Made by a program: the position numbers and the translations under genes. A stretch of 64,000 bases of DNA from a phage. Shown piece after piece: positions 1 to 64,000 of this stretch. The notes under the pieces were generated by a model. It was not told the origin of the DNA. It saw only the letters and a program-made list of their open reading frames with translations, and searched no databases. Each line of letters begins with the position of its first letter. Within the stretch, counting starts at the first letter, position 1. The stretch lies in the sequence record OZ346228.1, one strand, 5' to 3'.

Positions 1-1
1 G

Positions 2-1261
2 GGCACCTCCACACCACAACCTTTACCTAAAGAGCTGATGGATCAGGCAATAAGCGATCTGCAACAGAAGCGAATGCCTGACTGCAAGATACCTATGAAA
101 ATCAGCAATCAGGACGACATTAAGCGATACCTGATCAGTGCTGGTTGGCTTCCGACAATGTGGAGAACTAAGGATGTAACTAAGGACAGCAAGAAGAAAG
201 CTCTACCTGATGCAGATGTTGATGCACGAGTATATGCATACATGGACGAGCTTTTAGAGTCAGAGTATTGTGACCTAATTATCAACTTCTGGAACAAAAC
301 TGATGCTAAGTTTCAGACAACAGTGCACAAGTTCCGAAGCTTTCCTAACTCCGAAAGGATTAAAAAGGAAGTGTTCGGGAAAATACGCAGAAAAGCCAGG
401 GCACTTATTACTTCTCCGCAACTGAAAGATACGTTTGGACACCTATGTCCGAATCTTGAAAAATTGAACGGAGAGATGGCTAAAGATATCGTCTTGTGGT
501 TATCATTGCGAAACCGCAGATCGGTCCTTGATCCAATCAAGGAGGATAAGGTTGATACTGGTCTTCTTAATCACCCACGTTTGAAGATTGACCATAAGCT
601 TCCTGCTAAAAGCTCTGGATTAACAAACACTTCCCGACAGAAACACAGTATTTGTGCAAACATGCCTAAACCATCTCCTAAAGTGGTTATGGGTAAAGAG
701 ATGCGTAGCTTGTGGGGTGTTCCTCCTGGATACTTTGAGATCGGTATTGACGGGTCCAACTTAGAGCAGCTTATCGGGGCTTGGGGTGCCTTTGAGTTCG
801 ACAACGGCTTGTACTATGATGTTGTAAGTAACGGGGACGCACACCAAAACAATGCTGAGGCATATACAAAAGTAGCAGGCAGAGAGGTGTCTCGTAACGA
901 CGGTAAACCTATCACGTATGGGGTTATGTACGGGGCACAAAAAGATAAAGTTGCAGATATGCTGGATATCTCCCCAGAGTTGGGGCAAAGGGTGATCGAT
1001 GCACTTTGGGATGCCAACCCAGGTCTTAAGGGGCGCAAAGAGGATCTGGAGAAATTCTGGGAAGCAACAGGTAAGAAGTTTATCTACTCTTTTGATGGTC
1101 ATGCTATCTGGACCCGATCTAAACACTCTTTACTTAATGCATACCAACAAAATGGCGGCGCATCGTTGTGTGACTTAGTTGGGATACTCATGCACCATCA
1201 AATGGTGAAGCGTGGGTGGTACGATGAAGGTGTTCGTCGTATTATCTATTACCATAAATAA
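2..1261 (+). CDS. DNA polymerase family A, fingers/palm portion; 5' end lies outside window; frame stops just before motif C
   Basis: Frame open from window start. Motif A-like IDGSNLEQL, motif B RNDGKPITYGVMYGAQ, and colinear similarity to T7/PolI through ...LLNAYQQNGGASLCDL...KRGWYDEG; ends ...IIYYHK* where HDE motif C is expected. Confidence 0.85.
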   Translation, partial: GTSTPQPLPKELMDQAISDLQQKRMPDCKIPMKISNQDDIKRYLISAGWLPTMWRTKDVTKDSKKKALPDADVDARVYAYMDELLESEYCDLIINFWNKTDAKFQTTVHKFRSFPNSERIKKEVFGKIRRKARALITSPQLKDTFGHLCPNLEKLNGEMAKDIVLWLSLRNRRSVLDPIKEDKVDTGLLNHPRLKIDHKLPAKSSGLTNTSRQKHSICANMPKPSPKVVMGKEMRSLWGVPPGYFEIGIDGSNLEQLIGAWGAFEFDNGLYYDVVSNGDAHQNNAEAYTKVAGREVSRNDGKPITYGVMYGAQKDKVADMLDISPELGQRVIDALWDANPGLKGRKEDLEKFWEATGKKFIYSFDGHAIWTRSKHSLLNAYQQNGGASLCDLVGILMHHQMVKRGWYDEGVRRIIYYHK

Positions 1262-2300
1262 CATTGTGGCTTCGTGCAGTGATGCACGTCGAAAACCTCT
1301 TTAATTGACGGGAAGGCTAAGTTGACTTTTACACCTAAACATGGTAAAAGCTCAATATGCTAATCCGCAGCGAAGACTAAAGGGGTGTAGTTAAAATGGC
1401 TAGATCAGTTGAGTATCACGGATATACCGTGTTTGATGATGGAACAATACCTTTATCGAAACGTGATCATACAACAATGTTTTGTTTTGATAATGGTCGA
1501 GGTTACCTTTGCGTAACCATGTTCATCGAGGGGAAGCAGTGCACAAAAGGTGTCCACCACTTGGTTGCTGAATGCTTTGTATCAAACCCTGATCCTGAAA
1601 GGCTCACATGGGTGAACCATAAGGACGGAAACAAATACAACAATGCATACTGGAACCTTGAATGGACCACCCCTGGTGGAAATATCAAACACGCTTATGA
1701 TAATGACCTCAGAGTAAGGCCAGTCGGTGAGTATAATGCCAACGCTGTACTGACCGAGGATGAGGTAACGGAGATTTGCGAACTGTTACAAAGTGGTTTA
1801 CGACAATGCGAGATTAGGGATCTTGGGTATCCTTATGAGACGGTCAGAGCCATAAAGCAAAGAAGACAGTGGAAACATATCTCTAAAAACTACACCTGGT
1901 AGTAACGTTCAGAGACTATCGAAAGCATAGCGCCAACATAAATTGGTGCGAAGAAGCGAGTAGAGTAGACCAGCAAGTGCGGTCGAAATGGGAGGTGCCT
2001 TGGTAACAAGGTAGTGAGATAGTCCGATCCATACAGGAAACTGTATGGCTGTGCACGTAATGGTGCGGGGTAGCTTAACGACCTACCTGAACTATTGGAT
2101 GAGTACCAACTTCAAGTCCCTGACACACCGAAGTATAAGACTGTGTACACCTTCGACACAATCGAAGAACTGGAAGCATTTAAGGCAGAGCAGGAGGCCA
2201 AACTTCATGTGTTCGACGGTCATAAGTACAAAAAGGCACGCAAGGATGAGGACGGAAACGAAGTGGTTGACAGAGACGGAAACACGGTGTACGATCCTAT
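1256..2300 (+). mobile_element. Putative self-splicing intron (group I-like) carrying an HNH homing endonuclease, inserted at Pol A motif C; boundaries approximate
   Basis: Polymerase frame broken at motif C; HNH ORF inside; C-terminal polymerase residues resume in ORF 2095-2451; GNRA-capped hairpin ccatacag-gaaa-ctgtatgg at 2029-2048. Confidence 0.45.
1396..1902 (+). CDS. HNH homing endonuclease (intron-encoded)
   Basis: HNH motif region WVNHKDGNKYNNAYWNLEW; RBS-like aaagggg upstream of ATG; sits between the polymerase segments. Confidence 0.8.
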   Translation: MARSVEYHGYTVFDDGTIPLSKRDHTTMFCFDNGRGYLCVTMFIEGKQCTKGVHHLVAECFVSNPDPERLTWVNHKDGNKYNNAYWNLEWTTPGGNIKHAYDNDLRVRPVGEYNANAVLTEDEVTEICELLQSGLRQCEIRDLGYPYETVRAIKQRRQWKHISKNYTW

Positions 2301-2451
2301 CCTGAACGATGACGGAAAGCTTGAACTTATCTGGAGCCCTGTGGGTGAAATGGTGGTGCATTGCTTCTGGCAAGCTTCTAAAATGATGGGCGTCCCGTTC
2401 CAGATCACGGGTGAATACCTGTGTGGTCGTAATTGGGGTGATTGTCACTAA
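2095..2451 (+). CDS. DNA polymerase A C-terminal segment (exon 2 lies within this frame, roughly 2300-2451)
   Basis: C-terminus ...VPFQITGEYLCGRNWGDCH matches the PolI/T7 C-terminal tail (GENWDQAH / GPNWAICH); no RBS at the listed start. Confidence 0.55.
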   Translation: MDEYQLQVPDTPKYKTVYTFDTIEELEAFKAEQEAKLHVFDGHKYKKARKDEDGNEVVDRDGNTVYDPILNDDGKLELIWSPVGEMVVHCFWQASKMMGVPFQITGEYLCGRNWGDCH

Positions 2452-2500
2452 TGTAAACTATCAACACATGGAAGTGTTGTTGAGCAAAGAGGAGACTTTT

Positions 2501-2785
2501 ATGGTAGTAGAACCAACAAAAACATTTACATCCATGACTATCCCTGTTATTATGCAGGTGGAGTGTGTTCAGGTATCTCAAGTGTGGCCTGGCACCAAAA
2601 TCCCGACAGGGCCTGATTTCTTTCAGGTTGGCAAAGTGTACAATGTCTGGAAGGCACCAGATTGTTACCCTTTCATCAAAGATGACCGTGGGATGCTGTG
2701 GTATCTTGGAAATGATTTGACACTGCACCTTGGGAATGCTATTATTGCAGTATTCAGACTTAACAAGAAGGAGACTGATCAATGA
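2501..2785 (+). CDS. hypothetical protein
   Basis: RBS agaggag before internal ATG (MVVEPTK...); stop overlaps next start (ATGA). Confidence 0.5.
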   Translation: MVVEPTKTFTSMTIPVIMQVECVQVSQVWPGTKIPTGPDFFQVGKVYNVWKAPDCYPFIKDDRGMLWYLGNDLTLHLGNAIIAVFRLNKKETDQ

Positions 2786-3009
2786 CGACTTTGGTTAAAG
2801 CTACCTTTGTAGAAGAAAAGATGACAGACCTGTCATTCTTTAAAGAAGGAAAGACCTACGAGGTTTATTACGATAAAGCTCGTGCAAATAAAATGATTAA
2901 AGACGAGGAAGGGGTTGCCTGGTTTATCTCCCATCTGGCAAACGGTGAGTATCATATCTACGGAACCACCCTGCTTGCCAAGTTTGTAGCTGTTGAAGAG
3001 GACCTATGA
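2782..3009 (+). CDS. hypothetical protein
   Basis: RBS aaggagac; ATGA overlap with upstream ORF. Confidence 0.6.
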   Translation: MTTLVKATFVEEKMTDLSFFKEGKTYEVYYDKARANKMIKDEEGVAWFISHLANGEYHIYGTTLLAKFVAVEEDL

Positions 3010-3200
3010 AAGTAAAGTATCTGGCTGAGGGTATGAGTAGGTATTTCACCCTTGGTGAAGAATATTGGCCATTTACAAGCAACGGCGATGTCTACGTGAA
3101 AGATAATTTCGGCACGCCATGGTTTTTGCACCCTAACGGGTTAGGGTATTCTATTTATCGCAGTGCAATGAGCGACACAACCCTTGCAGAGTTTGTATAG
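3006..3200 (+). CDS. hypothetical protein
   Basis: Start overlaps upstream stop; RBS gaagagga. Confidence 0.5.
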   Translation: MKVKYLAEGMSRYFTLGEEYWPFTSNGDVYVKDNFGTPWFLHPNGLGYSIYRSAMSDTTLAEFV

Positions 3201-3210
3201 AGGAGGTAGA

Positions 3211-3582
3211 ATGTTAGTAAAAGGTACTCACACAGTCAAACAACGTATCGAAGTTGAGATCGATGACTGCGAGCTGAAGCATATTTTACGGTCATGTTCC
3301 AACGTTTTGCTCCTTAGTATTCTCCAGGAGCGAGCGGAGAACGAGTTCTTAAATGCACTGGCAGGCCGCCCTGGTGATTTCTGTGTGCGTAAGCGTGGTG
3401 ACAACAAGTCATGGCTGTGGGAGATAGACGCAGAATGGGATTACCATAAAAATGAGGGTATAGATGAACCTATTCGTGAATTGACGGACAACGAGGTTCA
3501 GATGTACAATGAAGTTTGTCAGTGGGCAAAAAGTCAACAAACTTATCTTGATCCTTGGTGGATGATCGAAAATAGTCGTTGA
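3211..3582 (+). CDS. hypothetical protein
   Basis: RBS gaggaggt before ATG at 3211 (MLVKG...). Confidence 0.55.
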   Translation: MLVKGTHTVKQRIEVEIDDCELKHILRSCSNVLLLSILQERAENEFLNALAGRPGDFCVRKRGDNKSWLWEIDAEWDYHKNEGIDEPIRELTDNEVQMYNEVCQWAKSQQTYLDPWWMIENSR

Positions 3583-3658
3583 CAGGAAGTAAGATTAGAT
3601 ATAAGATGCTTCACACAAACAGAGCGTTGATTGTTTAACACTTAAGGAGACCGCTAAG

Positions 3659-3913
3659 ATGAAAATTACTCTGAAGCCAGAATGCGTTGAAAATGACCGA
3701 GCTTTTAAAGATTGCACAATCGGTGCAATTTATGAAGCAGAGTTTTGTGAGAACCCTTTGGTAAAAGCCCTTCTGGAAGAAGGAGCTCCTCTATCACAGG
3801 AAGAGCTTGATGAGTTGGAAAACTCAGCACAGTGCCTTACCTTTAAAGATGATGAAGGAGACTCTGTCTGGTGCACTGTTAATGAAGTAGTTTTTGTAAA
3901 ACCTGAACATTAA
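3659..3913 (+). CDS. hypothetical acidic protein (paralogue of 3977-4249)
   Basis: RBS aaggagac; KPECVENDRAFKDCT... parallels KPDYLEKDSAFRDCT... in the next gene. Confidence 0.6.
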   Translation: MKITLKPECVENDRAFKDCTIGAIYEAEFCENPLVKALLEEGAPLSQEELDELENSAQCLTFKDDEGDSVWCTVNEVVFVKPEH

Positions 3914-3976
3914 TGCTTGACAACAGTCATAGGGCCTACTATAATGGCCCTATCAAAACGAAAGGGGACCACAGCA

Positions 3977-4249
3977 ATGACCAAACAATATCAACGAATT
4001 AAAGCCAAGGTTAAGCCAGACTATCTGGAGAAGGACTCTGCTTTTCGGGACTGCACAGCTGACAAAGTTTACACAGGGGCCGTCCTGTTGAACGATGAAC
4101 TTGAAGTAGATATTCTGGGTAAAGAGGCCACTATTAAGGACGACCAAGGCGATTATGTTTGCTGCACCACACGTGAGCTAGAAATCTTAGAATACTTCGG
4201 TGAAATCTTCACCTCTCTTGATGATTACTTAGATGATGAGGAAGCGTGA
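3977..4249 (+). CDS. hypothetical acidic protein (paralogue of 3659-3913)
   Basis: RBS aaagggga before internal ATG (MTKQYQ...); shared motif with preceding ORF. Confidence 0.55.
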   Translation: MTKQYQRIKAKVKPDYLEKDSAFRDCTADKVYTGAVLLNDELEVDILGKEATIKDDQGDYVCCTTRELEILEYFGEIFTSLDDYLDDEEA

Positions 4250-4638
4250 TGAAAAATATTTGGGATATCGATATCTTTGAAGCCTCTAAGCTTGATGGTG
4301 CTGATGGAGTGATTATGGTGTCTGATGGCAAAGCAACACTAACTTCCGGAGATATCATCTATGCCTTGGACGAGCTGGCGCTTCTGAAATCTACCGGTAA
4401 CACTTTAGAGGAGCGTCTTCAAGGCTTCGCCTTCAAAGAAGGCACAAATACCGCCATGATGTGCACCACACGGACAGTTCAAGTTGGTAACGGTGTCTAT
4501 ATGATCATTGCTGTGTGTCCTAAATTCAGCAACGTCAACAAAGATGATGCTGACGCTGTCAACGATGTGGTTGTTCTCTTCGTGGGTGACGCTATGGCAG
4601 ATCTGATGAATGCAGGAGAAGCAGCAAATGAAGACTGA
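4249..4638 (+). CDS. hypothetical protein
   Basis: RBS gaggaagc; start overlaps upstream stop. Confidence 0.55.
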   Translation: MKNIWDIDIFEASKLDGADGVIMVSDGKATLTSGDIIYALDELALLKSTGNTLEERLQGFAFKEGTNTAMMCTTRTVQVGNGVYMIIAVCPKFSNVNKDDADAVNDVVVLFVGDAMADLMNAGEAANED

Positions 4639-4930
4639 AAACATCACCCCCGCAGGGTTCTTAAAAGTATACCGTGAACTGCTATATACTACAGAGGACA
4701 GTGTTCTAGAGTATCCAGAATATCTTTTGCTGTATAAGTATCTGCAGGAGGCTGGTGAAAATCTGCCAGTTAGTGCAGAAGGTGGTCCGAACTGGATATA
4801 CAGCGCATGGAGAAAGGTTGACATTCTCCCAGATCCGGGTAAAGATATGGTAGTTTGGCAGCTTATCAACAACATCGGGATTCCAATCTTTGATGAAGCT
4901 GTTAAAATCTATTTTGAACTTGACGATTAA
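4628..4930 (+). CDS. hypothetical protein
   Basis: RBS caggagaag before ATG (MKTEN...). Confidence 0.5.
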   Translation: MKTENITPAGFLKVYRELLYTTEDSVLEYPEYLLLYKYLQEAGENLPVSAEGGPNWIYSAWRKVDILPDPGKDMVVWQLINNIGIPIFDEAVKIYFELDD

Positions 4931-4947
4931 TATCAGGAGACCTTAAG

Positions 4948-5193
4948 ATGGCTGAAGTAGTTGCTCGCGCAGGACAGAAAGTACGTTGTGTGGAAGTAGG
5001 TTTTGGTGGCAAAGGGTGTCAAAACTTGACTCAAGGTAAGGAATACGCTGTTATTTCTGGTGGTGGCGACGAGAGTATTGTGTTCGAGGGCCACATCCTG
5101 GATGCTGAAAACTTTGAAATCTTTGACGACGATGGAGATCCGATCACCTGCCTGCTGGACGGGAATTGGGGAACTTTCGAAGTGATTGGCTAA
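4948..5193 (+). CDS. hypothetical protein
   Basis: RBS caggagac. Confidence 0.6.
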   Translation: MAEVVARAGQKVRCVEVGFGGKGCQNLTQGKEYAVISGGGDESIVFEGHILDAENFEIFDDDGDPITCLLDGNWGTFEVIG

Positions 5194-5276
5194 CAAATAC
5201 CTATTGTAATTTACAGAAGGGGATGCTAAAATAGTGTCTCCTTCTATGTTGTTCAAATAAAATCGGAGATTCCATA

Positions 5277-5642
5277 ATGGAACAAATGAACGATCAAGCG
5301 TCGGTTGCGATGAACGAGCAAGAACAACCTCAAGAATTTTTCTTAGGGTTAAGTAAAGATCAAGTGTCTCTTCTGCTAGTGCTTTCTTCTTTCATGGGAA
5401 GACTTCAGGAGCTCACACAACAGCCAGAGGCTGAACAATTATTCCAAGCTTTGCGTGAAGAAGAAAAATATCGTCGTTTGGACTATGCCTTAGGTTGGGT
5501 AGCTCAACAACGAGATATGCTGATGGCCCTCTCTGGGACCACAAGTTTTGCAATGGGGCTGTTGGCTCAAGTTCAGGACAAATTAATTCAAGCAGGGTTT
5601 GCACACACGGCAAACACTAACGAAGAACAAGGAGACAAATAA
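5277..5642 (+). CDS. hypothetical protein
   Basis: RBS aatcggagat; TAATG overlap with next gene. Confidence 0.6.
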   Translation: MEQMNDQASVAMNEQEQPQEFFLGLSKDQVSLLLVLSSFMGRLQELTQQPEAEQLFQALREEEKYRRLDYALGWVAQQRDMLMALSGTTSFAMGLLAQVQDKLIQAGFAHTANTNEEQGDK

Positions 5643-6868
5643 TGAGCGTTATTCAACAATTCGCTAACCCGATGAATCCGCGTGAAACTGTTTTACTGGC
5701 TCACGGCATGATTAAACGTGTCAGCATCAAGCCTATCAAAGGTGCTGATCCTACAACAGGTATTAAAACCACTGTGTGGCAAGGTAAGAAAATTGAATCC
5801 AGCCACACCATCTCTTTACTGATTTCTGAACTGGATTCCTCTGATAACCTGCTTCAAGGTGGTGAAGAAGTTTGGATCAGCATGGGTGATAAGCTGCTTA
5901 AACCTGGTCATCAAGACTCTGTCTCTGTTAAAATTGATGACAAGTGGGAAACCGTAACGCCGGGATGGATCGTAAATATTCCTTTGAAGGCAAACGAGCA
6001 TAACGGTAAGACCTATTACAAAGGCTCACTGGCTAAGATGGTCAAGCTGGGTGCAGGAGAGGCTCCAGCAGCGACTCAGCAGCAAAAACAGCAACAAGGT
6101 GCACAATCACAAGGCCAGAAGCAGAAACCTCAGCAGAATGCCAATCAGGACGTTTTACGCATCTATGGTGATGTGACTCAGATTGTTGGCAACGTGGTTA
6201 CTGTTAATGACCACAAGATTGGCGAAGGTGCTATGGTTGTAACTGATGAGCAGCTTAAAGACCTGGTGGTAGGTGGTCGTGTTGCAGCCATTGTTGACAA
6301 AGACACCGGAAACATTATCAGTGGTTTCAAGGCCTATCCTCCTAAGGCAGAGAACGGCACTCAAGGCTCTGGTGGCAAGCGTAAATCCTCTTACGACCCT
6401 ATCGGTGTGGAAACGGGGCATAGCATCAATGCGTTGCAGATCATCCTGGATCGCGGGTTTAAGGTAGACGACCCACTGGGCGTGGCTAAAACACTGCACG
6501 TAGTCACCATTGAGCTTAAGAAAGAGTATGCTCAAGCCACCAACCGAGCTGAAGATGAAGTAGGTGCCAGTGTCGGTAATGCGGTGTTGAACGCTTGTCG
6601 CCGTATTGACAAGAAAACGAAAGTTGATGATTTTGCAGTGGCAATTACTGCAGAAGCAAAAGATGTCTTGACTAATCTAGCTGAGCCGTTGTACGATTGG
6701 ATCAAGAACGGTGCTGAGTCCACTGACCATCAAGAACCTCAGGCTGCCAAACAGGAAGCAGCTCCACAGCAAAACACTGTAGACGCTCCTCCTGTAAATG
6801 ATGCGGAAGATGACCCAATGGATCAGAATCCAGCACAGTACGTCTTTGATGATGACATCCCATTTTAA
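5642..6868 (+). CDS. SSB-like protein with Gln-rich linker and acidic C-terminal tip ...DDDIPF
   Basis: C-terminus VFDDDIPF identical to the bacterial SSB C-terminal tip; Q-rich low-complexity linker (QQQKQQQGAQSQGQKQKPQQNANQ). Confidence 0.55.
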   Translation: MSVIQQFANPMNPRETVLLAHGMIKRVSIKPIKGADPTTGIKTTVWQGKKIESSHTISLLISELDSSDNLLQGGEEVWISMGDKLLKPGHQDSVSVKIDDKWETVTPGWIVNIPLKANEHNGKTYYKGSLAKMVKLGAGEAPAATQQQKQQQGAQSQGQKQKPQQNANQDVLRIYGDVTQIVGNVVTVNDHKIGEGAMVVTDEQLKDLVVGGRVAAIVDKDTGNIISGFKAYPPKAENGTQGSGGKRKSSYDPIGVETGHSINALQIILDRGFKVDDPLGVAKTLHVVTIELKKEYAQATNRAEDEVGASVGNAVLNACRRIDKKTKVDDFAVAITAEAKDVLTNLAEPLYDWIKNGAESTDHQEPQAAKQEAAPQQNTVDAPPVNDAEDDPMDQNPAQYVFDDDIPF

Positions 6869-6930
6869 CATTTAGTTAACATAGCCCTGCCAGAAAGGGT
6901 GGGGTATTTTTGTATAAGGAGATCTAAAAA

Positions 6931-7347
6931 ATGACATTAGAAGATATCATTGTTAAACCTGAGAACTATGACCAATACAACCTGTCAACTCAATCTGTAG
7001 ACCTTGGATGCGCCACGGTCAGTGCGTGGCTGGTTAACGGAAAAGAGCTGGATAAATGCTTAGAAGCTCACATGTCTATTAACAAGTTTCTGGATGAAAA
7101 TACTCACTGGCTTGAGGGTGCAGGAGTATATGCTTCATGGTTGGAAAGTATGGGATTCGACTACCAATCTGAAGAAGGGTGGTGGAGCTATTTAGCTATC
7201 TGCCCAGAGACGCTGCAATGCTTCATGAAATATTCTGAAGATTTGGAGTACCGGGCGGTGGTTGATAGTGCTATTGCCCGTTATAGCCGTAAACCTTTTT
7301 CCCACGACATTAAAACTGTGGAAGAGTTTGTTGAAGTTTTCTGTTGA
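6931..7347 (+). CDS. hypothetical protein
   Basis: RBS aaggagat; 138 aa ORF. Confidence 0.6.
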   Translation: MTLEDIIVKPENYDQYNLSTQSVDLGCATVSAWLVNGKELDKCLEAHMSINKFLDENTHWLEGAGVYASWLESMGFDYQSEEGWWSYLAICPETLQCFMKYSEDLEYRAVVDSAIARYSRKPFSHDIKTVEEFVEVFC

Positions 7348-7443
7348 CACAGGTGGAAAGGTGTGCAATTATAACTTCATAGAACGGGAGGACGTGATGA
7401 ACGAAGAAAACTGGGATGTATAACTAACAGGAGGCCACTGCCC

Positions 7444-7641
7444 ATGATTTATCGAATCCGTGTAAGAGAAGATGCACCAGGCTGTTACTTTGACTGGCGT
7501 GGGTGGTGGTTTCTCCACCCAATGGATGGACTCACAGATAGAATGCTGGATGCTGCCCTTTATACAGATACCGACATAGAATATAATCTCTATCTGAAGG
7601 ACGGTATAGATAACGGCCTGTTTGAAGCAATTCCTGTGTAA
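7444..7641 (+). CDS. hypothetical protein
   Basis: RBS caggaggc. Confidence 0.5.
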   Translation: MIYRIRVREDAPGCYFDWRGWWFLHPMDGLTDRMLDAALYTDTDIEYNLYLKDGIDNGLFEAIPV

Positions 7642-7709
7642 GAGACTGTAATAGCTATGTTTTATGATCTTCCTGTAGCACCACCACCTGTTGAACCCGG
7701 AGAACTAAG

Positions 7710-8135
7710 ATGATCTATGAAATGCCAAAACTGATTCGTGACGATGCCCAAAACGCCCACACCTTTATCATGGGCAAGCGCATGGATATTATTTGTCATA
7801 AAGATTTCTGGGAAGGTAGTTACTTCACAGAATATTTTGGTAAACTGGATAATGGTCTGCTGATCCAGTTCTACACCGATGCGGAAAACAATATCTGCTG
7901 GGAGTTCGAAACTGAAGATATCCATAAACTTTTCACCTTCCTAGGTATTAAGGTTGAGGCCAAGTTTGAAGAAGGCGAGTGCGACGATTGTGGATTCTAC
8001 GAGGTAACAGATTTCTATCTCCCAAGTGGTGAGAACCTTTACTATGAAAGCCACTTCGGCAACTCAAATATGCCACAAGGTTGGGATGAGTTTTTTGAAA
8101 TTGCGGAAGAGGAGCTGACATACCGTGATTATTGA
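7710..8135 (+). CDS. hypothetical protein
   Basis: 141 aa ORF in same-strand array. Confidence 0.5.
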   Translation: MIYEMPKLIRDDAQNAHTFIMGKRMDIICHKDFWEGSYFTEYFGKLDNGLLIQFYTDAENNICWEFETEDIHKLFTFLGIKVEAKFEEGECDDCGFYEVTDFYLPSGENLYYESHFGNSNMPQGWDEFFEIAEEELTYRDY

Positions 8136-8583
8136 TACTGTAGCGGGAGATTTAATCTCCCTTTTTAAGAGCGGTGCTGGTCACCTGATCCACGGTTGTA
8201 ACTGCTTTCATACAATGGGTGCAGGCATAGCGAAAGATATTGCCCGTGAGTTCCCTCAAGCACTGGCAGCCGACAAAGAGACTGCCTATGGTAATCTGGA
8301 CAAGCTGGGTATGTTTTCTTGTTGGGAGCATTTTGCCAAGAACAGGGTCGTATATGGAATCAACCTGTATACCCAGTTCTACCCAGGGCCCAATGCTGAA
8401 TACTTCTCAATAATGAAAGGTTTTGAGCGAGTCAACGAGGTATTCAAAGGTGTGTCATTGCCGTTCTACATTCCTAAAATTGGATGCGGTATTGGCGGTC
8501 TAAAGTGGGAACATGTAGAAGATGTAATTAATCTTGCAACCACAGATATTGATGTGGTTGTAGTAGAGTACAAAAAGTGTTGA
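8125..8583 (+). CDS. macro-domain-like protein (ADP-ribose binding/processing family), tentative
   Basis: GAGHLIHGCNCFHTMGAGIAKDI and IGCGIGGL resemble macro-domain nucleotide-binding loops; GTG start overlapping upstream stop. Confidence 0.45.
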   Translation: MIIDTVAGDLISLFKSGAGHLIHGCNCFHTMGAGIAKDIAREFPQALAADKETAYGNLDKLGMFSCWEHFAKNRVVYGINLYTQFYPGPNAEYFSIMKGFERVNEVFKGVSLPFYIPKIGCGIGGLKWEHVEDVINLATTDIDVVVVEYKKC

Positions 8584-8834
8584 CGACCATCTTCTGAGGT
8601 GATATAGTTTCCACAACAACTAAGAGAGGAGAGCACTGTGGAGACTAAAATCTTAATTCTTGCTGTGGTAGATACAACCGAAGGAGCTATATTCGAATCT
8701 GCAGGGGGGTATTTCTACCTACCATACGGAAAAAGAACTTCCGAGCCAAGTAAAGATTCAATCCTCAAGGTGTTCCCGTGTGCTTTCTGGCTGGAGATTT
8801 TGGTATAAGATTGCAGAGGATTTGGGAGAGAATT

Positions 8835-9029
8835 ATGAGAAACAAGAAAGAGCTTTACTCTGGTGAGTGGATCAACGATCAACAGGTGGGAGAGGTAACC
8901 TGCTTCCGATGTTTTACCAGGTACAATCTTAAAACTGCACCAAAAAGTGTTCCAAAGACTGACGGTTATTACATAAAAGAACCTCATTGCCCAAAATGTA
9001 AATGCCGATTATACTGGAGTAACCTGTAA
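8835..9029 (+). CDS. small Cys-rich (zinc-ribbon-like) protein
   Basis: CFRC...CPKCKC; RBS gggagag. Confidence 0.45.
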   Translation: MRNKKELYSGEWINDQQVGEVTCFRCFTRYNLKTAPKSVPKTDGYYIKEPHCPKCKCRLYWSNL

Positions 9030-9092
9030 AAGATTGACATCTGAAAACTGCAGTGTATAATATATGCATAAACTAACAGAGAGTGATGTATT

Positions 9093-9284
9093 ATGGTAAT
9101 TTTTAACCGGGATGGTATCATAGTTAGACAGCACCCGTTCCTTGAATACTATCAAATTGAGCAATGGTGCTACGGGGATTGCAGTCACTCCTATGGGCAA
9201 AGTTGGGGATATCGTACAGTTTTTGAATCCACAGACCTTGACAAAGTAAAACAGAAAGTTTTAGAACTTCTTAACAACAAGTGA
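9093..9284 (+). CDS. hypothetical protein
   Basis: 63 aa ORF; weak RBS. Confidence 0.4.
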   Translation: MVIFNRDGIIVRQHPFLEYYQIEQWCYGDCSHSYGQSWGYRTVFESTDLDKVKQKVLELLNNK

Positions 9285-9294
9285 GTATCGTGCC

Positions 9295-9627
9295 ATGGTA
9301 ACATTGGAAAGACGTAAAGCTATTGCCGCCACACTGGCAGACATCTTTTGGGATTGTAATTTAAAATCTACCCGAAATTGTGGTGCATCTGTAGATGTAT
9401 TATTCCCACGGCCTACTATTGTTGCAATGGGCAACCTGCTCGATGTGGTATATGGAGCATGGGACAAGGAAGGTGGATTCTATATCTGGCAACCTGACTA
9501 CGGGACTTGGAAAGAGGTTAGTGGTTCTTCGGACTTCACTCCTGCAGTGGCTAAAATGGATGGCTGGAAAATCTATGTCGGTAACGACATGGAACTGAAA
9601 GGCGAAATTGTTTACTGGTTACCTTAA
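9295..9627 (+). CDS. hypothetical protein
   Basis: 110 aa ORF; weak RBS. Confidence 0.4.
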   Translation: MVTLERRKAIAATLADIFWDCNLKSTRNCGASVDVLFPRPTIVAMGNLLDVVYGAWDKEGGFYIWQPDYGTWKEVSGSSDFTPAVAKMDGWKIYVGNDMELKGEIVYWLP

Positions 9628-9648
9628 GAAAGTCCAGGAGATAAAGTT

Positions 9649-9894
9649 ATGAACAAAGGGTGGACATTTGTAGACGGCGTTAAAAACATGCCTCTAGGAA
9701 AGTATATTGTAGCCATGGCAGATGAGAATGGCAAGGTTGATTTCGGAGTTTGCGAGGTTGTTCTTGCAGGATCTGGTGACTATGCTCACAAAACTGGGAT
9801 AATTAACGGTCATTTCTACTTTGATTACAACCCTGTTGTGGCGTATATGGCTATGCCAGAGTTCGAGCTCCCAAAGGAAGGTGCAGATGTTTAA
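9649..9894 (+). CDS. hypothetical protein
   Basis: RBS caggagat. Confidence 0.55.
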   Translation: MNKGWTFVDGVKNMPLGKYIVAMADENGKVDFGVCEVVLAGSGDYAHKTGIINGHFYFDYNPVVAYMAMPEFELPKEGADV

Positions 9895-10084
9895 GCTTAA
9901 ATCTGCATGGAACATCGCTGTGGGGGACGAGATCCGTATCCCAGGTGGAAAGACCATTATGAAAATATCTCGTATCGAGTACGAAGGTGATCGTGTATTT
10001 CATATCTTTGCAGAAGATGGTCGAGAGATTTATATACAGGCAGGATCTCACATCTATATTCGTAAGAAAGGGGAGGACAAATGA
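9888..10084 (+). CDS. hypothetical protein
   Basis: RBS aaggaaggtg before ATG (MFKLKS...). Confidence 0.45.
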
Positions 10085-10410
10085 CAGAGATCATCATTTC
10101 AACTGCAGGGTATGTATTCCTGACAATCATTGCACTGGCTATTTTGGTGACAGTGTATGGGTTTGTTATCCTTCCTATCCTTGAGACATTTAGTTTGTGT
10201 CGGTGTTGGAGAAAAGCTTACGGTCCACAACCATGGAAGGACTGGCCCCACCTGGTGCGCTTAGCGTTCTCTTATGCTTACGATCACTCCAGTAGTGCAT
10301 GCATAACCGGATACCACGCCCACAACTGGAGCTGGGAAGGGTTGAGGAAATGGAATGTTACAAAGACCATACCTCTGCGCATGTACAAACCTAAAAACAA
10401 AGACAACTGA
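10081..10410 (+). CDS. hypothetical membrane protein
   Basis: RBS aaggggagga; hydrophobic segment IIISTAGYVFLTIIALAILVTVYGFVILPIL. Confidence 0.55.
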   Translation: MTEIIISTAGYVFLTIIALAILVTVYGFVILPILETFSLCRCWRKAYGPQPWKDWPHLVRLAFSYAYDHSSSACITGYHAHNWSWEGLRKWNVTKTIPLRMYKPKNKDN

Positions 10411-10990
10411 TACTTGAAAATTCCTGGCATATCAAGTATAAGGGGGATTTCTAAAATGGATTTCCTCCTTTTGATATTTCACCGGGCTGGATATTTTAAA
10501 ATTCTTAGAAAATCAGAAAATGGATCGAAAACTAAAATGGATTTTTCAGAGTAGGCGCGACAAGCTGAATAACTCATCCTATCGTTTGCACCATATTCCA
10601 GGCCACCATTATAGATTTCCCACACATGCTAACCTCTCCCTACTAGAACTTCCTCCACTTACCCTTGACCTTCTATGGTAACAATCTAACCGCTATCTTG
10701 AAGTTGCGGTGCAGCTTTCCAGGTACTCGATCTACTTTTCATTTCAGGGCTTGGATTTTCTGAAAATTTTTCTCGATAAATTTCTCAGTACTCGATCTGT
10801 TTTTCGTTTTCTGAATCGGATTTTCTGGAAATCGTTCCGGCTCTCAACCTGAAATTTTTGGGGACGAAATCGATTTTTCGTTTTCAGAAATGGATTTTTA
10901 AAATTTCTATATGGGAATATTTTAGTGGATACTGTTTTATAGGAAATTGTTACGGAGGGTAATTAGCATGCTAATTAAATTTATTAAATG
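10411..10990. repeat. iteron-like non-coding tract with several short direct repeat families
   Basis: aaaatggattt (about 4 copies), ggattttctg (2), gtactcgatct (2), cgatttttcgttttc (2); no credible ORF. Confidence 0.6.
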
Positions 10991-11009
10991 CGAGGAGTTC
11001 TCATTTAGA

Positions 11010-11240
11010 ATTTTGAATGATAATCATTCTCGTTTGCAGAATAACGGGCAGGCCCGGTGATTGTCTCCCGGCCCCTGTTGCCCCGGCTTGTTATTATAGT
11101 ATCACACAGGACAAAGAAAGCAAGGACTTTTTGCATAAATTTTTAAATGATAATGATAACCGTTCTCATTTTATGCAGCGCCCATCCCCGGTGGTTGTCT
11201 CCCCCGTCACCGGTGCCTGCCGTCCTTTCGATATGTATAT
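11010..11240 (+). promoter_or_regulatory. two Fur-box-like sequences, each heading a conserved GC-rich element
   Basis: gaatgataatcattctc at 11015-11031 and aaatgataatgataacc at about 11145-11161 resemble the Fur box GATAATGATAATCATTATC; each followed by tgcag... and a GGTGRTTGTCTCCC hairpin-like element. Confidence 0.45.
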
Positions 11241-11594
11241 TGTGCCACCTGGCGGGGCCGCTGTCAACACTTTTCAAAAAATTTTTCTAACCTGGTGCGC
11301 TAACCGTTGCAACCTGGCGGGGCCAGCCTGGCAGGACCTAACTGACCAGGTAGGGGAGAATGAAGGCTTGTAAACCTGGTGGGCCTATGCTACAGGATAG
11401 GTAACAATTGAAGAGGAGGTACAAAAATGATATGATCCCCCTGGAAAATGTAGCTATTAATGACTCTGAGGCTATCGCCCTGGTTGAAAAGGCTATGGCG
11501 GGAGCGTTGGAACATAAAGAAGAGTACGAAAATGGTGGTTAACCTGGCGGGGGCGGCAGGTGGATTCTATCATAAAAATAATTTAAAATAGTAG

Positions 11595-11623
11595 TTGACA
11601 ACAAGGTTAATCATGGTATTATT
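11595..11623 (+). promoter_or_regulatory. sigma70-type promoter
   Basis: TTGACA at 11595-11600, 17 nt spacer, -10-like ATTATT. Confidence 0.5.
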
Positions 11624-11672
11624 ACCCTACAAGGTGAACAACACCGCACTAACCAGTAAAGAGGATAAATTT

Positions 11673-11870
11673 ATGAACGCATACGGGATCAAAGTACGTC
11701 GCAACACTCGCCAGGTGGTCACCAATCAAGTGATTTGCCGGGTGGATGTAACCATCAACAACGGGCAAGGCCTTTATAAATTTCGTCGCGGTCATAGCTA
11801 TACCCTGCAACAGCTTAATCGTTGCGCCCTGACAAAAGGTCAGATCAACCACTGGTTTAATAAAAAATAA
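11673..11870 (+). CDS. hypothetical protein
   Basis: RBS aaagaggataaa before ATG; promoter upstream. Confidence 0.5.
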   Translation: MNAYGIKVRRNTRQVVTNQVICRVDVTINNGQGLYKFRRGHSYTLQQLNRCALTKGQINHWFNKK

Positions 11871-11873
11871 GTA

Positions 11874-11902
11874 TTGACATACAGTCAGACACCAAATACA
11901 CT
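11874..11902 (+). promoter_or_regulatory. sigma70-type promoter
   Basis: TTGACA with -10-like TACACT about 17 nt downstream. Confidence 0.5.
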
Positions 11903-11934
11903 AAAAGCACAAAAGACACTAAGAGGATAAAATC

Positions 11935-12120
11935 ATGAAAACCACTACCTTTAATTTTGATAATGCAGACTTTTCTTTTTCTGATGTCAAGAACTGCCGC
12001 CGTGATCGTGGATTTTACAAGGCTTATAATCTGGTGGGCCTGGACGATGACAATAATTTGCACGAAGTAGCTGAGATCCAGCTTGACAGATTGGACGGGA
12101 AAGTACTAAAAACTTATTGA
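11935..12120 (+). CDS. hypothetical protein
   Basis: RBS aagaggataaaa. Confidence 0.5.
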   Translation: MKTTTFNFDNADFSFSDVKNCRRDRGFYKAYNLVGLDDDNNLHEVAEIQLDRLDGKVLKTY

Positions 12121-12121
12121 G

Positions 12122-12167
12122 TTTATTTTTAGATGGCCTTGACACCAGGGCCATCAATAAAGTAAAC
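12122..12167 (+). repeat. repeated promoter/palindrome element, copy 1
   Basis: tttatttttagatggccttgacaccagggccatcaataaagtaaac; inverted repeat GATGGCC...GGCCATC enclosing TTGACA; directly follows a stop codon. Confidence 0.7.
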
Positions 12168-12320
12168 TAACCACAGTTGAGCGGAAAAGGAGGCTTAAAG
12201 ATGAGCACTACACGCCAGCACACAAAGGTAACCATCATCGTTTGCATCATTGGGTACATCCTGGCGCAAATGTTGATGGGTAGCGCCAACGGTGTCGCAA
12301 AATTTTTCTTAAACTTTTAA

Positions 12321-12348
12321 TTGACAAGCTAACTTAAATCGATATAAT
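12321..12348 (+). promoter_or_regulatory. sigma70-type promoter with AT-rich upstream tract
   Basis: TTGACA, 16 nt spacer, TATAAT. Confidence 0.7.
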
Positions 12349-12399
12349 AAGCACATAAACGGGAAAACTTCCCAGAACACACAAAAGGAGAAAAACACC

Positions 12400-12741
12400 A
12401 TGACTACTATGACCGCCTCAGAAAAAGCTATGCAGATCGCTGAACTGAAAAAACAGATCGCAGACCTTGAGAATAAGATCGATAACTTTGAAATCGACGA
12501 GGACAAGTACGACGAAAACTATGATGAATGGTTAGACGAGATCTACGGCGAAATTATGATCGGAAACATTTCTTTTCTTCCGTCGCGTATCCTCAAGGAG
12601 CTAGATCCTATCGCTTACCGCTGCGGATTTAGCGACTACATCGACAGCCTGGATATTGAGGACGATGAAGAATACCAGGAATTACAGACAGAGTTAGAAG
12701 AAGCAAAAGAAGAGCTTGCGGAGCTGGAAGAAAACGAGTAA
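12400..12741 (+). CDS. hypothetical acidic coiled-coil protein
   Basis: RBS aaaaggagaaaaa; promoter upstream. Confidence 0.6.
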   Translation: MTTMTASEKAMQIAELKKQIADLENKIDNFEIDEDKYDENYDEWLDEIYGEIMIGNISFLPSRILKELDPIAYRCGFSDYIDSLDIEDDEEYQELQTELEEAKEELAELEENE

Positions 12742-12742
12742 G

Positions 12743-12788
12743 CTTATTTTTAGATGGCCTTGACACCAGGGCCATCAATAAAGTAAAC
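12743..12788 (+). repeat. repeated promoter/palindrome element, copy 2
   Basis: Identical core to 12122-12167, immediately after a stop codon. Confidence 0.7.
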
Positions 12789-12830
12789 TTTATACTGTTA
12801 ACACTGAACTAATGCATAGGAGTTAAAACC

Positions 12831-13076
12831 ATGGCAGCACTAATCACCAAATATTATGCCCCTACCAACACCAAAAGCGCCCGTATCATGGTAAAAGGCT
12901 TCGGACGTAAAAAGGTGTACACCTGGGATTATGCCTTAGACACGGAAGACAACTACACCAACGCAATGACCGATTTTATTAATGAACTAAATAAGCAGAT
13001 CTTGACAAGTTATAAAGTGACCGATATTGCTTATATAGGTGAAGGCGGGATCTGTTTTGTAGGCATTGTGAAATAG
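12831..13076 (+). CDS. hypothetical protein
   Basis: RBS ataggagtt. Confidence 0.55.
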   Translation: MAALITKYYAPTNTKSARIMVKGFGRKKVYTWDYALDTEDNYTNAMTDFINELNKQILTSYKVTDIAYIGEGGICFVGIVK

Positions 13077-13150
13077 TTATTTTTTCGGTGGTCCTGGTTG
13101 CAGGGCCATCTATAAAGATAATTTATTAACACCATGAAAGGAGAAAGTAC

Positions 13151-13504
13151 ATGATCAGCGGGGCAAGTTTTATTATTGGCGCTATTGCTACGGCTTTAAT
13201 TGTAAATAAGATCCAGGATAAAAAGGAAAGAGGAAGTACCGCCCTTGCAGAATATCCATTTTGGGCATTCAACGATAACGAAGATTATATTATAAAGTAT
13301 AAAAATAAAGAAGGTGACCAAGTAACACCGCGACCGATCCCGGCTTACAAAATGCAGGAAACACTATACCGCCTGGAGGCGGGTGGCGCAAAAATTGTAG
13401 ACTTTTGGGGATACGACCACACAGATCAGGAAGTTATAAAGCGCCGTATCCGGGCTATTCAGGCCAATATTGAAGTTAGCAAGGGGGGAATATATGAAAA
13501 TTAA
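13151..13504 (+). CDS. hypothetical protein with N-terminal hydrophobic segment
   Basis: RBS gaaaggagaaag. Confidence 0.55.
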   Translation: MISGASFIIGAIATALIVNKIQDKKERGSTALAEYPFWAFNDNEDYIIKYKNKEGDQVTPRPIPAYKMQETLYRLEAGGAKIVDFWGYDHTDQEVIKRRIRAIQANIEVSKGGIYEN

Positions 13505-13691
13505 TTTCGAGAAAATTGTAAAGCGCCCTCATGATTCCGAAGAGCTGCCAGAACGCCGCCAGCGTAACAATAAACTGAATAAGCCAAAAAGGTTTGGGAA
13601 GATCTGGCGTAATCATTATGATCGTAAATTGCCCGGCCTACTTTTGGAACGTGAACGACAGGCAGAACGATACCGCCATAAAGACAAATAA
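13494..13691 (+). CDS. hypothetical basic protein
   Basis: RBS aagggggg before ATG (MKINFEK...). Confidence 0.45.
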   Translation: MKINFEKIVKRPHDSEELPERRQRNNKLNKPKRFGKIWRNHYDRKLPGLLLERERQAERYRHKDK

Positions 13692-13699
13692 CAACCAAC

Positions 13700-13730
13700 G
13701 CCCCGCCATTGTGCGGGGCTTTTTATTTCT
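13700..13730 (+). terminator. rho-independent terminator
   Basis: gccccgcc-attgt-gcggggc followed by ctttttatttct. Confidence 0.8.
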
Positions 13731-13848
13731 ATCCTACGAATAGCGCCCCTGGTTGGCCCTGTAAGCGCCAAAAAGGCCCCCACCTATGCAATCGCCCCTT
13801 TAACCTGAAAACATCGCCCAGGGCCGTTTCATGGCGTTAAAAATATCA

Positions 13849-13876
13849 TTGACATCGTCAACAGGTTAGCTATACT
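13849..13876 (+). promoter_or_regulatory. sigma70-type promoter
   Basis: TTGACA, 16 nt spacer, TATACT. Confidence 0.65.
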
Positions 13877-13908
13877 AACCACATCAAAGAGAGAAAGGAG
13901 TAAACGCC

Positions 13909-14169
13909 ATGCGTAAATTAAAAAATTTTGATAAAGTTGATGTTATCCTGAATAATTTTTACTACTGCAACAACAAGGCTATTTGGTGGCGTGATAGTTC
14001 CACCGATAAAGTCAGGGCGCGCTTTCTTCAGGGGCACTGGCAAGGCCGCCCAGTGATTAAAATCATGGGGCAATCGGTAGCGTTTAAAAATTGCCGCCGT
14101 GTTGATGACGTTGAGGAGATTTTAAACATTTTGCGCCACAATAATTTAAAAAATAGTGTTGACAAGTAA
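13909..14169 (+). CDS. hypothetical protein
   Basis: RBS gaaaggag. Confidence 0.5.
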   Translation: MRKLKNFDKVDVILNNFYYCNNKAIWWRDSSTDKVRARFLQGHWQGRPVIKIMGQSVAFKNCRRVDDVEEILNILRHNNLKNSVDK

Positions 14170-14186
14170 GCCTCAATAAGTATACT
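14159..14186 (+). promoter_or_regulatory. sigma70-type promoter (overlaps end of preceding ORF)
   Basis: TTGACA, 16 nt spacer, TATACT. Confidence 0.6.
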
Positions 14187-14243
14187 TAAACACACAGGCG
14201 GGAAAACTTCCCGCCACTAACAAAGAAAATAGGAGAAAATATC

Positions 14244-14867
14244 ATGACCACCGTTAACATTACCGCAGGTTACAATTTATCTTTCGACGTGCTGACCGAC
14301 GAACAAAAAGAAAAAGCCGTTGAAATGGTCCGCGAAAGAGAAGAACACAGCGGGGATAACTTTTTTGCAGAAAGTGTAATTGAATACTATAAAGAATATG
14401 TTTTTCCAGAGTATGGCCTTGAAGATACCGAAGTACATTGGTCAGGCTTTTGGTGCCAGGGTGACGGCGCGTCAATCAGTGCTGAAAACGTGGATTTAGA
14501 AAAATTTTTACGTAAAGTAAAGGCCCTGACCAAGTTCCGATCAATTCGTCACTTGTTCGGCACAATGCACGATGGCGAGTTATCAGCCAGTGTTGAACGC
14601 GACAAGTACAGCCATTACAGCCATGAAAACACTGTAAGCGGGTACATTGATACCACTTGGCTAGATCTGACCGCCAAACAAGAAAACAAAGTGGAAGACC
14701 TGGAAGAACTGATCACCGAGACGGTACGGGAGCTATCCCGCAAGGTTTACGTAGACCTGGAGGAGGCCTATCTAGAACAGTTCACCGCAGAAAACCTGAT
14801 CGGCCTTATCGAGGCCAATGATTGGCGGTTTGATGTCGATGAATATGGTGAGATGACTTTTTCATAA
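14244..14867 (+). CDS. hypothetical protein
   Basis: RBS aataggag; 207 aa. Confidence 0.6.
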   Translation: MTTVNITAGYNLSFDVLTDEQKEKAVEMVREREEHSGDNFFAESVIEYYKEYVFPEYGLEDTEVHWSGFWCQGDGASISAENVDLEKFLRKVKALTKFRSIRHLFGTMHDGELSASVERDKYSHYSHENTVSGYIDTTWLDLTAKQENKVEDLEELITETVRELSRKVYVDLEEAYLEQFTAENLIGLIEANDWRFDVDEYGEMTFS

Positions 14868-14957
14868 ATAAAGTGTTGCAATAACCTAAAAACCTGCTAT
14901 ATTAAAACTCAAGGGGGCAAGACGTTTGCCCCAACACAAAACAAAGAGGATAACATC

Positions 14958-15338
14958 ATGAAAAACACTACCAAGGCTATTGACACCGTTATGTTTAACC
15001 TGGTTACATTCCGTGAAGATATGAAAGATCTTCCTCGTGAAACAGTGTGCGACCATATCGAAAACTATCGCAAACTAATCAAAGAGTTGCCTTTAAAACG
15101 TGATCAATATGCGGCTAACGCCATGCTTAATGCCATGATCAAAAAGATGATCCAGTGTGATTTAACCCTGGCCTATGATTATGCAGGCGGTCGTTTTGCA
15201 GTATACAATCAGCCCGTGCCCGGTATGAGCACCACCGAAGAATTGCACGCGCTCAATCTAAAACAAGACGTGTGGGATAGTATGCCTCGCGTGGTGGTAT
15301 GGGTAGAAAGCGGAAAGATTTACGGCGATAATTTTTAA
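14958..15338 (+). CDS. hypothetical protein
   Basis: RBS aaagaggataa; promoter-like TTGCAA...TATATT upstream. Confidence 0.55.
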   Translation: MKNTTKAIDTVMFNLVTFREDMKDLPRETVCDHIENYRKLIKELPLKRDQYAANAMLNAMIKKMIQCDLTLAYDYAGGRFAVYNQPVPGMSTTEELHALNLKQDVWDSMPRVVVWVESGKIYGDNF

Positions 15339-15402
15339 TCAGGTAGCAGGCGGCATATTTGCCGCCTTATTGTTAATCAGAACTGTAAAAGAGGTACATA
15401 GA

Positions 15403-15774
15403 ATGGAATTTATTATTTTGGCTGTATTGGTTGCCTTGTTTAACGCCTGGATCGCTGGCAAGATGGGAAGATCCGCCTTTTTATGGTTTATTATATCTAT
15501 TTTCCTGGGGGTGGTTGCAACTATTGTATTGGTTATCCTTGCAATTGTTGACAAGGGGAATAATAGAAAGGGTAAAGTATTTTCAGACCTGTACGACGCT
15601 CAAACGTTTGTCAACGCCTATTATAGTGATCTTCCAGTCTCCCTACGTTGCAGCCTTGCACAACAGGTTTTCGATGAAGCTAAAACCAGAGATCACGCCC
15701 ATGAGATTTGTTTAACTGAGGCGGATCGCCTATTTGAGAGGAATAGAAAATATGTGGACCAGCCGTTTAAATAA
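15403..15774 (+). CDS. hypothetical membrane protein
   Basis: RBS aagaggtac; two hydrophobic segments. Confidence 0.5.
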   Translation: MEFIILAVLVALFNAWIAGKMGRSAFLWFIISIFLGVVATIVLVILAIVDKGNNRKGKVFSDLYDAQTFVNAYYSDLPVSLRCSLAQQVFDEAKTRDHAHEICLTEADRLFERNRKYVDQPFK

Positions 15775-16117
15775 TGCCACGTTAATTAACCCCTTTAGTA
15801 AAGATTTGAAGCCAGCCGCCTGGCGGGATGGATTCAATAACGAACGCTTTATTTTCAGGCCTGATCTTGAGGAATTTTATAACAATGGATCGAACAACAG
15901 CGGAGATAATTTTTCTTGTGGTGTGTGTCGTGATAGGACTCCTGGGGGGCCATTGTAGATCGCGTCACTACTACCAGAAGGAAAGGGGAGACGATGACAA
16001 CCAAGGATAAGCCCCGCACCGATAAGGTGCGCCGTGTTATGGTATGGCTTGAGATCATCGCCCTTGAAATATTGTTAGGCGTAGGGATGTATTTTATCTC
16101 TGTAAGTAACTGATAAC

Positions 16118-16150
16118 GGCCCCCGATCCCTGGGGGGCCTAACTTTTTTC
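16118..16150 (+). terminator. rho-independent terminator
   Basis: ggccccc-gatccct-ggggggcc followed by a T run. Confidence 0.8.
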
Positions 16151-16256
16151 AAAAAATTTTTCTTCCGGGGTGTTGCAATCCGGTCCTGAATATGGATAAT
16201 AACAATCAACGGGGAAACATCCCCACCAACACAAAAACCAGAAAGGAGAAACAAAA

Positions 16257-16457
16257 ATGAGCAACAATATCCGCGTTATTAACTTCAAAAAAGAAGAAAA
16301 AATTGCCGTGCTGATTGACGGTCAAGAAATCTTCAAGGGCGACTATGAAGATCATCAAACGGCGATTAGTATCACTCGCGTGATTGGTTACCATAATTTT
16401 TACCCCCAAGGCGCTGAGGCGGCGGTTAAACGAATCAAAGAGATTGTAGGCCTGTAA
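16257..16457 (+). CDS. hypothetical protein
   Basis: RBS aaaggagaaac. Confidence 0.5.
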   Translation: MSNNIRVINFKKEEKIAVLIDGQEIFKGDYEDHQTAISITRVIGYHNFYPQGAEAAVKRIKEIVGL

Positions 16458-16461
16458 AATT

Positions 16462-16505
16462 TATTTTTAGATGGCCTTGACTCTAGGGCCATCAATAAAG
16501 TAAAT
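16462..16505 (+). repeat. repeated promoter/palindrome element, copy 3 (variant)
   Basis: ttatttttagatggccttgactctagggccatcaataaagtaaat, immediately after a stop codon. Confidence 0.7.
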
Positions 16506-16550
16506 TTAAACCCTGTTAAAATACCACGCAGTTAACAAGGAGTAATGATC

Positions 16551-16850
16551 ATGTTTATCCAGGCTAATAATCTTTATTTCTTTGATGGTCAGATCGTAGA
16601 TGGTGTGGAAGTGGAGATCACTGGGTGCCCTGGTGGTCAGGCTATGACTTTTCGGAATAATGCCTTTGATGATTCTCATATCGTTATGAGAATGGAAGTT
16701 ACAAAGCTGGACGACAAGAAAACGCTCATTGACTATTCCGTGAAAGATCATCCAGACTACCACATGATCTATGGTGATTTGTGCATTGTTGACCGTGACA
16801 AGGTGGGCGGCATTGTGATCGCTATTGTGAACGATGTTTTCTCTGTATAG
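16551..16850 (+). CDS. hypothetical protein
   Basis: RBS aaggag 8 nt before ATG. Confidence 0.5.
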   Translation: MFIQANNLYFFDGQIVDGVEVEITGCPGGQAMTFRNNAFDDSHIVMRMEVTKLDDKKTLIDYSVKDHPDYHMIYGDLCIVDRDKVGGIVIAIVNDVFSV

Positions 16851-16907
16851 TTCCGCAAATGATGCAAAAGAAGGCCCCTAGCAGGGCCTACAGCGATATA
16901 ATCACAT

Positions 16908-16941
16908 AAAGGCCATGCAACCGCATGGCCTTTATTATTTT
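16908..16941 (+). terminator. rho-independent terminator
   Basis: aaaggccatgc-aacc-gcatggccttt followed by attatttt. Confidence 0.85.
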
Positions 16942-17073
16942 GGCGTTACAGCGGCCCCAAGGCGCTTAAAAATTTTTTAAAGAAGTACTTGCATCAAGCC
17001 CTACAATATGGATAATAGGACGTGTCAGGGGGGGAGGCCCCAATCATTAACCGGATAGATAGGAGTTAAAACC

Positions 17074-17358
17074 ATGGCTATTGTTACCGCTGGCGATGTA
17101 GTAGAAATGGAAGCAAAATACTTAAAAGCGGGTATGCATATCCTACGCAACGATCTTGAACTGGTCCTGACAATGGTTGACTATAACCCAGGGCAAGATT
17201 ATCCAAGTGTTGACTACTTTTTTGAGTATGTTGATGAAGAGTTGAAAGAGGATGAGGCCTATTGCGGTGAGTTCTGCAACTTCTTTTGTCCTGATGAGGT
17301 TGTAAAGGTTATCTATCAACCTGGCGTAGCTTTCCCGCTGCACGCTATCAATAAATAA
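17074..17358 (+). CDS. hypothetical acidic protein
   Basis: RBS ataggagtt. Confidence 0.5.
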   Translation: MAIVTAGDVVEMEAKYLKAGMHILRNDLELVLTMVDYNPGQDYPSVDYFFEYVDEELKEDEAYCGEFCNFFCPDEVVKVIYQPGVAFPLHAINK

Positions 17359-17420
17359 ACCTGGCGGGGCCGAAAAGGCCCCCGCCTGAAATTATGAAAA
17401 ATAAAAAGAGGCAAACTATC

Positions 17421-17654
17421 ATGATGGAACAAATTAAACGCGCTGAGGCTATTAATGGCAATGTAATCTATTTTGTCAGCAAAAACGAAAAAGGCGTACC
17501 CTATGCGGCGGTAATAGTACAGCCTGACGGCGATTATTGGTGCACTGTGTACGGCGCTTATTCTTTTGGGCGTCCAGTGCATGATAAAATTTTGAAAGTA
17601 GCGAACCCTACCGGGAAAAATATTACAGCAGAAAAATTTTTTGAAAAAAGTTGA
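17421..17654 (+). CDS. hypothetical protein
   Basis: RBS aaagaggc before internal ATG (MMEQIK...). Confidence 0.5.
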   Translation: MMEQIKRAEAINGNVIYFVSKNEKGVPYAAVIVQPDGDYWCTVYGAYSFGRPVHDKILKVANPTGKNITAEKFFEKS

Positions 17655-17683
17655 CATGACCATATAAAACTGTAGTATATAAA
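17651..17683 (+). promoter_or_regulatory. sigma70-type promoter
   Basis: TTGACA followed by TATATAAAT-type -10 region; precedes a 59 aa ORF at 17731-17910. Confidence 0.5.
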
Positions 17684-18002
17684 TCAAAAGGGGGCAACAA
17701 GCCCCACCAACCACAAAGAGGATAAAAAATCATGGCTATTATTGCAAAGACCGAGATCGTAGGCTTAGATTCTATTCTCCTCGCATATGAGGAAGCTATA
17801 GAAATGTATGTGGTTTCCTATGGTGAGTATATCCGTGAATATGAATCTATTGATCTAGCTTTTGAATGTTATATTCGCCAGGTTAATAAAGCGTACGATG
17901 ATTATCGTTAAAATAGTTTGACAACAAACAACCATCTAACAAAGCATAATACATAAGGTGGTAGAATGATCCGCCACCCGGAACAAAGAAGAGGTAAACA
18001 CC

Positions 18003-18248
18003 ATGAAAAGCAATAAAGGTTATAACGGTTACAAAAACAAAACTCATTGGAATGTAAGCCTTTGGATTAATAACGATGAGTCATTGTACCGGTTGGCCCA
18101 AGGATTTATTAACGCTAATGCTAATCGTAATGATGCGGCGCGGGATATGATGCTTTTTCTGGAGCTAACCGGACAAGATAAGACCCCGGACGGCTTCAAG
18201 TACAGCACTACGGCGATCCGTGCCGCGATGGTTGGAATGAAACACTAA
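18003..18248 (+). CDS. hypothetical protein
   Basis: RBS aagaggtaaa. Confidence 0.5.
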   Translation: MKSNKGYNGYKNKTHWNVSLWINNDESLYRLAQGFINANANRNDAARDMMLFLELTGQDKTPDGFKYSTTAIRAAMVGMKH

Positions 18249-18399
18249 AAGCACATAGCCGCCAGATCTCAGAATTTACGTACGCTCACCAGTCTATAGC
18301 CTGCTAAGTATTTATTCCAACCATAGAATAACGGAATAGTCAATACCTGCATAAAATAATTATTCGTGTAAACTGCATAACATAAATCGGCTAGGATGT

Positions 18400-19150
18400 C
18401 AACATTTTTCGTAAACAGCTCGAAATTATAACGGTGAGTTATAATAAACAGAGAAATCTTTAGTCGTCTAATGTTTACTGTACATTACTATACTGACTGG
18501 AATCATTAGATGACTAAGAGAAAGATAAGAAATCATTAACAATGCAATTGTTTTATTCGTAACAATAAGGCAACTATGCAAACGGATGGCATGGCGCGAC
18601 GGAGTCGCGACATAATATAAAAGCAGTAACCATCACCCCCGTGATAGTTTGTCTGCAAACTATTAATCAGATCATAGTTGCCTTGTATTTAGTTAATCAT
18701 GACATAACAAGCAAGGCAACTATAGATCTGCTAATAGTTGCCCTGCTTTTATATTATGTCATAGATTATTAGCCTGTTAATTGTTAGTCAGTCAAATCAA
18801 CAACGTTATCATTTCAGTCTTTATTGTTGTTGATCGTTATTGTTATCATGCAAACGAATGGCATGGCTTATCATTTTTGAGTAAACAATCTATACGTGAA
18901 CAGTGAGGCATGCAATAGTAAGGGCGGGAATAATGAGAGTGTAAACTGTCAGGCATGTCAATTATATCAATCGTGTCAGTTATGTCACCATTATGTCAGA
19001 CAAGTTTTTCTCCTCTTTGTCAAGTGCTGCATGAAAAATTTACAATCTTGTATGGTAGCATTTTTGCGGCCCTGTTTACATTCAGTATTGTATGTATAAT
19101 CCTTGTTGTGTGGGCGTTTAGACGTCTAGACGGTCAGAAGTCTGCAGGTT
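18400..19150. repeat. palindrome- and repeat-dense non-coding region between convergent transcription blocks (candidate origin or packaging/regulatory region)
   Basis: 18 bp inverted repeat gacataatataaaagcag / ctgcttttatattatgtc; aaggcaactat / atagttgcctt inverted repeats; direct repeat atgcaaacgRatggcatggc (2 copies); hairpins gcgcgac-gga-gtcgcg and atagtttg-tctgc-aaactat. Confidence 0.55.
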
Positions 19151-20435
19151 AATATCTAATCTATCGGCTGCTAACTATATCCCACACAAATAGTAAGAAA
19201 TATAATTGTTATGTGCGTAAACAGTAACTCATGTTATCAATCCCTGTATGTATCGCCAGTGGTGCGCATAATGGGTATTATGTTAAATTGCCCGTAATGA
19301 TAATGGTTCTCACAATGATAGGTATTCTCATTCCCCCACACAAAATAGATTGCAAATGTTGTGCCACTATGTGAACGGCCTCACCTATTAATTTGCCTCA
19401 CTGCCTCGATATTTGAGAATTATCATAAGAATGAGAAGTATTCCCATTTCGTCCGCCTGGCAGCACTCCAGTCGCTACGGCTCAGAACAGGGCAGAATTG
19501 TGTCCATTCAGATATTTCTGTCTGGCTCTTCAGGTCTGTGTGGGAAAAGTCCACCTCTCTGGCGGGGCATGGGGTCATGACGGGAAAATTGCAGGTCAAT
19601 TAAAAAATTTACGTGGTGTATGAAGCGCTCTTCAGGTAAGGCATGTATTATGGGATGAAACCCTCTTCAGGCAATGATATTTGTGGGTGTGATATTTGCT
19701 GGAAAGCCAGATATGACGGGACTCCCGGCGGGGCAGGGGTAGTACAGACAGGGGAAATATGGAGGATGTGGTTAGGTGAATTGATCAGACAGGTAGAGTA
19801 TGGAATATGTTACAGGTATGTTAAATAGGGCGGCTGAATATCTGTAGGATTTGTGTGTAAAATCAAAGACTTAAGTGGTGTTGTGGTATTTTCTATAAAT
19901 AATTCAAGTTTAATAGGTAATATTTGTCTCTATTCGCTTTGTGTGGTAAACAGATTCAGATGAGATTGGTTTACAAGCGTATACATAATATACAAATTAA
20001 AGATACAAGAAACCCCCCTCCCCCTTCGGCTACCATTCACCTTTTCCTCTGACTGGTACTTAAACACTTATTCAGACTCTTCAGGTTATCACCCATATAT
20101 CATATGGCAGTGACTGGTGTCCTCCGGCCCCTCTTTCGTCACCCGTCCGCTTCGCCATGCTAATGCCATAGCCAATGGTTCGGTTGTTCACCCTGTTCAC
20201 TCAGGTGTATCTCCATACCCCTTCAAAACGAAGAGAACAGAAAACCCGAATTACTCGGTAAAAGAAAAGAGAAGAACTTAATTTTATCAGGATAGGCAAG
20301 AATGTCAAGGCATGACTGCTCACTAAACAAGCAAACAGTCATGTGTGGGAGGTAAGTGATTGTGGTGGTAGGAAATTTAGTTGAAAGATGTGTTATAGGT
20401 GCTTCCAGCACTTTAGCCGGGCAGCTAATTGTGTG

Positions 20436-20651
20436 TCAGTCCAGCGGTTCATCCTCTACTTCACTGAAATCAATGTTCATGGTCTCTTCCCAACCATCGA
20501 TCTCAGCACAAGAGTGGAGTTCTTTAGGGTTTACTCCTAAAGCCTCAGCAACAGAGTCTATATTTAACACCTCTGGCAGGTATGATTCATCAAATTCAAG
20601 GTAAATCAGGCCACGAGTGTTGTCAGCTCCACCAAATATTTCTATCTTCAT
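20436..20651 (-). CDS. hypothetical acidic protein
   Basis: RBS gaggag upstream of ATG; last gene of leftward block. Confidence 0.5.
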   Translation of the reverse strand: MKIEIFGGADNTRGLIYLEFDESYLPEVLNIDSVAEALGVNPKELHSCAEIDGWEETMNIDFSEVEDEPLD

Positions 20652-20772
20652 AAAATCTCCTCTGGAAATGAGAGTGTGAACAGGGTTTTATACGTCCCAA
20701 TGCACAGGAATTATGCACGTTTTCCTCTTCAGGCCATGCTTTAGCATGAGGAACCTGTGTGGGCTCGGTGCT

Positions 20773-20985
20773 TCATAGTCTACCACCTCTGAACTCTTCG
20801 TGCTCAGGCATAATAGAGAACCAGATATCTACGATGTCCTCCCACGTCAGGTCATCAGCCTCAGGATCTGTCTGGGACGAAGATGAAGAGTCCTCAGAAT
20901 CTAAGTTTTCCTCTTTAACTGGCTCATCCAAGGGACATATGGTCACTCCTTCGGATGTCTCTTCAGATGCATGTGTGTTGATCAT
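20773..20985 (-). CDS. hypothetical acidic Ser-rich protein
   Basis: ORF in leftward block. Confidence 0.4.
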   Translation of the reverse strand: MINTHASEETSEGVTICPLDEPVKEENLDSEDSSSSSQTDPEADDLTWEDIVDIWFSIMPEHEEFRGGRL

Positions 20986-21345
20986 GTTCCACCCGTGAGT
21001 ATTCCGGCAACAGCTGCTATGGACGTAATGATCATCAGGATCACCACTAAAACTTCGGACAATGTTCTCATTGTGTACTCCATATTCTACAAACTATGTG
21101 TGGATACTATCACTGGATCGGTAATGTGTCAACAGAAACGCCGCGAGGGTTTGGTTAAAATCCGAGCGTATGGTGATTTGGGTCAAAACGGACGTGCGTT
21201 CTCGCTACGCTCGAAAGAGAGATTTGTTTGTAGGAAGCTCTTAAACGCTCTGTAATGAGATTATCTGTCCAAGGTATGCAATCGTGCACCAGATAAAGAA
21301 AAGGACGCCACAGAGCGTCCTAGGTGTCTTAAATTTGATATTTTG

Positions 21346-21657
21346 CTATACCCATGAGGGCTTATCAAGGTTGGAGTAGCTGAAAGGTGTCAAAAGGTGA
21401 CTGTCAAAATCTCTCAAACTATCTAAATCTTTTTCCTCGTCCTGACACCATCTGTGCCTACATTTATTGTTGTAGTGCATAGAATGCATAGCGTTCTGCA
21501 ACTTAACAGGTACAAGTGATTCAGGAGTAGATAGTATTGTTGGGTATGCCAGAATCACCTCAAACAGTGGAAACACATCGAAACTAAAGTCTACCTCTGC
21601 AGAGGTTGATGGCATATAGGAGTATTTAGCCGCCTTTGTAGACATAATCCACCTCAC
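21346..21657 (-). CDS. hypothetical protein
   Basis: ORF in compact leftward array. Confidence 0.45.
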   Translation of the reverse strand: MRWIMSTKAAKYSYMPSTSAEVDFSFDVFPLFEVILAYPTILSTPESLVPVKLQNAMHSMHYNNKCRHRWCQDEEKDLDSLRDFDSHLLTPFSYSNLDKPSWV

Positions 21658-21980
21658 ACAGGTTTGATAATACCTTTACCGAATAATTCTTCGTATCTAA
21701 TCTTATCCGGATCCCACTCTTGGATAATTTCGAAGACAATATCCAACCCAGGGATAATCACTTCTCCAGTGTCAAGTTTGGCAAGAACAAAACCAGAAGG
21801 CTGAATGGTTTCCCAGTTGCGCCGATTGGAATAGAAGACCTCGAAAATATCGCCGACCTTTATCTGTTGATCAAGATGTTCAAGATTCTCTTTCATATAG
21901 ACGCAGCGGATTTTTCGTGCAGGCCATAGACCACCTGCATCACGTTCATTTAGCTCTTTTACAGTAATCGGTATACCCAT
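21654..21980 (-). CDS. hypothetical protein
   Basis: ORF in compact leftward array. Confidence 0.5.
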   Translation of the reverse strand: MGIPITVKELNERDAGGLWPARKIRCVYMKENLEHLDQQIKVGDIFEVFYSNRRNWETIQPSGFVLAKLDTGEVIIPGLDIVFEIIQEWDPDKIRYEELFGKGIIKPV

Positions 21981-21996
21981 CTCAAATCTCCTTCAT

Positions 21997-22028
21997 AGAT
22001 AGTAAAAAGAGGGGCCCAAGCCCCCTCT
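21997..22028 (-). terminator. hairpin terminator/attenuator within leftward block
   Basis: agaggggc-ccaa-gcccctct flanked by A/T runs on both sides. Confidence 0.55.
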
Positions 22029-22034
22029 TTGTCA

Positions 22035-22340
22035 TCATTCTACAGAGCGTTTGAACAGAATGTCTGCCTCAGACATGTGCTCAACCTCTTCTTCGATTTT
22101 AGCGCGACGTTTTTCAGCCTCATAGCGAATATCGAACTCGGTAGCCACCAGAGATTTGATGAATTTAGGAGAATACAGGTGATCCTGCTTCTCAACGAGA
22201 ATGATATCCTTAATGGCATCTTTCAGATCTTTAATCTGAAGTTGGAGTTCTACCAGTTCTTCGATTGTTTTGCGAAGGCGATCACGCTCTGCAGTGTCAG
22301 AAGGAAGAGAGGTGAACAGTTCAACTTTAGATTTAGCCAT
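22035..22340 (-). CDS. hypothetical coiled-coil protein
   Basis: ORF; charged heptad-like sequence. Confidence 0.5.
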   Translation of the reverse strand: MAKSKVELFTSLPSDTAERDRLRKTIEELVELQLQIKDLKDAIKDIILVEKQDHLYSPKFIKSLVATEFDIRYEAEKRRAKIEEEVEHMSEADILFKRSVE

Positions 22341-22368
22341 AGTAAGAGTCTCCTTATGTTGTTTTAAA

Positions 22369-22686
22369 TTAACGTTCTACAAAAATACCGTTCAGTTCAA
22401 TAACCAGGAATTTCTGGTCTTCACTATCGTCTCGTGCCAGCACCTCACAGACGTATCGGTCATCCCCATCATCATCGCAGTCAAATACAAGACTGAGGAC
22501 TTTATCATGGTAAACCTTCGCCACTACCGCCTCGTAAGTATTGCCGATTGTGAATCCAAGATAATCTCCGATGCATTTGACAACAACATGGTCTCCAGCA
22601 TTTAAGTCAATCTTCGTCATTACTGCGCTCCTTGGGTAATAATACTGTATGTAAAACTTTAACCAGAGATGTGAATAACGCCCCAA
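22369..22686 (-). CDS. hypothetical protein
   Basis: ORF in compact array. Confidence 0.5.
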   Translation of the reverse strand: MGRYSHLWLKFYIQYYYPRSAVMTKIDLNAGDHVVVKCIGDYLGFTIGNTYEAVVAKVYHDKVLSLVFDCDDDGDDRYVCEVLARDDSEDQKFLVIELNGIFVER

Positions 22687-22775
22687 AACACACCGATAGC
22701 GCTAAAACAGACAAGGCCATCATTAAAGCTTCAGTAAAATCAGTCATTCCTCACCTCTTGTTAGCCACTATACTA

Positions 22776-23039
22776 TCATTTATCCTTTTCGTCAAGAACT
22801 TTTTTAAATCTTTCAGGGATATCTCCCGTTCTTAGATAGTTCATGACCTCGCAAGGTTCCCACTTGAATTTCTTACAGAGCAGGGCGGCTGAGATTGTTT
22901 CATTGCGAAAAGAAAGGATATTAATATCCCACTCTGAGAACCCCAACTTCCGAAGGGTAGCTACAGAAATCCTCACCGCAACCCAGCAGCAAAAACATGC
23001 AACAAACGCCACTGCTACAACCCACATCAGGATGTTCAT
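22776..23039 (-). CDS. hypothetical membrane protein
   Basis: N-terminal hydrophobic segment MNILMWVVAVAFVACFCCWVAV. Confidence 0.45.
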   Translation of the reverse strand: MNILMWVVAVAFVACFCCWVAVRISVATLRKLGFSEWDINILSFRNETISAALLCKKFKWEPCEVMNYLRTGDIPERFKKVLDEKDK

Positions 23040-23128
23040 ATAAGCACCTTACTGAAATACAAGACACAGTGTTAAGGTTACTGACCAGCAAATAATTAGC
23101 AGGACCATTGCAACCTTGGCAAGATTTA

Positions 23129-23416
23129 TCATAGTGCCTCTAAGATTTCATATCCTTCAGGTCGAAATACAAGCCACTCCGTGGCTCCGTTTGGTCGATA
23201 CGCTTTATACAGAACAACCTGATCTCGGCACATGCACATGGCTACATAGTTTTCATCCACACCTGCAGCCTGCATTGCATCTTCTTCTCCGGCAACTGCT
23301 TTGCTTACAACTTCCTTGGTAGGTAGGTGTGCGATCAGCTCGTCACCATCATTAATTCCAAAATGACTGAGTTCTCCATTGGTATCTTTAATCTTAATCT
23401 TAACCAGATCTTTCAT
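23129..23416 (-). CDS. small-protein paralogue array member
   Basis: MKDLVKIKIK... start; adjacent to related ORFs. Confidence 0.5.
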   Translation of the reverse strand: MKDLVKIKIKDTNGELSHFGINDGDELIAHLPTKEVVSKAVAGEEDAMQAAGVDENYVAMCMCRDQVVLYKAYRPNGATEWLVFRPEGYEILEAL

Positions 23417-23745
23417 TAGTCTTTCTCCAGGTTCAAAGGTCCTAAGATTTCATATGCCAGATTAGAAGTTACCAGAGGGTCTTCTGCATCTTTAGTATTG
23501 TACCACCCGTGAATAACCAGAGTCCCACTTTGTTTCATATCCAACTGGAACTGTTCTGCAGTTTCCTCATCCAGCTCCAAGATTTCCATAAGGTATTTGA
23601 TGTTAGGAAGGTATGCAGCTGTTACAGTTCCCTCCACCAAACCTTCGGGCCAACCTACATCCGGATGACAAGTAGGAACCAGGTTGGTCAACTTAATGGT
23701 GTACGCTTTTTCTGCACGAGCCTTCAGTAACGGGTCAATCTTCAT
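23416..23745 (-). CDS. hypothetical protein
   Basis: ORF with ATGA-type overlap to neighbours. Confidence 0.5.
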   Translation of the reverse strand: MKIDPLLKARAEKAYTIKLTNLVPTCHPDVGWPEGLVEGTVTAAYLPNIKYLMEILELDEETAEQFQLDMKQSGTLVIHGWYNTKDAEDPLVTSNLAYEILGPLNLEKD

Positions 23746-24095
23746 TATTCGTCCTCCTCTTCGGTGCCTGCTTCCAGTAATAAGTTAAGAATATCTTCTG
23801 CACAAGGCTCATAGAACTCTTGGCCTTCATTATCGATGATTTTGTAGTCATCTCCACGAATAATCAGGGGATCACTCTCAAAATTATCGAGACCTTTAAC
23901 AACGACAACACGATCGATTGCCATCATTGTAAGAACTTTATCGACATCTTCCTCTGCTACACCATACTGCAGCAGAATGTCTTTGGTAGGAGGAACAGCA
24001 TCCACCACAACGCCGTTACCAAAACCTTCTGGAAGTTTAGCTAAAATATCTTCCGGAACCACATTCACATCAAAACCGGTAATTTCTACTTTCAT
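23745..24095 (-). CDS. small acidic protein (paralogue array member)
   Basis: MKVEITG... start; acidic C-terminus. Confidence 0.5.
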   Translation of the reverse strand: MKVEITGFDVNVVPEDILAKLPEGFGNGVVVDAVPPTKDILLQYGVAEEDVDKVLTMMAIDRVVVVKGLDNFESDPLIIRGDDYKIIDNEGQEFYEPCAEDILNLLLEAGTEEEDE

Positions 24096-24356
24096 TTACA
24101 GCACCTCTTCGTCAACTACTTCATAAAAATGGCCTGGGATTGCAATAGCGTTCTCACCTTCACCTGCAAACACAGTTCCGTCAAGAATCAACATCATAAG
24201 AATTTCTGTAATATCCTCTTCCGGAACGTTGCCAAAACCTTTAATCAGCTCGTAGGTTGGAATATTTACATCTAAGATGTCACCATCTTTAGAACGGAAA
24301 TCAACACCGTCCTGAATCTCTGCCGTTTCAAGGTTTTTCAATTTAATCTTCATCAA
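24096..24356 (-). CDS. small acidic protein (paralogue array member)
   Basis: MMKIKLKNL... start; ...YEVVDEE C-terminus. Confidence 0.5.
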   Translation of the reverse strand: MMKIKLKNLETAEIQDGVDFRSKDGDILDVNIPTYELIKGFGNVPEEDITEILMMLILDGTVFAGEGENAIAIPGHFYEVVDEEVL

Positions 24357-24432
24357 TCGGTCTCCTGTCTTGTTAAGATGAAGGTATTATTTCACACAGG
24401 GTTGGCGTTGTCAACACCTGTGTGCAAGAAAA

Positions 24433-24828
24433 TTACTGAAACAGTGCGGATAAATTACCTTCTGGTGGGAACTTATCTGCCAAAAACGGTGTTAGCACAG
24501 TAGCCTTCTGAAGATCTGGGGTCCACTCGTTGTTCAGAACATCCCAGTAGTACGCAATGTTGCTGTGTGGGTGCCGCATTACGAACTTTTTCCCTTCGTA
24601 GTCGTCTGAAACCTCTACAGAAGAAATAACAACAGAATCTTCAAGGGTTTCTTCATAGAAAGATCCCCCTTCAAATTTCCAACGAGATGCAAGAGCCCCT
24701 GCCTTGAACGCTGCAGATAACGGACTGTCGGCAAGAACATACATTTCTTGCACTCTGTCGCTGCGATCTTTGCTTCTTACGTTGTATACAGTATCTGAGC
24801 TATACTCAACACGGTATAGGCTTACCAT
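24433..24828 (-). CDS. hypothetical protein (paralogue of 26640-27038)
   Basis: Shared HPxS...YW...WTP...ATxL motif pattern with 26640-27038. Confidence 0.55.
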   Translation of the reverse strand: MVSLYRVEYSSDTVYNVRSKDRSDRVQEMYVLADSPLSAAFKAGALASRWKFEGGSFYEETLEDSVVISSVEVSDDYEGKKFVMRHPHSNIAYYWDVLNNEWTPDLQKATVLTPFLADKFPPEGNLSALFQ

Positions 24829-25187
24829 TACCGCACCTCCTCAATAACTTCCACATCTGAACCTACCACAAATGCAAAAGGACAGGTTTCATGAAAGACA
24901 TCTGGATCGCCGCCAAGCTTGCTAACAATCTCTCCACCACTAATAAACACAAGCTCACCGATATTCATCAGATTGCTGAAATAGTACCCATAATGATTAA
25001 AGAATGCAGCAGGGTCAGGTAGACTGGTAGCCTCAAGCACTACATCGGTTGAGGTTACTTTCTTATCATAACCTCTCGCCTTTTGAGATGCAAGATCTGC
25101 AGAATCCTCAGGAGACCGGAGATGCACAGGAATTGTTTCACCAATAAAGCGTACTTTCATATTATCACCCAACAACCATAGCTTCAA
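24828..25187 (-). CDS. small protein (paralogue array member)
   Basis: C-terminus VVGSDVEVIEE resembles other array members. Confidence 0.5.
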   Translation of the reverse strand: MKLWLLGDNMKVRFIGETIPVHLRSPEDSADLASQKARGYDKKVTSTDVVLEATSLPDPAAFFNHYGYYFSNLMNIGELVFISGGEIVSKLGGDPDVFHETCPFAFVVGSDVEVIEEVR

Positions 25188-25428
25188 AAGGAGTCATGAA
25201 CGAATAAACGGCATCATCATCTGCTTCAGGGAATGCTCCCAAAGACTTCATATCTGAACCCTTGACAAATACAAGGTTTTGATCAAAGGCTTCTTGGGGG
25301 TCAATCCGATACATATTTCGTAGAATATCGCTTACCTCCTCATCAAGAGGTGAGTATGCTGTGCACGTTTTTCCGATCAAGCTTTGAGAATCAGGGTATC
25401 CACCTGAAGTTTTAAAATAAACAATCAT
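25165..25428 (-). CDS. small protein (paralogue array member)
   Basis: ORF; C-terminus ...FEAMVVG. Confidence 0.45.
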   Translation of the reverse strand: MIVYFKTSGGYPDSQSLIGKTCTAYSPLDEEVSDILRNMYRIDPQEAFDQNLVFVKGSDMKSLGAFPEADDDAVYSFMTPFEAMVVG

Positions 25429-25519
25429 ATAGTATCACCTCTGGTAAGAGATTGGGATTCCTTTCCCACAAATAATTACAAATCTTCCTTATCGAGGAAG
25501 TATGCTAATCCAAGCAGGA

Positions 25520-25789
25520 TTATTCCTCTACAATCTCATACACATCAGGAGTTACAATCAACTCTTCTCCGTTACCCGGTGCAACAAACACCACCAAACC
25601 TTCAGGTGTGTGCTTTTTAGCCATCTCGATAACATCTTCTCGCAGAGCTGGCTCCATCAGATCAAAACCTTCACCCAGGGCATCACGAACCACCTTCATA
25701 TAGTCAACTGGTTGTGCTTCAACAATCATGCCTTCAACCAGTCCACAGTTTTTGTCTGCCAGCTCAGTTTTGAATAATTTAATTTTCAT
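25520..25789 (-). CDS. small acidic protein (paralogue array member)
   Basis: MKIKLFK... start; ...YEIVEE C-terminus. Confidence 0.5.
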   Translation of the reverse strand: MKIKLFKTELADKNCGLVEGMIVEAQPVDYMKVVRDALGEGFDLMEPALREDVIEMAKKHTPEGLVVFVAPGNGEELIVTPDVYEIVEE

Positions 25790-25926
25790 TTAGAGGTCTC
25801 CTCAATTATTTGATATTAATAGCCGTAACCTAACACATTAACTACAACTGCGATTGCAAACATAATTTCAAAGCATGCAATCTCTACATTTGGGACTAAT
25901 TTCTTAATCACACCCATTGTAGCACC

Positions 25927-26247
25927 TCATTCTCCAAAGTCAATCTTTACTTTGCCTTTCCCCTTACCTTTCTTTCCACCGCATTTAGCCAGCTGACGTG
26001 CTGCAACATCTACCATACGGTCAGTTGCCTCGTAAGCATCACTGCCTTTAGCCTTGGCAATAACTTCTTTTCCAGAATTGTCAAAAATGAACGCCATAAC
26101 TTCCTGGTGATCATTTTCAACTTTTACACTTACACGTGCATAGTTAACAGAGGGATGTAAACGCTCCAGCTTGGACATTTTGCGGGAAATAAAAGATACC
26201 ATACCTTCTGTGATTTCTACATTGTTGCCAGTGATTTCAATTTGCAT
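25927..26247 (-). CDS. hpf: ribosome hibernation promoting factor / RaiA (YfiA) family homologue
   Basis: MQIEITGNNVEITEGM...KLERL...VSVKVE...ARQLAK is colinear with bacterial HPF (MQLNITGNNVEITEAL...KLEQY...VVLKVE...ARQLTK); Lys/Gly-rich C-terminal tail. Confidence 0.8.
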   Translation of the reverse strand: MQIEITGNNVEITEGMVSFISRKMSKLERLHPSVNYARVSVKVENDHQEVMAFIFDNSGKEVIAKAKGSDAYEATDRMVDVAARQLAKCGGKKGKGKGKVKIDFGE

Positions 26248-26331
26248 AACGTGTTCCTTTTAAGGAAGAGGGAATAACTATCTCTCTTTGAAAACAATGA
26301 TACTAAATCTGAAGCGTTGTGTCAACAGTTT

Positions 26332-26622
26332 TTACAGCTTGTTGTCGATAGTTTTTAAAATATCCACAGCAAGATCTGCCATTTTTCGAACATACTCTGC
26401 AAACTCAACAGGATCCTTGATCAAAGAATTCACAGGGTCGTACCCTAGAGCGTTTAAAATGGCTGCAGCATCTACAACCTTCTCATCATTTGCGAAGATC
26501 TCTCCGTCAAACTTGTAGGTCCATTTTGAGTCAACCTTAGCAGAGCAGGGTTTGTCCATGCTTGTTACACCATCGTCTTTAAACTCTCCTGCGTTATCAA
26601 TATTTAGAATTAAATCCATCAT
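26332..26622 (-). CDS. hypothetical protein
   Basis: ORF in compact array. Confidence 0.5.
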   Translation of the reverse strand: MMDLILNIDNAGEFKDDGVTSMDKPCSAKVDSKWTYKFDGEIFANDEKVVDAAAILNALGYDPVNSLIKDPVEFAEYVRKMADLAVDILKTIDNKL

Positions 26623-26639
26623 GGTGACACCTCACTGTT

Positions 26640-27038
26640 TCAGTTTAGCTTTTCTTCAACAACCCCATAACTTGGGGCAGAGTCAAGAGCTTTCTGGTTT
26701 AAAAGTGGCGTAGCAGAATCTGCAAACGGTGTCCAAGTTTTTGTTCTGGAATTCCAGTAATGCTTCACTCTGGAATCTGGATGCACTATAACAAAAACTT
26801 TTTCACTTGTCAACACATTAATTTCTTCTACACCCTTGCTGATAATTTCTCCGTCATAGCCCCCAGTCTGGTATCCTTCGTACCAGGTTCTTGCATAGGC
26901 ATAGCCAGCCTGCCAGCATGCAGCCTCCTCCGAGGTGGAGACTACGTAGAAGTCTTTCTCAAATTCCGGAATACGCCCTTGCTTTACGCTCCAAGCTCCG
27001 CGAATTTTCATTGTTACTTTGAAAAGCTTGTTCTTCAT
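26640..27038 (-). CDS. hypothetical protein (paralogue of 24433-24828)
   Basis: Shared motif pattern with 24433-24828. Confidence 0.55.
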   Translation of the reverse strand: MKNKLFKVTMKIRGAWSVKQGRIPEFEKDFYVVSTSEEAACWQAGYAYARTWYEGYQTGGYDGEIISKGVEEINVLTSEKVFVIVHPDSRVKHYWNSRTKTWTPFADSATPLLNQKALDSAPSYGVVEEKLN

Positions 27039-27039
27039 A

Positions 27040-27294
27040 CTACCGCTCTACAATCTCTACGTCTGTTCCTACACCGAAGGCATAGTAATGTTCTTCCCCA
27101 AAGTAATACTTGGGGACACCCGCTTTGATCAGATCTAACCCGCGAATAAATACCACACCGTGTGATACAGTGGAATGCTTCTGACGCACAGGATCGTTGT
27201 CAGGCAACCATTCAAAGTACACCGCAGGTACAACCTTTCCCTTCAGGAAGGATTGTCCCAAGTAGACGTTAGAATCAAGAATTTTAACCTTCAT
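27040..27294 (-). CDS. small protein, MKVK-family paralogue
   Basis: MKVKILDSNVYLGQSFLKGKVV...GLDLIKAG...DVEIVER; clear paralogue of 27284-27511 and 30934-31167. Confidence 0.6.
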   Translation of the reverse strand: MKVKILDSNVYLGQSFLKGKVVPAVYFEWLPDNDPVRQKHSTVSHGVVFIRGLDLIKAGVPKYYFGEEHYYAFGVGTDVEIVER

Positions 27295-27511
27295 TCTCGT
27301 CCTCCACTATCTCTGCATCCTCACCAAGGGCAAAGTTGTAGGTCCACTGGCTGTCAAAGCAGTCTTGAGATGCACCAGCGGCAATAAGATCTGCACCTTT
27401 TATTTTTAAAAGGTCAGGATAATCTTCGTTAGGGATAGCGGTAAACACTTTCCCCACTAAGGGCTCCTGACCAATATAGAAGCTTGAATCTAAAACTTTA
27501 ACTTTCATCAA
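27284..27511 (-). CDS. small protein, MKVK-family paralogue
   Basis: MMKVKVLDSSFYIGQEPLVGKVF...KGADLIAAGA...AEIVED. Confidence 0.6.
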   Translation of the reverse strand: MMKVKVLDSSFYIGQEPLVGKVFTAIPNEDYPDLLKIKGADLIAAGASQDCFDSQWTYNFALGEDAEIVEDENEG

Positions 27512-27795
27512 CGGTCTCCCTCAGGCGGTTGTGGGACGTAAACACTGTTACGAATATCGTCAGCAGTGTAGTAATAAGTGGTTCCAACCCTATCTCGGGC
27601 TGCAATGTACTCTGCTATACCAACAAGTGCCATTGATTTGGTGGCGTATCTTCCCCACTCGTTAGCTCCCCAGTAGAATTTAGACCAGTAGGGAATAAGA
27701 CCGAACAAATATACCTTTTGACGAACTTCCCAGTAAGTGCCTTTTCCGACAAGTTTAAACTCTACTTCACTACTGTTAATCTTTTTCATTATCAA
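27508..27795 (-). CDS. hypothetical protein
   Basis: ORF in compact array. Confidence 0.5.
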   Translation of the reverse strand: MIMKKINSSEVEFKLVGKGTYWEVRQKVYLFGLIPYWSKFYWGANEWGRYATKSMALVGIAEYIAARDRVGTTYYYTADDIRNSVYVPQPPEGDR

Positions 27796-28088
27796 TCTCC
27801 CTCTACCGTGGTCGGATTGTCAGTAAGAAATTGAGCATTGGCTGGAGGCACGCCTGACATTTTCCACACAACCATAAGTTTATAACCAGGCACTCTATTA
27901 AGTGCAGATCGAGTAGAGTTTGTGCACGTATACTTTCGCTTTCCAAACCCGTTCTCCATCATAATCCAGTACCCAGTATCTTTGTCACCAGGTATCGGTA
28001 GACCACCTTCATCAACCCACTGAATTGACCACGGCACGATGGCTACAGCTTTATATTTAAACTTTTTAAACCACTCAAAAAGTTTCAT
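27792..28088 (-). CDS. hypothetical protein
   Basis: ORF in compact array. Confidence 0.5.
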   Translation of the reverse strand: MKLFEWFKKFKYKAVAIVPWSIQWVDEGGLPIPGDKDTGYWIMMENGFGKRKYTCTNSTRSALNRVPGYKLMVVWKMSGVPPANAQFLTDNPTTVEGD

Positions 28089-28388
28089 AATTCAGCCCCG
28101 CATAGACATAATCACTATAAATAGGCAAACAATGAATCCGAATGCCACGCCACCCATAAACGTTAATATTGATGCAATCATAGTCAATCAGCCTCGCCTG
28201 GCAACTCTTCTACCTTAACATGCCGAAAAGTGTTACCGTAATGGTTGATCCATGACATCAGCTCACTTTCTTGCTCTTCCTCTGGGATGAACTCTCGAAT
28301 ACTGACAAGTTTTAAGAAAACCTAATCACAATCTGCACCCATTCTACCAGACAGACAATAGTGCTTCATAAAAACCCTCCCGCCCGGT

Positions 28389-28583
28389 TTAGAATATTGC
28401 TTCTTCCATTGCGCCTGAGAGCAACAAAGAGGTGATCTGGCTAACATTCATCTCAGACTCTACTTCCTCCCCTTTGAAAGGTTCGCGGCAGAATAGGACT
28501 GTTTCAGGACTTTTACTTCGAACAATATAATACAAATCATTCAATGTGTTGTAGTAATAAGTGTTAAAACGTAAGTTTTTCAT
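28389..28583 (-). CDS. hypothetical protein
   Basis: ORF with ATGA overlap to next. Confidence 0.45.
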   Translation of the reverse strand: MKNLRFNTYYYNTLNDLYYIVRSKSPETVLFCREPFKGEEVESEMNVSQITSLLLSGAMEEAIF

Positions 28584-28867
28584 TTTCTAGTCCTCTTCTT
28601 AGATTTTTGGGGAGAAACGCTTTCTGCAATACGAGACAGACGTTCTTCTGAAGCCTTACCTACTCCAGGTTTTTTGAGTGGATTATCTTTATGACCACAA
28701 TCCAACTGGATATTGGATACCTCTCCAACTTTGTAAGTCAATTCTAGCAAAAGGTTGTCGTCCTTGTCAAATGTTTTTACGATAAATTTTTTATCGTTCT
28801 CCTGAACTTCATATCTGGTACCTGCAGTATACAGCATGGTGCCATCAGCATAGGATATCCAGATCAT
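28580..28867 (-). CDS. hypothetical protein
   Basis: ORF; basic C-terminus. Confidence 0.5.
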   Translation of the reverse strand: MIWISYADGTMLYTAGTRYEVQENDKKFIVKTFDKDDNLLLELTYKVGEVSNIQLDCGHKDNPLKKPGVGKASEERLSRIAESVSPQKSKKRTRK

Positions 28868-29211
28868 TGAGCCTCCTTTTGCTGCAACAGCATTAACTCT
28901 TTGTTAGAGATCTTTACTGCTGTTTTTATTGTTCCATCTTCACGAAACCACGACCAGAACTCTACAGTGTCACCACTATCAAGTAAAGCATGCCCATGGT
29001 AAAAATCTTTGTCCTTAGACAGTTTCTCATCTATATCTGCATCAACACATTCGTGATCCAGAGCATTTTGCCTGAACGCATCGGTTATGCCAATGCACGC
29101 CTTGCTCTCAAGACTGGTATATCCGATATCTTTTAATTCAGTTTCCCAAGTCCAGTACCCTATAAAAGCTAAAACAGCTACCCACAGTAATAACGTTTTA
29201 ATCTTTGGCAT
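28864..29211 (-). CDS. hypothetical secreted/membrane-anchored protein
   Basis: N-terminal signal-like hydrophobic segment LLLWVAVLAFIGYW. Confidence 0.5.
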   Translation of the reverse strand: MPKIKTLLLWVAVLAFIGYWTWETELKDIGYTSLESKACIGITDAFRQNALDHECVDADIDEKLSKDKDFYHGHALLDSGDTVEFWSWFREDGTIKTAVKISNKELMLLQQKEAQ

Positions 29212-29273
29212 TCTCTCTACCTCTTTCTTAGTTTATTTCACTATGGCACATCCTTTGTGCCATATCTCAACTA

Positions 29274-29744
29274 CTACTTAAATAGTAGTTCAAAATAGTG
29301 CAAAATTAACAGAAGTTGAACTACACCTAGTGCAACGGCGAGTATGTTAATCTTAGAATCGAAAAACTTCTTAACTTTTACTCTAAAAGGTTCCTTAATG
29401 TCCTTTACGATCCTATCTATAGATGACCTCATATCTCTGATTACCATCCTGAACATTAAAGACGGATGCTCCCCCATCTCCGTAACGGAATCGAAAACAT
29501 ACTCTCTTCGGTCATAAGGGCCGCCAGCTCTGCGTATTAACCTCTCCACAGAGACCTCGAACGTCACACCTGTAACGTAATCATCTATAACAAGTCGTGA
29601 CGGGTCTTTACCTTTACTATCAAGAGGTATCAAAGTTATCTTTCCAGATTTTGTTAAAATTTCCCCTTTTTCAAGCAAGGTGTACCAATGCTCTCTGCCA
29701 AGACTGTTGAGGCACGTTTTTACATATTTAACAAACATCGTCAC
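29274..29744 (-). CDS. hypothetical protein with C-terminal transmembrane segment
   Basis: C-terminal ILAVALGVVQLLLILHYF. Confidence 0.5.
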   Translation of the reverse strand: MTMFVKYVKTCLNSLGREHWYTLLEKGEILTKSGKITLIPLDSKGKDPSRLVIDDYVTGVTFEVSVERLIRRAGGPYDRREYVFDSVTEMGEHPSLMFRMVIRDMRSSIDRIVKDIKEPFRVKVKKFFDSKINILAVALGVVQLLLILHYFELLFK

Positions 29745-29944
29745 CCCTCATCGCACGTCTGATATAACCACTCTATAAAATCTTGATACCATTCGCCCTC
29801 TGAGCGCTCCGTAGGCCAATAATCTTCACCCTCTCGTGCATTAAAATCTGAGTATTCAACTTTCCACTCCTTTACCAGCTCGTGGAGAAGGTTTTCAGCC
29901 TGCTCTAAAGATTTATTTTTTACCATTGCTGTCTCCTTTTTCAA
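29741..29944 (-). CDS. hypothetical protein
   Basis: ORF overlapping neighbour start. Confidence 0.45.
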   Translation of the reverse strand: MKKETAMVKNKSLEQAENLLHELVKEWKVEYSDFNAREGEDYWPTERSEGEWYQDFIEWLYQTCDEG

Positions 29945-30145
29945 GATAGTTATACATCAGAACTGCACCACCTAAGATGGCTACCAGTAACAATATCCCA
30001 GATAGCATCTCAATAAACATGGCTTGAAACACTGGAAGGTCTCCCTAAATTAACGCACCATTTTAAATACATGCTCTTTTCCCATAAAGGTGCCTGGCTA
30101 AGATCTGCGTAGAACGCAATCTCTTTAAGAACAGTATAGATAGTT

Positions 30146-30373
30146 TTAGGTGCGGTCTCCATCCCTACTCTCCTTCCTGATATTCTTGTAGTAATCAACT
30201 AGGCACATTATTACGATGAAGATAACAACAGGCCAAAAAGGTGCAGCAGTGATGATGGTGATAAAATCATCAAACTTCACCCTTCGTCTGGACACGATGC
30301 ATACACCTGTCAAGAATACCGCTGTTATAACGGACATTACCAGGTAACCTATTAGCACAACATTTATACTCAT
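30146..30373 (-). CDS. hypothetical small membrane protein
   Basis: Two hydrophobic segments. Confidence 0.45.
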   Translation of the reverse strand: MSINVVLIGYLVMSVITAVFLTGVCIVSRRRVKFDDFITIITAAPFWPVVIFIVIMCLVDYYKNIRKESRDGDRT

Positions 30374-30403
30374 TGGTCCTCCCTTTGTAGGTTAAATTGT
30401 ATA

Positions 30404-30937
30404 CTACAAATGGTCGCTGAGGGTGTCAAGAAAATTATCCCGTTCTTTCTCAGAGTTTTCATGTGTGTAGCTGAAAAACATATCGAGAATAACCTTATTG
30501 ATATATTCCAGCTCCTCTGTGTTCAGATGCTTAGCAGGATCTACAATGACATCCCAAATATCATACAGACCGCACTCATGATACCCATAACGCCACTCAA
30601 TTGTCAAGCTGAGCGGCAAATCTTTACCTTCACAAACAACCTTCCATCTACATATGTTGGTATCTGGTCGTACCTGTGCACGGTACACCTGCACAAAATC
30701 CAATTTGAATTTGAGGTACTCGTCATACAATTTAAGCACAAAGCTCTCGATTTGTGGAGACACTTTTGCAGCAAACTGTGCGTATTCGTACTTGCACTGG
30801 ATGATCTTTCTGCGTTTTGCAGTTAAATTTTTTGCCGCCAGTTGTTCTTCAGTGTATCTCCACCTACGATCAACAAACGCAACAGGGTCTTTGTCCCCAT
30901 AGAGGTCTTCCCAGTTAATCAGAAGCATACCTGTCAC
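30404..30937 (-). CDS. hypothetical protein
   Basis: 177 aa ORF; ATGA overlap with upstream gene. Confidence 0.55.
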   Translation of the reverse strand: MTGMLLINWEDLYGDKDPVAFVDRRWRYTEEQLAAKNLTAKRRKIIQCKYEYAQFAAKVSPQIESFVLKLYDEYLKFKLDFVQVYRAQVRPDTNICRWKVVCEGKDLPLSLTIEWRYGYHECGLYDIWDVIVDPAKHLNTEELEYINKVILDMFFSYTHENSEKERDNFLDTLSDHL

Positions 30938-31167
30938 TCCTCCACAACTTCAAGGCCTTTACCGCCTCGCTCTGGCAGATTACTTAAAGATAGGTAATAC
31001 ATATAATCAGGAGAGATCCTGCCAGACTCTGCACCTGCAGCTAGTAAATCCTTCCCTTTAACCAGGACAACATTCTCGTTTGCAGATAGCCGTTTTGCTT
31101 CCACAATTTTACCAACACAGTCAACCAAGGAAGGGTACCCTAAATCTGTAAGAAATTTAACTTTCAT
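30934..31167 (-). CDS. small protein, MKVK-family paralogue
   Basis: MKVKFLTDLGYPSLVDCVGKIVEA...KGKDLLAAGA...LEVVEE. Confidence 0.6.
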   Translation of the reverse strand: MKVKFLTDLGYPSLVDCVGKIVEAKRLSANENVVLVKGKDLLAAGAESGRISPDYMYYLSLSNLPERGGKGLEVVEE

Positions 31168-31204
31168 GCTACCTCCTACCTACCGTCCCTGGTAAGATAA
31201 ATTA

Positions 31205-31603
31205 TTACTGAACAGAGCGCGGTGCTGGGAAGGATAACTCTTCTAAAGAGAAGATTTCATTTCCTACCACCCAAGTTGCTGGGTCATCTGGATCAACAGG
31301 TTGGATAATCATTACCTCATCCGCCTCGCACACACGTTTCCCACCCATAGTAGCGTCAGCCACTAACATACGCGGCTCTTCAGAAATGCACAGGTAGCCA
31401 CCTCGGCCCACTGTTCCTTCCACGGGATCCTGCCCTTTGACCACAATGAATACCTTCTCTCCTGTGGCGATATTACTTTTCACACTAACAGTTTGACCAA
31501 CTTTAGATGTACCGATCTTGGTGGCTTCAAACATTAAATCCCGAATTACTGTTGCATAGTTGCCGGACACTTTCTTACCTTCTTTAGTAATCTCAATCTT
31601 CAT
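31205..31603 (-). CDS. hypothetical protein
   Basis: MKIEITKEG... start; 132 aa. Confidence 0.5.
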   Translation of the reverse strand: MKIEITKEGKKVSGNYATVIRDLMFEATKIGTSKVGQTVSVKSNIATGEKVFIVVKGQDPVEGTVGRGGYLCISEEPRMLVADATMGGKRVCEADEVMIIQPVDPDDPATWVVGNEIFSLEELSFPAPRSVQ

Positions 31604-31872
31604 AACCTAGGCTCCTTAAATGAATCTATGTAATCAATTAAATCCCAAGCATCGCGATGGGCTGTCAGAGGGTATACTTCTCCGAGAGGGATCATAGCAA
31701 TAAGTCTATCAAAAACCCAGTCTGGACGCAACATTTTATGGTGATATTCCCACTCACCTTCCACAGATTTTTTCTGAGTGATCAGGATCTCTGTGTAGTG
31801 TTTCGCCTGTCTTGAGTAGATTGAAAATGACTTGTACATAAAGACCCCCTCTTGTTGAAAACAACAATACAC
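31600..31872 (-). CDS. hypothetical protein
   Basis: ORF overlapping neighbour. Confidence 0.45.
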   Translation of the reverse strand: MYCCFQQEGVFMYKSFSIYSRQAKHYTEILITQKKSVEGEWEYHHKMLRPDWVFDRLIAMIPLGEVYPLTAHRDAWDLIDYIDSFKEPRL

Positions 31873-31874
31873 AA

Positions 31875-32189
31875 CTACCAGGTTACTGTCAAGTAGGCAA
31901 CCGTATTATTTTTCTCTGGGGAGATGCCAACAACATCTACCTGCAGACCTCCTGCCCTTAAATCTCCAACAATGTGCGGGAAGTAATCTGAGAGATGCGA
32001 GGGTAGATTTATCGAAAATCCGCACCCCAGAAAGCCTGCTAACGCTTTATTTTGTATCTCCCCTACAATCGCATCATAAATGGAGTTAAGCTCGTCAGGG
32101 AGCGTTACAGGACGTTTTAGCGCTAACTGGTGTAATTTGTCCTTAGCACTCATTTTCATTTCAGGTCTACCTCTGGTGGTGCCAACCAC
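31875..32189 (-). CDS. hypothetical protein
   Basis: ORF. Confidence 0.45.
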   Translation of the reverse strand: MVGTTRGRPEMKMSAKDKLHQLALKRPVTLPDELNSIYDAIVGEIQNKALAGFLGCGFSINLPSHLSDYFPHIVGDLRAGGLQVDVVGISPEKNNTVAYLTVTW

Positions 32190-32689
32190 ATAAATGGCGG
32201 CAAGCCTAAACGGTTTTTCTTATCCCACACAAAATATGCATATGCTTGCCCGTCAGTTCTGCCATTTGATTGAAAAGATGGACGCTTAGATATTGTGATC
32301 ACAGTGGTAGGTGCATTATCAAGCCACCATTCAAATCTGGCTTTGCTTTCCAGAAAATTAAGACGCAAAAGCATAATAACTACGTCAGCATCTTTCAACG
32401 CCTTGTCTACAAACTCACGAGCCAAACTGTATGGTGGGTTGGTGATAATACAGTCAACATGGTTGTATTCTGTATTCAGATAGTCAACACCTTCTTGGAT
32501 TTCTCCCCATGCAGATCCTAACGGCATACGGGAGTAGAACACACCTGAGGCACTATTCCTGCAAGGCTCTAAGTAGGTCCAGTCTTCTGGGAACGGAATA
32601 AGGTCATACAGCCCTTCTGCACACCACTCCGGTGTCACATACTCATCGTAGGCGTTACGTTGTTCATCAGGTTTTCGAGCACAAGTCAT
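32156..32689 (-). CDS. putative DNA N6-adenine methyltransferase (small, DPPY-type)
   Basis: Catalytic motif IV CIITNPPYS. Confidence 0.6.
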   Translation of the reverse strand: MTCARKPDEQRNAYDEYVTPEWCAEGLYDLIPFPEDWTYLEPCRNSASGVFYSRMPLGSAWGEIQEGVDYLNTEYNHVDCIITNPPYSLAREFVDKALKDADVVIMLLRLNFLESKARFEWWLDNAPTTVITISKRPSFQSNGRTDGQAYAYFVWDKKNRLGLPPFMWLAPPEVDLK

Positions 32690-32740
32690 GCAAATCTCCA
32701 GATCATAAAAGCCCTCCGAAGAGGGCTTTAGAATTAATGT

Positions 32741-33790
32741 TTAAGCTTCTTCGACAATTCCTGCACCCAGGATTTTTTCATTGAGCTCTTTTGCTGTTTT
32801 AATAATATTGTCCACCAGACGCTTGCGAGTCTTATCTTTTACCTTAACCTCTTCACCGCCGTTCAGGGTTGTCTTCAATTGGGACAGAATGTCTTGAAGT
32901 TCAACGACAGAGAATCGCTGCAGATCTTCTGAGGTAATCTCGCCTAAGGCAATCTTAACGGTCTCACCACTTTCCATCTGCAGGTTCAGGAACACAGTGT
33001 GAACATCACCTTTCGAACCACCCGCTTTTGCAGATTCAACAGCATGAACTAGCTCATCTAAAGAGGTGCACTGGTGAATCTCCGGAAGACCTGCTTCACC
33101 TAGCACACCTTCTTCATCACCTTTTGCCAAAAGCTTTTTAGGTTTTTGTCCGTTCTGGATGCGTTGTATGTTGCCTTCATCCAGAATGATAGCTCCAGTT
33201 CGAGCTGCCAGCTCCTCTCCGTCCAACCACACTTCGCCACCCGCTGTGATGGATGCGATCTCATCTTCTGTCAGCACCCAACCGTAGTATTTTTCGATCA
33301 GGCGTTCGAAACGTTTTTTCCAGTAGCTGACCTGAGTATTCATGTTCACACCATTGCCATAAGTGCCGCCTTGATAGTAGTGGAACATAAACTCTGTGTC
33401 CGGAGCCACAGTGCGTTCTTTGCAACCCAGCCATAGGATTGTTCCAGCAGAGCAGCACATCCCTTCAGCATGTGCAACAACGCTTGCCTGAGACTCGCGG
33501 AATGCCTGTAGATAAGCCATTGCAATGTGCACGCAACCCCCAGGGCTATTGATGATCACACGAATGCTTTCTTCCGGCTGAGCCATACGGATCGTCTGCA
33601 GACGAGACATATGATCCTGCAGGTCCTCCAAATCGTCGATATAAAGAACGTGGTCAACAACAGGTGTTGGGTAGCTGTATGTTTCCATAATACCACCCGG
33701 CATACCAAACATTTTATTACTCATAGGTTCGAAACCGTTCTGTTTTTCTTTCATGCCGTGTACCATGGTTCTGCGAGGTGTTAAATTCAT
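32741..33790 (-). CDS. ClpP-family serine peptidase (S14) with extended C-terminal domain
   Basis: INSPGG and GMCCSAG match ClpP signature regions. Confidence 0.75.
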   Translation of the reverse strand: MNLTPRRTMVHGMKEKQNGFEPMSNKMFGMPGGIMETYSYPTPVVDHVLYIDDLEDLQDHMSRLQTIRMAQPEESIRVIINSPGGCVHIAMAYLQAFRESQASVVAHAEGMCCSAGTILWLGCKERTVAPDTEFMFHYYQGGTYGNGVNMNTQVSYWKKRFERLIEKYYGWVLTEDEIASITAGGEVWLDGEELAARTGAIILDEGNIQRIQNGQKPKKLLAKGDEEGVLGEAGLPEIHQCTSLDELVHAVESAKAGGSKGDVHTVFLNLQMESGETVKIALGEITSEDLQRFSVVELQDILSQLKTTLNGGEEVKVKDKTRKRLVDNIIKTAKELNEKILGAGIVEEA

Positions 33791-33850
33791 GAGAAATCCT
33801 TAATATTGGAAGTTGAAAGCTATTTATTTAAACCTGATTCACATTTACCT

Positions 33851-34162
33851 TTATTTAGCAATCACTATGGAATACTTACGATTGTCAGAAGCATCACAAC
33901 TCAATGATTGCCAGTCTACCACATACCACGTATCATTGTCAACAATTACTTTATCGCCTGTTCTGTAGCAAGTGCTGCTTTCAATAATTCGAGACTCGAT
34001 AAAGAATCTGTGTCGGCGCTCACGTAGCAACGCTAAGTTAATTATATTACCACCGCTGTCCTTGGTCCACACATTCTTGGATCCCTTATTTGCCAAAATT
34101 GTCTCGCCGTTATAGACAAACAGGCAGTATATTTTATTCAGTTTCTCTTGTATTGTAGCCAT
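33851..34162 (-). CDS. hypothetical protein
   Basis: ORF. Confidence 0.45.
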   Translation of the reverse strand: MATIQEKLNKIYCLFVYNGETILANKGSKNVWTKDSGGNIINLALLRERRHRFFIESRIIESSTCYRTGDKVIVDNDTWYVVDWQSLSCDASDNRKYSIVIAK

Positions 34163-34263
34163 ACTGTCCTTCTCTCTGTTTTGTCCGATAATAATATCTA
34201 AAGCTTACCTATTTGTCAACAACTGTTTTAGATATTTAAGGGTGGAATAACCACCCTTCTGTA

Positions 34264-35052
34264 TTACTCGGAAACAGGGGTCCAAATATGATTTGCACGA
34301 TCCTCAATAAGATTGAGTGCGATCTGACGACCCAACCCAGAACGAACGACATCGTCTGGACTATCAAAGCTGATCATTCCAACCTCAGGATCTGGATGAC
34401 GAGTAAAGAAATCCGTCACCCATGCAAGGCCAGATTTACCAGGGATGTCACGTTGGCTATTATCACCCATAATTACAAGGGTGGCTTGATCAGAGATCCT
34501 TGTGATAATTGACAACATTTCTTCAGGGTTAGTTTGCTGTGCCTCGTCAATCAGGACAAAGCATCGCTCATCGAAACTACGACCACGAATGCTTTCAACT
34601 TCACAAATCTCGATACGGCTGTTCTGACCGTCTCCCAGCATTGCGGCAAAAGCACCTTTGCCAACACGACGACAAATCGTGTCCATCATGCTTCGAAGAT
34701 AGGGCCACAGTTTCTGCATTGCATTTCCAGGTTTAAATCCTGAAGTCTTTCCTGTCTGAACGTAAGGACGTGCAACAATAATCTTATCAATCTCGTTCTT
34801 ACGCAGAAGATCACCTGCATATGCAGATGCCATGAATGTCTTACCGGATCCAAACACACCGTTTACAATAATAATCTTACGTGACCCTAGATAATCAAGA
34901 TACTTTTGCTGCTTCTTATTCATTGGTCTGAGAGCTGGAGCGGTGTGCTCTCTTTCGTCAGCAAATTTCTCAGCAGCCTTACGCAGGCGATCAGATTTGC
35001 GAGCCTCTCTAGCTTCATCACGCATGCGTTTTGTTTCTTTAGCTCGACCCAT
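34264..35052 (-). CDS. phoH: PhoH-like ATPase
   Basis: Walker A GVFGSGKTF; PhoH-like colinear sequence (...IVNGVFGSGKTFMA...LIDEAQ...). Confidence 0.8.
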   Translation of the reverse strand: MGRAKETKRMRDEAREARKSDRLRKAAEKFADEREHTAPALRPMNKKQQKYLDYLGSRKIIIVNGVFGSGKTFMASAYAGDLLRKNEIDKIIVARPYVQTGKTSGFKPGNAMQKLWPYLRSMMDTICRRVGKGAFAAMLGDGQNSRIEICEVESIRGRSFDERCFVLIDEAQQTNPEEMLSIITRISDQATLVIMGDNSQRDIPGKSGLAWVTDFFTRHPDPEVGMISFDSPDDVVRSGLGRQIALNLIEDRANHIWTPVSE

Positions 35053-35090
35053 GTTGGGACTCCTTTCAGATTGAGATGTGCCAAGTACTT

Positions 35091-35441
35091 TTACTGCAAC
35101 AGTTTTTCAATAGCCGCTTCCATGCTGCTTGCAACAGCCTGAACTCGGATATTCATCTCTTCTTGGTGGATCAGCTCCTTAAGCTCTTTAATGGTAAATT
35201 CTTTAGAGAAACCTTCCACCATAATCTTGTGCAAGGCTTCTTGCGTGTCTACTTGCAAGAACTTTTCCAGTTTGTTGGCAGAGGCTTCTAAATCAGCCCG
35301 AATACGAGGGTCATCTGTGCGATTCAGCATTAGGCGTAAGCCATCAAGATTAGTAGAAATAGCATCTGCATGTTGAGTAACTAACCGTGGCAAAATGAGA
35401 TCTACAAACTTATTAGCCAAATCGATACGTTCTTGTGTCAC
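35091..35441 (-). CDS. hypothetical alpha-helical protein
   Basis: ORF. Confidence 0.45.
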   Translation of the reverse strand: MTQERIDLANKFVDLILPRLVTQHADAISTNLDGLRLMLNRTDDPRIRADLEASANKLEKFLQVDTQEALHKIMVEGFSKEFTIKELKELIHQEEMNIRVQAVASSMEAAIEKLLQ

Positions 35442-35613
35442 TGTTGCACCCCCTCTTCATCTTCATGATGTTTCTTTTCACGCTTGTGTTTTTTCTTAAG
35501 CTCAAGCGCAATCTCTTTCTTGTACGCCTTCTTCAAGGCTTTTTTAGCCATTTGGCACCTCCTCTGCTTTCATTACGGCAATTATAACCAACTCAACAAA
35601 GCTTTGTCAACAA

Positions 35614-36087
35614 CTAGTCTACCTGAACCCAACCGCCTGATACTTTTTTAAACATTCTTTGGTTATCACTGCCTCGGAACGGTTTCTTGGTTGGTAAATC
35701 TTTTACATACTTACCGTCAATGATGATATCAGCCAGTTTAATAACATCACTAGAGATATGGTCAAATGTGAACCCAGTATATACAAGAATAGTTTTCTTG
35801 TCACCAAATTTTTCCTTAATTTTCTCCATCAGGCTAATAATATCTGGCTCATTATAGTATGCTAAGGGTTCTCCACCCAGTAGAGAGATACCGCACACAG
35901 ACGGGTTATCTAAATCTGACAAGATTTTTTGCAAGTCTTCTTCAGTGAACTTCCTCCCCTTATCTTTTGACCAAAATGCCTGATTAAAGCAACCAGGGCA
36001 AGCGTGTGGGCACCCAGATACCCACAAGGCAGTTCTAATACCTGGTCCTTCGGTGTAAGATATTTCTGTGTATCCAGCAATGTTCAT
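35614..36087 (-). CDS. nrdG: anaerobic ribonucleotide reductase activating protein (radical SAM)
   Basis: Cys cluster CPHACPGC; adjacent to nrdD. Confidence 0.8.
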   Translation of the reverse strand: MNIAGYTEISYTEGPGIRTALWVSGCPHACPGCFNQAFWSKDKGRKFTEEDLQKILSDLDNPSVCGISLLGGEPLAYYNEPDIISLMEKIKEKFGDKKTILVYTGFTFDHISSDVIKLADIIIDGKYVKDLPTKKPFRGSDNQRMFKKVSGGWVQVD

Positions 36088-36200
36088 AGATACTCCGCAT
36101 CACATTTAGGGCAATGCCAAATAAAATCGTCTAGTGCCTTGCACCAACGAAGATTACAACTACAGCCGCACTTGCAAATTTTATAAATACCTGATGACAT
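36084..36200 (-). CDS. small Cys-rich zinc-ribbon-like peptide (38 aa), translationally coupled to nrdG
   Basis: Not in ORF track (below length cut-off); RBS aggagg; MSSGIYKICKCGCSCNLRWCKALDDFIWHCPKCDAEYL; stop overlaps nrdG ATG. Confidence 0.45.
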   Translation of the reverse strand: MSSGIYKICKCGCSCNLRWCKALDDFIWHCPKCDAEYL

Positions 36201-36263
36201 ACTGCACCTCCTAGCTCACTGTGTGTCAATAATATGCCACATCCTTGTGGCTTTTGTCAAGAA

Positions 36264-37472
36264 TCAGCAACCACAACTTCCGTAGTGCTTAACTCGCTCG
36301 ATAACTTCCGCTTGCTTACCTTTATTGTAAGGACGGGAGTTAGGACTGGAAAGGTATCCAGACACACGTCGAATTACACTGATCGTTCCCTCTTCATGGT
36401 TTCCACACTCTGGGCATACAAAGCCTTTAGCTGTTGCACTGAACTCACCAGAGAAACCACACTTGAGACATTTATCCACAGGTTGGTTAATACCAAAATA
36501 CATAATGTGTTTATACCCGAAGTCAACAAGAGCCTCTAAAGCATCCAGGTTGTTTTTCAGGTTAGGTGTTTCTACGTATCCGATGTTGCCACCAGAGGAT
36601 ATCATAGCAAAACCTTCTTCATACTCCCACTTATCAAAAGGAGAGCTATTGATCCATACTGGCTGATGGAAACTGTTGGTGAGATATTCATGCTCGTGCT
36701 TCAACACTTCAGGATATTCACGATCCAGACAGGTTGCAGCTTTATAGCATAGACTCTCAGAAGGGGTGCCGTACAAACTAAACGCTAGTCTACTTTTCTT
36801 CTTGTATCGCTCACAAGCATCTCTCATGTGCTGAAGTATTCCAAGAGCTAAAGCCTTGTCACCCTCTCTGCCCAAAATCTGACAGGTTTCATACACACCA
36901 ATATACCCAATACTGATGGAAGCGTACCCGTCATAGAAGAGTTTATCAATACTCTCTTCAGGATCCAGGCGAGCAAGAGCGCCTTCACACCACATGATAG
37001 GGTTCTGCCCTGCCTTAGTGCCTTTCAGACGGTTAACCCTTACAAGGTGAGCTTCATATGCCAAATCCAGATACTCGTCAAGAACGGAAAAGAAATCAAC
37101 ACCTTCCGTCTTAGCTTTTGCCGCAATCATTGGCAGGTTAAGACTAACAACACCCAAGTTGAATCTGCCGAGGTATTTCTCCTCACCTGTTTCCAAGTCA
37201 TTGTATTTGCTAAGAAAACTCCGGCAACCCATGCTCGTTACTTTACCATCTGTCGAGCCTGTCACTTTACGATTTAGTGGAACAGAAACAAAGTCAGGAT
37301 AAATCCGCTCTGCAGAGCATTCCAGAGCTAATCGTTTCAAATCATAGTTAGGATCTCCAGGGTTCATGTTGACACCCTCTTCTAGGAAGAACAACACTTT
37401 AGGGAACACAGGTGTGATACGTTCTTCACCAAGACCCATTTTGTGGACTTTCAAGTAGTTTTTGGTAATCAT
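36264..37472 (-). CDS. nrdD: anaerobic ribonucleoside-triphosphate reductase, C-terminal part (glycyl radical domain)
   Basis: C-terminal glycyl-radical motif RVSGYLS and terminal Cys pair; N-terminal part is in separate upstream ORF. Confidence 0.8.
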   Translation of the reverse strand: MITKNYLKVHKMGLGEERITPVFPKVLFFLEEGVNMNPGDPNYDLKRLALECSAERIYPDFVSVPLNRKVTGSTDGKVTSMGCRSFLSKYNDLETGEEKYLGRFNLGVVSLNLPMIAAKAKTEGVDFFSVLDEYLDLAYEAHLVRVNRLKGTKAGQNPIMWCEGALARLDPEESIDKLFYDGYASISIGYIGVYETCQILGREGDKALALGILQHMRDACERYKKKSRLAFSLYGTPSESLCYKAATCLDREYPEVLKHEHEYLTNSFHQPVWINSSPFDKWEYEEGFAMISSGGNIGYVETPNLKNNLDALEALVDFGYKHIMYFGINQPVDKCLKCGFSGEFSATAKGFVCPECGNHEEGTISVIRRVSGYLSSPNSRPYNKGKQAEVIERVKHYGSCGC

Positions 37473-38320
37473 TCTACCAAAGACTGAGGTGTCCAGACCT
37501 AAACTTAATGTGATGAATGGAGTCTGCTGTCTCCTCCCTGTGTTTCCACAGGGCCAGACTATCTCTTACTCTACTTCAATAAGATAATAACCCTTTATTG
37601 TGAGATGCTTACCTTCGGCATTTCCTTCGATAGCCCTATGAACGTTACCTACGTTCAAATTTAAGGCTTTTGCACAGGCATAGAGTGAAGGATATTCACC
37701 CACCAAGGTTTTACCTTTGTATGCCTGCACTTTCCTATAGCACTTACCTGGACAAAGTCCTGTTCGGAAAGCATGTCTCTTATTATCTTCCGGCAAAACC
37801 CACTCTAGGTTAGACGGATGATCATTCAATGTATTGCCATCTTTATGATTCACTTCCCAGTTTTCAGGGTCTTCTGGGACATCCGGCAAACAATACAAGG
37901 CAACAATCCTTGAGGTTTGGATTCGAATCTTTTTACCTTTGTGGTTGAAAGAGTACATATAACGGCGTTTAACATGCTTGTTACCTTTTCCATAACCTCC
38001 CCACAATATTGGGTGTAGCATTCCACGTTTTCCGTATACGTTTCCAACCTCATCAATCACATAGTTTGATTCTTCACCATTAAGAATGATCTTTTTCATA
38101 GAGCCTCTCCATTTCGAAGTTAGTATTTCAACTAACCCCTACACTACTTGGTTCAGAAATGTTTGTCAAGCATTTCTGCCTTTCGTTAGTCGTTACAACC
38201 GTTCCAACTCCTGTAAGAACTAGTCACGGGATTGGCATAGCTTTCGCCTTAGCGTTCCCCGTTAGCCGGATTTACCGACCCCTCTTATGAGGTTAGGAGA
38301 GTTTTACAACGGCCAGTTTG
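37473..38320 (-). mobile_element. intervening sequence in nrdD (intron-like) carrying HNH endonuclease; bounds approximate
   Basis: nrdD reading frame split into two ORFs flanking an HNH ORF; about 220 nt of ORF-free hairpin-rich sequence at 38100-38320. Confidence 0.45.
37566..38099 (-). CDS. HNH homing endonuclease
   Basis: WEVNHKDGNTLNDHPSNLEW HNH motif; paralogous to 1396-1902. Confidence 0.8.
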   Translation of the reverse strand: MKKIILNGEESNYVIDEVGNVYGKRGMLHPILWGGYGKGNKHVKRRYMYSFNHKGKKIRIQTSRIVALYCLPDVPEDPENWEVNHKDGNTLNDHPSNLEWVLPEDNKRHAFRTGLCPGKCYRKVQAYKGKTLVGEYPSLYACAKALNLNVGNVHRAIEGNAEGKHLTIKGYYLIEVE

Positions 38321-39184
38321 TTAACCGTTGACAGAAGTTAACGTGTTGATTTGATAGAGCAAAGTCTGCATGCTGTCAAATACGTCTTTATCTGTCATTT
38401 GCATTGCAACAGTTTCAGCATCCGGCAACCAATGTTCCTGGCAAAATTTAAGGTTCTTCTCATAGGTTGCTTCAGCATACTGTGCCAGATAATGATCAAT
38501 ATGGCTCATAGTCTGACCACCATATTGAGCACTAGCTACCGCACTAGAGATTTGGCTAAGGATTGTTGTTGCAACCCCTATTGACTTCGGCTTACTGACA
38601 TGGGCGTTACCAATGTTGAATCCGTTTTCCAACATATCTGGATAATTTACCAAACAACAGTTTGTTAACGGACTGATCAAGTAGTCAAGATCATGCACAT
38701 GGATGAATCCTTTATTGTGCTCTTCGGAGACACGGTCTGGCAGGATCTGTGTTGATGCAAGGTGTTTGCTAAGAATACCTGCAAGCAGGTCGCGATGAGT
38801 GTGTACATGATTAGTAGGCTTATTTGCGTTTTCTTTTGTAAATTCATCACAAGTTCGATCCAAGAAGCCACTAATATCTGCAAGCAGTTTTCCACCTGCC
38901 TCTCTGTTATTATCTCTTGTCTGTCTATACTGGATGTATTCTCTGGCTGCACATTTTAAACCCATATCCATAAGAGCATCTTCAACAAGGATATGGATAT
39001 TTTTTACAGAGATCGTGCACTGGTCGGTTGGTAGATTGTTAGCAACAACTTCATTAACCGCGCAGGCGATCCGGTAAGCTTCTTCTTCAGTATGTCCAGA
39101 CTCAAGTAAGGCGGACTCTGCCGCCTTGATCACCTTAATTCCGTTATAGAACTCTTCTCTACCGTCCCGTTTTACAACTTTCAC
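38321..39184 (-). CDS. nrdD: anaerobic ribonucleoside-triphosphate reductase, N-terminal part (ATP-cone)
   Basis: N-terminus MKVVKRDGREEFYNGIKV ATP-cone-like; continues in 36264-37472. Confidence 0.75.
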   Translation of the reverse strand: MKVVKRDGREEFYNGIKVIKAAESALLESGHTEEEAYRIACAVNEVVANNLPTDQCTISVKNIHILVEDALMDMGLKCAAREYIQYRQTRDNNREAGGKLLADISGFLDRTCDEFTKENANKPTNHVHTHRDLLAGILSKHLASTQILPDRVSEEHNKGFIHVHDLDYLISPLTNCCLVNYPDMLENGFNIGNAHVSKPKSIGVATTILSQISSAVASAQYGGQTMSHIDHYLAQYAEATYEKNLKFCQEHWLPDAETVAMQMTDKDVFDSMQTLLYQINTLTSVNG

Positions 39185-39459
39185 TTTTTCTCTCCAAAAC
39201 CATTCTTAACAAAAGAGATGAAATCGTCGGCACCGCCTATATGGACACTGTCAAGATCGCTTTCTAAGAAGATCTGCGGCAACGTTCTGGGGACAATTGG
39301 ACTGCACTTCTCAATAAGCTCTTCTTTTGTGTAGCCCTCGCCAAGTGTCTTATATACAAAAGGCAGACCTTTGCTGATTGCAAATTCTTTTGCTCTGACA
39401 CAATGTGGGCAGTTATCATTACCGTAAATGATGATGAAAAAAGATTTTTCGCAGCTCAT
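39181..39459 (-). CDS. glutaredoxin/NrdH-like redoxin
   Basis: CPHC active-site motif; sits between nrdB and nrdD. Confidence 0.7.
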   Translation of the reverse strand: MSCEKSFFIIIYGNDNCPHCVRAKEFAISKGLPFVYKTLGEGYTKEELIEKCSPIVPRTLPQIFLESDLDSVHIGGADDFISFVKNGFGEKK

Positions 39460-39462
39460 ATA

Positions 39463-40552
39463 TTAAAACTCCCAAATTTCTTCTTCAGCGTCGTTAACAG
39501 TTGTGTTGACGCGGTAGTCAGTGTTCGACATTTCTTGGTTCGCCGTCTGTTGTAATGAAGGTTTCATCCACACCTGCATAAACGGTAGCGGGTCCTTTGT
39601 TGGCGGCACAAAGTCTTTGTCGATGTCGTAGTAATCATAAATCGGTGAGCAGTTATAGTCAACCCACTCTTTAAGCAACGGTGAGTTAAGACCTATAATC
39701 GCTCTTCCTTCGCTGAAAATATAGTCACTCCAACCGTACTCTTTGGTTCGTACTTCATCAAGAATCTCTTTTAACTCCCCCTTTATCTCAAGGAAGCTTT
39801 TCTCCCATGCGGGATCATTAAGCAAGATATCAATGATGGCAAAATCACCTTTCGAATGTAGCATTTCGTCAAGCATGATTTTTTGAACAAGCTGCGCCAC
39901 CTGAACAAAGATACCCTGTTCAGCTACTGCGAAAGTGCATGCAAAACTTGCAATAAACTCAATACTTTCCAGAGCTAAAAGTGCAAAAAGCGCTCTAAGA
40001 ATGCATTTCCGCACAACATCTTCTTCAACACTAGAAGGATCCAGTCGGTATTTTGCACCAATAACCTCAAGCTCTTGCATGTATTTGACAATAACGCCAG
40101 ATCTGCTCAGAACGTTTTGGTTTTCCTGAATCTCTTCTATAATCTCACGGGCATTGGGGAGGCATTGTCTAACAATCTCTGAGTAAGTTAGTGCGTGAAG
40201 AACTTCAATCTCTGACTGTTTCATCAATAGAGTGAAAAGCTCACTATTAGTGATGAATGGTGAAAAGAGGCAGATGATCGATCTTGCCGCAACGCTATCA
40301 GCCTCCCATTGCCACATCAAGGTCTGCACCATCACGTCATAAGTTGACTTTGAGCATGTTACAAAATCTGAAATAGATTGCGACAAATCCACTTCATCCT
40401 CTGCCCAATCTTGCTCTTTTTGTTTTTTGTATAGTTCAAACAGTTGTGGATATTTTTTGTTGATAGAGTCGTACATACCCATTTGCTGTCCCAGAAACAG
40501 CGGATAGTCACCAGTTTTATGAGCGGTGTTCTCAGCATTAAATACAGCCATT
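39463..40552 (-). CDS. nrdB: ribonucleotide reductase class Ia small subunit (R2)
   Basis: Colinear with E. coli NrdB (LFLGQ, WAEDEVD, ALESIEFIASFACTFAVAE, DEMLHS, DYIFSEGRAIIGLN); start set at ATG after RBS agaggtag. Confidence 0.85.
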
Positions 40553-40565
40553 ATTCTACCTCTAA

Positions 40566-40586
40566 AATGGGGCCGAAGCCCCTTTA
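40566..40586 (-). terminator. intercistronic hairpin between nrdA and nrdB
   Basis: aaaggggcttcggccccatttt on the - strand. Confidence 0.4.
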
Positions 40587-40589
40587 AAA

Positions 40590-42905
40590 TTATAGTGCAC
40601 AGCTTTCGCAATACGGATCTTCAACTGAACTATCTGCAATCAAAGGATAGTTCTTTCTGGTTTCATCTTCAGCCTGTTTCTTGGCATGGAGTTCCTCTGC
40701 CAAGGAGTCACCAGCACCAACCCTAGAGTTTAAATAATACCATGTCTTCATCCCGAATTTAGTGGCACGGATAAGGTACCCTAGCTGCTCCTTCATTGAA
40801 ATTTTACCATCTTTCAACTTGGTGTAGTCTATGTATAAATCCGCGCTGATTGCCTGACCTGTGAATTTTTGAATCACAGCATACATATCGATCATGTCGT
40901 TAGTATCAACGTCCCAAGCCGAAGTGTAATACTCTTTCAACTCATCGTATTCAGGAACGATAAACAGCACCTGCCCTTGTGGCGACTTTTTAAAGATAAT
41001 GTGCTCACGGACAGGATAAACCCCGTTAGTGGTGTTTGTTGCCAGCGAAGAGCTTTCATTAGGCATATATGCTTCAAGAACGCTATTACGTAGCCCACCA
41101 TTTTCAATGATTTCTTTACGTAACCCTTCCCAATCCTGTTTAAGAGAAGGATCTTTCACCACACTATCGACCTCTTTGTTATAAGTGTCGATTGGTAACC
41201 AACCTTCTGGATATTTTGTTTTATACATCCACTCGCAGACACCACGCTCTTTTGCCAACCGTAAACTTGCCTTATGCAAGCTGTAGCTGTGAAGTTCTGC
41301 AAGATCGTGAACAAGCTGTTTACTTTCAGGAGATCCGTAAGTAACCTTGTGGCTGGCAATAAAATGTGCAACATTGGTAAGGCCAACCCCGATGGATCTG
41401 CGTTTTTTAACAGTACTCTCCATGTTTTCATACGGATATGCCATGATTTCCATAACATTGTCAATCATAAGCACCGTGTAGTATGCAACATCCTCATACT
41501 CCTCTGGGGTAACCCTTCCAGCTACAAGAGATGACAGGAAGCACAATGCAACCTCACCATCATCAACATCGTACTTGAAGATATTACGCATATCTGAATA
41601 GCCTTTTGTCGGGAGGGCTATTTCTGCACACAGGTTGCTTGAATAGATCACATCTTTAAAAGGTGTATGTCTATTCATCTCATCTGTCCAGTATACGTAC
41701 AGCCTTCCCACCTCAGTACGCTGCGTGATCAGCTCAACAGCAAGATCTCTAGCCCGGATCCATGTCTTAGGAATACTGTCATCTTTAGCAATACGCTCAA
41801 CCTCTGCATCGAACTCCTCCATAGACATGGTGAAGATACCCTCATACAGTTGAGGAGCGTGCTTATAAGAAACAAGCATCCAATCTAAATTCTTAGCCAC
41901 ACGGTTGATAAACGACCTATTAATACCGATGGAGTAGTCCATGGTGTTGATTCTTTTTGAAGCAACAGTCATAGGGTTTCTCAAACGGATTAGCTCATCA
42001 ATCTGCGGGTCCAGTGCAAGGAATGATACTGTTGCAGAACCGCCACGTGATTGTTGTCTGTTCTCCTTAACACCAGCATCAATACCTCGATAATATGGAA
42101 TCTTACCCATGTGTTTAATAGTGTTACCGCGAACACCATCACCTGCAGATCTTGATGATAAATAGTAGCCGATACCTGCTTGGTTAACCGTCATTGTGTA
42201 CGCAACTTCACGTGCCACACCAATAGATTTTGCTGTATCGTCAGCTTTTATTACACAACAAGATGCATACCCTGTCTTACCTGTGCGCAGCCCGTTTAAG
42301 TACGGTGTCGGGGCATTGATCTTTAAGTCGGACAGATAAGTGTATAATTTTACAACATCGTTGATACGACGTTCTTTCGGCATATTCTTCATGACAGCCA
42401 TTGCTATCCCCATAAACATCATCTGGGGAGATTCAAACAAGGTGTCTTTAAGAGTATCCTTGATCCCGTATTTGTCGCGAAACTGTTTAAGGACTGCATA
42501 GCCATAGCCGAGATCTTTACTGTGGTCAATAACAGCGTCTAAAGTGTTTAGCTCGGTAAAGCTATATCCCATATCCTCCCAATACCCTTTCTCAACCATG
42601 TCGTTGTAAAATGATGGTAAGGAAGGGATCTTTGTAAACCCTCCAAAAGCCTCTTTATAAATCTGACCAATAAGAACACGACCAGCCATACGGGAATGTG
42701 CTTCGTCTTTACGGCTAACACAGGAGTCTATGATAGCTTGGTTAACTTCTTTGGTTGTACATCCATCATACAGTCGTTTGTATGCATCCAGTGCAATATG
42801 TGACCAATTGCCGTTACCGTCGTCACCGAAAATAGCTGCCTTATTTAAACGTTCTGGATCGAATGCCACTTCACATCCGTTGCTTTTAATTACCTTGGTG
42901 ATCAA
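40590..42905 (-). CDS. nrdA: ribonucleotide reductase class Ia large subunit (R1) with ATP-cone
   Basis: N-terminal ATP-cone (VIKSNGCEVAFDPERL), 771 aa, C-terminal Cys pair ...CESCAL. Confidence 0.85.
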   Translation of the reverse strand: MITKVIKSNGCEVAFDPERLNKAAIFGDDGNGNWSHIALDAYKRLYDGCTTKEVNQAIIDSCVSRKDEAHSRMAGRVLIGQIYKEAFGGFTKIPSLPSFYNDMVEKGYWEDMGYSFTELNTLDAVIDHSKDLGYGYAVLKQFRDKYGIKDTLKDTLFESPQMMFMGIAMAVMKNMPKERRINDVVKLYTYLSDLKINAPTPYLNGLRTGKTGYASCCVIKADDTAKSIGVAREVAYTMTVNQAGIGYYLSSRSAGDGVRGNTIKHMGKIPYYRGIDAGVKENRQQSRGGSATVSFLALDPQIDELIRLRNPMTVASKRINTMDYSIGINRSFINRVAKNLDWMLVSYKHAPQLYEGIFTMSMEEFDAEVERIAKDDSIPKTWIRARDLAVELITQRTEVGRLYVYWTDEMNRHTPFKDVIYSSNLCAEIALPTKGYSDMRNIFKYDVDDGEVALCFLSSLVAGRVTPEEYEDVAYYTVLMIDNVMEIMAYPYENMESTVKKRRSIGVGLTNVAHFIASHKVTYGSPESKQLVHDLAELHSYSLHKASLRLAKERGVCEWMYKTKYPEGWLPIDTYNKEVDSVVKDPSLKQDWEGLRKEIIENGGLRNSVLEAYMPNESSSLATNTTNGVYPVREHIIFKKSPQGQVLFIVPEYDELKEYYTSAWDVDTNDMIDMYAVIQKFTGQAISADLYIDYTKLKDGKISMKEQLGYLIRATKFGMKTWYYLNSRVGAGDSLAEELHAKKQAEDETRKNYPLIADSSVEDPYCESCAL

Positions 42906-43210
42906 TTTGCTTCCTCCACTTCATCAACGTATTTATCAAGGCAGGTATCAGTATCTTGCTGGATAAAGGTATCCTCTTCTACAGAGATATTTATAATTTT
43001 GCCTGTATACTCGTCATAATAAACATCATCATACATTTTAATATCGTTTGTCAGGCCGTTGAACCAAAGCCAACCAACATACTCTGACCGACTTGCAAAA
43101 CCAAGATCCTTCCACTTGGAGTTATGACTCATCTTCACCACCTTAGCTTTCAATACCGAATAATTTTTCCAGGCGATGCAGATCTTCAAAATTGAAAGGT
43201 TCATCAACAA
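42902..43210 (-). CDS. hypothetical protein
   Basis: ORF. Confidence 0.45.
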   Translation of the reverse strand: MLMNLSILKICIAWKNYSVLKAKVVKMSHNSKWKDLGFASRSEYVGWLWFNGLTNDIKMYDDVYYDEYTGKIINISVEEDTFIQQDTDTCLDKYVDEVEEAN

Positions 43211-43643
43211 TATGAATATCTTCAGCCTTTTCAGATTGTTTTGTATACTTTCTTACATTAACACGATCCTCTACAGGAATATCATACGGAAGATCTTGAA
43301 CAAGCATTGCCTCACCAGGTGCTTTATCCACATCTAAAATATCTACACCGTTATACATTTGCGGGTATCTAAAGTCTGCACGCATGACACCAGCAAATAC
43401 ATCTGCCTTTCGATAATGTGTTGGCTTATTTTTGCATCGAACGTTTTTTCCACGAAGAACATCAATACTTTTTAAATCAAACCCTACGGCAAAGAGTGCA
43501 GCTCGGAGACCGTTTCGTGTGCGAACGTTAAACCCGGGAACGGTAGATAGGAAATCCAAAGTAACTGAAATAAATGTCTTTTTAGGAATCATAACATTAC
43601 TCATATCTGTCTCCATTTCTGGCTCACCAACAAAGTGAGCCAT
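43143..43643 (-). CDS. hypothetical protein
   Basis: 166 aa ORF. Confidence 0.5.
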   Translation of the reverse strand: MAHFVGEPEMETDMSNVMIPKKTFISVTLDFLSTVPGFNVRTRNGLRAALFAVGFDLKSIDVLRGKNVRCKNKPTHYRKADVFAGVMRADFRYPQMYNGVDILDVDKAPGEAMLVQDLPYDIPVEDRVNVRKYTKQSEKAEDIHIVDEPFNFEDLHRLEKLFGIES

Positions 43644-43702
43644 TATTATAGATTATCTAATACTATTAGTCAACACAAAAGTTACCTATCGCTGTGATAG
43701 GA

Positions 43703-44686
43703 TTAACCTTTCACGAAGTGGTTATTAAGCAGTTGTCTGTGCTGAACCCACCCACAAAAGTTGGCAGACCAGAATTTACCATCACGGTCTTGATGGGTTA
43801 CACCTTCCTGCCAAGTACTGATGTCTTGTGTGATTTCACATGAAGACAGGTAGTAGTTTAAACGTTCCATTGCGTTATCGTGATCCATAGGTGTTGCCTG
43901 GTGCTCGTAAGGGCTTGCATGAATACGATCCCCACCAATCAATTTTTTAGCCACACTGTCTGCCTTTTCAAACGTGCTGTCAATATTTCGATAAGATACT
44001 TGTGCACAGCAACTAGCACTGATAGACAGAGCTTCTTTAGTATCGAGAATGCAGAGCTTTCCTTCTGTGTCACGTACAGCGTAGTTAAACTCCCCGTCCA
44101 AATAAACGTGCTCTACATATGGAGTGTGCCATTGACCCGGTTTAAGGATTTCAGGAGTGCTATTCACAAGAGCCTCCCACATACAATTAGCTAACATCTG
44201 AATCGTAGGATCCGCATCGTGCCAGCAACGGAGGTGGAAAAAATTATTCCACTCGGTGCTTGTTACAACTGTTTTCATGCGCTGAAAAGGCTCCACTAAG
44301 CGGTTACATACTTGCTTATGGTAACCAGCAAGGGCAAACTTCTCTGCATGCCAAGCGGCGTTTTTTGCAGCTTCTTTCCAAAACTCTTCCGGAGTTAGCT
44401 CCATATCAGTGTACTCTACACGGATCTTTTGATCGTGTTCCCCACCATCTTCCATTCCTCGCTTATTTACACCGAAGCGAACTGGCATTGCCGGATTCTC
44501 CACAATCTGTTGCAGCATCTTTCCGACAGGCACTGCACGGGAAGACATGGCGTTTCGGCTGAACACTCGGTGCGTCATAAGCTCTGAGTGAATAATTCGA
44601 GGATACTCTAGCTCAAAAGTGGTGATGCGCTTACCTTTCTCGGAAATGCTGTCAGCAATGATCTTTGCAGTGCACAGTTTTAGCAT
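43703..44686 (-). CDS. thyX: ThyX-like (flavin-dependent thymidylate synthase family) protein with variant signature
   Basis: THRVFSRNAMSSRA parallels the ThyX signature RHRxxSxNExSxR with T in place of the first R; 327 aa, longer than typical ThyX. Confidence 0.6.
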   Translation of the reverse strand: MLKLCTAKIIADSISEKGKRITTFELEYPRIIHSELMTHRVFSRNAMSSRAVPVGKMLQQIVENPAMPVRFGVNKRGMEDGGEHDQKIRVEYTDMELTPEEFWKEAAKNAAWHAEKFALAGYHKQVCNRLVEPFQRMKTVVTSTEWNNFFHLRCWHDADPTIQMLANCMWEALVNSTPEILKPGQWHTPYVEHVYLDGEFNYAVRDTEGKLCILDTKEALSISASCCAQVSYRNIDSTFEKADSVAKKLIGGDRIHASPYEHQATPMDHDNAMERLNYYLSSCEITQDISTWQEGVTHQDRDGKFWSANFCGWVQHRQLLNNHFVKG

Positions 44687-44886
44687 TATTTAGCTCTCCT
44701 TGTTTTAATTTTGGAAATTTCGTCTGGGTTTATGTTGGCCTTAAATGCAAGGTATCTGTTGAACATATCGGAGCACATGTCTTGGGTGATCCTGGAGGCA
44801 TACACCAGCTTACCTCCCAGATCATACACCTCTAGCCAGTCACCGTATCTGACTACAGGATCGCCACCTTTAGAACATCTGCCCAT
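44686..44886 (-). CDS. hypothetical protein
   Basis: ORF. Confidence 0.4.
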   Translation of the reverse strand: MGRCSKGGDPVVRYGDWLEVYDLGGKLVYASRITQDMCSDMFNRYLAFKANINPDEISKIKTRRAK

Positions 44887-44887
44887 T

Positions 44888-45481
44888 TCAAATACCTTCT
44901 AAAAACTTTCCTATTTTATACCAGCTATTAGCGGTATAGTCAACACTGACCTTTAACTCCTCAAATTGCTCATAAGGCGTATCTTTTAGGATTTTAATAA
45001 CTTCAGGGCGTGAAGCGAATTGGTTCAGGTATTCATGCCTGTCGTCAATTATAACATCTACAGCCACATTTCCCTTGAAATGCGTGGCGTAGAAGCCGTG
45101 ACCCTGGGTGTGATCGTCCAGATCCATAAAATCACTAGTCCAACGCTTTAAGAACCTTGATTTAGATGCAAGGTGACCTTTCTTGCATACCGAGATAAAT
45201 GCAAGCTTGTGACCACGAGCCACCAAATCTTTCATAACCTCAATAGCCCCCTCTTCAGGCTTAAGAAAGTCGTAGAGGAACGGGTCACTCCAGAAATCAA
45301 AAGGCCCTATGATGTTTTCTTTGGGGCGATCAGGCCAATACTTTGACAGATCGTAATACATTAACCCATTAGAAGGTTTAGTGACTGTCTTACTGGCTGG
45401 ACCATATAAACGCTCCAACCACTCCCACCATGCTGTTCCTGAATCTACCAGTGTCAAATCTACATCAATACCGATTAACAT
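44888..45481 (-). CDS. HAD-superfamily phosphatase/5'-nucleotidase-like
   Basis: N-terminal DxDxT-type motif IGIDVDLTLVDS. Confidence 0.5.
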   Translation of the reverse strand: MLIGIDVDLTLVDSGTAWWEWLERLYGPASKTVTKPSNGLMYYDLSKYWPDRPKENIIGPFDFWSDPFLYDFLKPEEGAIEVMKDLVARGHKLAFISVCKKGHLASKSRFLKRWTSDFMDLDDHTQGHGFYATHFKGNVAVDVIIDDRHEYLNQFASRPEVIKILKDTPYEQFEELKVSVDYTANSWYKIGKFLEGI

Positions 45482-46092
45482 TCTTCTTGGGCCTCTTTAG
45501 CATCAATATACTTGCACACAATCTCCGATGCACATTCCCAAGGTGCACCTTCAGGGTTTACAACATCGAACTCAATTCCTTTTATTCCGTTCTTTTCCAG
45601 ACTTAGATAGGTTCTGGAATCATTTCCCCAGTCATATCCGACACGGTGAATACGGAACAACAACAGATCTCCACCTGTGCTGTACGCGTACTCGCTAAGG
45701 CATGCCAGCTCCTCTTTGAATCCACCATCGGAGTAAACAACAACCCCTTTACCTTTAGGGAAATCTTTCTTCAAAGATGCGACTGCGGCTTTACCGAAAG
45801 CATCTTCACCAAAGATAGGTTTAATCAGATTTTCACTACAATGGATCATCCATTCTCGCGGAGAAACATGCTTGCCGTCTATCATTAAGAAAGGGCAAGG
45901 CTCTTCTTTGTAGTGGCGGTCATAAAGTGCATTCCAGAGTTGAGGAGTTACACCAGCTGCCTTAATTGCCACACTGAAGAGCATCTCCTTAACCTCACGG
46001 TGGTGTGAGTTAGGAATAGCTTCCAACAAGAGATCTGCAATGTGATCCTTACCACTGCTGGGTGGGGCGTTAAGAACAATAATATCCATCAA
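45475..46092 (-). CDS. deoxynucleoside monophosphate kinase (T4 gp1-like)
   Basis: N-terminus MMDIIVLNAPPSSGKDHIADLL resembles T4 gp1 MKLIFLSGVKRSGKDTTADFI. Confidence 0.65.
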   Translation of the reverse strand: MMDIIVLNAPPSSGKDHIADLLLEAIPNSHHREVKEMLFSVAIKAAGVTPQLWNALYDRHYKEEPCPFLMIDGKHVSPREWMIHCSENLIKPIFGEDAFGKAAVASLKKDFPKGKGVVVYSDGGFKEELACLSEYAYSTGGDLLLFRIHRVGYDWGNDSRTYLSLEKNGIKGIEFDVVNPEGAPWECASEIVCKYIDAKEAQEEC

Positions 46093-46292
46093 AAACCTCC
46101 GTGGTATTCTTCAACTGCATCAATAATACTTTTACACTTATCTACCAGCTCGTTAGCCACTACAGCATCGTCTTCCCAAACAGCTTCCTCGATCTGATCA
46201 AGCAATGATCGCATCTTACCCATCATTTCTGGGATAAAGTCTTCTGAAAAGCTGTCTGGAATTGTTAACTTTAGTGTCATTGCGTTCTCCAA
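46089..46292 (-). CDS. hypothetical acidic protein
   Basis: ORF. Confidence 0.4.
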   Translation of the reverse strand: MENAMTLKLTIPDSFSEDFIPEMMGKMRSLLDQIEEAVWEDDAVVANELVDKCKSIIDAVEEYHGGF

Positions 46293-46307
46293 TCATACTA
46301 TGCGTTA

Positions 46308-46766
46308 TTAGAAGTTTGTTTTTACACGTCCCTTTTCATCAACCTCGTTGTTGGCTAGAAGCGTTACAAAGTCTGTGAAACGGACATGAAGAACTCTTTT
46401 CTTATCAAGGTATCCTAAAGCCACCCCTGAGAAATTTAGCATCAAAGGGGCTAAAGAAGCTCTGGCACTGAAATGCTGTTGTTCTACCCTTCCAACACCC
46501 TTAGTGTAGGATGGGTTAAGATTGTAAGTTCTGAATCCCAGTTTTGTTGGAGCTTTAGAATTAAAAACAACTTTATAGCGTTTCTTACTCAACTTATGCT
46601 CCAGGATAAGCATTCCCTTATCACCCTTGATAAGTTGAAAATCTGTAAAGTGCTCTTTTAATACGAAAGGTAGTGCCAGTCCCATCGCCTGCCCCCTTTG
46701 TACCGCTGTCTCACCAAAAGCTTTTGCATCAGTAAGTTCTTTGGTCAAGTCTATGCTTTTGATCAT
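46308..46766 (-). CDS. hypothetical protein
   Basis: ORF. Confidence 0.45.
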   Translation of the reverse strand: MIKSIDLTKELTDAKAFGETAVQRGQAMGLALPFVLKEHFTDFQLIKGDKGMLILEHKLSKKRYKVVFNSKAPTKLGFRTYNLNPSYTKGVGRVEQQHFSARASLAPLMLNFSGVALGYLDKKRVLHVRFTDFVTLLANNEVDEKGRVKTNF

Positions 46767-47577
46767 ACCTAGTCTCCAAAATGTATTGTAGTTCTTTCTT
46801 ACCTATACTCTTCATTCCGGCAGTCTTACCTGCTTCTTCTTGAAAAGAAGAATAGCATTCAGCAAACACTCTGTCAACACCGTCAACTAAAGATTTTATG
46901 AAATATGTTGATTCTTCAGATTTTGGGTCATCCTCCCCCAATACTTTTCCAGCATTATACCCAACACGTCTTACACAGAAGTCGTAGTCATCTGGAGTGC
47001 TAAAAGAAAATAACTTATTCTCCCCAATCTCTACAGGATCCCTGTTGCACGCCTTTTTCTCCCAAATTTGGAAAACACACGGCACGTCATAAGGTTTGCC
47101 ATTAAGTAGAAACGAGTTCTTAGGGCACCTTTCACTGTAGACAAGGTGCATCGACATGTCCAGTTTGTTTGCAAAAAATATTTTTTCAAATGTCCGTGGC
47201 AAGATGAAGGCTATAGCCCCTCCAAGCTCTAGCAATGATGCACAATGGTTAAAGAATTTGCAAGCTAAAGATGAATTCTTGCCAAATGGTGGGTTACCTA
47301 TGAAGACATCTGCCTTGGGATGCACCTCCAAGAAGTTTGCCTGAATGCACGGTGTTGGTCCTTCAAATTCAGGATCTGGTACTAGATCGTAAGACAGTAT
47401 CTCTGAAAATAGTTTTGAAAAAGAACCCCTTCCAGCAGAAGGCTCAACGTATGCACAATTTCCATACTTATCTTTTACTTTACCAACAAGATATTCTGCA
47501 TACTCAGGGTTTGTGTAATATTTGTCGTTGGACTCTTTCTTGCTCAAAGTGCCTCCAAAAGGAAAAGGGAGGCGCAA
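46729..47577 (-). CDS. DNA methyltransferase (amino-MTase, NPPF motif)
   Basis: Motif I-like EPSAGRGSF and motif IV GNPPFG. Confidence 0.7.
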   Translation of the reverse strand: MRLPFPFGGTLSKKESNDKYYTNPEYAEYLVGKVKDKYGNCAYVEPSAGRGSFSKLFSEILSYDLVPDPEFEGPTPCIQANFLEVHPKADVFIGNPPFGKNSSLACKFFNHCASLLELGGAIAFILPRTFEKIFFANKLDMSMHLVYSERCPKNSFLLNGKPYDVPCVFQIWEKKACNRDPVEIGENKLFSFSTPDDYDFCVRRVGYNAGKVLGEDDPKSEESTYFIKSLVDGVDRVFAECYSSFQEEAGKTAGMKSIGKKELQYILETRYDQKHRLDQRTY

Positions 47578-47593
47578 GCCTCCCTATACTTGA

Positions 47594-48583
47594 TTAGATT
47601 ATCTGAATCAGGGTGTTTTTCATTTCTTCTCTGGTACGGATGTTGTTACGGTCACGAACAACAGATCCACAACCTTCGCAGCGATATGTTTTAAATGCAC
47701 TCAGTTGAGTATACGCCAAAGCTTCTTCCTCGTGAAGGTGTTCTCCACCGCAGCGTGGGCAACGAACTTTTGGCTCCTCATCCTGGTAGTACAATGACAT
47801 ATTGGGGTGCTGCTTAGCAAACGGGCGTGCCAGCAAATACAGGCCTTCCAGAGATAGGATATCACCAACATTGTACTCCCGCATCTGTTTAAACGCCTCA
47901 AGATCACCATGAACACACTTGATCCACATTTCAAATGTGTGGTCAATCAGTTTCTGTCGGGCAAGTTGGAAGTATTTGCATGCATACTCCAAAGTGTTTG
48001 CATTCAAACGGAATGCCTTCTTGATCATTTTAAGGGTGTCAACCTCTTTGTATGGGCTTGTTGGAGGCAACCCGTGAAATGCAAATCGTTGGTTTGCCCA
48101 CCCACAGTCAAAACCTGAATTGTGGGCTACTGCGACATCACATTTATCCAGATAATACCACAAGTCCTGAATCAATTCGAGGTCATTGTGAATATCCTCA
48201 TCCCACATTTTGTAATCGGGAAGAGCGCAGTCAACCACACTAGGACTGTCTAACCACTTACCTGCGAAAGTTAGCATATAGGGCATAATTTCAATACCGC
48301 AGGTTTGAATGTTGGTCTTATAGTGCCCAAAGAACCAGCCGTTTGTTGGTGATGTTTCTGTATCATACACCCAAACTTTAGCTCCTTTGTGTTCTTCAAG
48401 GAAGCGCTCAGTTGCTTCTCCTACAATCTCTGACATATTCTCTTGTGCACGTTTAAGCTGTAGTCGGATCCAACTCTCACGTGACTCACGGCCTAAAAAT
48501 TCACGAGCAATTTGTCTATTAGTGTATCCCTGCTGCTTTAGTGTTAAAATTTGCTCAAGAGTTAACTTTGTCATCATCGTCAA
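47594..48583 (-). CDS. DnaQ-like (DEDD) 3'-5' exonuclease with N-terminal HTH-like and C-terminal zinc-ribbon segments
   Basis: Exo I VYDTET, Exo II VAHNSGFD; C-terminal CPRCGG...CEGCG. Confidence 0.6.
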   Translation of the reverse strand: MTMMTKLTLEQILTLKQQGYTNRQIAREFLGRESRESWIRLQLKRAQENMSEIVGEATERFLEEHKGAKVWVYDTETSPTNGWFFGHYKTNIQTCGIEIMPYMLTFAGKWLDSPSVVDCALPDYKMWDEDIHNDLELIQDLWYYLDKCDVAVAHNSGFDCGWANQRFAFHGLPPTSPYKEVDTLKMIKKAFRLNANTLEYACKYFQLARQKLIDHTFEMWIKCVHGDLEAFKQMREYNVGDILSLEGLYLLARPFAKQHPNMSLYYQDEEPKVRCPRCGGEHLHEEEALAYTQLSAFKTYRCEGCGSVVRDRNNIRTREEMKNTLIQII

Positions 48584-48749
48584 AATTCCTTAGTAAAACT
48601 GAAGAATGTCTTTTAAAGCGAAGTCACGATATTCGCCCTTGTCTACATCAAAGGCATGCATCAACCACTGCTCTTCTTTATGATACTCTGTAGAGCCAAA
48701 CCATAAATTAGGCTCAGTAACGCAGCGATCTGCAACAACACCTTTCCAG

Positions 48750-49355
48750 TTACGGTATTTCATCCTGATCAGGACTGAGTCGCAAGGATTGAATACCTTT
48801 TTCATCCCCATAGAAATCTCTCTCCTCAGTTTTCTTTATAAACTCCTGCATGTAGGACTCAATAGCCTCATGCTTGGTGCACTCTGGATTAATGACAAGA
48901 TTGAGATCTGATTCTGCTCGTGCAATAATCGTAGCTTTAGAGCATCTCCTCAAGAACTTTGTCATATCATCTCTGTAGTTTTTGTGGAGCGGGAAGTCGC
49001 TGTAGTCTTTCTCCAGATAGTCAGCCATCCGGCGCAACGCCTCTGATAAACTGCAATCTGTATACTCGTTACAGTATTTCATCCAGTATTTAAGCACATA
49101 CCCCTCAAAGGTATTAGTGCACTGAGACAAAACACCCCTGCAACGACCAGTCAGATGATCATGATCTAAACAAGGCTTACGAAGTGGCTCGCACAAGATC
49201 GGATCAAGACCATCCTGCTCCTCTGACAATTCTTTTCGAAAGTTGGCTATGTCCTTAGAATCTTTTAGCCACCCGCTATGAACGGGGGCTTTGACAGCTT
49301 TCTTTCTTATTTTACGCTTTGCGATAACCCCTCCAGATGCGCCCTGCCTATCCAA
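48750..49355 (-). CDS. endonuclease VII-family junction-resolving nuclease
   Basis: CLDHDHLTGRCRGVLSQC matches the T4 endo VII zinc/HNH-like signature. Confidence 0.7.
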   Translation of the reverse strand: MDRQGASGGVIAKRKIRKKAVKAPVHSGWLKDSKDIANFRKELSEEQDGLDPILCEPLRKPCLDHDHLTGRCRGVLSQCTNTFEGYVLKYWMKYCNEYTDCSLSEALRRMADYLEKDYSDFPLHKNYRDDMTKFLRRCSKATIIARAESDLNLVINPECTKHEAIESYMQEFIKKTEERDFYGDEKGIQSLRLSPDQDEIP

Positions 49356-49936
49356 TAAGCATCTGCGAGATCGGCCTTACCTTGTACCAAATTGATCCCA
49401 TCTAGGAACCCAGGTTCAGATACTTCGCAGGCCTTAACCATCAACTTTTTATCCATCGTAACAGGTTTCTTCACAGTATGCTCTTTACCTGTCTTTTTGT
49501 CAAGCTTTTTCTTCTCCTCAAAAGCAAGTTCCTCAGGAAGATGACTACGAGCAAACTTTTTGGCAGTTGTTGGTGTCACAGTGTGGACCTTAAACAGGCC
49601 GTCATTTTCACAATCAGCTAAAGCATCCCAAAGCATAACTTCAAGACCGTAAAACAACCCAGCCAGTTCGCGTGTGGCATCCCCGCGTGATCCAAAGGAA
49701 AGCCCTTCCATAACCACGGTGTCAACGCCGTGCGTGTGGATGTAATATCTGACCTGTTTGCAGATCCAGTCAATACGCTCAGCAGCTGTTGCAAAAGAAA
49801 CCGTCCCTGGTTTCTTCTCTTTTGCAGATGAGCTTTGAGTTCGTAACACAACCTTATGAACAGGCTTTCCATCGTCCCATACAACGCAAGCTGTGTGTGT
49901 CAACGACTGGTCTATGGATAATAGACGCTCTCTCAT
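49307..49936 (-). CDS. RuvC-like Holliday junction resolvase, tentative
   Basis: N-terminus LLSIDQSLTHTACVVWD resembles the RuvC first beta-strand/Asp motif. Confidence 0.5.
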   Translation of the reverse strand: MRERLLSIDQSLTHTACVVWDDGKPVHKVVLRTQSSSAKEKKPGTVSFATAAERIDWICKQVRYYIHTHGVDTVVMEGLSFGSRGDATRELAGLFYGLEVMLWDALADCENDGLFKVHTVTPTTAKKFARSHLPEELAFEEKKKLDKKTGKEHTVKKPVTMDKKLMVKACEVSEPGFLDGINLVQGKADLADAYWIGRAHLEGLSQSVK

Positions 49937-50265
49937 GCTTCCTCGTCCTCCTCTCCTTCATCAGGAGCATAAGCCTTATCTTTGAACAAGACGAGAGAGC
50001 AAAGCTTAACATCTGTTTCCACACTGGTGAACATGCATAACCGCTCGCCCTCAATCAGCTCACAATCCTCTTTTAAAACAGCAGACCATACACGGTCATC
50101 TGCGTAATCATCCGTGTACAGGATGTATGAAATGGTGTCATCTTCATACAACCGCCACATACCTGTGGCAACAACGAATGTATTTTTTGTTTTAAGTGTC
50201 CCTGTTGTGTGATCATCCTCAAAAACAGCTTCCATAATTGCGTTATCTACAGCATTTTTAGTCAT
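49933..50265 (-). CDS. hypothetical acidic protein
   Basis: ORF. Confidence 0.45.
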   Translation of the reverse strand: MTKNAVDNAIMEAVFEDDHTTGTLKTKNTFVVATGMWRLYEDDTISYILYTDDYADDRVWSAVLKEDCELIEGERLCMFTSVETDVKLCSLVLFKDKAYAPDEGEEDEEA

Positions 50266-51404
50266 CAGATTGCTCCAACATTTCTAAGAACGTTAACAAG
50301 TTTTGTCTGGTCATTAAATGTCCGCTTCATATACAAACAGTCAAAAATTATACTCATCCATTGACCTACGGAAATTCTACGATCAATACCATTGAAGTCA
50401 GTATACTTAACAACACCTTTCGGGAACCACTTCTTGTACTGATCAATAATAGCCACCCACATCTCCTTTGGAGTGCTGCACTGAGACAGTAGGTAGAATG
50501 CTGAGGCATCCCCGAACTTACCCTTACCGATAAGTCCTTGATACGGCTTGATGTTGTCAGCAGAGTCACCACACAGCATTTGGTATCCGAAGAACAGCAT
50601 CCCGTAACCGCCAACCTCTCCATTGGGCTTCATGAAGATGTTCCCCATACCGTTATCGATCAGCATAGGGGTTTCCCTTACAAAATCTCCCTTATCGTTT
50701 CGCATGGGATCGAACACAAGCCCCGGTAGTGTTCTTTGGTCCTTATCAATAGAGATAATAAACTTGTTGAACTTACCTGTTTTTTGGTAGTGGTTCCAAC
50801 CTTCAAATTGCTGGATAGCTAACCAGTCGTCAGCCTCGATACCGTTGATCACTTGAGCATTATACTGCTTTTGGAGATACTGTCTTGCATCTCCAAGCAG
50901 CAGTGGTCGAAGAGTATTGTTACGGTTGGCTTTATATCTTTCCGGCATGGGAAGATCTAGTCTGAAATTACCTGTGCCTCCAAGTACCCCCACGCACCGA
51001 TCTTCCGGAATACCGAGATAATTAAGGACTGCATTAGCTTTACACTTAATTGTGTGCAAGCAGTTCTCTACAGGATCAGGGGTTTGGATATCCAAGACAT
51101 CGAAATCTTCTCGTGTCCACGGAATAAACTCCTTGCCAGCCTTTTTACATGCAGCTTCACGGTTGGTATTCTCAGCTTTTAACCAACCACCAACGGTGTT
51201 CTTCTGCCGCCCCCAGAACTCTGTTCGTGTTTTAAACATCTTCTTACGTCCGGAGGCTTTGTGTGTTACCTCAATTGTCCTTTTTTCACAACTTGCTGCA
51301 GCTTGATATGCAACCTGATCGAAGTCATAATAAACTATAGCGTCAGGTTCAAGAAGATCAGCCAGACAATCTATGGACTCAATAAGTGGATATTCTCTAC
51401 TCAA
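50265..51404 (-). CDS. 5'-3' exonuclease / flap endonuclease
   Basis: CGDSADNIKPYQGLIGKGK resembles the FEN/5'-nuclease GDxSDNIPG helix-three-turn-helix motif. Confidence 0.65.
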   Translation of the reverse strand: MSREYPLIESIDCLADLLEPDAIVYYDFDQVAYQAAASCEKRTIEVTHKASGRKKMFKTRTEFWGRQKNTVGGWLKAENTNREAACKKAGKEFIPWTREDFDVLDIQTPDPVENCLHTIKCKANAVLNYLGIPEDRCVGVLGGTGNFRLDLPMPERYKANRNNTLRPLLLGDARQYLQKQYNAQVINGIEADDWLAIQQFEGWNHYQKTGKFNKFIISIDKDQRTLPGLVFDPMRNDKGDFVRETPMLIDNGMGNIFMKPNGEVGGYGMLFFGYQMLCGDSADNIKPYQGLIGKGKFGDASAFYLLSQCSTPKEMWVAIIDQYKKWFPKGVVKYTDFNGIDRRISVGQWMSIIFDCLYMKRTFNDQTKLVNVLRNVGAI

Positions 51405-51705
51405 AGACCCTCCTGTTAGTTATTCTGCAAGATGGTTGGATGCTGTAATGGAATGCATCATCACTCTCTGCAATAAGTGACTCAACATCCCAATACTTTT
51501 CAAAAAGGAACGGATTAGACCCCCAGTGGTGGGTTATTTTCATCAAGGAGTCTGGTATCATATAACCACAGATCTTAATTACATCGCCAGGTTGAATTGT
51601 GTTTTCATGAAGGTTGCTTGCCTTCTTCAGAATCATACCTTTATGATTCTCGTTTGCATACAACTGGACAATATCTTTATCTTCAACAATAAAAATTTTA
51701 AGCAT
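51397..51705 (-). CDS. hypothetical protein
   Basis: ORF. Confidence 0.45.
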   Translation of the reverse strand: MLKIFIVEDKDIVQLYANENHKGMILKKASNLHENTIQPGDVIKICGYMIPDSLMKITHHWGSNPFLFEKYWDVESLIAESDDAFHYSIQPSCRITNRRVFE

Positions 51706-51764
51706 ATCTAGTTCTCCTAGTTTATAGATATCTGACCGATAATATCAGATTAATAACACTTTTG

Positions 51765-52058
51765 TCAAGACTTTTTAGTCTTTCTTGGAGAGCTTTTTGT
51801 TGATCTTTTCCTTTTGTGGTAGATTCCAAGTGCAGCGTTTTCTTGGGCGCACGTTTTAACAGTTCTCAGAGAAGAACTTTCAGCTTTAGGCAGGTTTAAC
51901 TCCCACCAACCGAGCCAGTAAAGTTCTGATTCCGACAGCTGCTCAGATTCAGCCTTCCGATACAATGATTGCATACCTCTAATGATGTCGTCCAGAGGTG
52001 TATCGAATACAAAAGCTGTCTTATCGAATTTCTCTTTTACAGGTCTCTTAGCCATCAA
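51765..52058 (-). CDS. hypothetical basic protein
   Basis: ORF. Confidence 0.45.
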   Translation of the reverse strand: MMAKRPVKEKFDKTAFVFDTPLDDIIRGMQSLYRKAESEQLSESELYWLGWWELNLPKAESSSLRTVKTCAQENAALGIYHKRKRSTKSSPRKTKKS

Positions 52059-52563
52059 GGTAACCCTCTATCCACGAAAAGTCAGTCTTCCATTCTGGAA
52101 CTTTACTAAGCTCACGCCACTCTGCAAAGCAGTCTCGGTAATACGCCTCTGCCATACTCTTGGTGATCTTATTCACCTTAGCCAACTGATTAACTGCCTG
52201 AGCATACTTTCCACGGATATTTGCTAACCCAGGATGCACCGATGTGTGACAATCCGGGCACAGTGCTATCAGTCCGACAAGCCGGATCACTCCCTCTTCG
52301 AAAGTGTAAAGTTCATGACACTCCACTGGGTGTTTGCTGCCTTTACCGCCGCACACCTCACAAGTGTAGTTGGCTTCTCTATAGCACTTCTTACGTATCT
52401 TATCCCACTCACTCTTCTTCACAGCGTTTCGGAGGTTATTATACCAAGCTGTTTCTGGGATCAGTTGCACAATAAGCCTGCGTTCAGACTTCATTAAACG
52501 TCCGTCTTCCACGTGTTCTCCCTCATTCAAAGAAATGGGTGCGAGGGCAGGAACCTGCCTCAC
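52048..52563 (-). CDS. putative HNH-type zinc-binding nuclease
   Basis: CEVCGG...H...CPDCH arrangement. Confidence 0.45.
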   Translation of the reverse strand: MRQVPALAPISLNEGEHVEDGRLMKSERRLIVQLIPETAWYNNLRNAVKKSEWDKIRKKCYREANYTCEVCGGKGSKHPVECHELYTFEEGVIRLVGLIALCPDCHTSVHPGLANIRGKYAQAVNQLAKVNKITKSMAEAYYRDCFAEWRELSKVPEWKTDFSWIEGYLDG

Positions 52564-52729
52564 CTTGTTTCACAAGCTCGTAGAGCTCACCTTGACTTGT
52601 CTCATAAAGGCAAATACGTTTACCATTGTCCCGATATACATCGACAAGATACGCTGTTTCACCTGCAAACACGACACCACAGGCCAGACATGCTACCATG
52701 AACAAAATTGCCAATAGAAAATCTTTCAT
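52523..52729 (-). CDS. small secreted protein / possible lipoprotein
   Basis: Signal-like N-terminus MKDFLLAILFMVACLACG. Confidence 0.4.
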   Translation of the reverse strand: MKDFLLAILFMVACLACGVVFAGETAYLVDVYRDNGKRICLYETSQGELYELVKQGEAGSCPRTHFFE

Positions 52730-52792
52730 GGTTAAGCCCTCCTAAACATTTTATGAGGTAACAATACCACGTCCGTGTGGTTATGTCAATGA

Positions 52793-53263
52793 TCAATCAA
52801 GGACAACACCGCCTGCCTTTTTAAACACCTCGATCAACTTCTCGATCTTCTGTTCATGCTGACCATATCCAGCACCAGGTAACGAAGCCCAGCGGGAACG
52901 GCATTTATGGATAGCCTCGTGGATACGCCCTTCGTCAATGTCGGCGAGAGCCTTGCACTCACGGATCAGTTGCAACGCAATCTTGTCCTGACTGGCGGGG
53001 CCAAAATCTGGCAATCCTAACTGTTCCATGTAGTGTTTAGCAAACTTCTCCAAAACCTGGTAACGACCAGCAGCGGAGGAGGTAAGTTTAGCATTTAGCT
53101 TAACGTACACACCTGGATGCTTGCTGTAATCGCTAAACAGCTTGCCACCAACTATGACATCGTATCCCCGATCCTTAGTGGGTTGCCTACCATTATCTGT
53201 GCCTTCCGAATATGCGATCATGTCCAAGAAAGCTTTTCGTTGAACATTTTTATCAAGTTTCAT
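52793..53263 (-). CDS. endolysin, lambda R-like lytic transglycosylase
   Basis: QRKAFLDMIAYSEGTDNGRQPTKDRGYDVIVGG...RWASLPGAGYGQ closely parallels lambda R. Confidence 0.9.
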   Translation of the reverse strand: MKLDKNVQRKAFLDMIAYSEGTDNGRQPTKDRGYDVIVGGKLFSDYSKHPGVYVKLNAKLTSSAAGRYQVLEKFAKHYMEQLGLPDFGPASQDKIALQLIRECKALADIDEGRIHEAIHKCRSRWASLPGAGYGQHEQKIEKLIEVFKKAGGVVLD

Positions 53264-53386
53264 TTTTCATACTCTCCAGTTTACTCATAACTAACACGAT
53301 CAACAACACTACACAGTGTGGTTATGTAGGTGCCGATTGAAAACCATCATTCAATTGGCTACCGTTACCTACTGAACCTTCCTACA

Positions 53387-54670
53387 TCATTCAAGCACCT
53401 CCCAAGTGTCTGGGTTAACATTTCGGACGCAGATACCGACAGGGAATTGGTAATTGTTGTCTTCTGTCCTTGCTTGGTATTTGAAGGTGACAAACTTGCC
53501 GATCATTTCCTGCATCCTGTCATAGCTACGCTCCTCGTGCGTGCCTTTCATCTTCATTTTAACAACAACACCTTCCTTGTCAACACAGATAAGAACACCT
53601 TCATCATTCTTATCTTTCTCAACGTCAATAACTTTCACCTCTGCGTCGTTGAACTTTTTCCATTTCAATGCTTCAGATGTTCGCTGACCATACTCATATT
53701 TACCGCAGAAATTACGCATGATAGTACCTTCATATCCTTCGGACATGAATATACCAACAGATTCTTCGCAATGATCAACTGTGTACGCAAGCTCTGCGTC
53801 AACAACCTTGATATGATCAAGCATCAGAGTGGTAACGGTATCCTCTGCATCCATAAGATCCTTGCAGCGTCCAGACTCTGTTTCTGGATCCCACCACACC
53901 TTGTCGCTAGGAATATCAAAAATGTGATACTCCAGATCGTAGCTACAGTATCCACCGTAACGCAAATCATCACGAACAGGCTCAACATCGACAGGAATAT
54001 CTACCTTGTTGAAGTTTTTGTATGTTGATAAGCCTGCCTTAATTGCTGCATGACGGCGTTTTTTATCTGCCTCATAGTCTTTATCGATCTCGGCCTGAAT
54101 CTCTTCCTGTGTGCGCCACCGTTTAGCAAGAGACACTATTTTCTGCAAAGGAAGACCATGAATGTATAGTTCCCCATCAAGTTGTTTAATCCCAGTGGTA
54201 GAATGGAAAGAACGAAGTTGCTCTAAAAGCTTTCCTTGAATAGGGTAGGACTTATTACCACGGGAAATAAATTTAGGCTCACCATTTTGGAAAACAACAA
54301 GCAGACGAAGGCCATCTAACTTACGCAAGATCCAGCAAGGTAATTTAAGTGCCTTGCCACGCTTCAGGTAGTCATGCACCAGCATAGGTAAAAGATCAAC
54401 ACCCTGCTCGCAATCTTCCATGTTTTCAACATACCCCAGACGGACTTGTTTTTCCCACTTGCTGATAGCCTCAAGCTCGGCCTGTTGCTCAGCTGTAGTC
54501 TCGTTGGCACGACCTACGTTTTTAGGTGTACATACCGTCTCTTTGTACTGCAATTTACCGTCAAGCTTGCCAAACTCTACGATAACCTTTTCGCCATCAG
54601 TGAATACTTTCCACTGTTGGTAGCTGCCATCTTTGTTCAGTGCGTACAGTGTTGTTTTGATTTGATGCAT
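53387..54670 (-). CDS. ATP-dependent DNA ligase
   Basis: Motif I KLDG, motif IV-like EGTIMR, motif V-like KWKK; 427 aa. Confidence 0.7.
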   Translation of the reverse strand: MHQIKTTLYALNKDGSYQQWKVFTDGEKVIVEFGKLDGKLQYKETVCTPKNVGRANETTAEQQAELEAISKWEKQVRLGYVENMEDCEQGVDLLPMLVHDYLKRGKALKLPCWILRKLDGLRLLVVFQNGEPKFISRGNKSYPIQGKLLEQLRSFHSTTGIKQLDGELYIHGLPLQKIVSLAKRWRTQEEIQAEIDKDYEADKKRRHAAIKAGLSTYKNFNKVDIPVDVEPVRDDLRYGGYCSYDLEYHIFDIPSDKVWWDPETESGRCKDLMDAEDTVTTLMLDHIKVVDAELAYTVDHCEESVGIFMSEGYEGTIMRNFCGKYEYGQRTSEALKWKKFNDAEVKVIDVEKDKNDEGVLICVDKEGVVVKMKMKGTHEERSYDRMQEMIGKFVTFKYQARTEDNNYQFPVGICVRNVNPDTWEVLE

Positions 54671-54939
54671 TACTCGGCCTCTTCCTTAAAAATTTTAAAC
54701 ATCTCTTCTTTACTCATTACCAACCAGTCTCCCATAAAGTCAACTAACCAATCTCCCTGGTACAAAACCAAGTTGCCAAACGGCTCAACAAGCTCACACA
54801 TGCGACGAATATCTCTGGTCCGAACAGGTGACGATGTAAACACACCTGTATCAATCCACCGTTGCAGATCAGATACTGATGAAGAGCTTCCATCAAACTG
54901 GTGTGCTTCTACAGGTTTAGCAAGATTAAATAACGGCAT
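54670..54939 (-). CDS. hypothetical protein
   Basis: ORF. Confidence 0.45.
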   Translation of the reverse strand: MPLFNLAKPVEAHQFDGSSSSVSDLQRWIDTGVFTSSPVRTRDIRRMCELVEPFGNLVLYQGDWLVDFMGDWLVMSKEEMFKIFKEEAE

Positions 54940-55234
54940 TGCAGTCCTCCTTCTGTAGTAGGTCTTTTATAGGATAAACAAGTAAGTGTGGATCGGAATA
55001 ACGTATAGTCCTATTCTGCCACACTATGAACTTTATTACAACCAAATTTACAATATCTTTATCACCATGTAGCCCAACACACACATTTGTCCATATTTTG
55101 TGGTTGAAGATCTTGCTATCGATGTAGATTTTAGTGTCAAACTTATCTTCCATTCTACCTATAAGTTTGATCAGCTCCTTCATCTGGTCGCCAAACACAG
55201 CATCTTTTTCAAGATCTCTGGAATGCTTGTACAT
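54926..55234 (-). CDS. hypothetical protein
   Basis: ORF. Confidence 0.45.
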   Translation of the reverse strand: MYKHSRDLEKDAVFGDQMKELIKLIGRMEDKFDTKIYIDSKIFNHKIWTNVCVGLHGDKDIVNLVVIKFIVWQNRTIRYSDPHLLVYPIKDLLQKEDCNAVI

Positions 55235-55296
55235 AACTAACTACCTCACTGCATACTTTCCATAATAAGTAAAGCCGGGTAATCCCGGCTATGTTG

Positions 55297-56010
55297 TTAA
55301 ATATACTCTGTTACATCCTTGAAGCTCGAAGGCTTCATAATCTTACCTTTACTGTCAAGGAATATAATAACTTTATTACCGTTGTAGAACTCCTCTTTAG
55401 CAACGAAACCTTCGTAGCGACCACCAAAACGACGCTCAAGATCTTCAATCTCTAACTCTATGAGCAATTCAGTAGACATATCTGCACTGGCACCGTGAGA
55501 ATATCGTAGATGGTTGATCCGTGCAAACTTGCTGTCATTAGATTTGAGAACCTTCCGCATCATCCCACACACATCGCCGCGAAGCTGGAACAGCAAAGCT
55601 GTTGACAACTCCGCTAAGCGGTAAGCTGACGCTCTTTGCTTGGATGTGTTTTTCGCAGCGATCAGTGTATCATAGAACTCACCGATCTTGAACTTAAGAC
55701 CTCGTGGATTATCAAACAGGTTTGACCACTTTTCGTGATTATCATTAACAAGATAAGCGGCATAACTTGTGACAACGTGAAGATCGCAGGCCTCTTTTAG
55801 CAGGTGATCTCCACCATCACCTTTCTCCAGCTCTTCCAAAACCTCATTGAACTCTTCCTCAATGAAGCTAAGCTGTAATTCGAATGGTGTGTATGATTTT
55901 TTCACTTTAGCTGCCACACGGTTCCAGTTTTCCACCCAGTTGGCAGACCAAAGGTAGTTTTCAGGCTGAGACAGTTTTTCCAGGTTGTCGATCAGTTTAG
56001 TATTCAGCAT
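55297..56010 (-). CDS. MazG-like all-alpha NTP pyrophosphohydrolase, tentative
   Basis: FIEEEFNEVLEELEKG...EACDLHVV resembles the MazG/dUTPase-like EExxE...D metal-binding motif. Confidence 0.4.
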   Translation of the reverse strand: MLNTKLIDNLEKLSQPENYLWSANWVENWNRVAAKVKKSYTPFELQLSFIEEEFNEVLEELEKGDGGDHLLKEACDLHVVTSYAAYLVNDNHEKWSNLFDNPRGLKFKIGEFYDTLIAAKNTSKQRASAYRLAELSTALLFQLRGDVCGMMRKVLKSNDSKFARINHLRYSHGASADMSTELLIELEIEDLERRFGGRYEGFVAKEEFYNGNKVIIFLDSKGKIMKPSSFKDVTEYI

Positions 56011-56023
56011 TAAAGGTCTCCTT

Positions 56024-56785
56024 TTAAAGTTCCATAAAGTTTTCTACAGTTTCAATAAATGCTTTATCAGAGAAAGCGTCAACAGCACCGTTAAACCATA
56101 CAGGGATCCCGCGATCCTCATATTGATAAAGGTCGCTACGTGAAATGCCACTCCCATCTGCACTCTGCGAGTCATACTTGTTTACAATCAGCAGTTTTGT
56201 GCCTTTACAAGTAGCAGGAAACAATTCCCAGTTAAAATTAATAACTGTGTTAGAACAACCTACTAGGATCACCATATCATTGCTTGTGAGAGATGTCAAC
56301 AGGTCATACATGTCTGTATACTTAGGAGCAACCTCACCGAAGAACACTACATTGGGCTTAACCCAGGTATACTTGCCTGTATCTACCTCCGTGTATCCGA
56401 TATTTTTAATTACATCATTACCTTCAGCATCTTCGTAGGTGATTTCAGGCAAATACCCGTGGACATGTAAAATATCTTCATGTTTTACACCAGCACGCTC
56501 CAGCAAATCATCTACATTGGTGGTAAGGTTGATCACACGACCAGACCAGCGGGAATACCACTCAGCGATCCGAAGATGTGCAAGGTTAGGATCAACACTG
56601 CCCAGAGCTACACGACGTGCATTGTAAAAGTCATGCACCTTATAGTAGTTCTTGGCAAAGGTGTGGATGTTGCACACCTCATCGATGCTGAAATTCTCCC
56701 ACATTGCAGTGCTACCAGATCGGAAAGTGGGAATACCAGATTCAGCGCTCAAACCAGCACCGGAGATAATAATCAGTCGTCGCAT
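56024..56785 (-). CDS. Sir2-family (sirtuin-like) NAD-dependent protein
   Basis: N-terminal GAGLSAESGIPTFRSG matches the Sir2 NAD-binding signature. Confidence 0.7.
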   Translation of the reverse strand: MRRLIIISGAGLSAESGIPTFRSGSTAMWENFSIDEVCNIHTFAKNYYKVHDFYNARRVALGSVDPNLAHLRIAEWYSRWSGRVINLTTNVDDLLERAGVKHEDILHVHGYLPEITYEDAEGNDVIKNIGYTEVDTGKYTWVKPNVVFFGEVAPKYTDMYDLLTSLTSNDMVILVGCSNTVINFNWELFPATCKGTKLLIVNKYDSQSADGSGISRSDLYQYEDRGIPVWFNGAVDAFSDKAFIETVENFMEL

Positions 56786-56793
56786 AAGTGTCC

Positions 56794-57144
56794 TCAGTAG
56801 ATGTTTTGTTTAATCTCTATTCCAAACTTCTTGAATGAGTCAGCAGCAAGCATAAATTTACGAGCTGCCGATGGATTAGAAGTATGCACGAAAATAATCA
56901 CGTTGTCAATAAGTGGTGGCTTTCCGAATACAAGTTTCTCCTCTAGCGCAGAGAAGCAGTCGTACCCTTCAAGCACTTCACCTAGATCATTGTCAAAATA
57001 CCACTCAGATACGCGTCTGTAGAGCTTTCTCTTATCATTAAGAAAATCCATAAACTCAGAAGAATTCTTTAGCCACAGAGCGTCTGGGAGTCCATAATCT
57101 GACGGATCTCTAAAATCATCAAGCCACACAATCCACTTCTTCAT
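56794..57144 (-). CDS. hypothetical protein
   Basis: ORF overlapping RNA ligase stop. Confidence 0.45.
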   Translation of the reverse strand: MKKWIVWLDDFRDPSDYGLPDALWLKNSSEFMDFLNDKRKLYRRVSEWYFDNDLGEVLEGYDCFSALEEKLVFGKPPLIDNVIIFVHTSNPSAARKFMLAADSFKKFGIEIKQNIY

Positions 57145-58076
57145 TGCATATAGTCCTCGTTGTGGAAATAGTAGTCCAGTATCTCACGACGCTCCTGCTC
57201 TAATAAGCAATTCCACACATCTTCTGTATAGTTGCTACGAATAAATTTTACCATACCGTAAAACTCTTCGTCAACACGTTTAAAGATATCATCATCCCAA
57301 ATCTTCCAAGCTTTACCCCTCATTACTGCCTTCCGTGCCAGATAGTATGGAGACTTGATCTTCAGCTGCAGATCATAAGGGTAGTAAGGCTTACGAATCA
57401 TATACCCTTCACCTCTTGTTTCTGCAGCTAATTCTTTTGCATAGCTGAACGGAATTTCACGCACAGTGTTAGGACGTTTTGCACCAAGGTATTTGGCAAT
57501 CCCATCTAAAGCTGCTTCTGGTAGCATTATTCCAGAATCATTATATCTGCAACCTATCAAATATGCGCCATGGTCTTCTTGAACAATATGCGGATCTGAA
57601 GGGTGACAAATTTCAAACATGAATGTCATGTTTTCATTGCCCATAACCTTCTTGATAAGATCTAAATTACCACATTGCTCTTGGATGGTTTCCTTTGCAA
57701 GGTTACAATATGGAGAATCAAGAGACCCGGTTGTTGAGAACAATAGGTCACCTTTATGAGATGATACCACACCAAGGAATCCGTTCTTTTTCTCTACCGC
57801 AGTCACAAGCTTATTGTCAGGCAGGTTGGTGGAGTTTTCTCCCAAGTTAAACACTTTTGTGAAGGGCCATGCCACAACATTTCCTTCATTACCTACAACA
57901 ATGCCTCGGCACTCCAGTAAACGAGGGGACAAATGCCATAAATTGTTGTAAAATACTTTTCTAGCATATTTATAGATCTTTAACCCGAGATCTGGGTAAT
58001 ACCTACTGGTTACAAGACCTTTGTCAACTAGGTCGTCTGCATTAAAATACTTCATTATATGTTCCTCATTTGTCAT
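57141..58076 (-). CDS. RNA ligase, T4 Rnl1-like
   Basis: LLECRGI, KVFNLGEN, motif I EKKNG, motif IV EGYMIRK, motif V LQLKIK colinear with T4 RNA ligase 1. Confidence 0.8.
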   Translation of the reverse strand: MTNEEHIMKYFNADDLVDKGLVTSRYYPDLGLKIYKYARKVFYNNLWHLSPRLLECRGIVVGNEGNVVAWPFTKVFNLGENSTNLPDNKLVTAVEKKNGFLGVVSSHKGDLLFSTTGSLDSPYCNLAKETIQEQCGNLDLIKKVMGNENMTFMFEICHPSDPHIVQEDHGAYLIGCRYNDSGIMLPEAALDGIAKYLGAKRPNTVREIPFSYAKELAAETRGEGYMIRKPYYPYDLQLKIKSPYYLARKAVMRGKAWKIWDDDIFKRVDEEFYGMVKFIRSNYTEDVWNCLLEQERREILDYYFHNEDYMQ

Positions 58077-58118
58077 TTTGTCAGTCTATCCTGCCACACA
58101 AATAACCTAGTGTCAACA

Positions 58119-58147
58119 CTTGAAATTAACAAAACAGTTAGGTATAC
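58119..58147 (+). promoter_or_regulatory. sigma70-type promoter in divergent intergenic region
   Basis: TTGAAA, 17 nt spacer, TATACT. Confidence 0.6.
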
Positions 58148-58176
58148 TACCGTTGAAATTAAAACGGAGGGTCGCT

Positions 58177-58587
58177 ATGTCTAAAATGCTATATATCGTG
58201 CGTGGTCTACCAGGGTCTGGCAAATCAACACTGGCAAATGAGCTATCTTTAGAGGGTCTGTATCCACATTTTGAGAACGACATGTTCTGGTATGACGATG
58301 ACGGCAATTACAACTGGGATGCAAGTAAAGTAACACTCGCAGCAAAATGGTGCAAAGATAACGTAGAAGATATGATGCGTATGGGATACGACCGTATCGT
58401 GGTAAGTAATACGTTTACAAAAGAAAAACATGTGCAGGAATATGTTGACATGGCAATCACTCACGGGTATAGTTATACCGTGATCGTGGTTGAAAACCGC
58501 CACGGTAATAAAAGCATTCATGATGTTCCAGACAAGGTTGTGGATCGTATGGAACGCCAGCTTAAAAACTGCATTAAACTTAAATGA
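58177..58587 (+). CDS. P-loop polynucleotide kinase-like protein (T4 Pnk kinase-domain-like)
   Basis: RBS ggaggg; Walker A GLPGSGKST; N-terminus parallels T4 Pnk MKKIILTIGCPGSGKSTWA. Confidence 0.6.
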   Translation: MSKMLYIVRGLPGSGKSTLANELSLEGLYPHFENDMFWYDDDGNYNWDASKVTLAAKWCKDNVEDMMRMGYDRIVVSNTFTKEKHVQEYVDMAITHGYSYTVIVVENRHGNKSIHDVPDKVVDRMERQLKNCIKLK

Positions 58588-58594
58588 GGAATGT

Positions 58595-59149
58595 ATGAAA
58601 TACTTTGTAACAAGCGACACACACTTTCTCCACCAGCGGGTCATGGAGTTTGATTCATGTCAAAAACACAGATCTCAGTATGATCACAATCTTGACAGTA
58701 TGAATGCAGGAATCATCGCCGAGTGGAACTCTGTTGTGTCACCTGCAGACACTGTGTTCCACTTGGGAGATATTGCGTGCACTAATGATAAGAATATCAA
58801 CAACTTACTTCCAGATATTCTAAATATGTTGAACGGACATATTATTCTTGTTCGTGGCAACCATGACACAAGGACGACTGTCAGAATTATGAAAGAGTTC
58901 GGTCATGAGGTTGTAGATTATTACGAGCTTCGCCACAACAAGAATTTGATCTGTATGAGCCATTACCAGTTTGCAAAGTGGAACAGAAAGCCTCACGGAT
59001 CAGTCCAACTGTTCGGTCATGCTCACGGAACCACACAACAGTTGTTTGGCAGGCAGCTTGATGTCGGTTGGGATGTGTGGGGGAGACTCTTACCATTAGA
59101 AGAGGCATACCGTATTGCAATGAGTTTTGATATTGACAGCAGGGAGTAA
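58595..59149 (+). CDS. calcineurin-like metallophosphoesterase
   Basis: SDTHF, GDIACTND and VRGNHD motifs; RBS gagga before ATG (MKYFVTSD...). Confidence 0.75.
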   Translation: MKYFVTSDTHFLHQRVMEFDSCQKHRSQYDHNLDSMNAGIIAEWNSVVSPADTVFHLGDIACTNDKNINNLLPDILNMLNGHIILVRGNHDTRTTVRIMKEFGHEVVDYYELRHNKNLICMSHYQFAKWNRKPHGSVQLFGHAHGTTQQLFGRQLDVGWDVWGRLLPLEEAYRIAMSFDIDSRE

Positions 59150-59196
59150 TCCCTGCTATTTTAAAGAAAATTGCCACACAAGGAGAATCAGGAGAT

Positions 59197-59547
59197 ATGA
59201 AAGATGGGGATAAGCTGCTATATCTTAAAGTCCCCCTTGAAATACTATCTATGTCAAAAGTTTTGAATGACACAACTGGGGAGGTTGTTGTTCTTGACTT
59301 GTATGACAAGATCGTATACTGCTACCTGCACAACTGGTATAAGCTTGGAGGAAATTCACGCTTCACACCAAGCACAAGGAAAATTGCAGCAGATGTTGGG
59401 ATAAAGAAAACAAAAGCAGCAGCGTGCGTTAAAACTTTAGAATGTGCAGGAGTGGTTGAAACATCCACACAAGGGAGAGGTAAAAGATGCACATTTTCCA
59501 AAGTTTTGCCACCAGAAGAAGTTATTCGGATGTCAACAACTGGTTAG
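59197..59547 (+). CDS. putative DNA-binding regulator (winged-helix-like), tentative
   Basis: HTH-like segment STRKIAADVGIKKTKAAACVKTLECAGVV; followed by palindromic operator array. Confidence 0.4.
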   Translation: MKDGDKLLYLKVPLEILSMSKVLNDTTGEVVVLDLYDKIVYCYLHNWYKLGGNSRFTPSTRKIAADVGIKKTKAAACVKTLECAGVVETSTQGRGKRCTFSKVLPPEEVIRMSTTG

Positions 59548-59619
59548 ACCAGTAAAAACTTAAATATCTGTACTATAAGGATTCGTATGTTTTATGTTCG
59601 CCATGGAACGGATACTATT

Positions 59620-59705
59620 AACTGTCCGTGATACGGACACTACTGTCCGTCACGCGGACACATCTGCCCGTAATACGGACACTAACTGTCCGTGATACGG
59701 ACACA
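59620..59705. promoter_or_regulatory. four tandem palindromic operator-like sites
   Basis: GTCCGTgatACGGAC (59624-59638), GTCCGTcacgCGGAC, GCCCGTaatACGGAC, GTCCGTgatACGGAC (59688-59702), centre-to-centre about 21 bp. Confidence 0.6.
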
Positions 59706-59825
59706 TAAAGAATATAACTAAAATAACTAAATAATAAAAAATAAAAGATCTAGTACTTATGGTACTAAGTACATATACTTAACTTATGTAGAATATACTA
59801 GATCCTAAGTACCATGTTTTAAATT

Positions 59826-60110
59826 TATTACTTACTATGGGCAGTGTCGGCCCTTCATTGGCACTCGCCTACGAGGGGGCGAGATGCCGGGCCTCCTTGG
59901 CGCACACAATAACAGAAGTTCATACATGCAGGTCTGTTAACATGTGTGGGAGCGAAGCGATAGCGCAGGCCAAAGGCCGAGCACTGATGTGGACCACCGA
60001 CGAAAGCTTGCCAGCGCCGTAAGGAGTCGGTTGAGAGTCTCCCGCGCGAGCTTGGATGAAGTTTATGTGTGGAAACTGACAAGAAGGCCCCTAAATCGCT
60101 CCACAGCTAT
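59826..60110. other. GC-rich non-coding island, candidate structured RNA
   Basis: Abrupt rise in GC relative to flanking AT-rich DNA; hairpins such as cgcc-tacgaggg-ggcg; no convincing ORF or RBS. Confidence 0.35.
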
Positions 60111-60208
60111 ATAAACTATACCAGGTAATGCAATCGCACCAGTTTGATAGAAAAGCTCGTTACAAAGCGATACAGTGAGTTTTTCTATAACTTGAAGAGG
60201 AGGCAGCT

Positions 60209-60787
60209 ATGGGTTCACGCAAAGATGACCGTGAAAAGATTGCAAAACGTTATCAGAATGAAGAACAGATGGAGAAAACTTTCAAGTGGAAGCCAGGTTT
60301 CCAGCGTAATCATTCTAACGCTCGTGATCGTAAGCATCCGGATAAGTGGCTAACACCGCCAAATGATGGCATGCAGGTTGGGGATGAGAAGGAGATGTCG
60401 CCTGGAAAAGATGGCAACTACATTCGCACTAAGGACGCTGGTCCAAAGGATGACAGCTATCTTGTAGATAAGGTTCTTGATGGTATCAATGTAGATGTTG
60501 ACACTGCACGAAACCTTTTTCTTGGGTGGTATCGCACAGGTTTTTTCGACATCAAGGCTATTCGTCGTGTTTGTGATATTAAAAAGTCTGCATATGATGA
60601 CGACTCGTTACATCGCACCCTGAGACAATATTCAGAAAGATATGGTCATCCGGTTATCACTCTTGACGATGTTAACGAAGTGATGTATCATGCAGAGGTT
60701 GTTGCAGGAAGATTCGGTGATGCATATCTTGATATCCTTTCTGCAAAGGATGAGGTAATGTTAAATAAGATTTACTATGAACGCTGA
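60209..60787 (+). CDS. hypothetical protein
   Basis: RBS aagaggagg; 192 aa. Confidence 0.6.
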   Translation: MGSRKDDREKIAKRYQNEEQMEKTFKWKPGFQRNHSNARDRKHPDKWLTPPNDGMQVGDEKEMSPGKDGNYIRTKDAGPKDDSYLVDKVLDGINVDVDTARNLFLGWYRTGFFDIKAIRRVCDIKKSAYDDDSLHRTLRQYSERYGHPVITLDDVNEVMYHAEVVAGRFGDAYLDILSAKDEVMLNKIYYER

Positions 60788-60797
60788 GGAGCGCTTA

Positions 60798-60986
60798 ATG
60801 AACAACCCGGTAGCAAAGAACTGTAATAAGTTCAACAAGTCTGCAATTCACACTGACAGGAAAAAGAGCTGGTCTCCTGACATTGACGAGGAGCTTGAGA
60901 GTTACTTTGAAGACCTGGTCACTAATGCAGATGAGGTTGCGATTAAAGAATACGCAGACAGGAAGGATAAGGCCGGAATCTGTTGA
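60798..60986 (+). CDS. hypothetical protein
   Basis: RBS gaggag before ATG (MNNPVAK...). Confidence 0.45.
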   Translation: MNNPVAKNCNKFNKSAIHTDRKKSWSPDIDEELESYFEDLVTNADEVAIKEYADRKDKAGIC

Positions 60987-61062
60987 CAAAAATAGTGTTA
61001 CCTGATAAGATCTGCAATATGATGTGATGCAATTTTAACTTACGAGGTCTACAGGTAATGCT

Positions 61063-61305
61063 ATGTTTAAGGTTAAGCTCGTTTTTCGTTCCATGAATGA
61101 GGATTATTTAGAAGATGAAGGTGAATTTCGTGCACTGGATGATGCAATAGATTTTGCCAACGACTTAGCTTGTATGAATACGGGTTATGGGCTATGCTGT
61201 TGGGATGGTGGTGTTCAGATCGGTGATAGCAAGATCTTCTACTTCTACCCTGAACCTGATAACAAACAAATTAAGTATGTTTTATTTATTTGTGCTTTAC
61301 AATGA
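61063..61305 (+). CDS. hypothetical protein
   Basis: RBS-like gaggt; 80 aa. Confidence 0.45.
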   Translation: MFKVKLVFRSMNEDYLEDEGEFRALDDAIDFANDLACMNTGYGLCCWDGGVQIGDSKIFYFYPEPDNKQIKYVLFICALQ

Positions 61306-61329
61306 GGTTGTTTTCGTGTATCATGATGA

Positions 61330-61590
61330 ATATCCAATTTAAAGATGAATTTGATGGCTTTATCTCCGGATGCTTTGAAACAGGGTTCGGAGAAGGCTGA
61401 GTTCCCCTTAGAGGGCTTGATAGTGCACCACACTTAAAATGGTAGGGGCAGCCAGCACATGACGATGTGACCCCAGCCAACCTGTAATAAGGTCGAGCCA
61501 AAGTGCGGTAATGGGCTCTGGTAACCCACTTGTTGGGTCTTGCTGGTCCAGGACGCTGGACAAGTCGCAGGGAATACCACCCTGCGGCGA
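61330..61590. other. second GC-rich non-coding island, candidate structured RNA or leader
   Basis: GC-rich, hairpins cgcaggg-aatacca-ccctgcg and gtccag-gacg-ctggac; overlapping ORFs on both strands lack RBS. Confidence 0.3.
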
Positions 61591-61592
61591 AC

Positions 61593-61621
61593 TTGACAAT
61601 CAGTATTTGCTATGATAAAAT
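61593..61621 (+). promoter_or_regulatory. sigma70-type promoter followed by 12 bp perfect palindrome TATCACGTGATA (61627-61638)
   Basis: TTGACA, 17 nt spacer, TAAAAT. Confidence 0.65.
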
Positions 61622-61649
61622 CCACCTATCACGTGATAATGGAGGAAAC

Positions 61650-61988
61650 ATGGCGGATACAACTAAAAAGCGTCGCCGTAGAGGCAGACCTCTGAAAGAG
61701 GAGTCCAACGCCATTCAGCTAGAGAAGAACATCCTTGATATGAAGGAATCTTTTATAGCGATGGTTCCAGAAGCTCACAAAGTTTTAAGAGAGCTGATGT
61801 TGGACCCGAAAACCAAACAAAATATTCGTCAAAGCATTGCAGAGTATGTTCTTGATAAGGCAGACCGAATGCAGGAAGAATATGATGAGATGTTTGGTGA
61901 AGAGGAAGAGGTGGTAGTAGAAGAGGCTGAAAAACCAGCACCTTTTATGCCATTCACCACAGAAATACAGCCTGTTGGCAATAGTTAA
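61650..61988 (+). CDS. small basic/acidic DNA-binding-like protein
   Basis: RBS ggagg; N-terminal KKRRRRGRPLKE (AT-hook-like), acidic C-terminus. Confidence 0.55.
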   Translation: MADTTKKRRRRGRPLKEESNAIQLEKNILDMKESFIAMVPEAHKVLRELMLDPKTKQNIRQSIAEYVLDKADRMQEEYDEMFGEEEEVVVEEAEKPAPFMPFTTEIQPVGNS

Positions 61989-61997
61989 AATATTTTC

Positions 61998-62026
61998 TTG
62001 ACAAACTTTGCTTAACAGTGTAATAT
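61998..62026 (+). promoter_or_regulatory. sigma70-type promoter upstream of tRNA cluster
   Basis: TTGACA, 17 nt spacer, TAATAT. Confidence 0.65.
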
Positions 62027-62084
62027 TGTAAACATGGTCTCCCACCTTTTCTGGCGGCTAAGGTGTAAAAGAAAGCCACCCAGT

Positions 62085-62159
62085 GCCCTGTTAGCTTAGT
62101 GGATAAAGCAGCGGCCTTCTAAGCCGTTGACACTGGTTCGAGTCCAGTACGGGGTGCCA
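62085..62159 (+). tRNA. tRNA-Arg (anticodon TCT)
   Basis: Manual fold: D stem GCTT/AAGC, anticodon loop CTTCTAA, T loop TTCGAGT, 3' CCA encoded; acceptor stem has two G-U pairs. Confidence 0.7.
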
Positions 62160-62163
62160 AATT

Positions 62164-62250
62164 GGGGAGTTATCCCGTAGAGGTAGCGGTGTAGACTGTA
62201 AATCTATTGTCATTGCGACTCGGGTGGTTCGACTCCACCACTCCCCACCA
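62164..62250 (+). tRNA. tRNA-Tyr (anticodon GTA), long variable arm
   Basis: Acceptor GGGGAGT/ACTCCCC, anticodon loop CTGTAAA, T loop TTCGACT, CCA encoded. Confidence 0.8.
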
Positions 62251-62364
62251 AATTTATATTTTTAGATGCATAAATAATACAGATAATGGCATTGATATTT
62301 ATCGTCGTTTATACTAGTCACTAACTGCTCGAAAATCAGTGTCATTATCAGTATTATTTATAAA

Positions 62365-62455
62365 GGAGGGTAGGGAGCAATGGTGCTCAATCGGTCTTGA
62401 AAACCGTCCCGTTGAGGATGACTCGATGATGGTTCGATTCCATTACTCTCCGCCA
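62365..62455 (+). tRNA. tRNA-Ser (anticodon TGA), long variable arm
   Basis: Acceptor GGAGGGT/ACTCTCC, anticodon loop CTTGAAA, T loop TTCGATT, CCA encoded. Confidence 0.7.
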
Positions 62456-62553
62456 CATTGTTGACCTTGTAATTAAGCGAAAGTCGGAAGCAGAACCGGA
62501 TTATCAAATGTTACAGTCGTCATCGCCGACTAGCAACATGGTCAACATACTGA

Positions 62554-62652
62554 GCTAGGTAAGCCCTTTGGCAAGGGCGAGGATTTTTAATCCTGAAAAT
62601 AGACGAGGTAGTCGTTGAATACATAGGTGGTTCGATTCCATCACCTAGCACC
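62554..62652 (+). tRNA. atypical tRNA-like gene; anticodon loop TTTTTAA (Lys-TTT-like), about 28 nt extra between anticodon and T arms; may be a pseudo-tRNA
   Basis: Acceptor GCTAGGT/ACCTAGC, D arm GCCC-TTTGGCAA-GGGC, T loop TTCGATT; variable region far longer than class I; CCA not fully encoded. Confidence 0.35.
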
Positions 62653-62657
62653 TTTTT

Positions 62658-62733
62658 GCTGATGTAGCACAATCGGTAGTGCAATTGATTTGTAATCAAT
62701 AGGTTGTAGGTTCAAGTCCTGCCATCAGCACCA
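62658..62733 (+). tRNA. tRNA-Thr (anticodon TGT)
   Basis: Acceptor GCTGATG/CATCAGC, anticodon stem-loop ATTGA-TTTGTAA-TCAAT, T loop TTCAAGT, CCA encoded. Confidence 0.8.
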
Positions 62734-62734
62734 A

Positions 62735-62809
62735 GGCCCTGTAGCTGGAAGGTTCAAGCAAGCGACTCATAATCGCCAGACGGTGGTTCAATTCCACCCA
62801 GGGCCACCA
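62735..62809 (+). tRNA. tRNA-Met/Ile2-type (anticodon CAT)
   Basis: Acceptor GGCCCTG/CAGGGCC, anticodon loop CTCATAA, T loop TTCAATT, CCA encoded. Confidence 0.8.
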
Positions 62810-62820
62810 AATAGTAAATA

Positions 62821-62897
62821 CTCCGCGTAGCTCAGCTTGGTAGAGCGCCTGATTTGGGATCAGGAGGTCGAGTGTTCGAATCACTCCGTGGAGACCA
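62821..62897 (+). tRNA. tRNA-Pro (anticodon TGG)
   Basis: C1-G72 acceptor, D stem GCTC/GAGC, anticodon stem-loop CCTGA-TTTGGGA-TCAGG, T loop TTCGAAT, CCA encoded. Confidence 0.8.
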
Positions 62898-62943
62898 CTT
62901 TCAGTTATACTTTAAACATATATAAACAAAAGGAACCTTTAAA

Positions 62944-63213
62944 ATGTATACACTTAAAATTGTAGAGCGTGTAAATCCAACTCATACCGTAGATTTTCGT
63001 GACGATTTCAATCCTCTGGCTGTAAATCTTCGAGAGTCATATCATGAACTCAGCTGCGATGCAGTGGTGGTCTTTTTTGAAGACAACTCTGAAGGGGCGG
63101 TAGCTTGTGTTGTTGATAGTGAGCAGAAGTTTTATATTTACAGAGATGTAGATGCATACTTGATGAATGAAAACGCAGTTACTGTTAGAATCATCCACCG
63201 AGTGCCTCGATAA
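62944..63213 (+). CDS. hypothetical protein
   Basis: RBS aaaaggaacc; terminator downstream. Confidence 0.55.
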   Translation: MYTLKIVERVNPTHTVDFRDDFNPLAVNLRESYHELSCDAVVVFFEDNSEGAVACVVDSEQKFYIYRDVDAYLMNENAVTVRIIHRVPR

Positions 63214-63265
63214 GTATTAGTCTCCTTTTAGTTAGTTTCGATCTATTTAGGTTACTCAATTTTAA

Positions 63266-63300
63266 CCCGCCCCGTTAGCTGTATAGCTGCGGGGTTTTTT
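63266..63300 (+). terminator. rho-independent terminator
   Basis: GC-rich hairpin ccccg...agctgtatagct...cgggg followed by tttttt. Confidence 0.8.
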
Positions 63301-63318
63301 CGTTTCTGGAGCCTTAAA

Positions 63319-63717
63319 ATGATTTCAGGTTTAACATGGCTGAGTAGGTATAGAGGGATCATAAAAGGTTTAGTTTTTGCAGCGGCTATAGGTACAGCTT
63401 ATCTTGGGGCCGTGTATTGGTTTAACTCTAAGCTTAATGAAGCCTACCAAGAAGGTGTGTTAGCAACAGAGTTGAAGTGGGAACGGATCCTTGATCAGCA
63501 ACAAAAGCAGGCCGACAAAATTAAAATGGGCCACGCAGAGGAGGTTAAAAACCTTGAAAAATCCCTTTCTGATCTACAGGATAAATTAAATATAGCTGAG
63601 AGGGCAGGTAGAGAAAAGCAGATTATCTACCTCCAATCACCTGAAGGTAAGAAGTCAACACTTCCTGATCAGCTTATAGATATTTATAATGAGAGTATCA
63701 ATCAGGAGGATCGATGA
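63319..63717 (+). CDS. i-spanin (Rz-like)
   Basis: N-terminal transmembrane segment followed by charged coiled-coil-like periplasmic domain; immediately followed by lipoprotein ORF. Confidence 0.55.
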   Translation: MISGLTWLSRYRGIIKGLVFAAAIGTAYLGAVYWFNSKLNEAYQEGVLATELKWERILDQQQKQADKIKMGHAEEVKNLEKSLSDLQDKLNIAERAGREKQIIYLQSPEGKKSTLPDQLIDIYNESINQEDR

Positions 63718-64000
63718 GAGTTGCCGCACTGTTTATTGCGTGCTTGTTATTATGTGGGTGTGCAACAAGCGTTGAGAGAGAATACAAGATTGACCCTCCG
63801 GATGTAGGAAGGTTGATTGTTAAACCCCCAGAAGGTGCCATGAAACCACCTGCTAAGGCTATGCCTTTGAAGAAAGGTGCGCCAGATGCAGTGAATTCTG
63901 GCATTATGAGGGATAATAATCTGTCTTGTAGCAATGATAGAGCTAAATTGATCATTTTGCAAGACTATATTAGAACACTGTTTCCAAAGGAGAGAGGTTA
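63714..64000 (+). CDS. o-spanin (Rz1-like) lipoprotein, 3' end beyond window
   Basis: ATGA overlap with Rz-like gene; signal/lipobox-like LLLCGC, Pro-rich mature region, ...PKERG reminiscent of lambda Rz1; no stop before window end. Confidence 0.5.
   Translation, partial: MRVAALFIACLLLCGCATSVEREYKIDPPDVGRLIVKPPEGAMKPPAKAMPLKKGAPDAVNSGIMRDNNLSCSNDRAKLIILQDYIRTLFPKERG

Follow-up and report, generated by a model that had tools for sequence, protein, structure and literature searches.

A zinc-less, class III-like sirtuin in a putative RNA-repair operon of a Vequintavirus

The window examined here, a 64,000-nucleotide stretch of phage DNA (sequence record OZ346228.1), derives from a Vequintavirus (an rV5-like E. 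coli phage of the V5-like group) and is 99.9% identical to deposited genomes. The initial annotation of this DNA had singled out a Sir2-family gene, a neighboring MazG-like gene, and a macro-domain-like gene located elsewhere, and the coding sequences of all three match annotated genes in >100 deposited Vequintavirus genomes. Inspection of the locus revealed that Sir2 lies within a four-gene operon with the order Rnl1-like RNA ligase, cREC, Sir2, and MazG-like, with genes for a polynucleotide kinase and a metallophosphoesterase running divergently from it. The features of the window discussed below are as follows:

8125 to 8583, plus strand: stand-alone macro-domain protein of 152 aa, an orthologue of T4 Tk.4/AdfM
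55273 to 55290, minus strand: GC-rich hairpin, 7 nt past the MazG-like stop codon, 6 of the 7 bp in its stem being G-C pairs; a consensus match only
55297 to 56010, minus strand: all-alpha NTP pyrophosphohydrolase of the MazG/HisE/dimeric-dUTPase type whose C-terminal beta module is conserved; final operon gene
56024 to 56785, minus strand: Sir2 of 253 aa, zinc-less and class III-like; third gene of the operon
56794 to 57144, minus strand: cREC, a cyclic-phosphate-processing receiver-like domain (Pfam cREC_REC PF20274, 9.1e-14, 52 bits versus a cut-off of 27)
57141 to 58076, minus strand: T4 Rnl1-like ATP-dependent RNA ligase heading the operon (Pfam RNA_lig_T4_1, 1e-14; PHROG 562, 1.9e-65)
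58077 to 58176, no strand: divergent intergenic region of 100 nt separating the RNA-ligase operon from the kinase/phosphoesterase pair
58177 to 58587, plus strand: P-loop polynucleotide 5'-kinase-like protein with the motif GLPGSGKST (Pfam AAA_33, 1e-10; PHROG 2071; PHROG 505 'polynucleotide kinase')
58595 to 59149, plus strand: calcineurin-like metallophosphoesterase (Pfam Metallophos_2, 1.9e-6, and Metallophos, 7.1e-6; PHROG 547, 1.6e-52)

Within the operon, the ligase gene and cREC share 4 nt where the former stops and the latter starts, the two following gaps measure 8 nt and 13 nt, and the hairpin follows the last stop codon. As judged from its sequence, this hairpin is probably the operon terminator, although terminator-like sites in the region are no more numerous than expected by chance. 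The divergent intergenic region likewise contains hexamers resembling promoters, but a promoter scan found no excess of these over chance. The ligase gene is annotated as 'RNA ligase' in phage CarlMeissner, the kinase-like gene is annotated as 'polynucleotide kinase' in a related phage, and the metallophosphoesterase is a candidate 2',3'-cyclic phosphodiesterase/phosphatase acting on RNA 3' ends. Homologues of NADAR, HAD_SAK_2, and HAD_PNKP were searched for across the window and none was found. In the related phage Bas54 grown on E. coli K-12, transposon insertions are tolerated in all six genes of the cassette, as would be expected of conditional counter-defence genes. It should be noted that the annotation of related records places the ligase start at 58058. 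The decisive context of the sirtuin, i.e. its position between cREC and the MazG-like gene in an RNA-ligase-headed operon beside a kinase and a phosphoesterase, had been missed in the initial annotation. The three genes highlighted there had also been described as non-contiguous, which is true of the macro gene, as it is found 47.4 kb from Sir2 on the opposite strand and in a different gene block, but not of Sir2 and the MazG-like gene, which are contiguous on the same strand.

The Sir2 protein carries SGAGLSAESGIPTFRSG and its assignment to the Sir2 superfamily is secure, with matches to Pfam SIR2 (PF02146; E=6.9e-28, 98.2 bits versus a cut-off of 24) and to PHROG 2162 'Sir2' (1.5e-108). Its best PDB sequence matches are CobB (1s5p) and SIRT5, both at ~1e-21, with Af1 also among the best, and the AlphaFold2 model (pLDDT 89.6) returned CobB as the top Foldseek match (~1e-18), with TM scores of 0.75 to 0.85 for the best fold matches. 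In both alignments of the clade, G9-A10-G11, S16, F21-R22, Y54, R57, N90, H109, and G110 are invariant, while D93 is invariant in one and ≥90% conserved in the other; the TQN(I/V)D motif keeps its N and D, with Q replaced by T in most clade members. Thus, of the two features proposed earlier for inspection, the catalytic His is present (H109), whereas the zinc-binding cysteines are absent: no clade member has any Cys between H109 and the FGE motif, where CobB does have them. The small domain is still beta-structured in the AlphaFold2 model. The invariant Y54-x-x-R57, together with CobB and SIRT5 ranking highest in both sequence and fold, places the protein with the class III sirtuins. CobB models are also the nearest in NCBIfam, but the CobB/deacylase cut-offs were not reached, as the best score was 122.6 bits versus the required 243 and the other models scored lower. 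Based upon these sequence features, we assign the phage Sir2 to a phage-specific clade derived from class III (CobB/SIRT5-like) sirtuins that has lost the zinc-binding cysteines. As to the classification that had been suggested as a check, the protein is neither a SirTM nor a defence-type NADase. A defence-type SIR2 NADase (ThsA/DSR/SIR2-HerA; PF13289) was rejected because SIR2_2 gave only E=0.097 (13 bits versus 24.5) and the fold neighbors are deacylases; PADLOC gave no match to a defence Sir2 model and returned PDC-S65 alone, insignificantly. The class M ADP-ribosylating sirtuins (SirTM) have QG in place of HG (Rack et al. 2015), and classification as a SirTM was similarly rejected, given that the phage protein keeps HG, lacks a class M motif, and has no adjacent macro gene.

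Sir2 homologues are carried by ~1000 deposited phage genomes, including T5. In Mydovirus-type phages, Sir2 is only ~55% identical and the gene set is kept in a shuffled order (metallophosphoesterase, Rnl1, cREC, polynucleotide kinase, Sir2, DNA ligase, MazG-like), with cREC being 61-64% identical. T5-like loci encode Sir2 orthologues of 45-57% identity (57% in T5 itself), and every sampled T5-like locus has a HAD_SAK_2 'Swiss-army-knife RNA repair' phosphatase gene 0.8-1.3 kb downstream of Sir2, which provides independent support for an association between Sir2 and RNA repair. In Erwinia phage KEY, the HAD_SAK_2 phosphatase is instead located upstream, indicating that the linkage outlasts rearrangement. 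Other lineages have a metallophosphoesterase, HAD_PNKP, or NADAR gene 0.5-7.5 kb from Sir2. For phi92-like phages, Pfam found no RNA-repair neighbor within ~3.5 kb of Sir2, but a metallophosphoesterase is present 5-7.5 kb upstream; for nt-1 and 7-11, Pfam found no RNA-repair domain among the immediate Sir2 neighbors tested. For lineages in which Pfam had thus found none, depositor annotation lists a phosphatase or metallophosphoesterase 1.4-3.3 kb from Sir2. L023 and L073 have the same Sir2 with no recognizable RNA-repair neighbor. Inherited synteny may account for part of the linkage among the Vequintavirinae and their relatives; a DNA ligase is likewise found in the conserved block. Overall, our direct observations comprise the domain identities, the operon layout, the preservation of the catalytic residues, and the finding that, across unrelated phage families, members of this Sir2 clade are repeatedly linked to enzymes that process RNA ends.

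The MazG-like protein carries an EExxE...ExxD metal-binding motif on a four-helix core, which places it in the all-alpha NTP pyrophosphohydrolase superfamily (MazG/HisE/dimeric-dUTPase type), as had been tentatively called. The window protein itself scores below the Pfam PRA-PH/MazG gathering threshold (13.7 versus 21.3 bits), but 38 of its 51 homologues match PRA-PH with E≤0.01, the best at 3.9e-7. PDB sequence searches gave no match and the closest folds are dimeric dUTPases. When compared with dimeric dUTPase, MazG, and HisE, the protein belongs to a distinct family whose members are ~230 aa long, share a conserved C-terminal beta module, and are covered by 82 representatives at 50% identity. 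It is possible, though less likely than not, that this enzyme performs nucleotide-pool house-cleaning for DNA replication (as a dUTPase, dCTPase, or non-canonical NTPase) and that its adjacency to Sir2 is incidental. The dimeric dUTPase folds are consistent with such a role, as is its location in Mydovirus-type phages and other relatives, where it is found ~3 kb from Sir2 following the DNA ligase; it adjoins Sir2 only in Vequintavirus. Conversely, the gene is cotranscribed with Sir2 here, with a 13-nt gap and a hairpin found only past the MazG-like stop codon, all relatives keep it inside this conserved block, and it has been counted within the sirtuin neighborhood by Iyer et al.

The macro call at 8125 to 8583 likewise withstood profile searches. 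The match to Pfam Macro (PF01661) exceeds its cut-off (1e-5, 25.9 versus 22 bits) but aligns residues 22-53 only; full-length matches to DarG models (NCBIfam 1.7e-12, PADLOC 1.4e-13), together with the match to PHROG 335 (1.4e-59), support the call despite the short Pfam alignment. The best PDB sequence match is the DarG macrodomain (5m3i). The protein consists of the macro domain only, scoring 47 bits against the NCBIfam DarG equivalog cut-off of 250, and thus differs from DarG in lacking the C-terminal DarT-binding domain; in addition, it has Gln84 at the position of the DarG catalytic Lys80, with T79-K80 (TaqDarG numbering) aligning to T83-Q84. T4 Tk.4 (AdfM) has the same TQ, the same size, and the same PHROG 335 membership, and shares 39% identity and 65% positives over the full 153 aa (E=1e-43). 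Tk.4/AdfM is a reported anti-DarTG2 factor, for which the evidence is genetic, confined to T4, and described in a preprint. A search of the macro gene's neighbors for ADPr-related domains found none. We conclude that this is an independent, putative anti-DarT counter-defence gene, functionally separate from the Sir2 cassette and not a partner of Sir2, and that its product, as the orthologue of T4 AdfM, most likely strips phage DNA of DarT2-type ADP-ribose.

The Sir2 arrangement is already known. Iyer, Burroughs, Anantharaman and Aravind (2022; Viruses 14:1977) described the same gene neighborhood in phage V5 and phage Mydo, included the MazG-like gene in it, and proposed that the sirtuin has a Tpt1/KptA-like role in the NAD-dependent removal of RNA 2'-phosphates; this description is purely computational. 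In proposing RNA repair for this phage, which had been annotated before, we thus follow a prediction already published on computational grounds. When the literature was searched for experiments on phage sirtuins, on T5 Sir2, or on cREC, only computational papers were recovered, and neither a biochemical nor a genetic test turned up for any phage sirtuin or for the KptA-like proposal.

Our preferred interpretation, which we hold tentatively at somewhat less than even confidence, is that Sir2 performs an NAD+-dependent step in the mending of RNA breaks, chiefly those that host anticodon nucleases or toxins introduce into tRNA. In such a pathway, the kinase would phosphorylate the 5'-OH end, the metallophosphoesterase and/or cREC would open the 2',3'-cyclic phosphate, cREC, possibly together with the MazG-like enzyme, would dispose of nucleotide by-products, and the Rnl1-like ligase would seal the break. 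What Sir2 acts on, which chemistry it performs, and how cREC and the MazG-like protein contribute are what we infer. In both the sirtuin and Tpt1 mechanisms, an oxygen nucleophile attacks C1' of NAD+, after which attack by the ribose 2'-OH yields a 1',2'-cyclic species. Given this common mechanism, the retained His and the anion-binding Y54/R57 would be compatible with a phosphate substrate. One possible source of such a substrate is suggested by the ability of metallophosphoesterase-type cyclic phosphodiesterases to give 2'-phosphate products (Keppetipola and Shuman 2007). The more specific proposal that the phage sirtuin is a non-ART, sirtuin-fold RNA 2'-phosphotransferase, or a broader RNA-end ADP-ribosyl-transferring enzyme, we regard as unlikely. 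The protein is not a Tpt1/KptA family member, as it has the sirtuin fold rather than the ART fold with its R-H-R-R catalytic tetrad. Several considerations weigh against an NAD-dependent role in RNA repair: some lineages with this Sir2 show no recognizable RNA-repair neighbor, part of the linkage may be inherited, the MazG-like gene adjoins Sir2 only in Vequintavirus, a kinase, a metallophosphoesterase, and Rnl1 could suffice in principle, just as Pnkp and Rnl1 do in T4, and both the sequence and the modeled fold of Sir2 look like those of an ordinary lysine deacylase.

It is on account of this resemblance that a role as an ordinary NAD+-dependent lysine deacylase of proteins, in the manner of CobB/SIRT5 and perhaps acting as a desuccinylase, has to be weighed. 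Such an enzyme would remodel host or phage protein acylation; we consider this rather unlikely. E. coli CobB, Af1, and SIRT5 are its best sequence and structure matches, CobB models are nearest in NCBIfam, and both His109 and the class III Y54-x-x-R57 are invariant in the clade. A possible target would be the active-site lysine of the neighboring RNA and DNA ligases, which would be kept free of non-enzymatic acylation, and indeed a DNA ligase and an RNA ligase, both lysine-adenylylating, are found within the same conserved block. Sir2 would then owe its place in the cassette to co-regulation or to support at the protein level, and not to RNA chemistry. Yet every NCBIfam CobB score falls far below its curated cut-off (e.g. 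122.6 versus 243 bits), the zinc-ribbon cysteines are gone, both TQNID and the peptide-stapling motif are altered, and a general deacylase offers no explanation for why phage families that are unrelated should time and again link Sir2 to RNA-end phosphoesterases.

Two other NAD-linked activities fare less well. The protein could be an NAD+ glycohydrolase or other NAD consumer that serves host shut-off or interferes with NAD-derived immune signaling, with no tie to RNA repair. Many prokaryotic conflict-system Sir2 domains are NADases, and NADAR and other ADPr-processing genes are found near Sir2 in some phages. Nonetheless, we judge this very improbable, as SIR2_2 is not significant, no PADLOC Sir2 model was matched, the fold neighbors are deacylases rather than ThsA or DSR, and the phage itself would suffer from NAD depletion. 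Even less probable, to a degree that we consider it largely refuted, is the pairing envisaged in the initial annotation, in which Sir2 would be a protein ADP-ribosyltransferase forming a SirTM-like writer/eraser pair with the macro protein to modify host proteins. It is true that both domains occur in one genome, that sirtuins are capable of ADP-ribosylation, and that a macro homologue is found ~6 kb from Sir2 in Salmonella phage 7-11. However, the SirTM hallmarks are missing (HG instead of QG, no adjacent or fused macro, no GVGx[NT]TP), CobB and SIRT5 are the closest relatives, and the two genes lie on opposite strands with 47 kb between them. Among 56 viral loci with a Sir2 relative, only those of the 7-11 type have a macro gene within 8 kb. 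Moreover, T4 has a macro orthologue, there protective against DarTG2, without such a sirtuin cassette. A counter-defence role linked to NAD or ADP-ribose remains plausible for the phage, while the pairing of Sir2 with the macro domain is unsupported.

If the RNA-repair hypothesis is true, the sirtuin fold would have gained a nucleic-acid-directed activity converging upon that of Tpt1, and phages would carry a second, NAD-dependent repair route for tRNA cut by host defences. If the 2'-phosphotransferase reading is true, the fold would acquire a catalytic activity new to it, and >1000 sequenced phages, including T5, would use a sirtuin against RNA-cleaving host immunity. Should Sir2 be a plain deacylase, it would represent a rare example of protein acylation being reprogrammed by a phage. 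Standard assays, along with the transposon libraries already available for a sister phage, could decide between deacylation and RNA repair.

With respect to known systems, the phage Sir2 shares the GAGxS, FR, N, D, HG, and YxxR motifs with E. coli CobB and human SIRT5, but differs in lacking the zinc-binding cysteines, in having TTNVD in place of TQNID and GCSNxVINF in place of GTSxxVxP, in scoring below the NCBIfam CobB cut-offs, and in its RNA-repair genomic context. Like the SirTM/Zn-macro pair (Rack et al. 2015), it is encoded in a genome that also encodes a macro domain, but here HG is found instead of QG, the macro domain is not fused to Sir2 or encoded next to it, and the GcvH-L/LplA2 context, the zinc site, and the GVGx[NT]TP motif are all lacking. 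Like the Tpt1/KptA RNA 2'-phosphotransferases, the phage sirtuin is associated with RNA ligases and cyclic phosphodiesterases; as Tpt1 has an ART fold and the phage protein is a Rossmann-type sirtuin, what we propose is a possible functional analogy, rather than membership. The type 2 neighborhood of Iyer et al. 2022 (Escherichia phage V5 and Proteus phage Mydo) has an identical gene set with no substantive difference, consisting of a T4-like RNA ligase, cREC, a sirtuin, a nucleotide kinase, a pyrophosphatase of the MazG superfamily, and a calcineurin-like phosphoesterase, the last being optional in this type; all six genes lie inside 55297-59149 of the window and the set is also kept in Mydovirus-type loci. 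Finally, the cassette has in common with the Pnkp and Rnl1 tRNA repair system of T4 an Rnl1-family ligase, a 5'-kinase, a 3'-end phosphoesterase, and the presumed purpose of reversing anticodon-nuclease damage. It differs in that the kinase and phosphatase are separate proteins, the latter being a metallophosphoesterase rather than a HAD domain, and in the addition of the cREC, Sir2, and MazG-like genes.

Five of the six genes at 55297-59149 encode domains of the kinds that usually heal and seal RNA ends. The minus-strand order is Rnl1-like RNA ligase, cREC, Sir2, and MazG-like, with a 4-nt overlap followed by gaps of 8 and 13 nt, and a hairpin with a 7-bp GC-rich stem starts 7 nt past the MazG-like stop codon. 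A 100-nt intergenic region separates this operon from the divergent kinase and metallophosphoesterase genes.

Features of the cassette and the separate macro gene
55297-56010, minus strand: MazG-like protein (PRA-PH E=0.089; PHROG 671 'nucleotide pyrophosphohydrolase' 5.7e-22; both single-sequence)
56024-56785, minus strand: Sir2 protein, 253 aa, N-terminus MRRLIIISGAGLSAESGIPTFRSG
56794-57144, minus strand: cREC (PF20274, 9.1e-14)
57141-58076, minus strand: Rnl1-like RNA ligase (Pfam RNA_lig_T4_1, 1e-14)
58177-58587, opposite direction to the ligase operon: P-loop polynucleotide kinase
58595-59149, opposite direction to the ligase operon: calcineurin-like metallophosphoesterase
8125-8583, plus strand: macro protein (Pfam Macro 1e-5, above threshold; PHROG 335 1.4e-59)

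Escherichia phages isim, nomine, and CarlMeissner share 99.9% identity with the window over 55297-58076, and this region is matched by 119 records of Vequintavirinae (rV5-like myoviruses) at ≥80% query coverage and ≥90% identity. In CarlMeissner, the corresponding genes carry the labels hypothetical protein, 'sirtuin domain NAD-dependent deacetylase', hypothetical protein, and RNA ligase; an ATP-dependent DNA ligase borders them at one end, and polynucleotide kinase and phosphoesterase at the other. Thus, the cassette genes are real, conserved, and already annotated publicly, and the cassette has also been described computationally. Despite the 99.9% cassette identity, the macro-to-Sir2 spacing is ~4.3 kb shorter in the window (8125 to 56024) than in CarlMeissner (MZ501054.1, 78162 to 130351), which indicates an insertion or deletion somewhere in the intervening accessory-gene region. 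It should be noted that 18-25 'Campylobacter phage' records (MG065653.1 and others), with Campylobacter jejuni given as host, match this E. coli Vequintavirus region at 99-100% identity, which suggests mislabelled hosts or submissions contaminated by phage. The next gene downstream of the kinase-phosphoesterase pair lies on their strand and encodes a small HTH protein (HTH_36 / DUF6945; 59197-59547); it bears the annotation putative transcriptional regulator and could control the divergent cassette. Seven tRNA genes are clustered ~3 kb downstream of the cassette (62085-62897). The tRNA-like gene at 62554-62652 (97-99 nt) has a UUU (Lys) anticodon loop and an unusually long variable region; it has no ARAGORN assignment, scores only 35.5 bits with Rfam tRNA, and is annotated as tRNA-Lys in related records. 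Since tRNA-Lys(UUU) is a classic target of anticodon nucleases, such a variant beside a repair cassette may be relevant.

The Sir2 assignment held in profile searches (Pfam SIR2 E=6.9e-28; PHROG 2162 1.5e-108), and the best sequence matches among solved structures are E. coli CobB (1s5p, 3e-21) and SIRT5. An AlphaFold2 model built from 38 homologues (mean pLDDT 89.6) likewise has CobB as its nearest fold (E ~1e-18, TM 0.75/0.84), followed by Archaeoglobus Af1 and SIRT5, with no SirTM, ThsA, or DSR-type structure among the top 50. The phage clade was aligned twice (16 and 38 sequences, identity down to 34%), and both alignments keep G9-A10-G11, S16, F21-R22, Y54, R57, N90, and H109-G110, so that the catalytic His is retained; Y54 and R57 form the class III YxxR, and D93 is invariant among the 16 sequences and ≥90% conserved among the 38. 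The initial annotation had left the protein's class among SirTM, classical sirtuin, and defence-type NADase. QG replacing HG, together with a macrodomain encoded next to or fused to the sirtuin, defines the SirTM class (Rack et al. 2015); this candidate was rejected, as HG is kept and no macrodomain is adjacent or fused. A defence-type SIR2 was also rejected (SIR2_2 E=0.097; the sole PADLOC match insignificant), and both the SirTM-like and NADase readings are poorly supported. The nearest NCBIfam models are those of CobB, yet they score far under their cut-off (122.6 vs 243 bits).

For the MazG-like protein, no PDB sequence match was found, and an exhaustive search delineated a separate family with 82 representatives of ~200-270 aa each. 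Within the 51 of these that were aligned, N30, E53, E56, D76, V79, N158, K161, Y199, K223, and K226 are invariant, with E53, E56, and D76 falling within the EExxE...ExxD metal-binding motif of the MazG/HisE superfamily. Pfam PRA-PH is matched by 38 of the 51 members (best 3.9e-7) and MazG by 12, while the family profile retrieves only HisE and MazG chains from the PDB, all weakly. Together, these results confirm the tentative MazG-like call at the superfamily level. The family also has a conserved C-terminal beta module (residues ~196-230) containing the invariant Y199, K223, and K226, with R198, F217, and P227 ≥90% conserved. Canonical MazG and HisE lack this module, which may be an addition that binds nucleotides or nucleic acids. 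Among the sampled loci, the gene adjoins Sir2 only in Vequintavirus, and it may encode a nucleotide-pool enzyme instead.

The macro call was likewise borne out, as the protein matches DarG models (NCBIfam 1.7e-12, PADLOC 1.4e-13) in addition to Pfam Macro and PHROG 335, and its homologues occur in 2831 phage records. Among PDB sequences, the DarG macrodomain (5m3i) matches it best, followed by yeast Poa1p (an ADP-ribose 1''-phosphate phosphatase) and SCO6735. In T4, its homologue is Tk.4 according to the reference annotation (39% identity full-length, E=1e-43); a 2025 preprint names the gene adfM and reports it to be the only one in T4 required for DarTG2 resistance. Both the macro protein and Tk.4/AdfM (L018:3423-3890, the T4 locus) have T-Q-F where DarG and TARG1 carry the catalytic lysine (T79-K80); DarG Lys80 corresponds to Gln84 in both of them. 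Their chemistry is thus probably unlike that of DarG and TARG1, and AdfM-type proteins, if they reverse the DarT2 modification, probably do so differently. The macro gene is surrounded by small hypothetical genes on the plus strand, and no ADP-ribose-related domain is recognisable among its neighbours. It is best explained apart from the cassette, as a putative AdfM-type anti-DarT2 factor. Conceivably, the protein could instead act like Poa1p, clearing ADP-ribose 1''-phosphate in the proposed RNA-repair pathway, but the gene's distance from the cassette and its occurrence in T4 weigh against this.

We examined 56 viral loci encoding Sir2 relatives, a semi-quantitative sample used without a formal null model, with the cassette proteins plus phosphoesterase and NADAR proteins from other loci as queries. 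Mydovirus-type phages (Sir2 ~55% identical) carry the full set reordered as metallophosphoesterase (MPE), Rnl1, cREC, polynucleotide kinase (PNK), Sir2, DNA ligase, and MazG-like, as well as a NADAR gene ~5.8 kb downstream of Sir2; three more lineages keep all of the set except cREC, which is moved or undetected. All sampled T5-like loci have a T5.105-type gene 0.8-1.3 kb downstream of Sir2 (T5.102 in T5, 57% identical to the window protein), and Pfam identifies T5.105 as HAD_SAK_2, 'HAD domain in Swiss Army Knife RNA repair proteins' (4e-20). The RefSeq label of T5.105 (L019:6142-6648, the T5 locus), 'Sir2 (NAD-dependent deacetylase)', is therefore probably wrong, and the error has likely spread through PHROG 18062. 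Erwinia phage KEY has its HAD_SAK_2 gene on the upstream side of Sir2, so here the linkage has outlasted rearrangement. A metallophosphoesterase is found 5-7.5 kb upstream of Sir2 in phi92-like phages and ~4.5 kb downstream in one further group, Metallophos and HAD_PNKP genes are both near Sir2 in a 140-kb phage, and a NADAR gene is directly upstream in a jumbo phage. Lineages L023 and L073 had no recognisable linked genes in this screen. NADAR genes near Sir2 were recorded at loci L048-L051, L053, and L079 (~5.8 kb downstream), L015/L081 (adjacent), and L080, in Mydovirus-type phages and a 345-kb jumbo phage; the window has none. Because NADAR proteins are anti-DarT1 factors, their recurrence may mean that they are functionally coupled to Sir2 or, alternatively, that counter-defence genes cluster together. 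Overall, it is difficult to explain by inheritance alone why Sir2 is associated with RNA-repair genes across Vequintavirinae and relatives, Demerecviridae, and jumbo phages. Among the 56 loci, a macro gene lies <8 kb from Sir2 only in the Salmonella phage 7-11 type. In phage 7-11 itself (L070), the macro homologue (35% identical) is at 2048 and Sir2 at 8001, with a DNA polymerase gene between. The Sir2-macro pairing of the initial annotation was wrong, although its general theme of NAD/ADP-ribose-linked counter-defence is partly supported.

The best-supported reading of the cassette, as published, is RNA (tRNA) repair with an NAD-dependent step carried out by the sirtuin. Iyer et al. 2022 proposed that 2'-phosphates are removed in a KptA-like manner and that cREC and the other enzymes open cyclic phosphates or process ADPr>P; they state explicitly that these sirtuins lack macro-gene coupling, and also describe a third neighbourhood type, with a Swiss-army-knife HAD phosphatase. 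Our literature search turned up no experimental work on phage sirtuins or on cREC. In the first sirtuin half-reaction, an O-nucleophile attacks C1' of NAD+ with loss of nicotinamide, and in the second, His-assisted attack by the ribose 2'-OH yields a 1',2'-cyclic intermediate. We infer that these parallel both steps of Tpt1. By analogy with SIRT5, in which a Tyr/Arg pair binds carboxylate, the invariant Tyr/Arg pair of the phage Sir2 could bind phosphate. The metallophosphoesterase would leave 2'-phosphate ends, and the sirtuin would then remove the 2'-phosphate using NAD+. Such products are possible from metallophosphoesterase-type cyclic phosphodiesterases (Keppetipola and Shuman 2007) and would create a need for 2'-phosphate removal. 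Several points weigh against the RNA-repair reading, as NAD might not be needed alongside kinase, phosphoesterase, and ligase, the linkage is missing in some lineages, and Sir2 is deacylase-like in all measurable respects. The main rival, that Sir2 is a true CobB-like lysine deacylase, is a serious if rather unlikely alternative. In the sister phage Bas54, transposon insertions are plentiful in all six cassette genes, including 50 sites in the sirtuin with mean counts of ~400 (HIDEN-SEQ preprint, supplementary tables), and the cassette is thus dispensable on E. coli K-12, as fits conditional accessory genes.

The sirtuin clade is present in ~1000 phage genomes, and its biochemical activity is a testable question. 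In comparison with canonical sirtuins, the four zinc-ribbon cysteines, which the initial annotation had marked for checking, are absent from the aligned sequences of the whole phage clade, and the Sir2 protein has TTNVD where the canonical motif is TQNID and GCSNxVINF where it is GTSxxVxP.

Follow-up and report, generated by a model that had tools for sequence, protein, structure and literature searches.

We propose, with a probability of roughly 0.7, that an RNA ligase, a P-loop kinase and a metallophosphoesterase encoded in the window analysed here (64,000 nucleotides of phage DNA, sequence record OZ346228.1) constitute a module for heal-and-seal RNA repair of the ATP-dependent 5'-phosphate/3'-hydroxyl type, whose enzymatic steps, tRNA substrate and opposing nuclease we infer. 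Family membership, intact catalytic motifs and a conserved linkage that includes gene fusion are directly supported. The three open reading frames lie where the original prediction had placed them, with family scores far beyond chance, and the combination it described, a 5'-kinase, a 3'-end-healing phosphoesterase and an Rnl1-type ligase, is supported by profiles, fold and gene linkage. The module exceeds this trio: Pfam and PHROG profile searches locate all six genes of the neighbourhood within 55297-59149, and the cREC, Sir2 and MazG-like genes (55297-57144) also belong to it. Its purpose is probably counter-defence, and what it repairs is probably tRNA cleaved by defence nucleases of the host, presumably anticodon nucleases. 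The features are as follows.

53387-54670: ATP-dependent DNA ligase near the module
55297-56010, − strand: MazG-like nucleotide pyrophosphohydrolase, 237 aa (phrog_671, E 5.7e-22)
56024-56785, − strand: Sir2-family protein without the zinc-binding Cys4 module, 253 aa (PF02146, E 6.9e-28)
56794-57144, − strand: cREC (cyclic-phosphate-processing receiver domain), 116 aa (PF20274, E 9.1e-14)
57141-58076, − strand: Rnl1-type ATP-dependent RNA ligase, 311-aa open reading frame (PF09511, E 1e-14)
58077-58176, no strand: intergenic region separating the divergent ligase and kinase genes, 100 bp, with promoter-like sites
58177-58587, + strand: polynucleotide-kinase-like P-loop 5'-kinase, 136 aa (AAA_33, E 5.9e-11; phrog_505)
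58595-59149, + strand: aq_1665-type binuclear metallophosphoesterase, 184 aa (Metallophos and Metallophos_2, both above cut-offs)

In the proposed pathway, the metallophosphoesterase (58595-59149) would strip a cyclic or terminal phosphate to leave a 3'-OH, and the Pnk-like kinase (58177-58587) would add a phosphate to the 5'-OH. The Rnl1-type ligase (57141-58076) would be adenylylated at Lys96, transfer AMP to the 5'-phosphate and seal the break. The cREC protein, a predicted cyclic phosphodiesterase, together with the Sir2 protein and the MazG-like hydrolase, with which it would be co-transcribed, might provide an optional branch or a clean-up in Vequintaviruses and their relatives. If the phosphoesterase alone fully healed 3' ends, the need for cREC and Sir2 would be left unexplained.

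The DNA comes from Escherichia phage isim, an rV5-like Vequintavirus, and the module region shares 97.4% identity with phage V5. Together with Proteus phage Mydo, phage V5 is a prototype of the type 2 sirtuin-centred phage RNA-repair neighbourhood (Iyer, Burroughs, Anantharaman & Aravind, 2022; Viruses 14:1977, PMC9503650, section 3.7.3). The published set consists of a sirtuin, a T4-like tRNA ligase, cREC, a nucleotide kinase, a hydrolase of the MazG superfamily and a calcineurin-like phosphoesterase, the last termed occasional, and a repair role was predicted for the phage V5 neighbourhood (PMC9503650). The gene set found here is identical, with no substantive gene difference. The idea of a repair module was in print in 2022, and the three genes carry names in existing GenBank records; our finding correctly re-discovers a prediction made earlier (Iyer et al., 2022). 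In the literature we found no experiment that puts the Vequintavirus repair genes, or a phage sirtuin's part in RNA repair, to the test.

Family assignment of the three core enzymes

The − strand gene had been described as a T4 Rnl1-like RNA ligase, which is borne out by its match to RNA_lig_T4_1 (PF09511; 55.4 bits, cut-off 28.3), by a profile match to T4 Rnl1 and by the retention of most catalytic residues. The protein also matches phrog_562 (E 1.9e-65), and its score against NCBIfam TIGR02308, the T4 RnlA equivalog model, is 38.4 bits, far under the cut-off of 242.25; by sequence, it belongs to the broad Rnl1 family without being a T4 RnlA equivalog. Translation probably starts at ATG 58055, which yields 304 aa and is preceded by a GAGGAA Shine-Dalgarno sequence (58067-58062); the homologue consensus MKFNVDDLV matches the open reading frame from residue 8 on and supports this start. 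A PDB search with the single sequence returned only noise, and a family profile was required. The sole match of this profile was T4 Rnl1 (E 7e-12), in an HMM alignment that ends at motif V. Invariant among 34 homologues are R57, K74, F76, K96, G99, E155, E223, G224, K239 and K241, whose aligned T4 Rnl1 counterparts are R54, K75, F77, K99, G102, E159, E227, G228, K240 and K242. The nucleotidyltransferase motifs are intact (motif I K96-x-N-G99, motif III E155, motif IV E223-G224, motif V K239-x-K241). Mutagenesis in the Shuman laboratory reportedly found Arg54, Lys75, Phe77 and Lys119 of T4 Rnl1 to be essential, the first three being Rnl1-specific and located upstream of motif I; the Lys119 position is an invariant threonine (T116) in the phage ligase clade. 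Ten of the eleven T4 Rnl1 residues that we take to be essential are invariant in the phage ligase family. The AlphaFold model (pLDDT 90) is most similar in Foldseek to Rnl3, T4 Rnl1 and fungal Trl1 ligase domains (E ~1e-11), and these three kinds of RNA ligase rank above DNA ligases. Downstream of motif V the phage protein has about 65 aa, helical in the model (residues 243-305), compared with about 130 aa in T4 Rnl1, in which an all-helical C-terminal domain (about residues 255-374) confers tRNA specificity.

The original prediction likened the kinase to the T4 Pnk kinase domain. Checked against dNMP and adenylate kinases, both profile and fold favour polynucleotide kinases. Apart from AAA_33, the protein matches phrog_505 'polynucleotide kinase' (E 1.3e-10). 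It starts at ATG 58177 behind a GGAGGG Shine-Dalgarno sequence (58166-58171), while the mechanically called start at 58120 is an upstream TTG. Its 136 aa hold a single AAA_33 domain, and Pfam and PHROG searches gave no HAD match. Invariant in the family are the P-loop GxxGxGK[ST] (G10, K16, S17, T18), D35 and an ENRH motif, and in the alignment of the family profile with 1LY1, D35 coincides with T4 Asp35. In polynucleotide 5'-kinases, an aspartate serves as the general base that activates the 5'-OH. As for the ligase, the single sequence retrieved only noise from the PDB and a family profile was required; its matches were T4 Pnk (1.1e-5), Pnkp1 (2.1e-5) and the C. thermocellum Pnkp kinase (1.4e-4), and adenylate kinases matched through the P-loop only, at E > 0.01. 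The AlphaFold model was closest to the polynucleotide kinases 4GP6, 1LY1 and 2IA5 in Foldseek (TM 0.6-0.67), with NMP kinases at 0.4-0.5. Judged from profile and model, and by modest margins, the kinase groups with polynucleotide kinases and not with NMP kinases, and polynucleotide kinase is its predicted activity. In T4 Pnk, Arg38 and Arg126 contact acceptor and ATP. Position 38 of the phage kinase is aromatic (F/W/Y), so that T4 Pnk Arg38 has no equivalent. The invariant R108 of the ENRH motif, outside the T4 alignment, could be the lid arginine.

The third activity had been assigned to a calcineurin-type phosphoesterase encoded by a separate + strand gene in place of a HAD domain, and the Metallophos matches, together with the lack of a HAD domain in the kinase, agree with this. 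The protein matches phrog_547 (E 1.5e-51) and starts at ATG 58595, with GAGGAA just upstream; here too, the mechanically called start (58490) is an upstream TTG. All five calcineurin-like metal-ligand motifs (DxH, GD, GNH[DE], H, GHxH) are present, and D8-x-H10, G58-D59, G88-N89-H90-D91, H123 and G141-H142-x-H144 are invariant across 36 homologues. In the PDB, the best profile match was 1XM7 (Aquifex aq_1665; E 9.5e-28), followed by GpdQ, YfcE, MJ0936 and Rv0805, and neither Pnkp phosphatase nor lambda phosphatase was matched at E <= 0.1. Weak matches were obtained to the ligase-associated PdeM (TIGR04123, E 2.6e-4) and to 'Nuclease MPE' (6NVO, E 0.0034). On this profile evidence, the enzyme is of the aq_1665 type and not of the Pnkp/lambda-phosphatase type. 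The original comparison with bacterial Pnkp consequently stands at the superfamily level, but not at the level of the Pnkp phosphatase itself. For the relatives among 2',3'-phosphatase families that the original prediction called for, the outcome is favourable to neutral: all binuclear-metal motifs are present, and the solved relatives include phosphodiesterases (the four listed after 1XM7). We predict that the protein heals ends carrying a 2',3'-cyclic phosphate or 3'-phosphate. Its closest solved relative, aq_1665, has no known function, which weighs against a firm end-healing assignment.

Gene linkage, dispensability and alternative readings

The strongest support for a repair kit is genomic: the trio stays linked although the order of its genes changes, and one clade has a kinase-ligase fusion. 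Among 80 viral loci found via the ligase alone (36-89% identity), the kinase is present in 73 and lies within 1 kb of the ligase in 67; the phosphoesterase is present in 62, within 1 kb in 52, and both accompany the ligase in 59. The genes occur in the orders phosphoesterase-ligase-kinase, kinase-ligase-phosphoesterase and ligase-phosphoesterase-kinase. In 11 loci, kinase and ligase form a single open reading frame, of 421-432 aa in ten and ended by the contig edge in one, and one such fusion protein consists of AAA_33 plus RNA_lig_T4_1 by Pfam. No substitute phosphoesterase was detected by Pfam among the seven neighbours of the fusion at locus L057. When 79 viral loci were collected via the kinase, 56 had the phosphoesterase, 23 an Rnl1-like ligase and 20 an Rnl2-like ligase.

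The additional genes of the ligase-anchored loci are restricted to certain lineages (Sir2 11/80, cREC 11/80, MazG-like 13/80), and the MazG-like gene co-occurs with Sir2 only in a lineage with contigs of roughly 95-150 kb. Each of the 11 loci with Sir2 has the phosphoesterase, as do most loci without Sir2. In contrast to the published description, the phosphoesterase is a frequent component (62/80), whereas Sir2, cREC and MazG are the restricted parts. cREC scores 52.3 bits against PF20274 (cut-off 27), its start and the ligase stop share four bases, and its near-invariant residues D9, D10, D51, D53 and K96 form a receiver-like acidic pocket. The Sir2 protein has conserved GAGxSxxSG, TTNVD and His109 and no cysteines after His109; NAD+-dependent removal of 2'-phosphates was proposed as its role, hypothetically (Iyer et al., 2022, PMC9503650). 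The MazG-like gene has a PHROG match and no Pfam match. Tentatively, the core of mini-kinase, aq_1665-type phosphoesterase and RNA ligase might be a widespread modular cassette, with the aq_1665 protein as its dedicated end-healer and kinase plus phosphoesterase as a portable healing unit for Rnl1 or Rnl2; Sir2 and cREC might then be a lineage add-on through which 2'-phosphate ends gain a second route, one that depends on NAD+.

Bacterial homologues of the kinase (37-48% identity) are common and were stand-alone in 76 of 80 loci. Their commonest neighbours are unrelated housekeeping genes (HTS 7, acyltransferase 5, RF3 4, of 112 neighbours), and none of the 80 loci contained a chromosomal RNA-repair operon. 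Since these homologues stand alone, without RNA-repair neighbours, the substrate of the kinase family is not fixed by homology.

Transposon data from the related phage Bas54 on E. coli K-12 classify ligase, kinase, phosphoesterase, Sir2 and MazG-like genes as non-essential and cREC as intermediate. This dispensability fits the expectation for conditional counter-defence genes. Counting against counter-defence, Bas54 insertions in the repair genes were not depleted on the clinical isolate CFE311 either (log2FC +0.1 to +0.4, adjusted p >= 0.75). The K-12 data also bear on a housekeeping role, in which the phage's own transcripts or tRNAs would be matured or repaired by the trio, for instance once a phage or host RNase has cut them, or RNAs would be circularised or joined. 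The enzymology would equal that of a repair kit, and 3 kb downstream, on the strand of the kinase, there is a seven-gene tRNA cluster with one unusual, five-armed tRNA of 97-99 nt; the cluster counts for the counter-defence kit as well. However, no essential maturation step relies on the Bas54 genes, and the odd tRNA has its extra arm in the variable region and not at an intron position, so that we consider this role unlikely. The odd tRNA scores 35.5 bits with Rfam within a larger region and gives no match when searched alone; its call rests on the region match and the fold.

It is decidedly unlikely that the genes serve nucleotide or immune-signal metabolism, with a kinase for nucleotides or a small molecule, a phosphoesterase that destroys host signals and a separate ligase. 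The stand-alone bacterial kinases would suit this idea, as would the cyclic-nucleotide and diester hydrolases among the solved phosphoesterase relatives (Rv0805, GpdQ, YfcE, MJ0936) and the Sir2 and MazG-like neighbours, which use NAD+ and nucleotides. Against it, the kinase is nearest to polynucleotide kinases in profile and fold and is fused to the ligase in some phages, and the kinase-phosphoesterase pair tracks RNA ligases of two families through many gene orders. A role in DNA-end processing, in which kinase and phosphoesterase would clean 5'-OH/3'-phosphate DNA ends for the nearby DNA ligase (53387-54670) during replication or repair, is very improbable. T4 Pnkp acts on DNA too, a DNA ligase lies within 8 kb in 42/80 loci, and the weak PdeM and 6NVO matches point the same way. 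But only 4/80 loci have their DNA ligase 1 kb or less away from the RNA ligase, compared with 67 for the kinase and 52 for the phosphoesterase, and it is the RNA ligase that is joined in the fusions and, as the Rnl2 type, also accompanied by the pair. That the ligase acts mainly in building the virion, catalysing tail-fibre attachment as T4 gp63/Rnl1 does, is hardly credible: T4 Rnl1 does have this second activity, many GenBank records read 'RNA ligase 1 and tail attachment protein' and PHROG puts phrog_562 in its 'tail' category, but the name is inherited by homology, the linkage to kinase and phosphoesterase would be left unexplained, and the non-essential Bas54 ligase carries insertions at 56/60 TA sites, whereas the N-terminal domain of T4 rnlA is intolerant of insertions.

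Relation to known RNA repair systems

For the heal-and-seal repair of cleaved tRNA, T4 offers the closest precedent, as its Pnkp and Rnl1 are experimentally established to counter the anticodon nuclease PrrC. Like T4, isim is a lytic E. coli myovirus with genes that, going by Bas54, are dispensable in K-12, an Rnl1-type ligase that shares catalytic residues and a Pnk-clade kinase with the catalytic aspartate aligned. Unlike in T4 Pnkp, the predicted 3'-healing enzyme is a separate binuclear metallophosphoesterase instead of a kinase-fused HAD domain (DxDxT), and the kinase is minimal (136 aa) and has no Arg38 equivalent. The ligase differs from T4 Rnl1 by Thr in place of Lys119 and by a post-motif-V region about half as long, and the cREC, Sir2 and MazG-like genes are additions of the phage module. 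The bacterial Pnkp/Hen1 systems (C. thermocellum Pnkp; Capnocytophaga Pnkp1-Rnl-Hen1) comprise the same three predicted chemistries, and the kinase model is nearest to the C. thermocellum Pnkp kinase (4GP6); however, the phage has three separate genes where bacterial Pnkp is one polypeptide, an Rnl1-like ligase and an aq_1665-type phosphoesterase. A methyltransferase domain, as expected of a Hen1 2'-O-methyltransferase partner, was not detected by Pfam in the ten genes scanned (53387-59547).

In the fungal and plant Trl1/Tpt1 pathway, Trl1 combines ligase, kinase and cyclic phosphodiesterase, and Tpt1 then removes the 2'-phosphate in an NAD+-dependent reaction. The phage ligase model fits Trl1 ligase domains as well as T4 Rnl1, and the kinase-ligase fusions of related phages resemble Trl1. 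In contrast to Trl1, the domain order differs and the phosphodiesterase would be cREC or the metallophosphoesterase rather than a 2H enzyme. The cREC and Sir2 branch was proposed to parallel cyclic phosphodiesterase and Tpt1 (Iyer et al., 2022, PMC9503650). Sir2 lies outside the Tpt1/KptA family, and a 2'-phosphotransferase role for it is purely hypothetical.

Identifying the host nucleases that are overcome by the kit would help to explain the host range of Vequintaviruses, which are phage therapy candidates carrying the tRNA cluster and the repair kit. tRNA-cleaving defences (PrrC, RloC, PARIS, retron PtuAB, Cas13, Schlafens) are now seen as common, and to our knowledge T4 Pnkp with Rnl1 is the sole case of phage repair against them that experiments have established. 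Such work would give the aq_1665 family and cREC a first function and would test whether a sirtuin can act like Tpt1.

Intergenic region and divergent layout

The original prediction also described the ligase as facing kinase and phosphoesterase across a promoter-containing region. The divergent layout is seen at the locus. Promoters in the intergenic region are plausible on consensus-level evidence, with consensus-like sites on both strands: a sigma-70-like site on the + strand (TTGAAA-17-TATACT, 58120-58148) and, identified by eye on the − strand, a perfect −35 TTGACA (58116-58111) with a weak TG-extended −10. Among the 80 ligase-anchored viral loci, the divergent layout occurs only in rV5-like loci (1/80), and the others are co-directional. 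Because of this co-directionality outside rV5-like loci, a functional meaning of the divergent arrangement is rejected and the layout is regarded as a Vequintavirus peculiarity. The GC skew switches sign at 58077-58176.

Organization of the locus

In the original prediction, an Rnl1-like RNA ligase, a kinase and a phosphoesterase were proposed to form a divergent RNA repair module. The ORF list and profile scans confirmed all three genes, which BASEL-collection GenBank records already name 'RNA ligase', 'polynucleotide kinase' and 'putative phosphoesterase'. The module extends beyond this trio, as cREC, Sir2 and MazG-like genes adjoin the ligase:

55297-56010, - strand: MazG-like hydrolase, the third extra gene downstream of the ligase
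56024-56785, - strand: Sir2, directly in series downstream of the ligase with cREC and the MazG-like gene
56794-57144, - strand: cREC (PF20274, E 9e-14), whose start shares 4 bases with the ligase stop
57141-58076, - strand: Rnl1-family ligase, 311 aa (Pfam RNA_lig_T4_1, E 1e-14)
58177-58587, + strand: P-loop kinase, 136 aa (AAA_33, E 5.9e-11; PHROG 'polynucleotide kinase', E 1.3e-10)
58595-59149, + strand: calcineurin-like phosphoesterase, 184 aa (ORF list and profile scans)

Over positions 56700-59600 the sequence matches Escherichia phage isim (MN850597) at 100% identity and phage V5 at 97.4%; about 100 further Vequintavirus (rV5-like) genomes match it at 97-99.9%. Good Shine-Dalgarno sites, read from the sequence, precede the kinase ATG (58177) and the phosphoesterase ATG (58595). 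Since the homologue consensus begins at ATG 58055, this is the probable start of the ligase. Ligase and kinase lie on opposite strands, as predicted, and GC skew changes sign at the spacer between them. Therefore, this spacer is a genuine divergence point between two transcription blocks. In the 100-bp spacer, which was predicted to contain a promoter, the + strand carries a promoter-like site (TTGAAA-17-TATACT) and the - strand only a -35 plus a weak -10. An ATP-dependent DNA ligase gene (53387-54670, - strand) shares the strand of the RNA ligase gene at a distance of 2.5 kb, and its orthologue in Bas54, a related Vequintavirus, was called non-essential. Of 80 viral loci collected with the RNA ligase as anchor, 42 have a DNA ligase within 8 kb of that anchor.

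Linkage of ligase, kinase and phosphoesterase in viral genomes

Genomic context is the decisive evidence for the RNA-repair reading. In a first survey anchored on the ligase alone (80 IMG/VR loci, 36-89% identity), ORFs were annotated with HMMs from alignments made in this analysis. Of these loci, 73 have the kinase (67 of them no farther than 1 kb from the ligase), 62 have the phosphoesterase (52 at that distance) and 59 have both. Gene order varied (phosphoesterase-ligase-kinase, kinase-ligase-phosphoesterase or ligase-phosphoesterase-kinase), and the divergent ligase/kinase layout was seen in this sample only at the rV5-like locus. In 11 of the 80 loci, kinase and ligase form a single ORF (L041 7560-8825, L043 2209-3474, L047-L049, L052, L054, L057 7527-8825, L058, L060 and L062); ten are complete (421-432 aa) and one ends at a contig edge. 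Pfam confirmed both AAA_33 and RNA_lig_T4_1 on one fusion protein. The fusions belong to one clade of viral contigs, with AAA_33 N-terminal and RNA_lig_T4_1 C-terminal, and most have a DNA ligase 1-4 kb downstream. The HMM found no aq_1665-type phosphoesterase within the flanks of the fusion loci, and Pfam found no other phosphoesterase among seven neighbours of the L057 fusion gene.

A second survey, anchored on the kinase, covered 79 further viral loci, of which 56 have the phosphoesterase, 23 an Rnl1-like ligase and 20 an Rnl2-like ligase. The kinase-phosphoesterase pair also adjoins PF09414 ligases in metagenomic contigs. Because the linkage survives rearrangement, a kinase-ligase fusion protein exists and the ligase type is exchanged, the data speak for a 'healing' unit of kinase and phosphoesterase that serves a 'sealing' RNA ligase. 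The predicted RNA-repair role of the trio is supported.

The system had been described computationally before and its genes were already annotated. What this study adds is a set of linkage counts, the kinase-ligase fusions, the observation that the kinase-phosphoesterase unit can partner an Rnl1-like or an Rnl2-like ligase, the placing of the phosphoesterase in the type of Aquifex aq_1665, and the identification of the phosphoesterase, not Sir2 or cREC, as the constant partner.

Assignment of the three proteins

A ligase profile built from 34 homologues had T4 Rnl1 as its sole PDB match (E 7e-12). Ten residues invariant in these homologues (R57, K74, F76, K96, G99, E155, E223, G224, K239 and K241) align, respectively, to T4 R54, K75, F77, K99, G102, E159, E227, G228, K240 and K242, which published mutagenesis identified as essential residues of T4 Rnl1. 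The position of T4 Lys119 is occupied by an invariant Thr, and about 65 aa follow motif V, compared with about 130 in T4 Rnl1. The AlphaFold model (pLDDT 90) resembles the ligase domains of Rnl3, T4 Rnl1 and fungal Trl1 to the same degree (E about 1e-11, TM about 0.6), with Rnl5, Rnl2 and DNA ligases ranking below, and the ligase scores well under the NCBIfam cut-off for T4 RnlA equivalogs. Therefore, the ligase is a distinct short clade within the Rnl1/Trl1 group and should be catalytically competent.

The kinase belongs to a large family (8000 candidates scored) with an invariant P-loop, Asp35 and ENRH motif. The best PDB match of the family profile was T4 Pnk (E 1.1e-5, Asp35 aligned on Asp35), followed by Pnkp1 of the Pnkp1-Rnl-Hen1 complex, seryl-tRNA(Sec) kinase and the Clostridium thermocellum Pnkp kinase, whereas alignments to adenylate, shikimate and gluconate kinases were confined to the P-loop. 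Unlike T4 Pnk, the phage kinase has no counterpart of Arg38. The kinases that its model (pLDDT 84) resembles most are those of C. thermocellum Pnkp and T4 Pnk (TM 0.6-0.67); NMP kinases scored lower. Profile and model thus favour, by modest margins, the T4 Pnk/Pnkp kinases over a dNMP/adenylate-type enzyme, the identity that would have counted against the prediction.

Cellular homologues of the kinase were surveyed at 80 bacterial and archaeal genome loci (L167-L246; 37-48% identity). These mini-kinases of about 135 aa are widespread, among others in Bacteroidota, Vibrio, Leptospira and Halomonadaceae. They are stand-alone genes, with the phosphoesterase or a ligase nearby in only 4 of the 80, and no conserved neighbourhood was found around them at these loci. 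The neighbours are unrelated housekeeping genes; the commonest of 112 were homoserine O-succinyltransferase (7), acyltransferase (5) and RF3 (4). Therefore, the kinase family is not exclusively dedicated to RNA repair, and homology alone does not fix the substrate.

All five metal-binding motifs of the phosphoesterase are invariant in 36 homologues. Its profile matched aq_1665 (PDB 1XM7, function unknown) at 9.5e-28 and, more weakly, the diesterases GpdQ, YfcE, MJ0936 and Rv0805; no Pnkp or lambda phosphatase was among the PDB matches at E <= 0.1. Thus, the predicted likeness to the metallophosphoesterase of bacterial Pnkp holds at superfamily level and not beyond it, and by its profile the protein is assigned to the aq_1665 type. 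From the genomic context we infer that it strips 2',3'-cyclic or 3'-phosphates from RNA.

Proposed repair pathway, additional genes and dispensability

Repair probably follows a T4/Pnkp-like route. The phosphoesterase would first convert 2',3'-cyclic phosphate (or 3'-/2'-phosphate) ends to a 2',3'-diol, the kinase would then phosphorylate the 5'-OH, and the ligase would seal the ends via a Lys96-AMP intermediate. This core would be sufficient in most phages that possess it. The trio is the widespread core, and Sir2, cREC and MazG are a lineage-specific addition: they occur in 11, 11 and 13 of the 80 ligase-anchored loci, all on contigs of about 95-150 kb, and the phosphoesterase accompanies Sir2 in every Sir2 locus of that sample. 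cREC retains a receiver-like acidic pocket (D9, D10, D51, D53, K96). The phage Sir2 retains motifs for NAD binding (GAGxSxxSG, TTNVD) as well as the catalytic His109; its sequence has no cysteines at the site of the sirtuin Cys4 zinc module, which is consistent with the 'distinct clade of sirtuins' of the literature (PMC9503650). cREC was defined, and its linkage to RNA ligases noted, by Iyer et al. (2021). It was later proposed that 2',3'-cyclic phosphate ends are cleaned up so that they can be ligated, and that the sirtuin plays a KptA/Tpt1-like part (Iyer et al., 2022; PMC9503650). Following this proposal, the extra genes of Vequintaviruses may add a Trl1/Tpt1-like branch, in which cREC would open the cyclic phosphate to a 2'-phosphate that Sir2 would remove with NAD+. 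Alternatively, cREC, Sir2 and MazG may have a part in NAD+/ADP-ribose conflicts that do not involve repair.

No experimental test of these genes was found in the literature. The only experimental data found come from the HIDEN-SEQ transposon study of Bas54, which has the same gene order and gene lengths. There, cREC was called 'intermediate' and the other five genes of the module 'non-essential', and none of the six was depleted on clinical isolate CFE311. This dispensability suits conditional accessory genes and argues against an essential role of the ligase in tail-fibre attachment; by contrast, insertions in the N-terminal domain of T4 rnlA were not tolerated. Just 3' of the phosphoesterase lies an HTH gene (59197-59547, + strand; DUF6945/HTH_36; phrog_12838 'replication initiation protein', E 5e-80). 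Its Bas54 orthologue, called 'intermediate', had a mean of 13.6 insertion reads per site against 140-400 in its neighbours; this gene is more important to the phage than the repair genes. In the HIDEN-SEQ supplement, insertions in the T4-type polynucleotide kinase of T4-like Bas37 (bas37_0055) were significantly depleted on clinical isolate CFE299 (log2FC -1.90, adjusted p 0.00000), which suggests that CFE299 carries an RNA-cleaving defence that requires end-healing.

The T4 precedent and a tRNA cluster 3 kb downstream (62085-62897) make tRNAs cut by host anticodon nucleases the likely substrates of the repair trio. The cluster holds an odd tRNA of 97-99 nt (62554-62652, + strand). ARAGORN reported it as unassignable with a 4-nt anticodon; the Rfam tRNA model gave 35.5 bits in a larger region and no match when rerun on this segment by itself. 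In the minimum-free-energy fold it forms a cloverleaf of five arms, the additional stem-loop being in the variable region (z = -3.7). Read by eye, the anticodon loop UUUUUAA gives UUU (Lys), and the BASEL homologue is annotated tRNA-Lys. PrrC and PARIS target tRNA-Lys(UUU), and therefore this class-II-like tRNA-Lys could serve as a decoy or replacement that evades such nucleases.

Follow-up and report, generated by a model that had tools for sequence, protein, structure and literature searches.

The window analysed here, a 64-kb stretch of DNA read on one strand, comes from the genome of a Vequintavirus, an rV5-like myovirus of ~137 kb that infects E. coli; for whole-genome scans the window was combined with the remainder of phage isim, ~138 kb together. 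Positions 59133-60110 hold a promoter, a small winged-helix gene, an array of four semi-palindromic repeats, an AT-rich tract and a GC-rich non-coding element, followed by the first downstream gene (Table 1). In rV5 coordinates, 59.6-60.1 kb corresponds to about 64.7-65.3 kb.

Table 1. Features of the locus, in coordinates of the 64-kb window
Feature	Position	Strand	Sequence	Basis or remark
Sigma-70-like promoter	59133-59162	+	TTGACA-18-TATTTT with TG	drives the winged-helix gene; 'P76' in the rV5 record
116-aa winged-helix gene (rV5 ORF79/gp075)	59197-59547	+		codon bias, homology
Spacer, stop codon to repeats	59548-59618			first 47 bp conserved; last ~25 bp (59595-59618) hypervariable
Iteron array, four semi-palindromic copies	59619-59704			repeat search, conservation
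Dyad 1	59623-59639		TGTCCGTGATACGGACA	perfect
Dyad 2	59644-59660		TGTCCGTCACGCGGACA	one arm mismatch
Dyad 3	59665-59681		TGCCCGTAATACGGACA	one arm mismatch
Dyad 4	59687-59703		TGTCCGTGATACGGACA	perfect
AT-rich tract, proposed DNA-unwinding element	59705-59836			stability, GC, pi 0.034
E. coli oriC 13-mer consensus	59738-59750	-	GATCTnTTnTTTT (GATCTTTTATTTT)	exact; sole exact match in the 64-kb window
13-mer, second copy	59792-59804	-		2 mismatches
Perfect 9-nt inverted repeat	59747-59755 and 59796-59804		GATCTAGTA / TACTAGATC
GC-rich (50-67%) structured non-coding element	59837-60110	+		compensatory changes, no codon bias
192-aa protein (ORF192), first downstream gene	60209-60787	+		PHROG 12226, unknown function

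Gene, repeats and non-coding DNA

The earlier note saw a putative regulator in the small open reading frame, which has an HTH-like segment. That the frame is a real gene is upheld by the distribution of variable sites over the three codon positions (9/11/35) and by the presence of a winged helix-turn-helix in the product. The intergenic stretch that bears its promoter is strongly conserved (pi 0.023). The gene stops 75 bp upstream of the repeats, and diversity across the end of the intervening spacer is high, with pi 0.25 in 59580-59619 versus 0.03 in the adjoining repeats (12 genomes).

The repeats had been described as four copies of GTCCGT-n3/4-ACGGAC about 21 bp apart. Their number and spacing are borne out; the variable spacer is not, as all four copies have an N3 spacer and conform to the consensus TGYCCGY-NAN-RCGGACA. 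A repeat search returned four copies of 22 nt whose starts lie 21, 21 and 22 apart, Tandem Repeats Finder assigned 59621-59704 a period of 21 with 4.0 copies (score 110), and the dyad centers are likewise 21, 21 and 22 bp apart, corresponding to two helical turns. With up to 2 mismatches allowed, the dyad pattern has 5 matches in the 64-kb window versus 0.13 expected, a count reached by none of 100 shuffles. At no more than 1 mismatch, no copy was found outside the array in the ~138-kb genome; the array is accordingly not a regulon operator. The iterons show pi 0.030 and zero indels among 12 genomes, and their natural variants include T/C at position 3 in copies 2 and 3 and a change at position 7 in copy 4 of one genome (L020). 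The arms TGYCCGY and RCGGACA converge on an N-A-N center only, where RepA_N-type iterons have an A/T tract.

The AT-rich DNA that the earlier note saw downstream of the array is there, with a GC content of 17-32% across 59700-59849, and at lengths of 60, 100 and 130 bp alike the minimum of duplex stability for the whole ~138-kb genome falls in the tract (-134.5 kcal/mol versus a genome mean of -173.5, sd 6.6; next lowest -147.5). It contains two GATC sites and internal dyads. The proposed dyad agatctagta/tactagatc is present as the perfect 9-nt inverted repeat of Table 1, which encloses GTACTTA/TAAGTAC dyads; the other proposed dyad, agtactta/taagtact, holds at 7 of 8 positions and fails as a full match, the sequence reading taagtaca and taagtacc. 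At pi 0.030 for the iterons and 0.034 for the AT tract, compared with 0.060-0.077 for the flanking genes (12 genomes), purifying selection acts on the whole non-coding stretch of the module. Neither a DnaA box (0 mismatches) nor an IHF consensus was found in 59500-60210; such sites are typical for host-dependent plasmid origins and not universal among phage origins.

Within the GC-rich element we distinguish a 5' hairpin (59849-59893) and a conserved core (~59941-60050), whose helix 59996-60001/60026-60031 carries compensatory changes in 3 of its 6 pairs. RNA fold z-scores for the element alone are unimpressive (-1.8 and -1.6), so that the case for structure rests instead on the compensatory changes. 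Small open reading frames within it, including 'ORF 78' of rV5, were considered as coding and rejected, codon-position bias being absent. Rfam at gathering thresholds gave tRNAs only, and a permissive scan of 59500-60300 just a chance-level rli43 match (22.5 bits versus a gathering score of 100).

Relatives of the 116-aa protein and exchange of the cassette

The 116-aa protein matches PHROG families annotated 'replication initiation protein' (12838, 8102, 428 and 270); O-like PHROGs gave weak matches, for distant relatives only. In Pfam it reaches DUF6945 with 27.4 bits versus a cut-off of 28 (E 3.8e-6), a family matched by 15 of 15 members of the protein's own family at E < 1e-3, and an HTH_36 match is also seen; RepA_N (PF06970) is absent among the matches at E <= 1, and Phage_rep_O among the Pfam matches. 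DUF6945 is the Pfam family of PDB entry 4RO3, which the protein matches with E 3e-6 as a single sequence and 9.5e-11 as a family profile, the next PDB match standing at 0.008. This entry is the N-terminal domain of the Vibrio cholerae PLE RepA, a protein that drives replication of the PLE and has semi-palindromic iterons as its binding sites (PMC7145576, PMC8263062). An AlphaFold model of the protein needed distant homologues, five near-identical sequences alone giving a pLDDT of 45. Fold comparison matched initiator N-terminal domains over 105 of the 116 residues, and Foldseek ranks 3-8 are RepA_N initiator structures of staphylococcal plasmids. Judged by these matches, the protein is homologous to the N-terminal, origin-binding domain of initiators of the RepA type (DUF6945/HTH_36).

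It is that domain and nothing more. The protein ends at residue 116, just past the wing, and a C-terminal replisome- or primase-recruiting domain is absent from it. ORF192 was considered as the missing initiator C-terminal domain and rejected: hhalign against the initiator family gave 0.1% probability, no Pfam or PDB match was obtained, and by tblastn the gene is genus-specific, found in Vequintavirus only.

Among GenBank phages, tblastn confines the 116-aa protein to 119 Vequintavirus records. Protein searches, word-indexed as well as exhaustive, brought in one further group, a small metagenomic family of 182-217 aa, whose members are more distant relatives with a C-terminal extension, and no related loci were found in viral contigs; with homologues in one genus and one small metagenomic family, comparative depth is limited. 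The loci of these metagenomic homologues (L011-L017) have the gene at a divergent intergenic region with a recurring CCTnGTAGGTACA-like motif, which is not arranged in a clean array and may just as well represent a promoter.

In a 137-kb relative (L029), the flanks are conserved, including the promoter-bearing intergenic stretch and the GC-rich element, and the open reading frame is replaced by a homologue with 24% identity (hhalign probability 97%, E 7e-11), a variant protein for which no match was found in GenBank phages. The repeats of this relative are different semi-palindromes, of the ATCTGATGCAAATATGTATC type with an AAATAT center, and a different A-rich tract follows them. Gene, repeats and AT tract are thus exchanged as one cassette. 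The homology to iteron-binding domains and this joint replacement of gene and repeats speak for two suppositions of the earlier note: that the gene product is a DNA-binding protein recognizing the dyads, and that it probably binds at the four phased palindromes.

The GC-rich element, left in place by that exchange, is common to a group of 13-kb satellite-like E. coli plasmids (for example in strain 190, NZ_CP020521.1), which are autonomously maintained, terminase-less and encode capsid and tail proteins, and it is the only sizeable non-coding DNA common to the phage and these plasmids. In them it is preceded by the plasmid's own iterons and then AT-rich repeats; phage-type repeats were not found in the 13-kb plasmids, whose Rep-like protein is a distant relative matching many 'replication initiation' PHROGs. 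This layout parallels the phage module, and we count it in favor of an origin.

Comparison with known initiators and origins

PLE RepA, in the same Pfam family DUF6945, is the closest relative of the 116-aa protein in both sequence and structure. Like the phage, PLE has a short semi-palindromic iteron array in non-coding DNA, which in PLE is the origin and is bound by RepA, and as between the window and its 137-kb relative, DNA-binding domain and cognate iterons have been swapped together between related elements. PLE RepA, however, has a C-terminal domain thought to recruit the replisome, which the phage protein lacks; PLE has three iterons of ~30 bp, compared with four 17-bp dyads at a 21-22-bp period here; and PLE is a satellite dependent on the ICP1 replisome, whereas the phage module lies inside a lytic phage itself. 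The ~120-aa N-terminal winged-helix domains of staphylococcal RepA_N initiators (pSK41, pTZ2162; 4PQL, 4PT7, 5KBJ, 4PTA) share the same fold. In pSK41, four Rep boxes with internal dyads directly follow the part of the gene coding for the N-terminal domain, as the phage gene likewise lies immediately upstream of its repeats, and pSK41 cannot replicate without the C-terminal domain of its RepA, which contacts DnaG (PMC5703833). The staphylococcal origin lies inside the rep gene, whereas the phage gene stops before its repeats, and the staphylococcal Rep boxes center on A/T tracts, compared with a dyad center of only 3 bp in the phage.

The origin of phage lambda offers a further parallel. At ori-lambda, four dyad-symmetric iterons are bound by dimers of the O N-terminal domain, with an AT-rich melting region next to them; across lambdoid phages the O N-terminal domain varies in step with the iterons, the O C-terminal domain recruits P-DnaB, and the origin is activated by transcription. 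In lambda the origin lies inside gene O, whereas the repeats of the present phage follow the stop codon. Variants of lambda O and ori-lambda are known from Stx phages (PMC7466680).

The order of elements in the phage (iterons, AT-rich region with a GATCTnTTnTTTT-type 13-mer, GC-rich segment) is also that of the RK2 and RSF1010 oriV. In RSF1010, hairpins beyond the AT region serve as priming signals for the primase that the plasmid encodes. Unlike RK2 and RSF1010, the phage has no DnaA boxes, its putative initiator is not Rep_3/TrfA-like, and its GC-rich element is ~270 nt long and belongs to no Rfam family; a priming role for this element is hypothetical. Iteron plasmid origins have been reviewed (PMC4980987; Rajewska et al. 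2012, cited in PMC7145576). Lastly, in hybrid initiators of the pPR9 type the N-terminal domain is HTH_36 (pfam13730) and derives from a phage (PMC5703833); there, as proposed for the phage studied here, an HTH_36-type origin-binding domain and its origin form an exchangeable specificity module, which in pPR9 is fused to a pSK41-type C-terminal domain and in the phage protein is unfused.

A candidate replication origin and the competing explanations

Taken together, the palindromes, the small gene upstream of them and the AT-rich tract look like an origin rather than a transcription switch, and we consider it probable, with substantial room for doubt, that 59133-60110 is an iteron-type vegetative replication origin module of rV5-like phages. 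Several marks of such an origin are found at this locus: at least three direct, helically phased sites (four copies here), an adjoining AT-rich candidate unwinding element, an adjoining cognate initiator gene that co-varies with the repeats, and, in the 116-aa protein, a winged-helix origin-binding N-terminal domain of the RepA_N/DnaD-N fold. The rV5 genome paper, in which skew analysis was tried, found the origin not definable (PMC3606486). A GC-skew sign change does occur at ~58 kb; it coincides with the divergent gene orientation (also PMC3606486), and because the switch tracks gene orientation we do not count it as origin evidence. The main caveat for the origin reading is that the 116-aa protein lacks the C-terminal domain such initiators need.

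Winged-helix proteins of ~116 aa are often repressors, and the earlier note proposed an autoregulatory or switch region controlling rightward transcription. In such a switch the protein, bound to the four dyads, would either block transcription that reads through from its own promoter into the long rightward unit (tRNAs, lysis, terminase, structural genes) or control a weak promoter in the AT tract. The locus does head the rightward unit that includes the late genes (PMC3606486), an 8-bp 'promoter' at ~59726-59733 was marked by one annotation pipeline, and no intrinsic terminator was found in 58000-60900, so that, with none between the gene and those downstream, a roadblock would have a target. 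However, we found no sigma-70-like promoter in 59548-60200, nor one in or adjoining the array, and the rV5 record, which annotates promoters only upstream of the gene and ~1.4 kb downstream, has none there either. The gene's own promoter carries no site, the nearest dyad lying 460 bp downstream of it, which makes classical autoregulation impossible. The relatives of the full-length protein, in structure and sequence, are initiator domains, not repressors, and a switch would leave unexplained why the array abuts the genome's most meltable DNA with its oriC-type 13-mer, as well as the parallel layout in self-replicating plasmids. We therefore set the switch aside as an unlikely main function; a regulatory side-role of the array, such as a roadblock to read-through, is possible.

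Let us also consider that the region initiates packaging, the winged-helix protein being the small terminase or pac-recognition protein, the repeats the pac site, and the GC-rich element the part that satellites copy to get packaged. Small terminase is unannotated in these genomes, Vequintaviruses package by the headful mechanism and have circularly permuted DNA (PMC3606486, PMC8407724, PMC13211470), as published PhageTerm results also state, terL lies ~4 kb downstream on the same strand, and it is the GC-rich element next to the array that is the only sizeable non-coding DNA held in common with plasmids lacking a terminase. Yet the fold is that of initiator N-terminal domains, with small terminase absent among the matches listed, and the gene is not adjacent to terL; the plasmids, having their own repeats and Rep-like protein in place of the phage repeats, show that the repeats are not the shared signal; and the compensatory changes in the GC-rich element favor a single-stranded structure over a duplex recognition site. 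We regard packaging as improbable on this balance, and more improbable still that the array acts at the RNA level, with the 3' untranslated region of the gene's mRNA folding at the dyads into four hairpins of 6-7 bp that serve as stabilizers, processing sites or an attenuator. The array would be transcribed if the upstream promoter is active, there being no terminator before it, and the copy-2 variant GTCCGT to GTCCGC converts a U-G pair to C-G. On the other hand, the arm variants given above (position 3 of copies 2 and 3 and, in L020, position 7 of copy 4) would be uncompensated C-A mismatches, a U-tract is absent after every hairpin, the strict two-turn spacing has no obvious meaning in RNA, and the co-replacement of a DNA-binding protein with the repeats would go unexplained.

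Returning to the origin reading, we propose that the 116-aa protein would occupy the four iterons as dimers, all on the same helical face, and would bend the DNA, as RepA_N N-terminal domains of staphylococcal plasmids oligomerize and bend DNA (PMC5703833), and that the bending stress would melt the adjoining AT tract at the 13-mer. As the protein lacks a C-terminal domain that recruits the replisome, we suggest that the phage primase-helicase and polymerase would enter the bubble directly, perhaps aided by read-through transcription from the upstream promoter, with no terminator intervening, and by the structured GC-rich element as a priming or loading signal.

More tentatively, and we would think it rather doubtful as a whole, the origin might be composite, consisting of an exchangeable cassette and the conserved ~270-nt element, with the 13-kb plasmids as satellites copying that element. 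The cassette would comprise an initiator made of a DNA-binding domain only, its iterons and the unwinding tract, and the ~270-nt element would be where the phage primase-helicase actually enters or primes, or else the packaging signal. The plasmids would then represent a previously undescribed family of plasmid-borne satellites of rV5-like phages, each with its own Rep-iteron cassette, which copy the ~270-nt element to pirate their helper. Such a scenario, if true, would explain both how an initiator can work without a recruiting domain and what helper and satellite have in common.

rV5-like phages have wide use in typing E. coli O157, in biocontrol and in therapy collections, and their replication origin has never been located; the locus provides a precise candidate, defined down to one protein, four sites and one unwinding tract. 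For practical use, it would supply engineering with a replicon that depends on the phage, and a point at which replication could be blocked. The structured element common to the phage and to E. coli plasmids encoding capsid and tail proteins points to an unrecognized helper-satellite pair. If confirmed, the module would be an iteron origin whose initiator is pared down to the DNA-binding domain, and one would then ask how the replisome comes to be recruited.

A domain-only initiator homologue and the repeats beside it

The region 59100-60250 is matched at 90-100% identity by 119 phage records (megablast), all from Vequintavirus, the rV5-like myoviruses of ~137 kb, and some of them labelled 'Campylobacter phage'. 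The small ORF pointed out by the earlier note is a real gene, with variable sites distributed 9/11/35 by codon position in 12 genomes. Matching records name it 'putative transcriptional regulator', 'DNA-binding protein' or, in RefSeq, 'replication initiation protein', and this last, homology-derived label is thus already known from RefSeq and PHROGs; the repeats are annotated merely as unnamed 'repeat_region', and none of these Vequintavirus records annotates an origin. Skew analysis meant to define the origin of rV5 revealed only changes tied to transcription orientation (PMC3606486). We found no description in the literature of the origin, the domain-only protein, the cassette swap or the structured element common to the satellite-like plasmids considered below. 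Eighteen GenBank MG0656xx records (e.g. MG065635.1, MG065662.1) carry the name 'Campylobacter phage' and give C. jejuni as the host; at this locus they share 97-99.5% identity with rV5-like phages of E. coli, which suggests mislabelled or contaminating phages.

The 116-aa protein matches Pfam DUF6945 (E 3.8e-6, 27.4 bits against a cut-off of 28) and HTH_36 (E 2.3e-5), and falls in PHROGs family 12838, 'replication initiation protein' (5e-80), three further initiator families matching more weakly. Its best solved relative by sequence, 4RO3 (E 3e-6), has been identified as the N-terminal domain of RepA, the initiator of the V. cholerae satellite PLE. This RepA binds the semi-palindromic iterons of the PLE origin and is similar to RepA_N initiators from staphylococcal plasmids (PMC7145576). 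The aligned portion of 4RO3 matches DUF6945 at 2e-22. A small family of 182-217-aa proteins from metagenomic phages came to light in exhaustive and profile searches; its profile, built without 4RO3, reaches 4RO3 at 9.5e-11 and generic regulators only from 0.008. With the family alignment, the AlphaFold model is usable (pLDDT 75, pTM 0.74), and the protein stops just past the wing. It is a homologue of the origin-binding domain and nothing but that domain, belonging to the DUF6945-like group. The C-terminal domain defining RepA_N initiators was looked for and is absent, and the Pfam RepA_N model gives no match; the phage protein is therefore not a full RepA_N initiator.

The metagenomic relatives P0009, P0011, P0014, P0017 and P0019 (194-217 aa) carry a C-terminal extension with an acidic tail ending ...D(E/A)PF or ...EPF, which recalls the SSB C-terminal tip, and the Rep-like protein of the satellite-like plasmids ends ...DSAIPY; such tails, which the phage protein lacks, could recruit the replisome. 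Genes for the 182-217-aa relatives adjoin a divergent intergenic region (loci L012 5230-5530, L017 3380-3660, L014 3050-3320), one of them beside genes for a primase-helicase and DNA polymerase A, and a CCTnGTAGGTACA-like motif recurring there could represent their iterons or phage promoters.

In one 137-kb metagenomic relative (IMGVR_UViG_3300010279_000001; L029 and L036 are the same contig), the left flank, with the phosphoesterase gene end and promoter, and the right flank, with the GC-rich element and ORF192, are kept, and all DNA between them is replaced (L029 1950-2800). The replacement encodes a 143-aa homologue (24% identity; hhalign probability 97%, E 7e-11) that has no match in GenBank phages, followed directly by different semi-palindromic repeats of the ATCTGATGCAAATATGTATC type, three direct copies and one inverted, and an A-rich tract unlike that of the window. 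Since the flanks are kept while ORF and repeats are both replaced, protein and repeats change together. In lambdoid phages the N-terminal domain of O and the iterons also change together. The RepA_N domain and origin of PLEs behave likewise (PMC8263062). The swap is our strongest indication of recognition of the adjacent repeats by the protein, and of a single functional unit made up of gene, repeats and AT tract.

Repeats, AT tract and GC-rich element

Four evenly spaced palindromes at about 21 bp, as first noticed from the sequence, are indeed present, with small corrections: Tandem Repeats Finder returns 4.0 copies, and a repeat search aligns four 22-nt units at 21, 21 and 22 bp, each containing the 17-bp dyad TGTCCGT-N3-ACGGACA, perfect in copies 1 and 4 and with one mismatch each in copies 2 and 3. 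At ≤2 mismatches the window holds 5 matches to the pattern, where 0.13 are expected. No further copy with ≤1 mismatch exists in ~138 kb (the window plus the remainder of a 99.9%-identical genome, phage isim). The AT-rich tract and a 9-nt perfect inverted repeat also held up, the second proposed dyad being only 7/8.

Features of the locus, with nucleotide diversity (pi) from a 12-genome alignment with differences up to 9%
Feature	Position (strand)	pi	Remarks
Promoter	59133-59162
116-aa ORF	59197-59547 (+)		winged-helix gene
18-nt inverted repeat	59557-59574 / 59768-59785		83% complementary; 193 nt between arms; encloses whole array and first half of AT tract
Hypervariable stretch	59580-59619	0.25	25-40 bp, immediately left of repeats
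Repeat array	59621-59704	0.030	21-bp period
AT tract	59705-59836	0.034
oriC 13-mer match	59738-59750 (-)		in AT tract
GC-rich element	59837-60110		core ~59941-60050
5' hairpin of element	59849-59893
Helix of element	59996-60001 / 60026-60031
Annotated small ORFs	59944-60114; 59837-60022		the former rV5 'ORF 78', rv5_gp074
ORF192	60209-60787 (+)		next gene downstream
Six-tRNA-gene cluster	62085-62894
Four surrounding genes		0.060-0.077

Within the dyads, variation among the 12 genomes is limited to positions 3 (T/C), 7 (T/C) and 11 (A/G) and the 3-bp centre, leaving TG.CCG and CGGACA invariant, and the array contains no indels. Repeats and AT tract, both non-coding, are under purifying selection; the hypervariable stretch beside them may be an unconstrained spacer or a cassette recombination joint. 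The adjoining tract (59705-59835) is the least stable 60-, 100- and 130-bp stretch of the whole genome by nearest-neighbour scan (-134.5 kcal/mol; mean -173.5, sd 6.6; runner-up -147.5) and holds the window's sole exact match to the oriC 13-mer consensus GATCTnTTnTTTT. No DnaA box or IHF site was found beside the repeats, and no promoter-like or terminator-like site between the 116-aa ORF and the next gene; the sole nearby promoter drives the 116-aa ORF itself.

The GC-rich element (GC 50-67% in a 42% genome) has no codon-position bias in any frame and no Rfam family; the hypothetical ORFs annotated within it in some records are probably not genes (substitutions by codon position 9/8/12 and 13/14/14, in table order). 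In its helix, 3/6 pairs are changed on both sides between phage and plasmid copies (CCGAC/GUCGG vs CUGCC/GGCAG), the 5' hairpin has further compensatory changes, and the L029 copy turns GGGAG/CUCCC into GGAAG/CUUCC. Because of these compensatory changes, comparison of the copies points to a folded single strand, RNA or DNA. The element survives the swap of the initiator-repeat cassette next to it; its function may lie in priming or loading, in packaging or, as an RNA, in regulation. Farther downstream, two of the six tRNAs lie near the Rfam threshold (35.5 and 29.9 bits), and annotation of the cluster differs between phage records (tRNA-OTHER, Lys, Ser).

Plasmids sharing the GC-rich element

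Parts of the element recur at 84-89% identity (blastn) in circular E. coli plasmids of 13.2-13.7 kb (NZ_CP020521.1, 13,689 bp, our L027; NZ_CP035869.1; CP148565.1; NZ_CP178698.1), in three copies in one of 39.6 kb (NZ_CP043822.1), and in metagenomic contigs of 13-15 kb of the same kind (L030, L034). Among the products of these plasmids are a major capsid protein, a tape measure protein and two tail or neck proteins, and three of these four share 26-50% identity with proteins of the rV5-like phage; the annotation includes neither terminase nor integrase. Their long non-coding region repeats the part order of the phage locus, with a semi-palindromic array of their own (CGGTAAATATTTCCG, 23-bp period), AT-rich palindromic repeats and the shared element. 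After it comes a 288-303-aa Rep-like protein, a distant relative of the phage protein with matches to many 'replication initiation' PHROGs. Because the plasmids are self-maintaining, their origin very probably lies in this non-coding region, and the parallel layout supports the phage locus as an origin. CP057073.1 (PLSDB, 137,565 bp) is listed as an E. coli plasmid. The GC-rich query 59837-60205 aligns to it over its full length at 98%; the record is the size of an rV5-like phage genome, and such a genome was probably submitted here under the heading of a plasmid.

An origin reading and its alternatives

A homologue of an iteron-binding domain is encoded beside four phased, genome-unique dyads, the weakest duplex of the genome adjoins these, and protein and repeats have been replaced together. 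We lean, with moderate confidence, towards the locus being the replication origin of rV5-like phages. It is arranged like ori-lambda and iteron plasmid origins, and by analogy we read it as working like PLE RepA/ori and pSK41 Rep/Rep-box. The autoregulatory or switch region for rightward transcription that the earlier note saw here would suit a domain-only protein at the head of a rightward unit; such a repressor, however, would have no promoter target, and the unwinding tract and initiator homology would be left unexplained, so that we consider it unlikely. Still less probable is a pac site with the 116-aa protein as small terminase: the missing small terminase and the link to satellites speak for it, but the protein has the wrong fold, the repeats are not common to the plasmids, and the shared GC-rich element behaves as a folded strand. 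That the repeats act as RNA hairpins seems very improbable, since several natural arm changes in the dyads create uncompensated mismatches, which argues against required hairpin formation.

If the locus is an origin, dimers of the 116-aa protein would occupy the four sites on one helix face, bending the DNA, and the AT tract would then open. The primase-helicase and polymerase, whose genes lie in other parts of the phage genome, would enter the opened tract; read-through transcription may assist them, as may the structured element if it serves in priming or loading. The origin reading is weakest where recruitment is concerned, for the protein lacks the C-terminal recruiting domain that is essential in pSK41 Rep (PMC5703833); ORF192 was considered as a substitute and rejected. 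The plasmids, on which we found no literature, look from their gene content like a so far undescribed plasmid-borne satellite of rV5-like phages, and the parallel layout suggests that what helper and satellite share is the GC-rich element.
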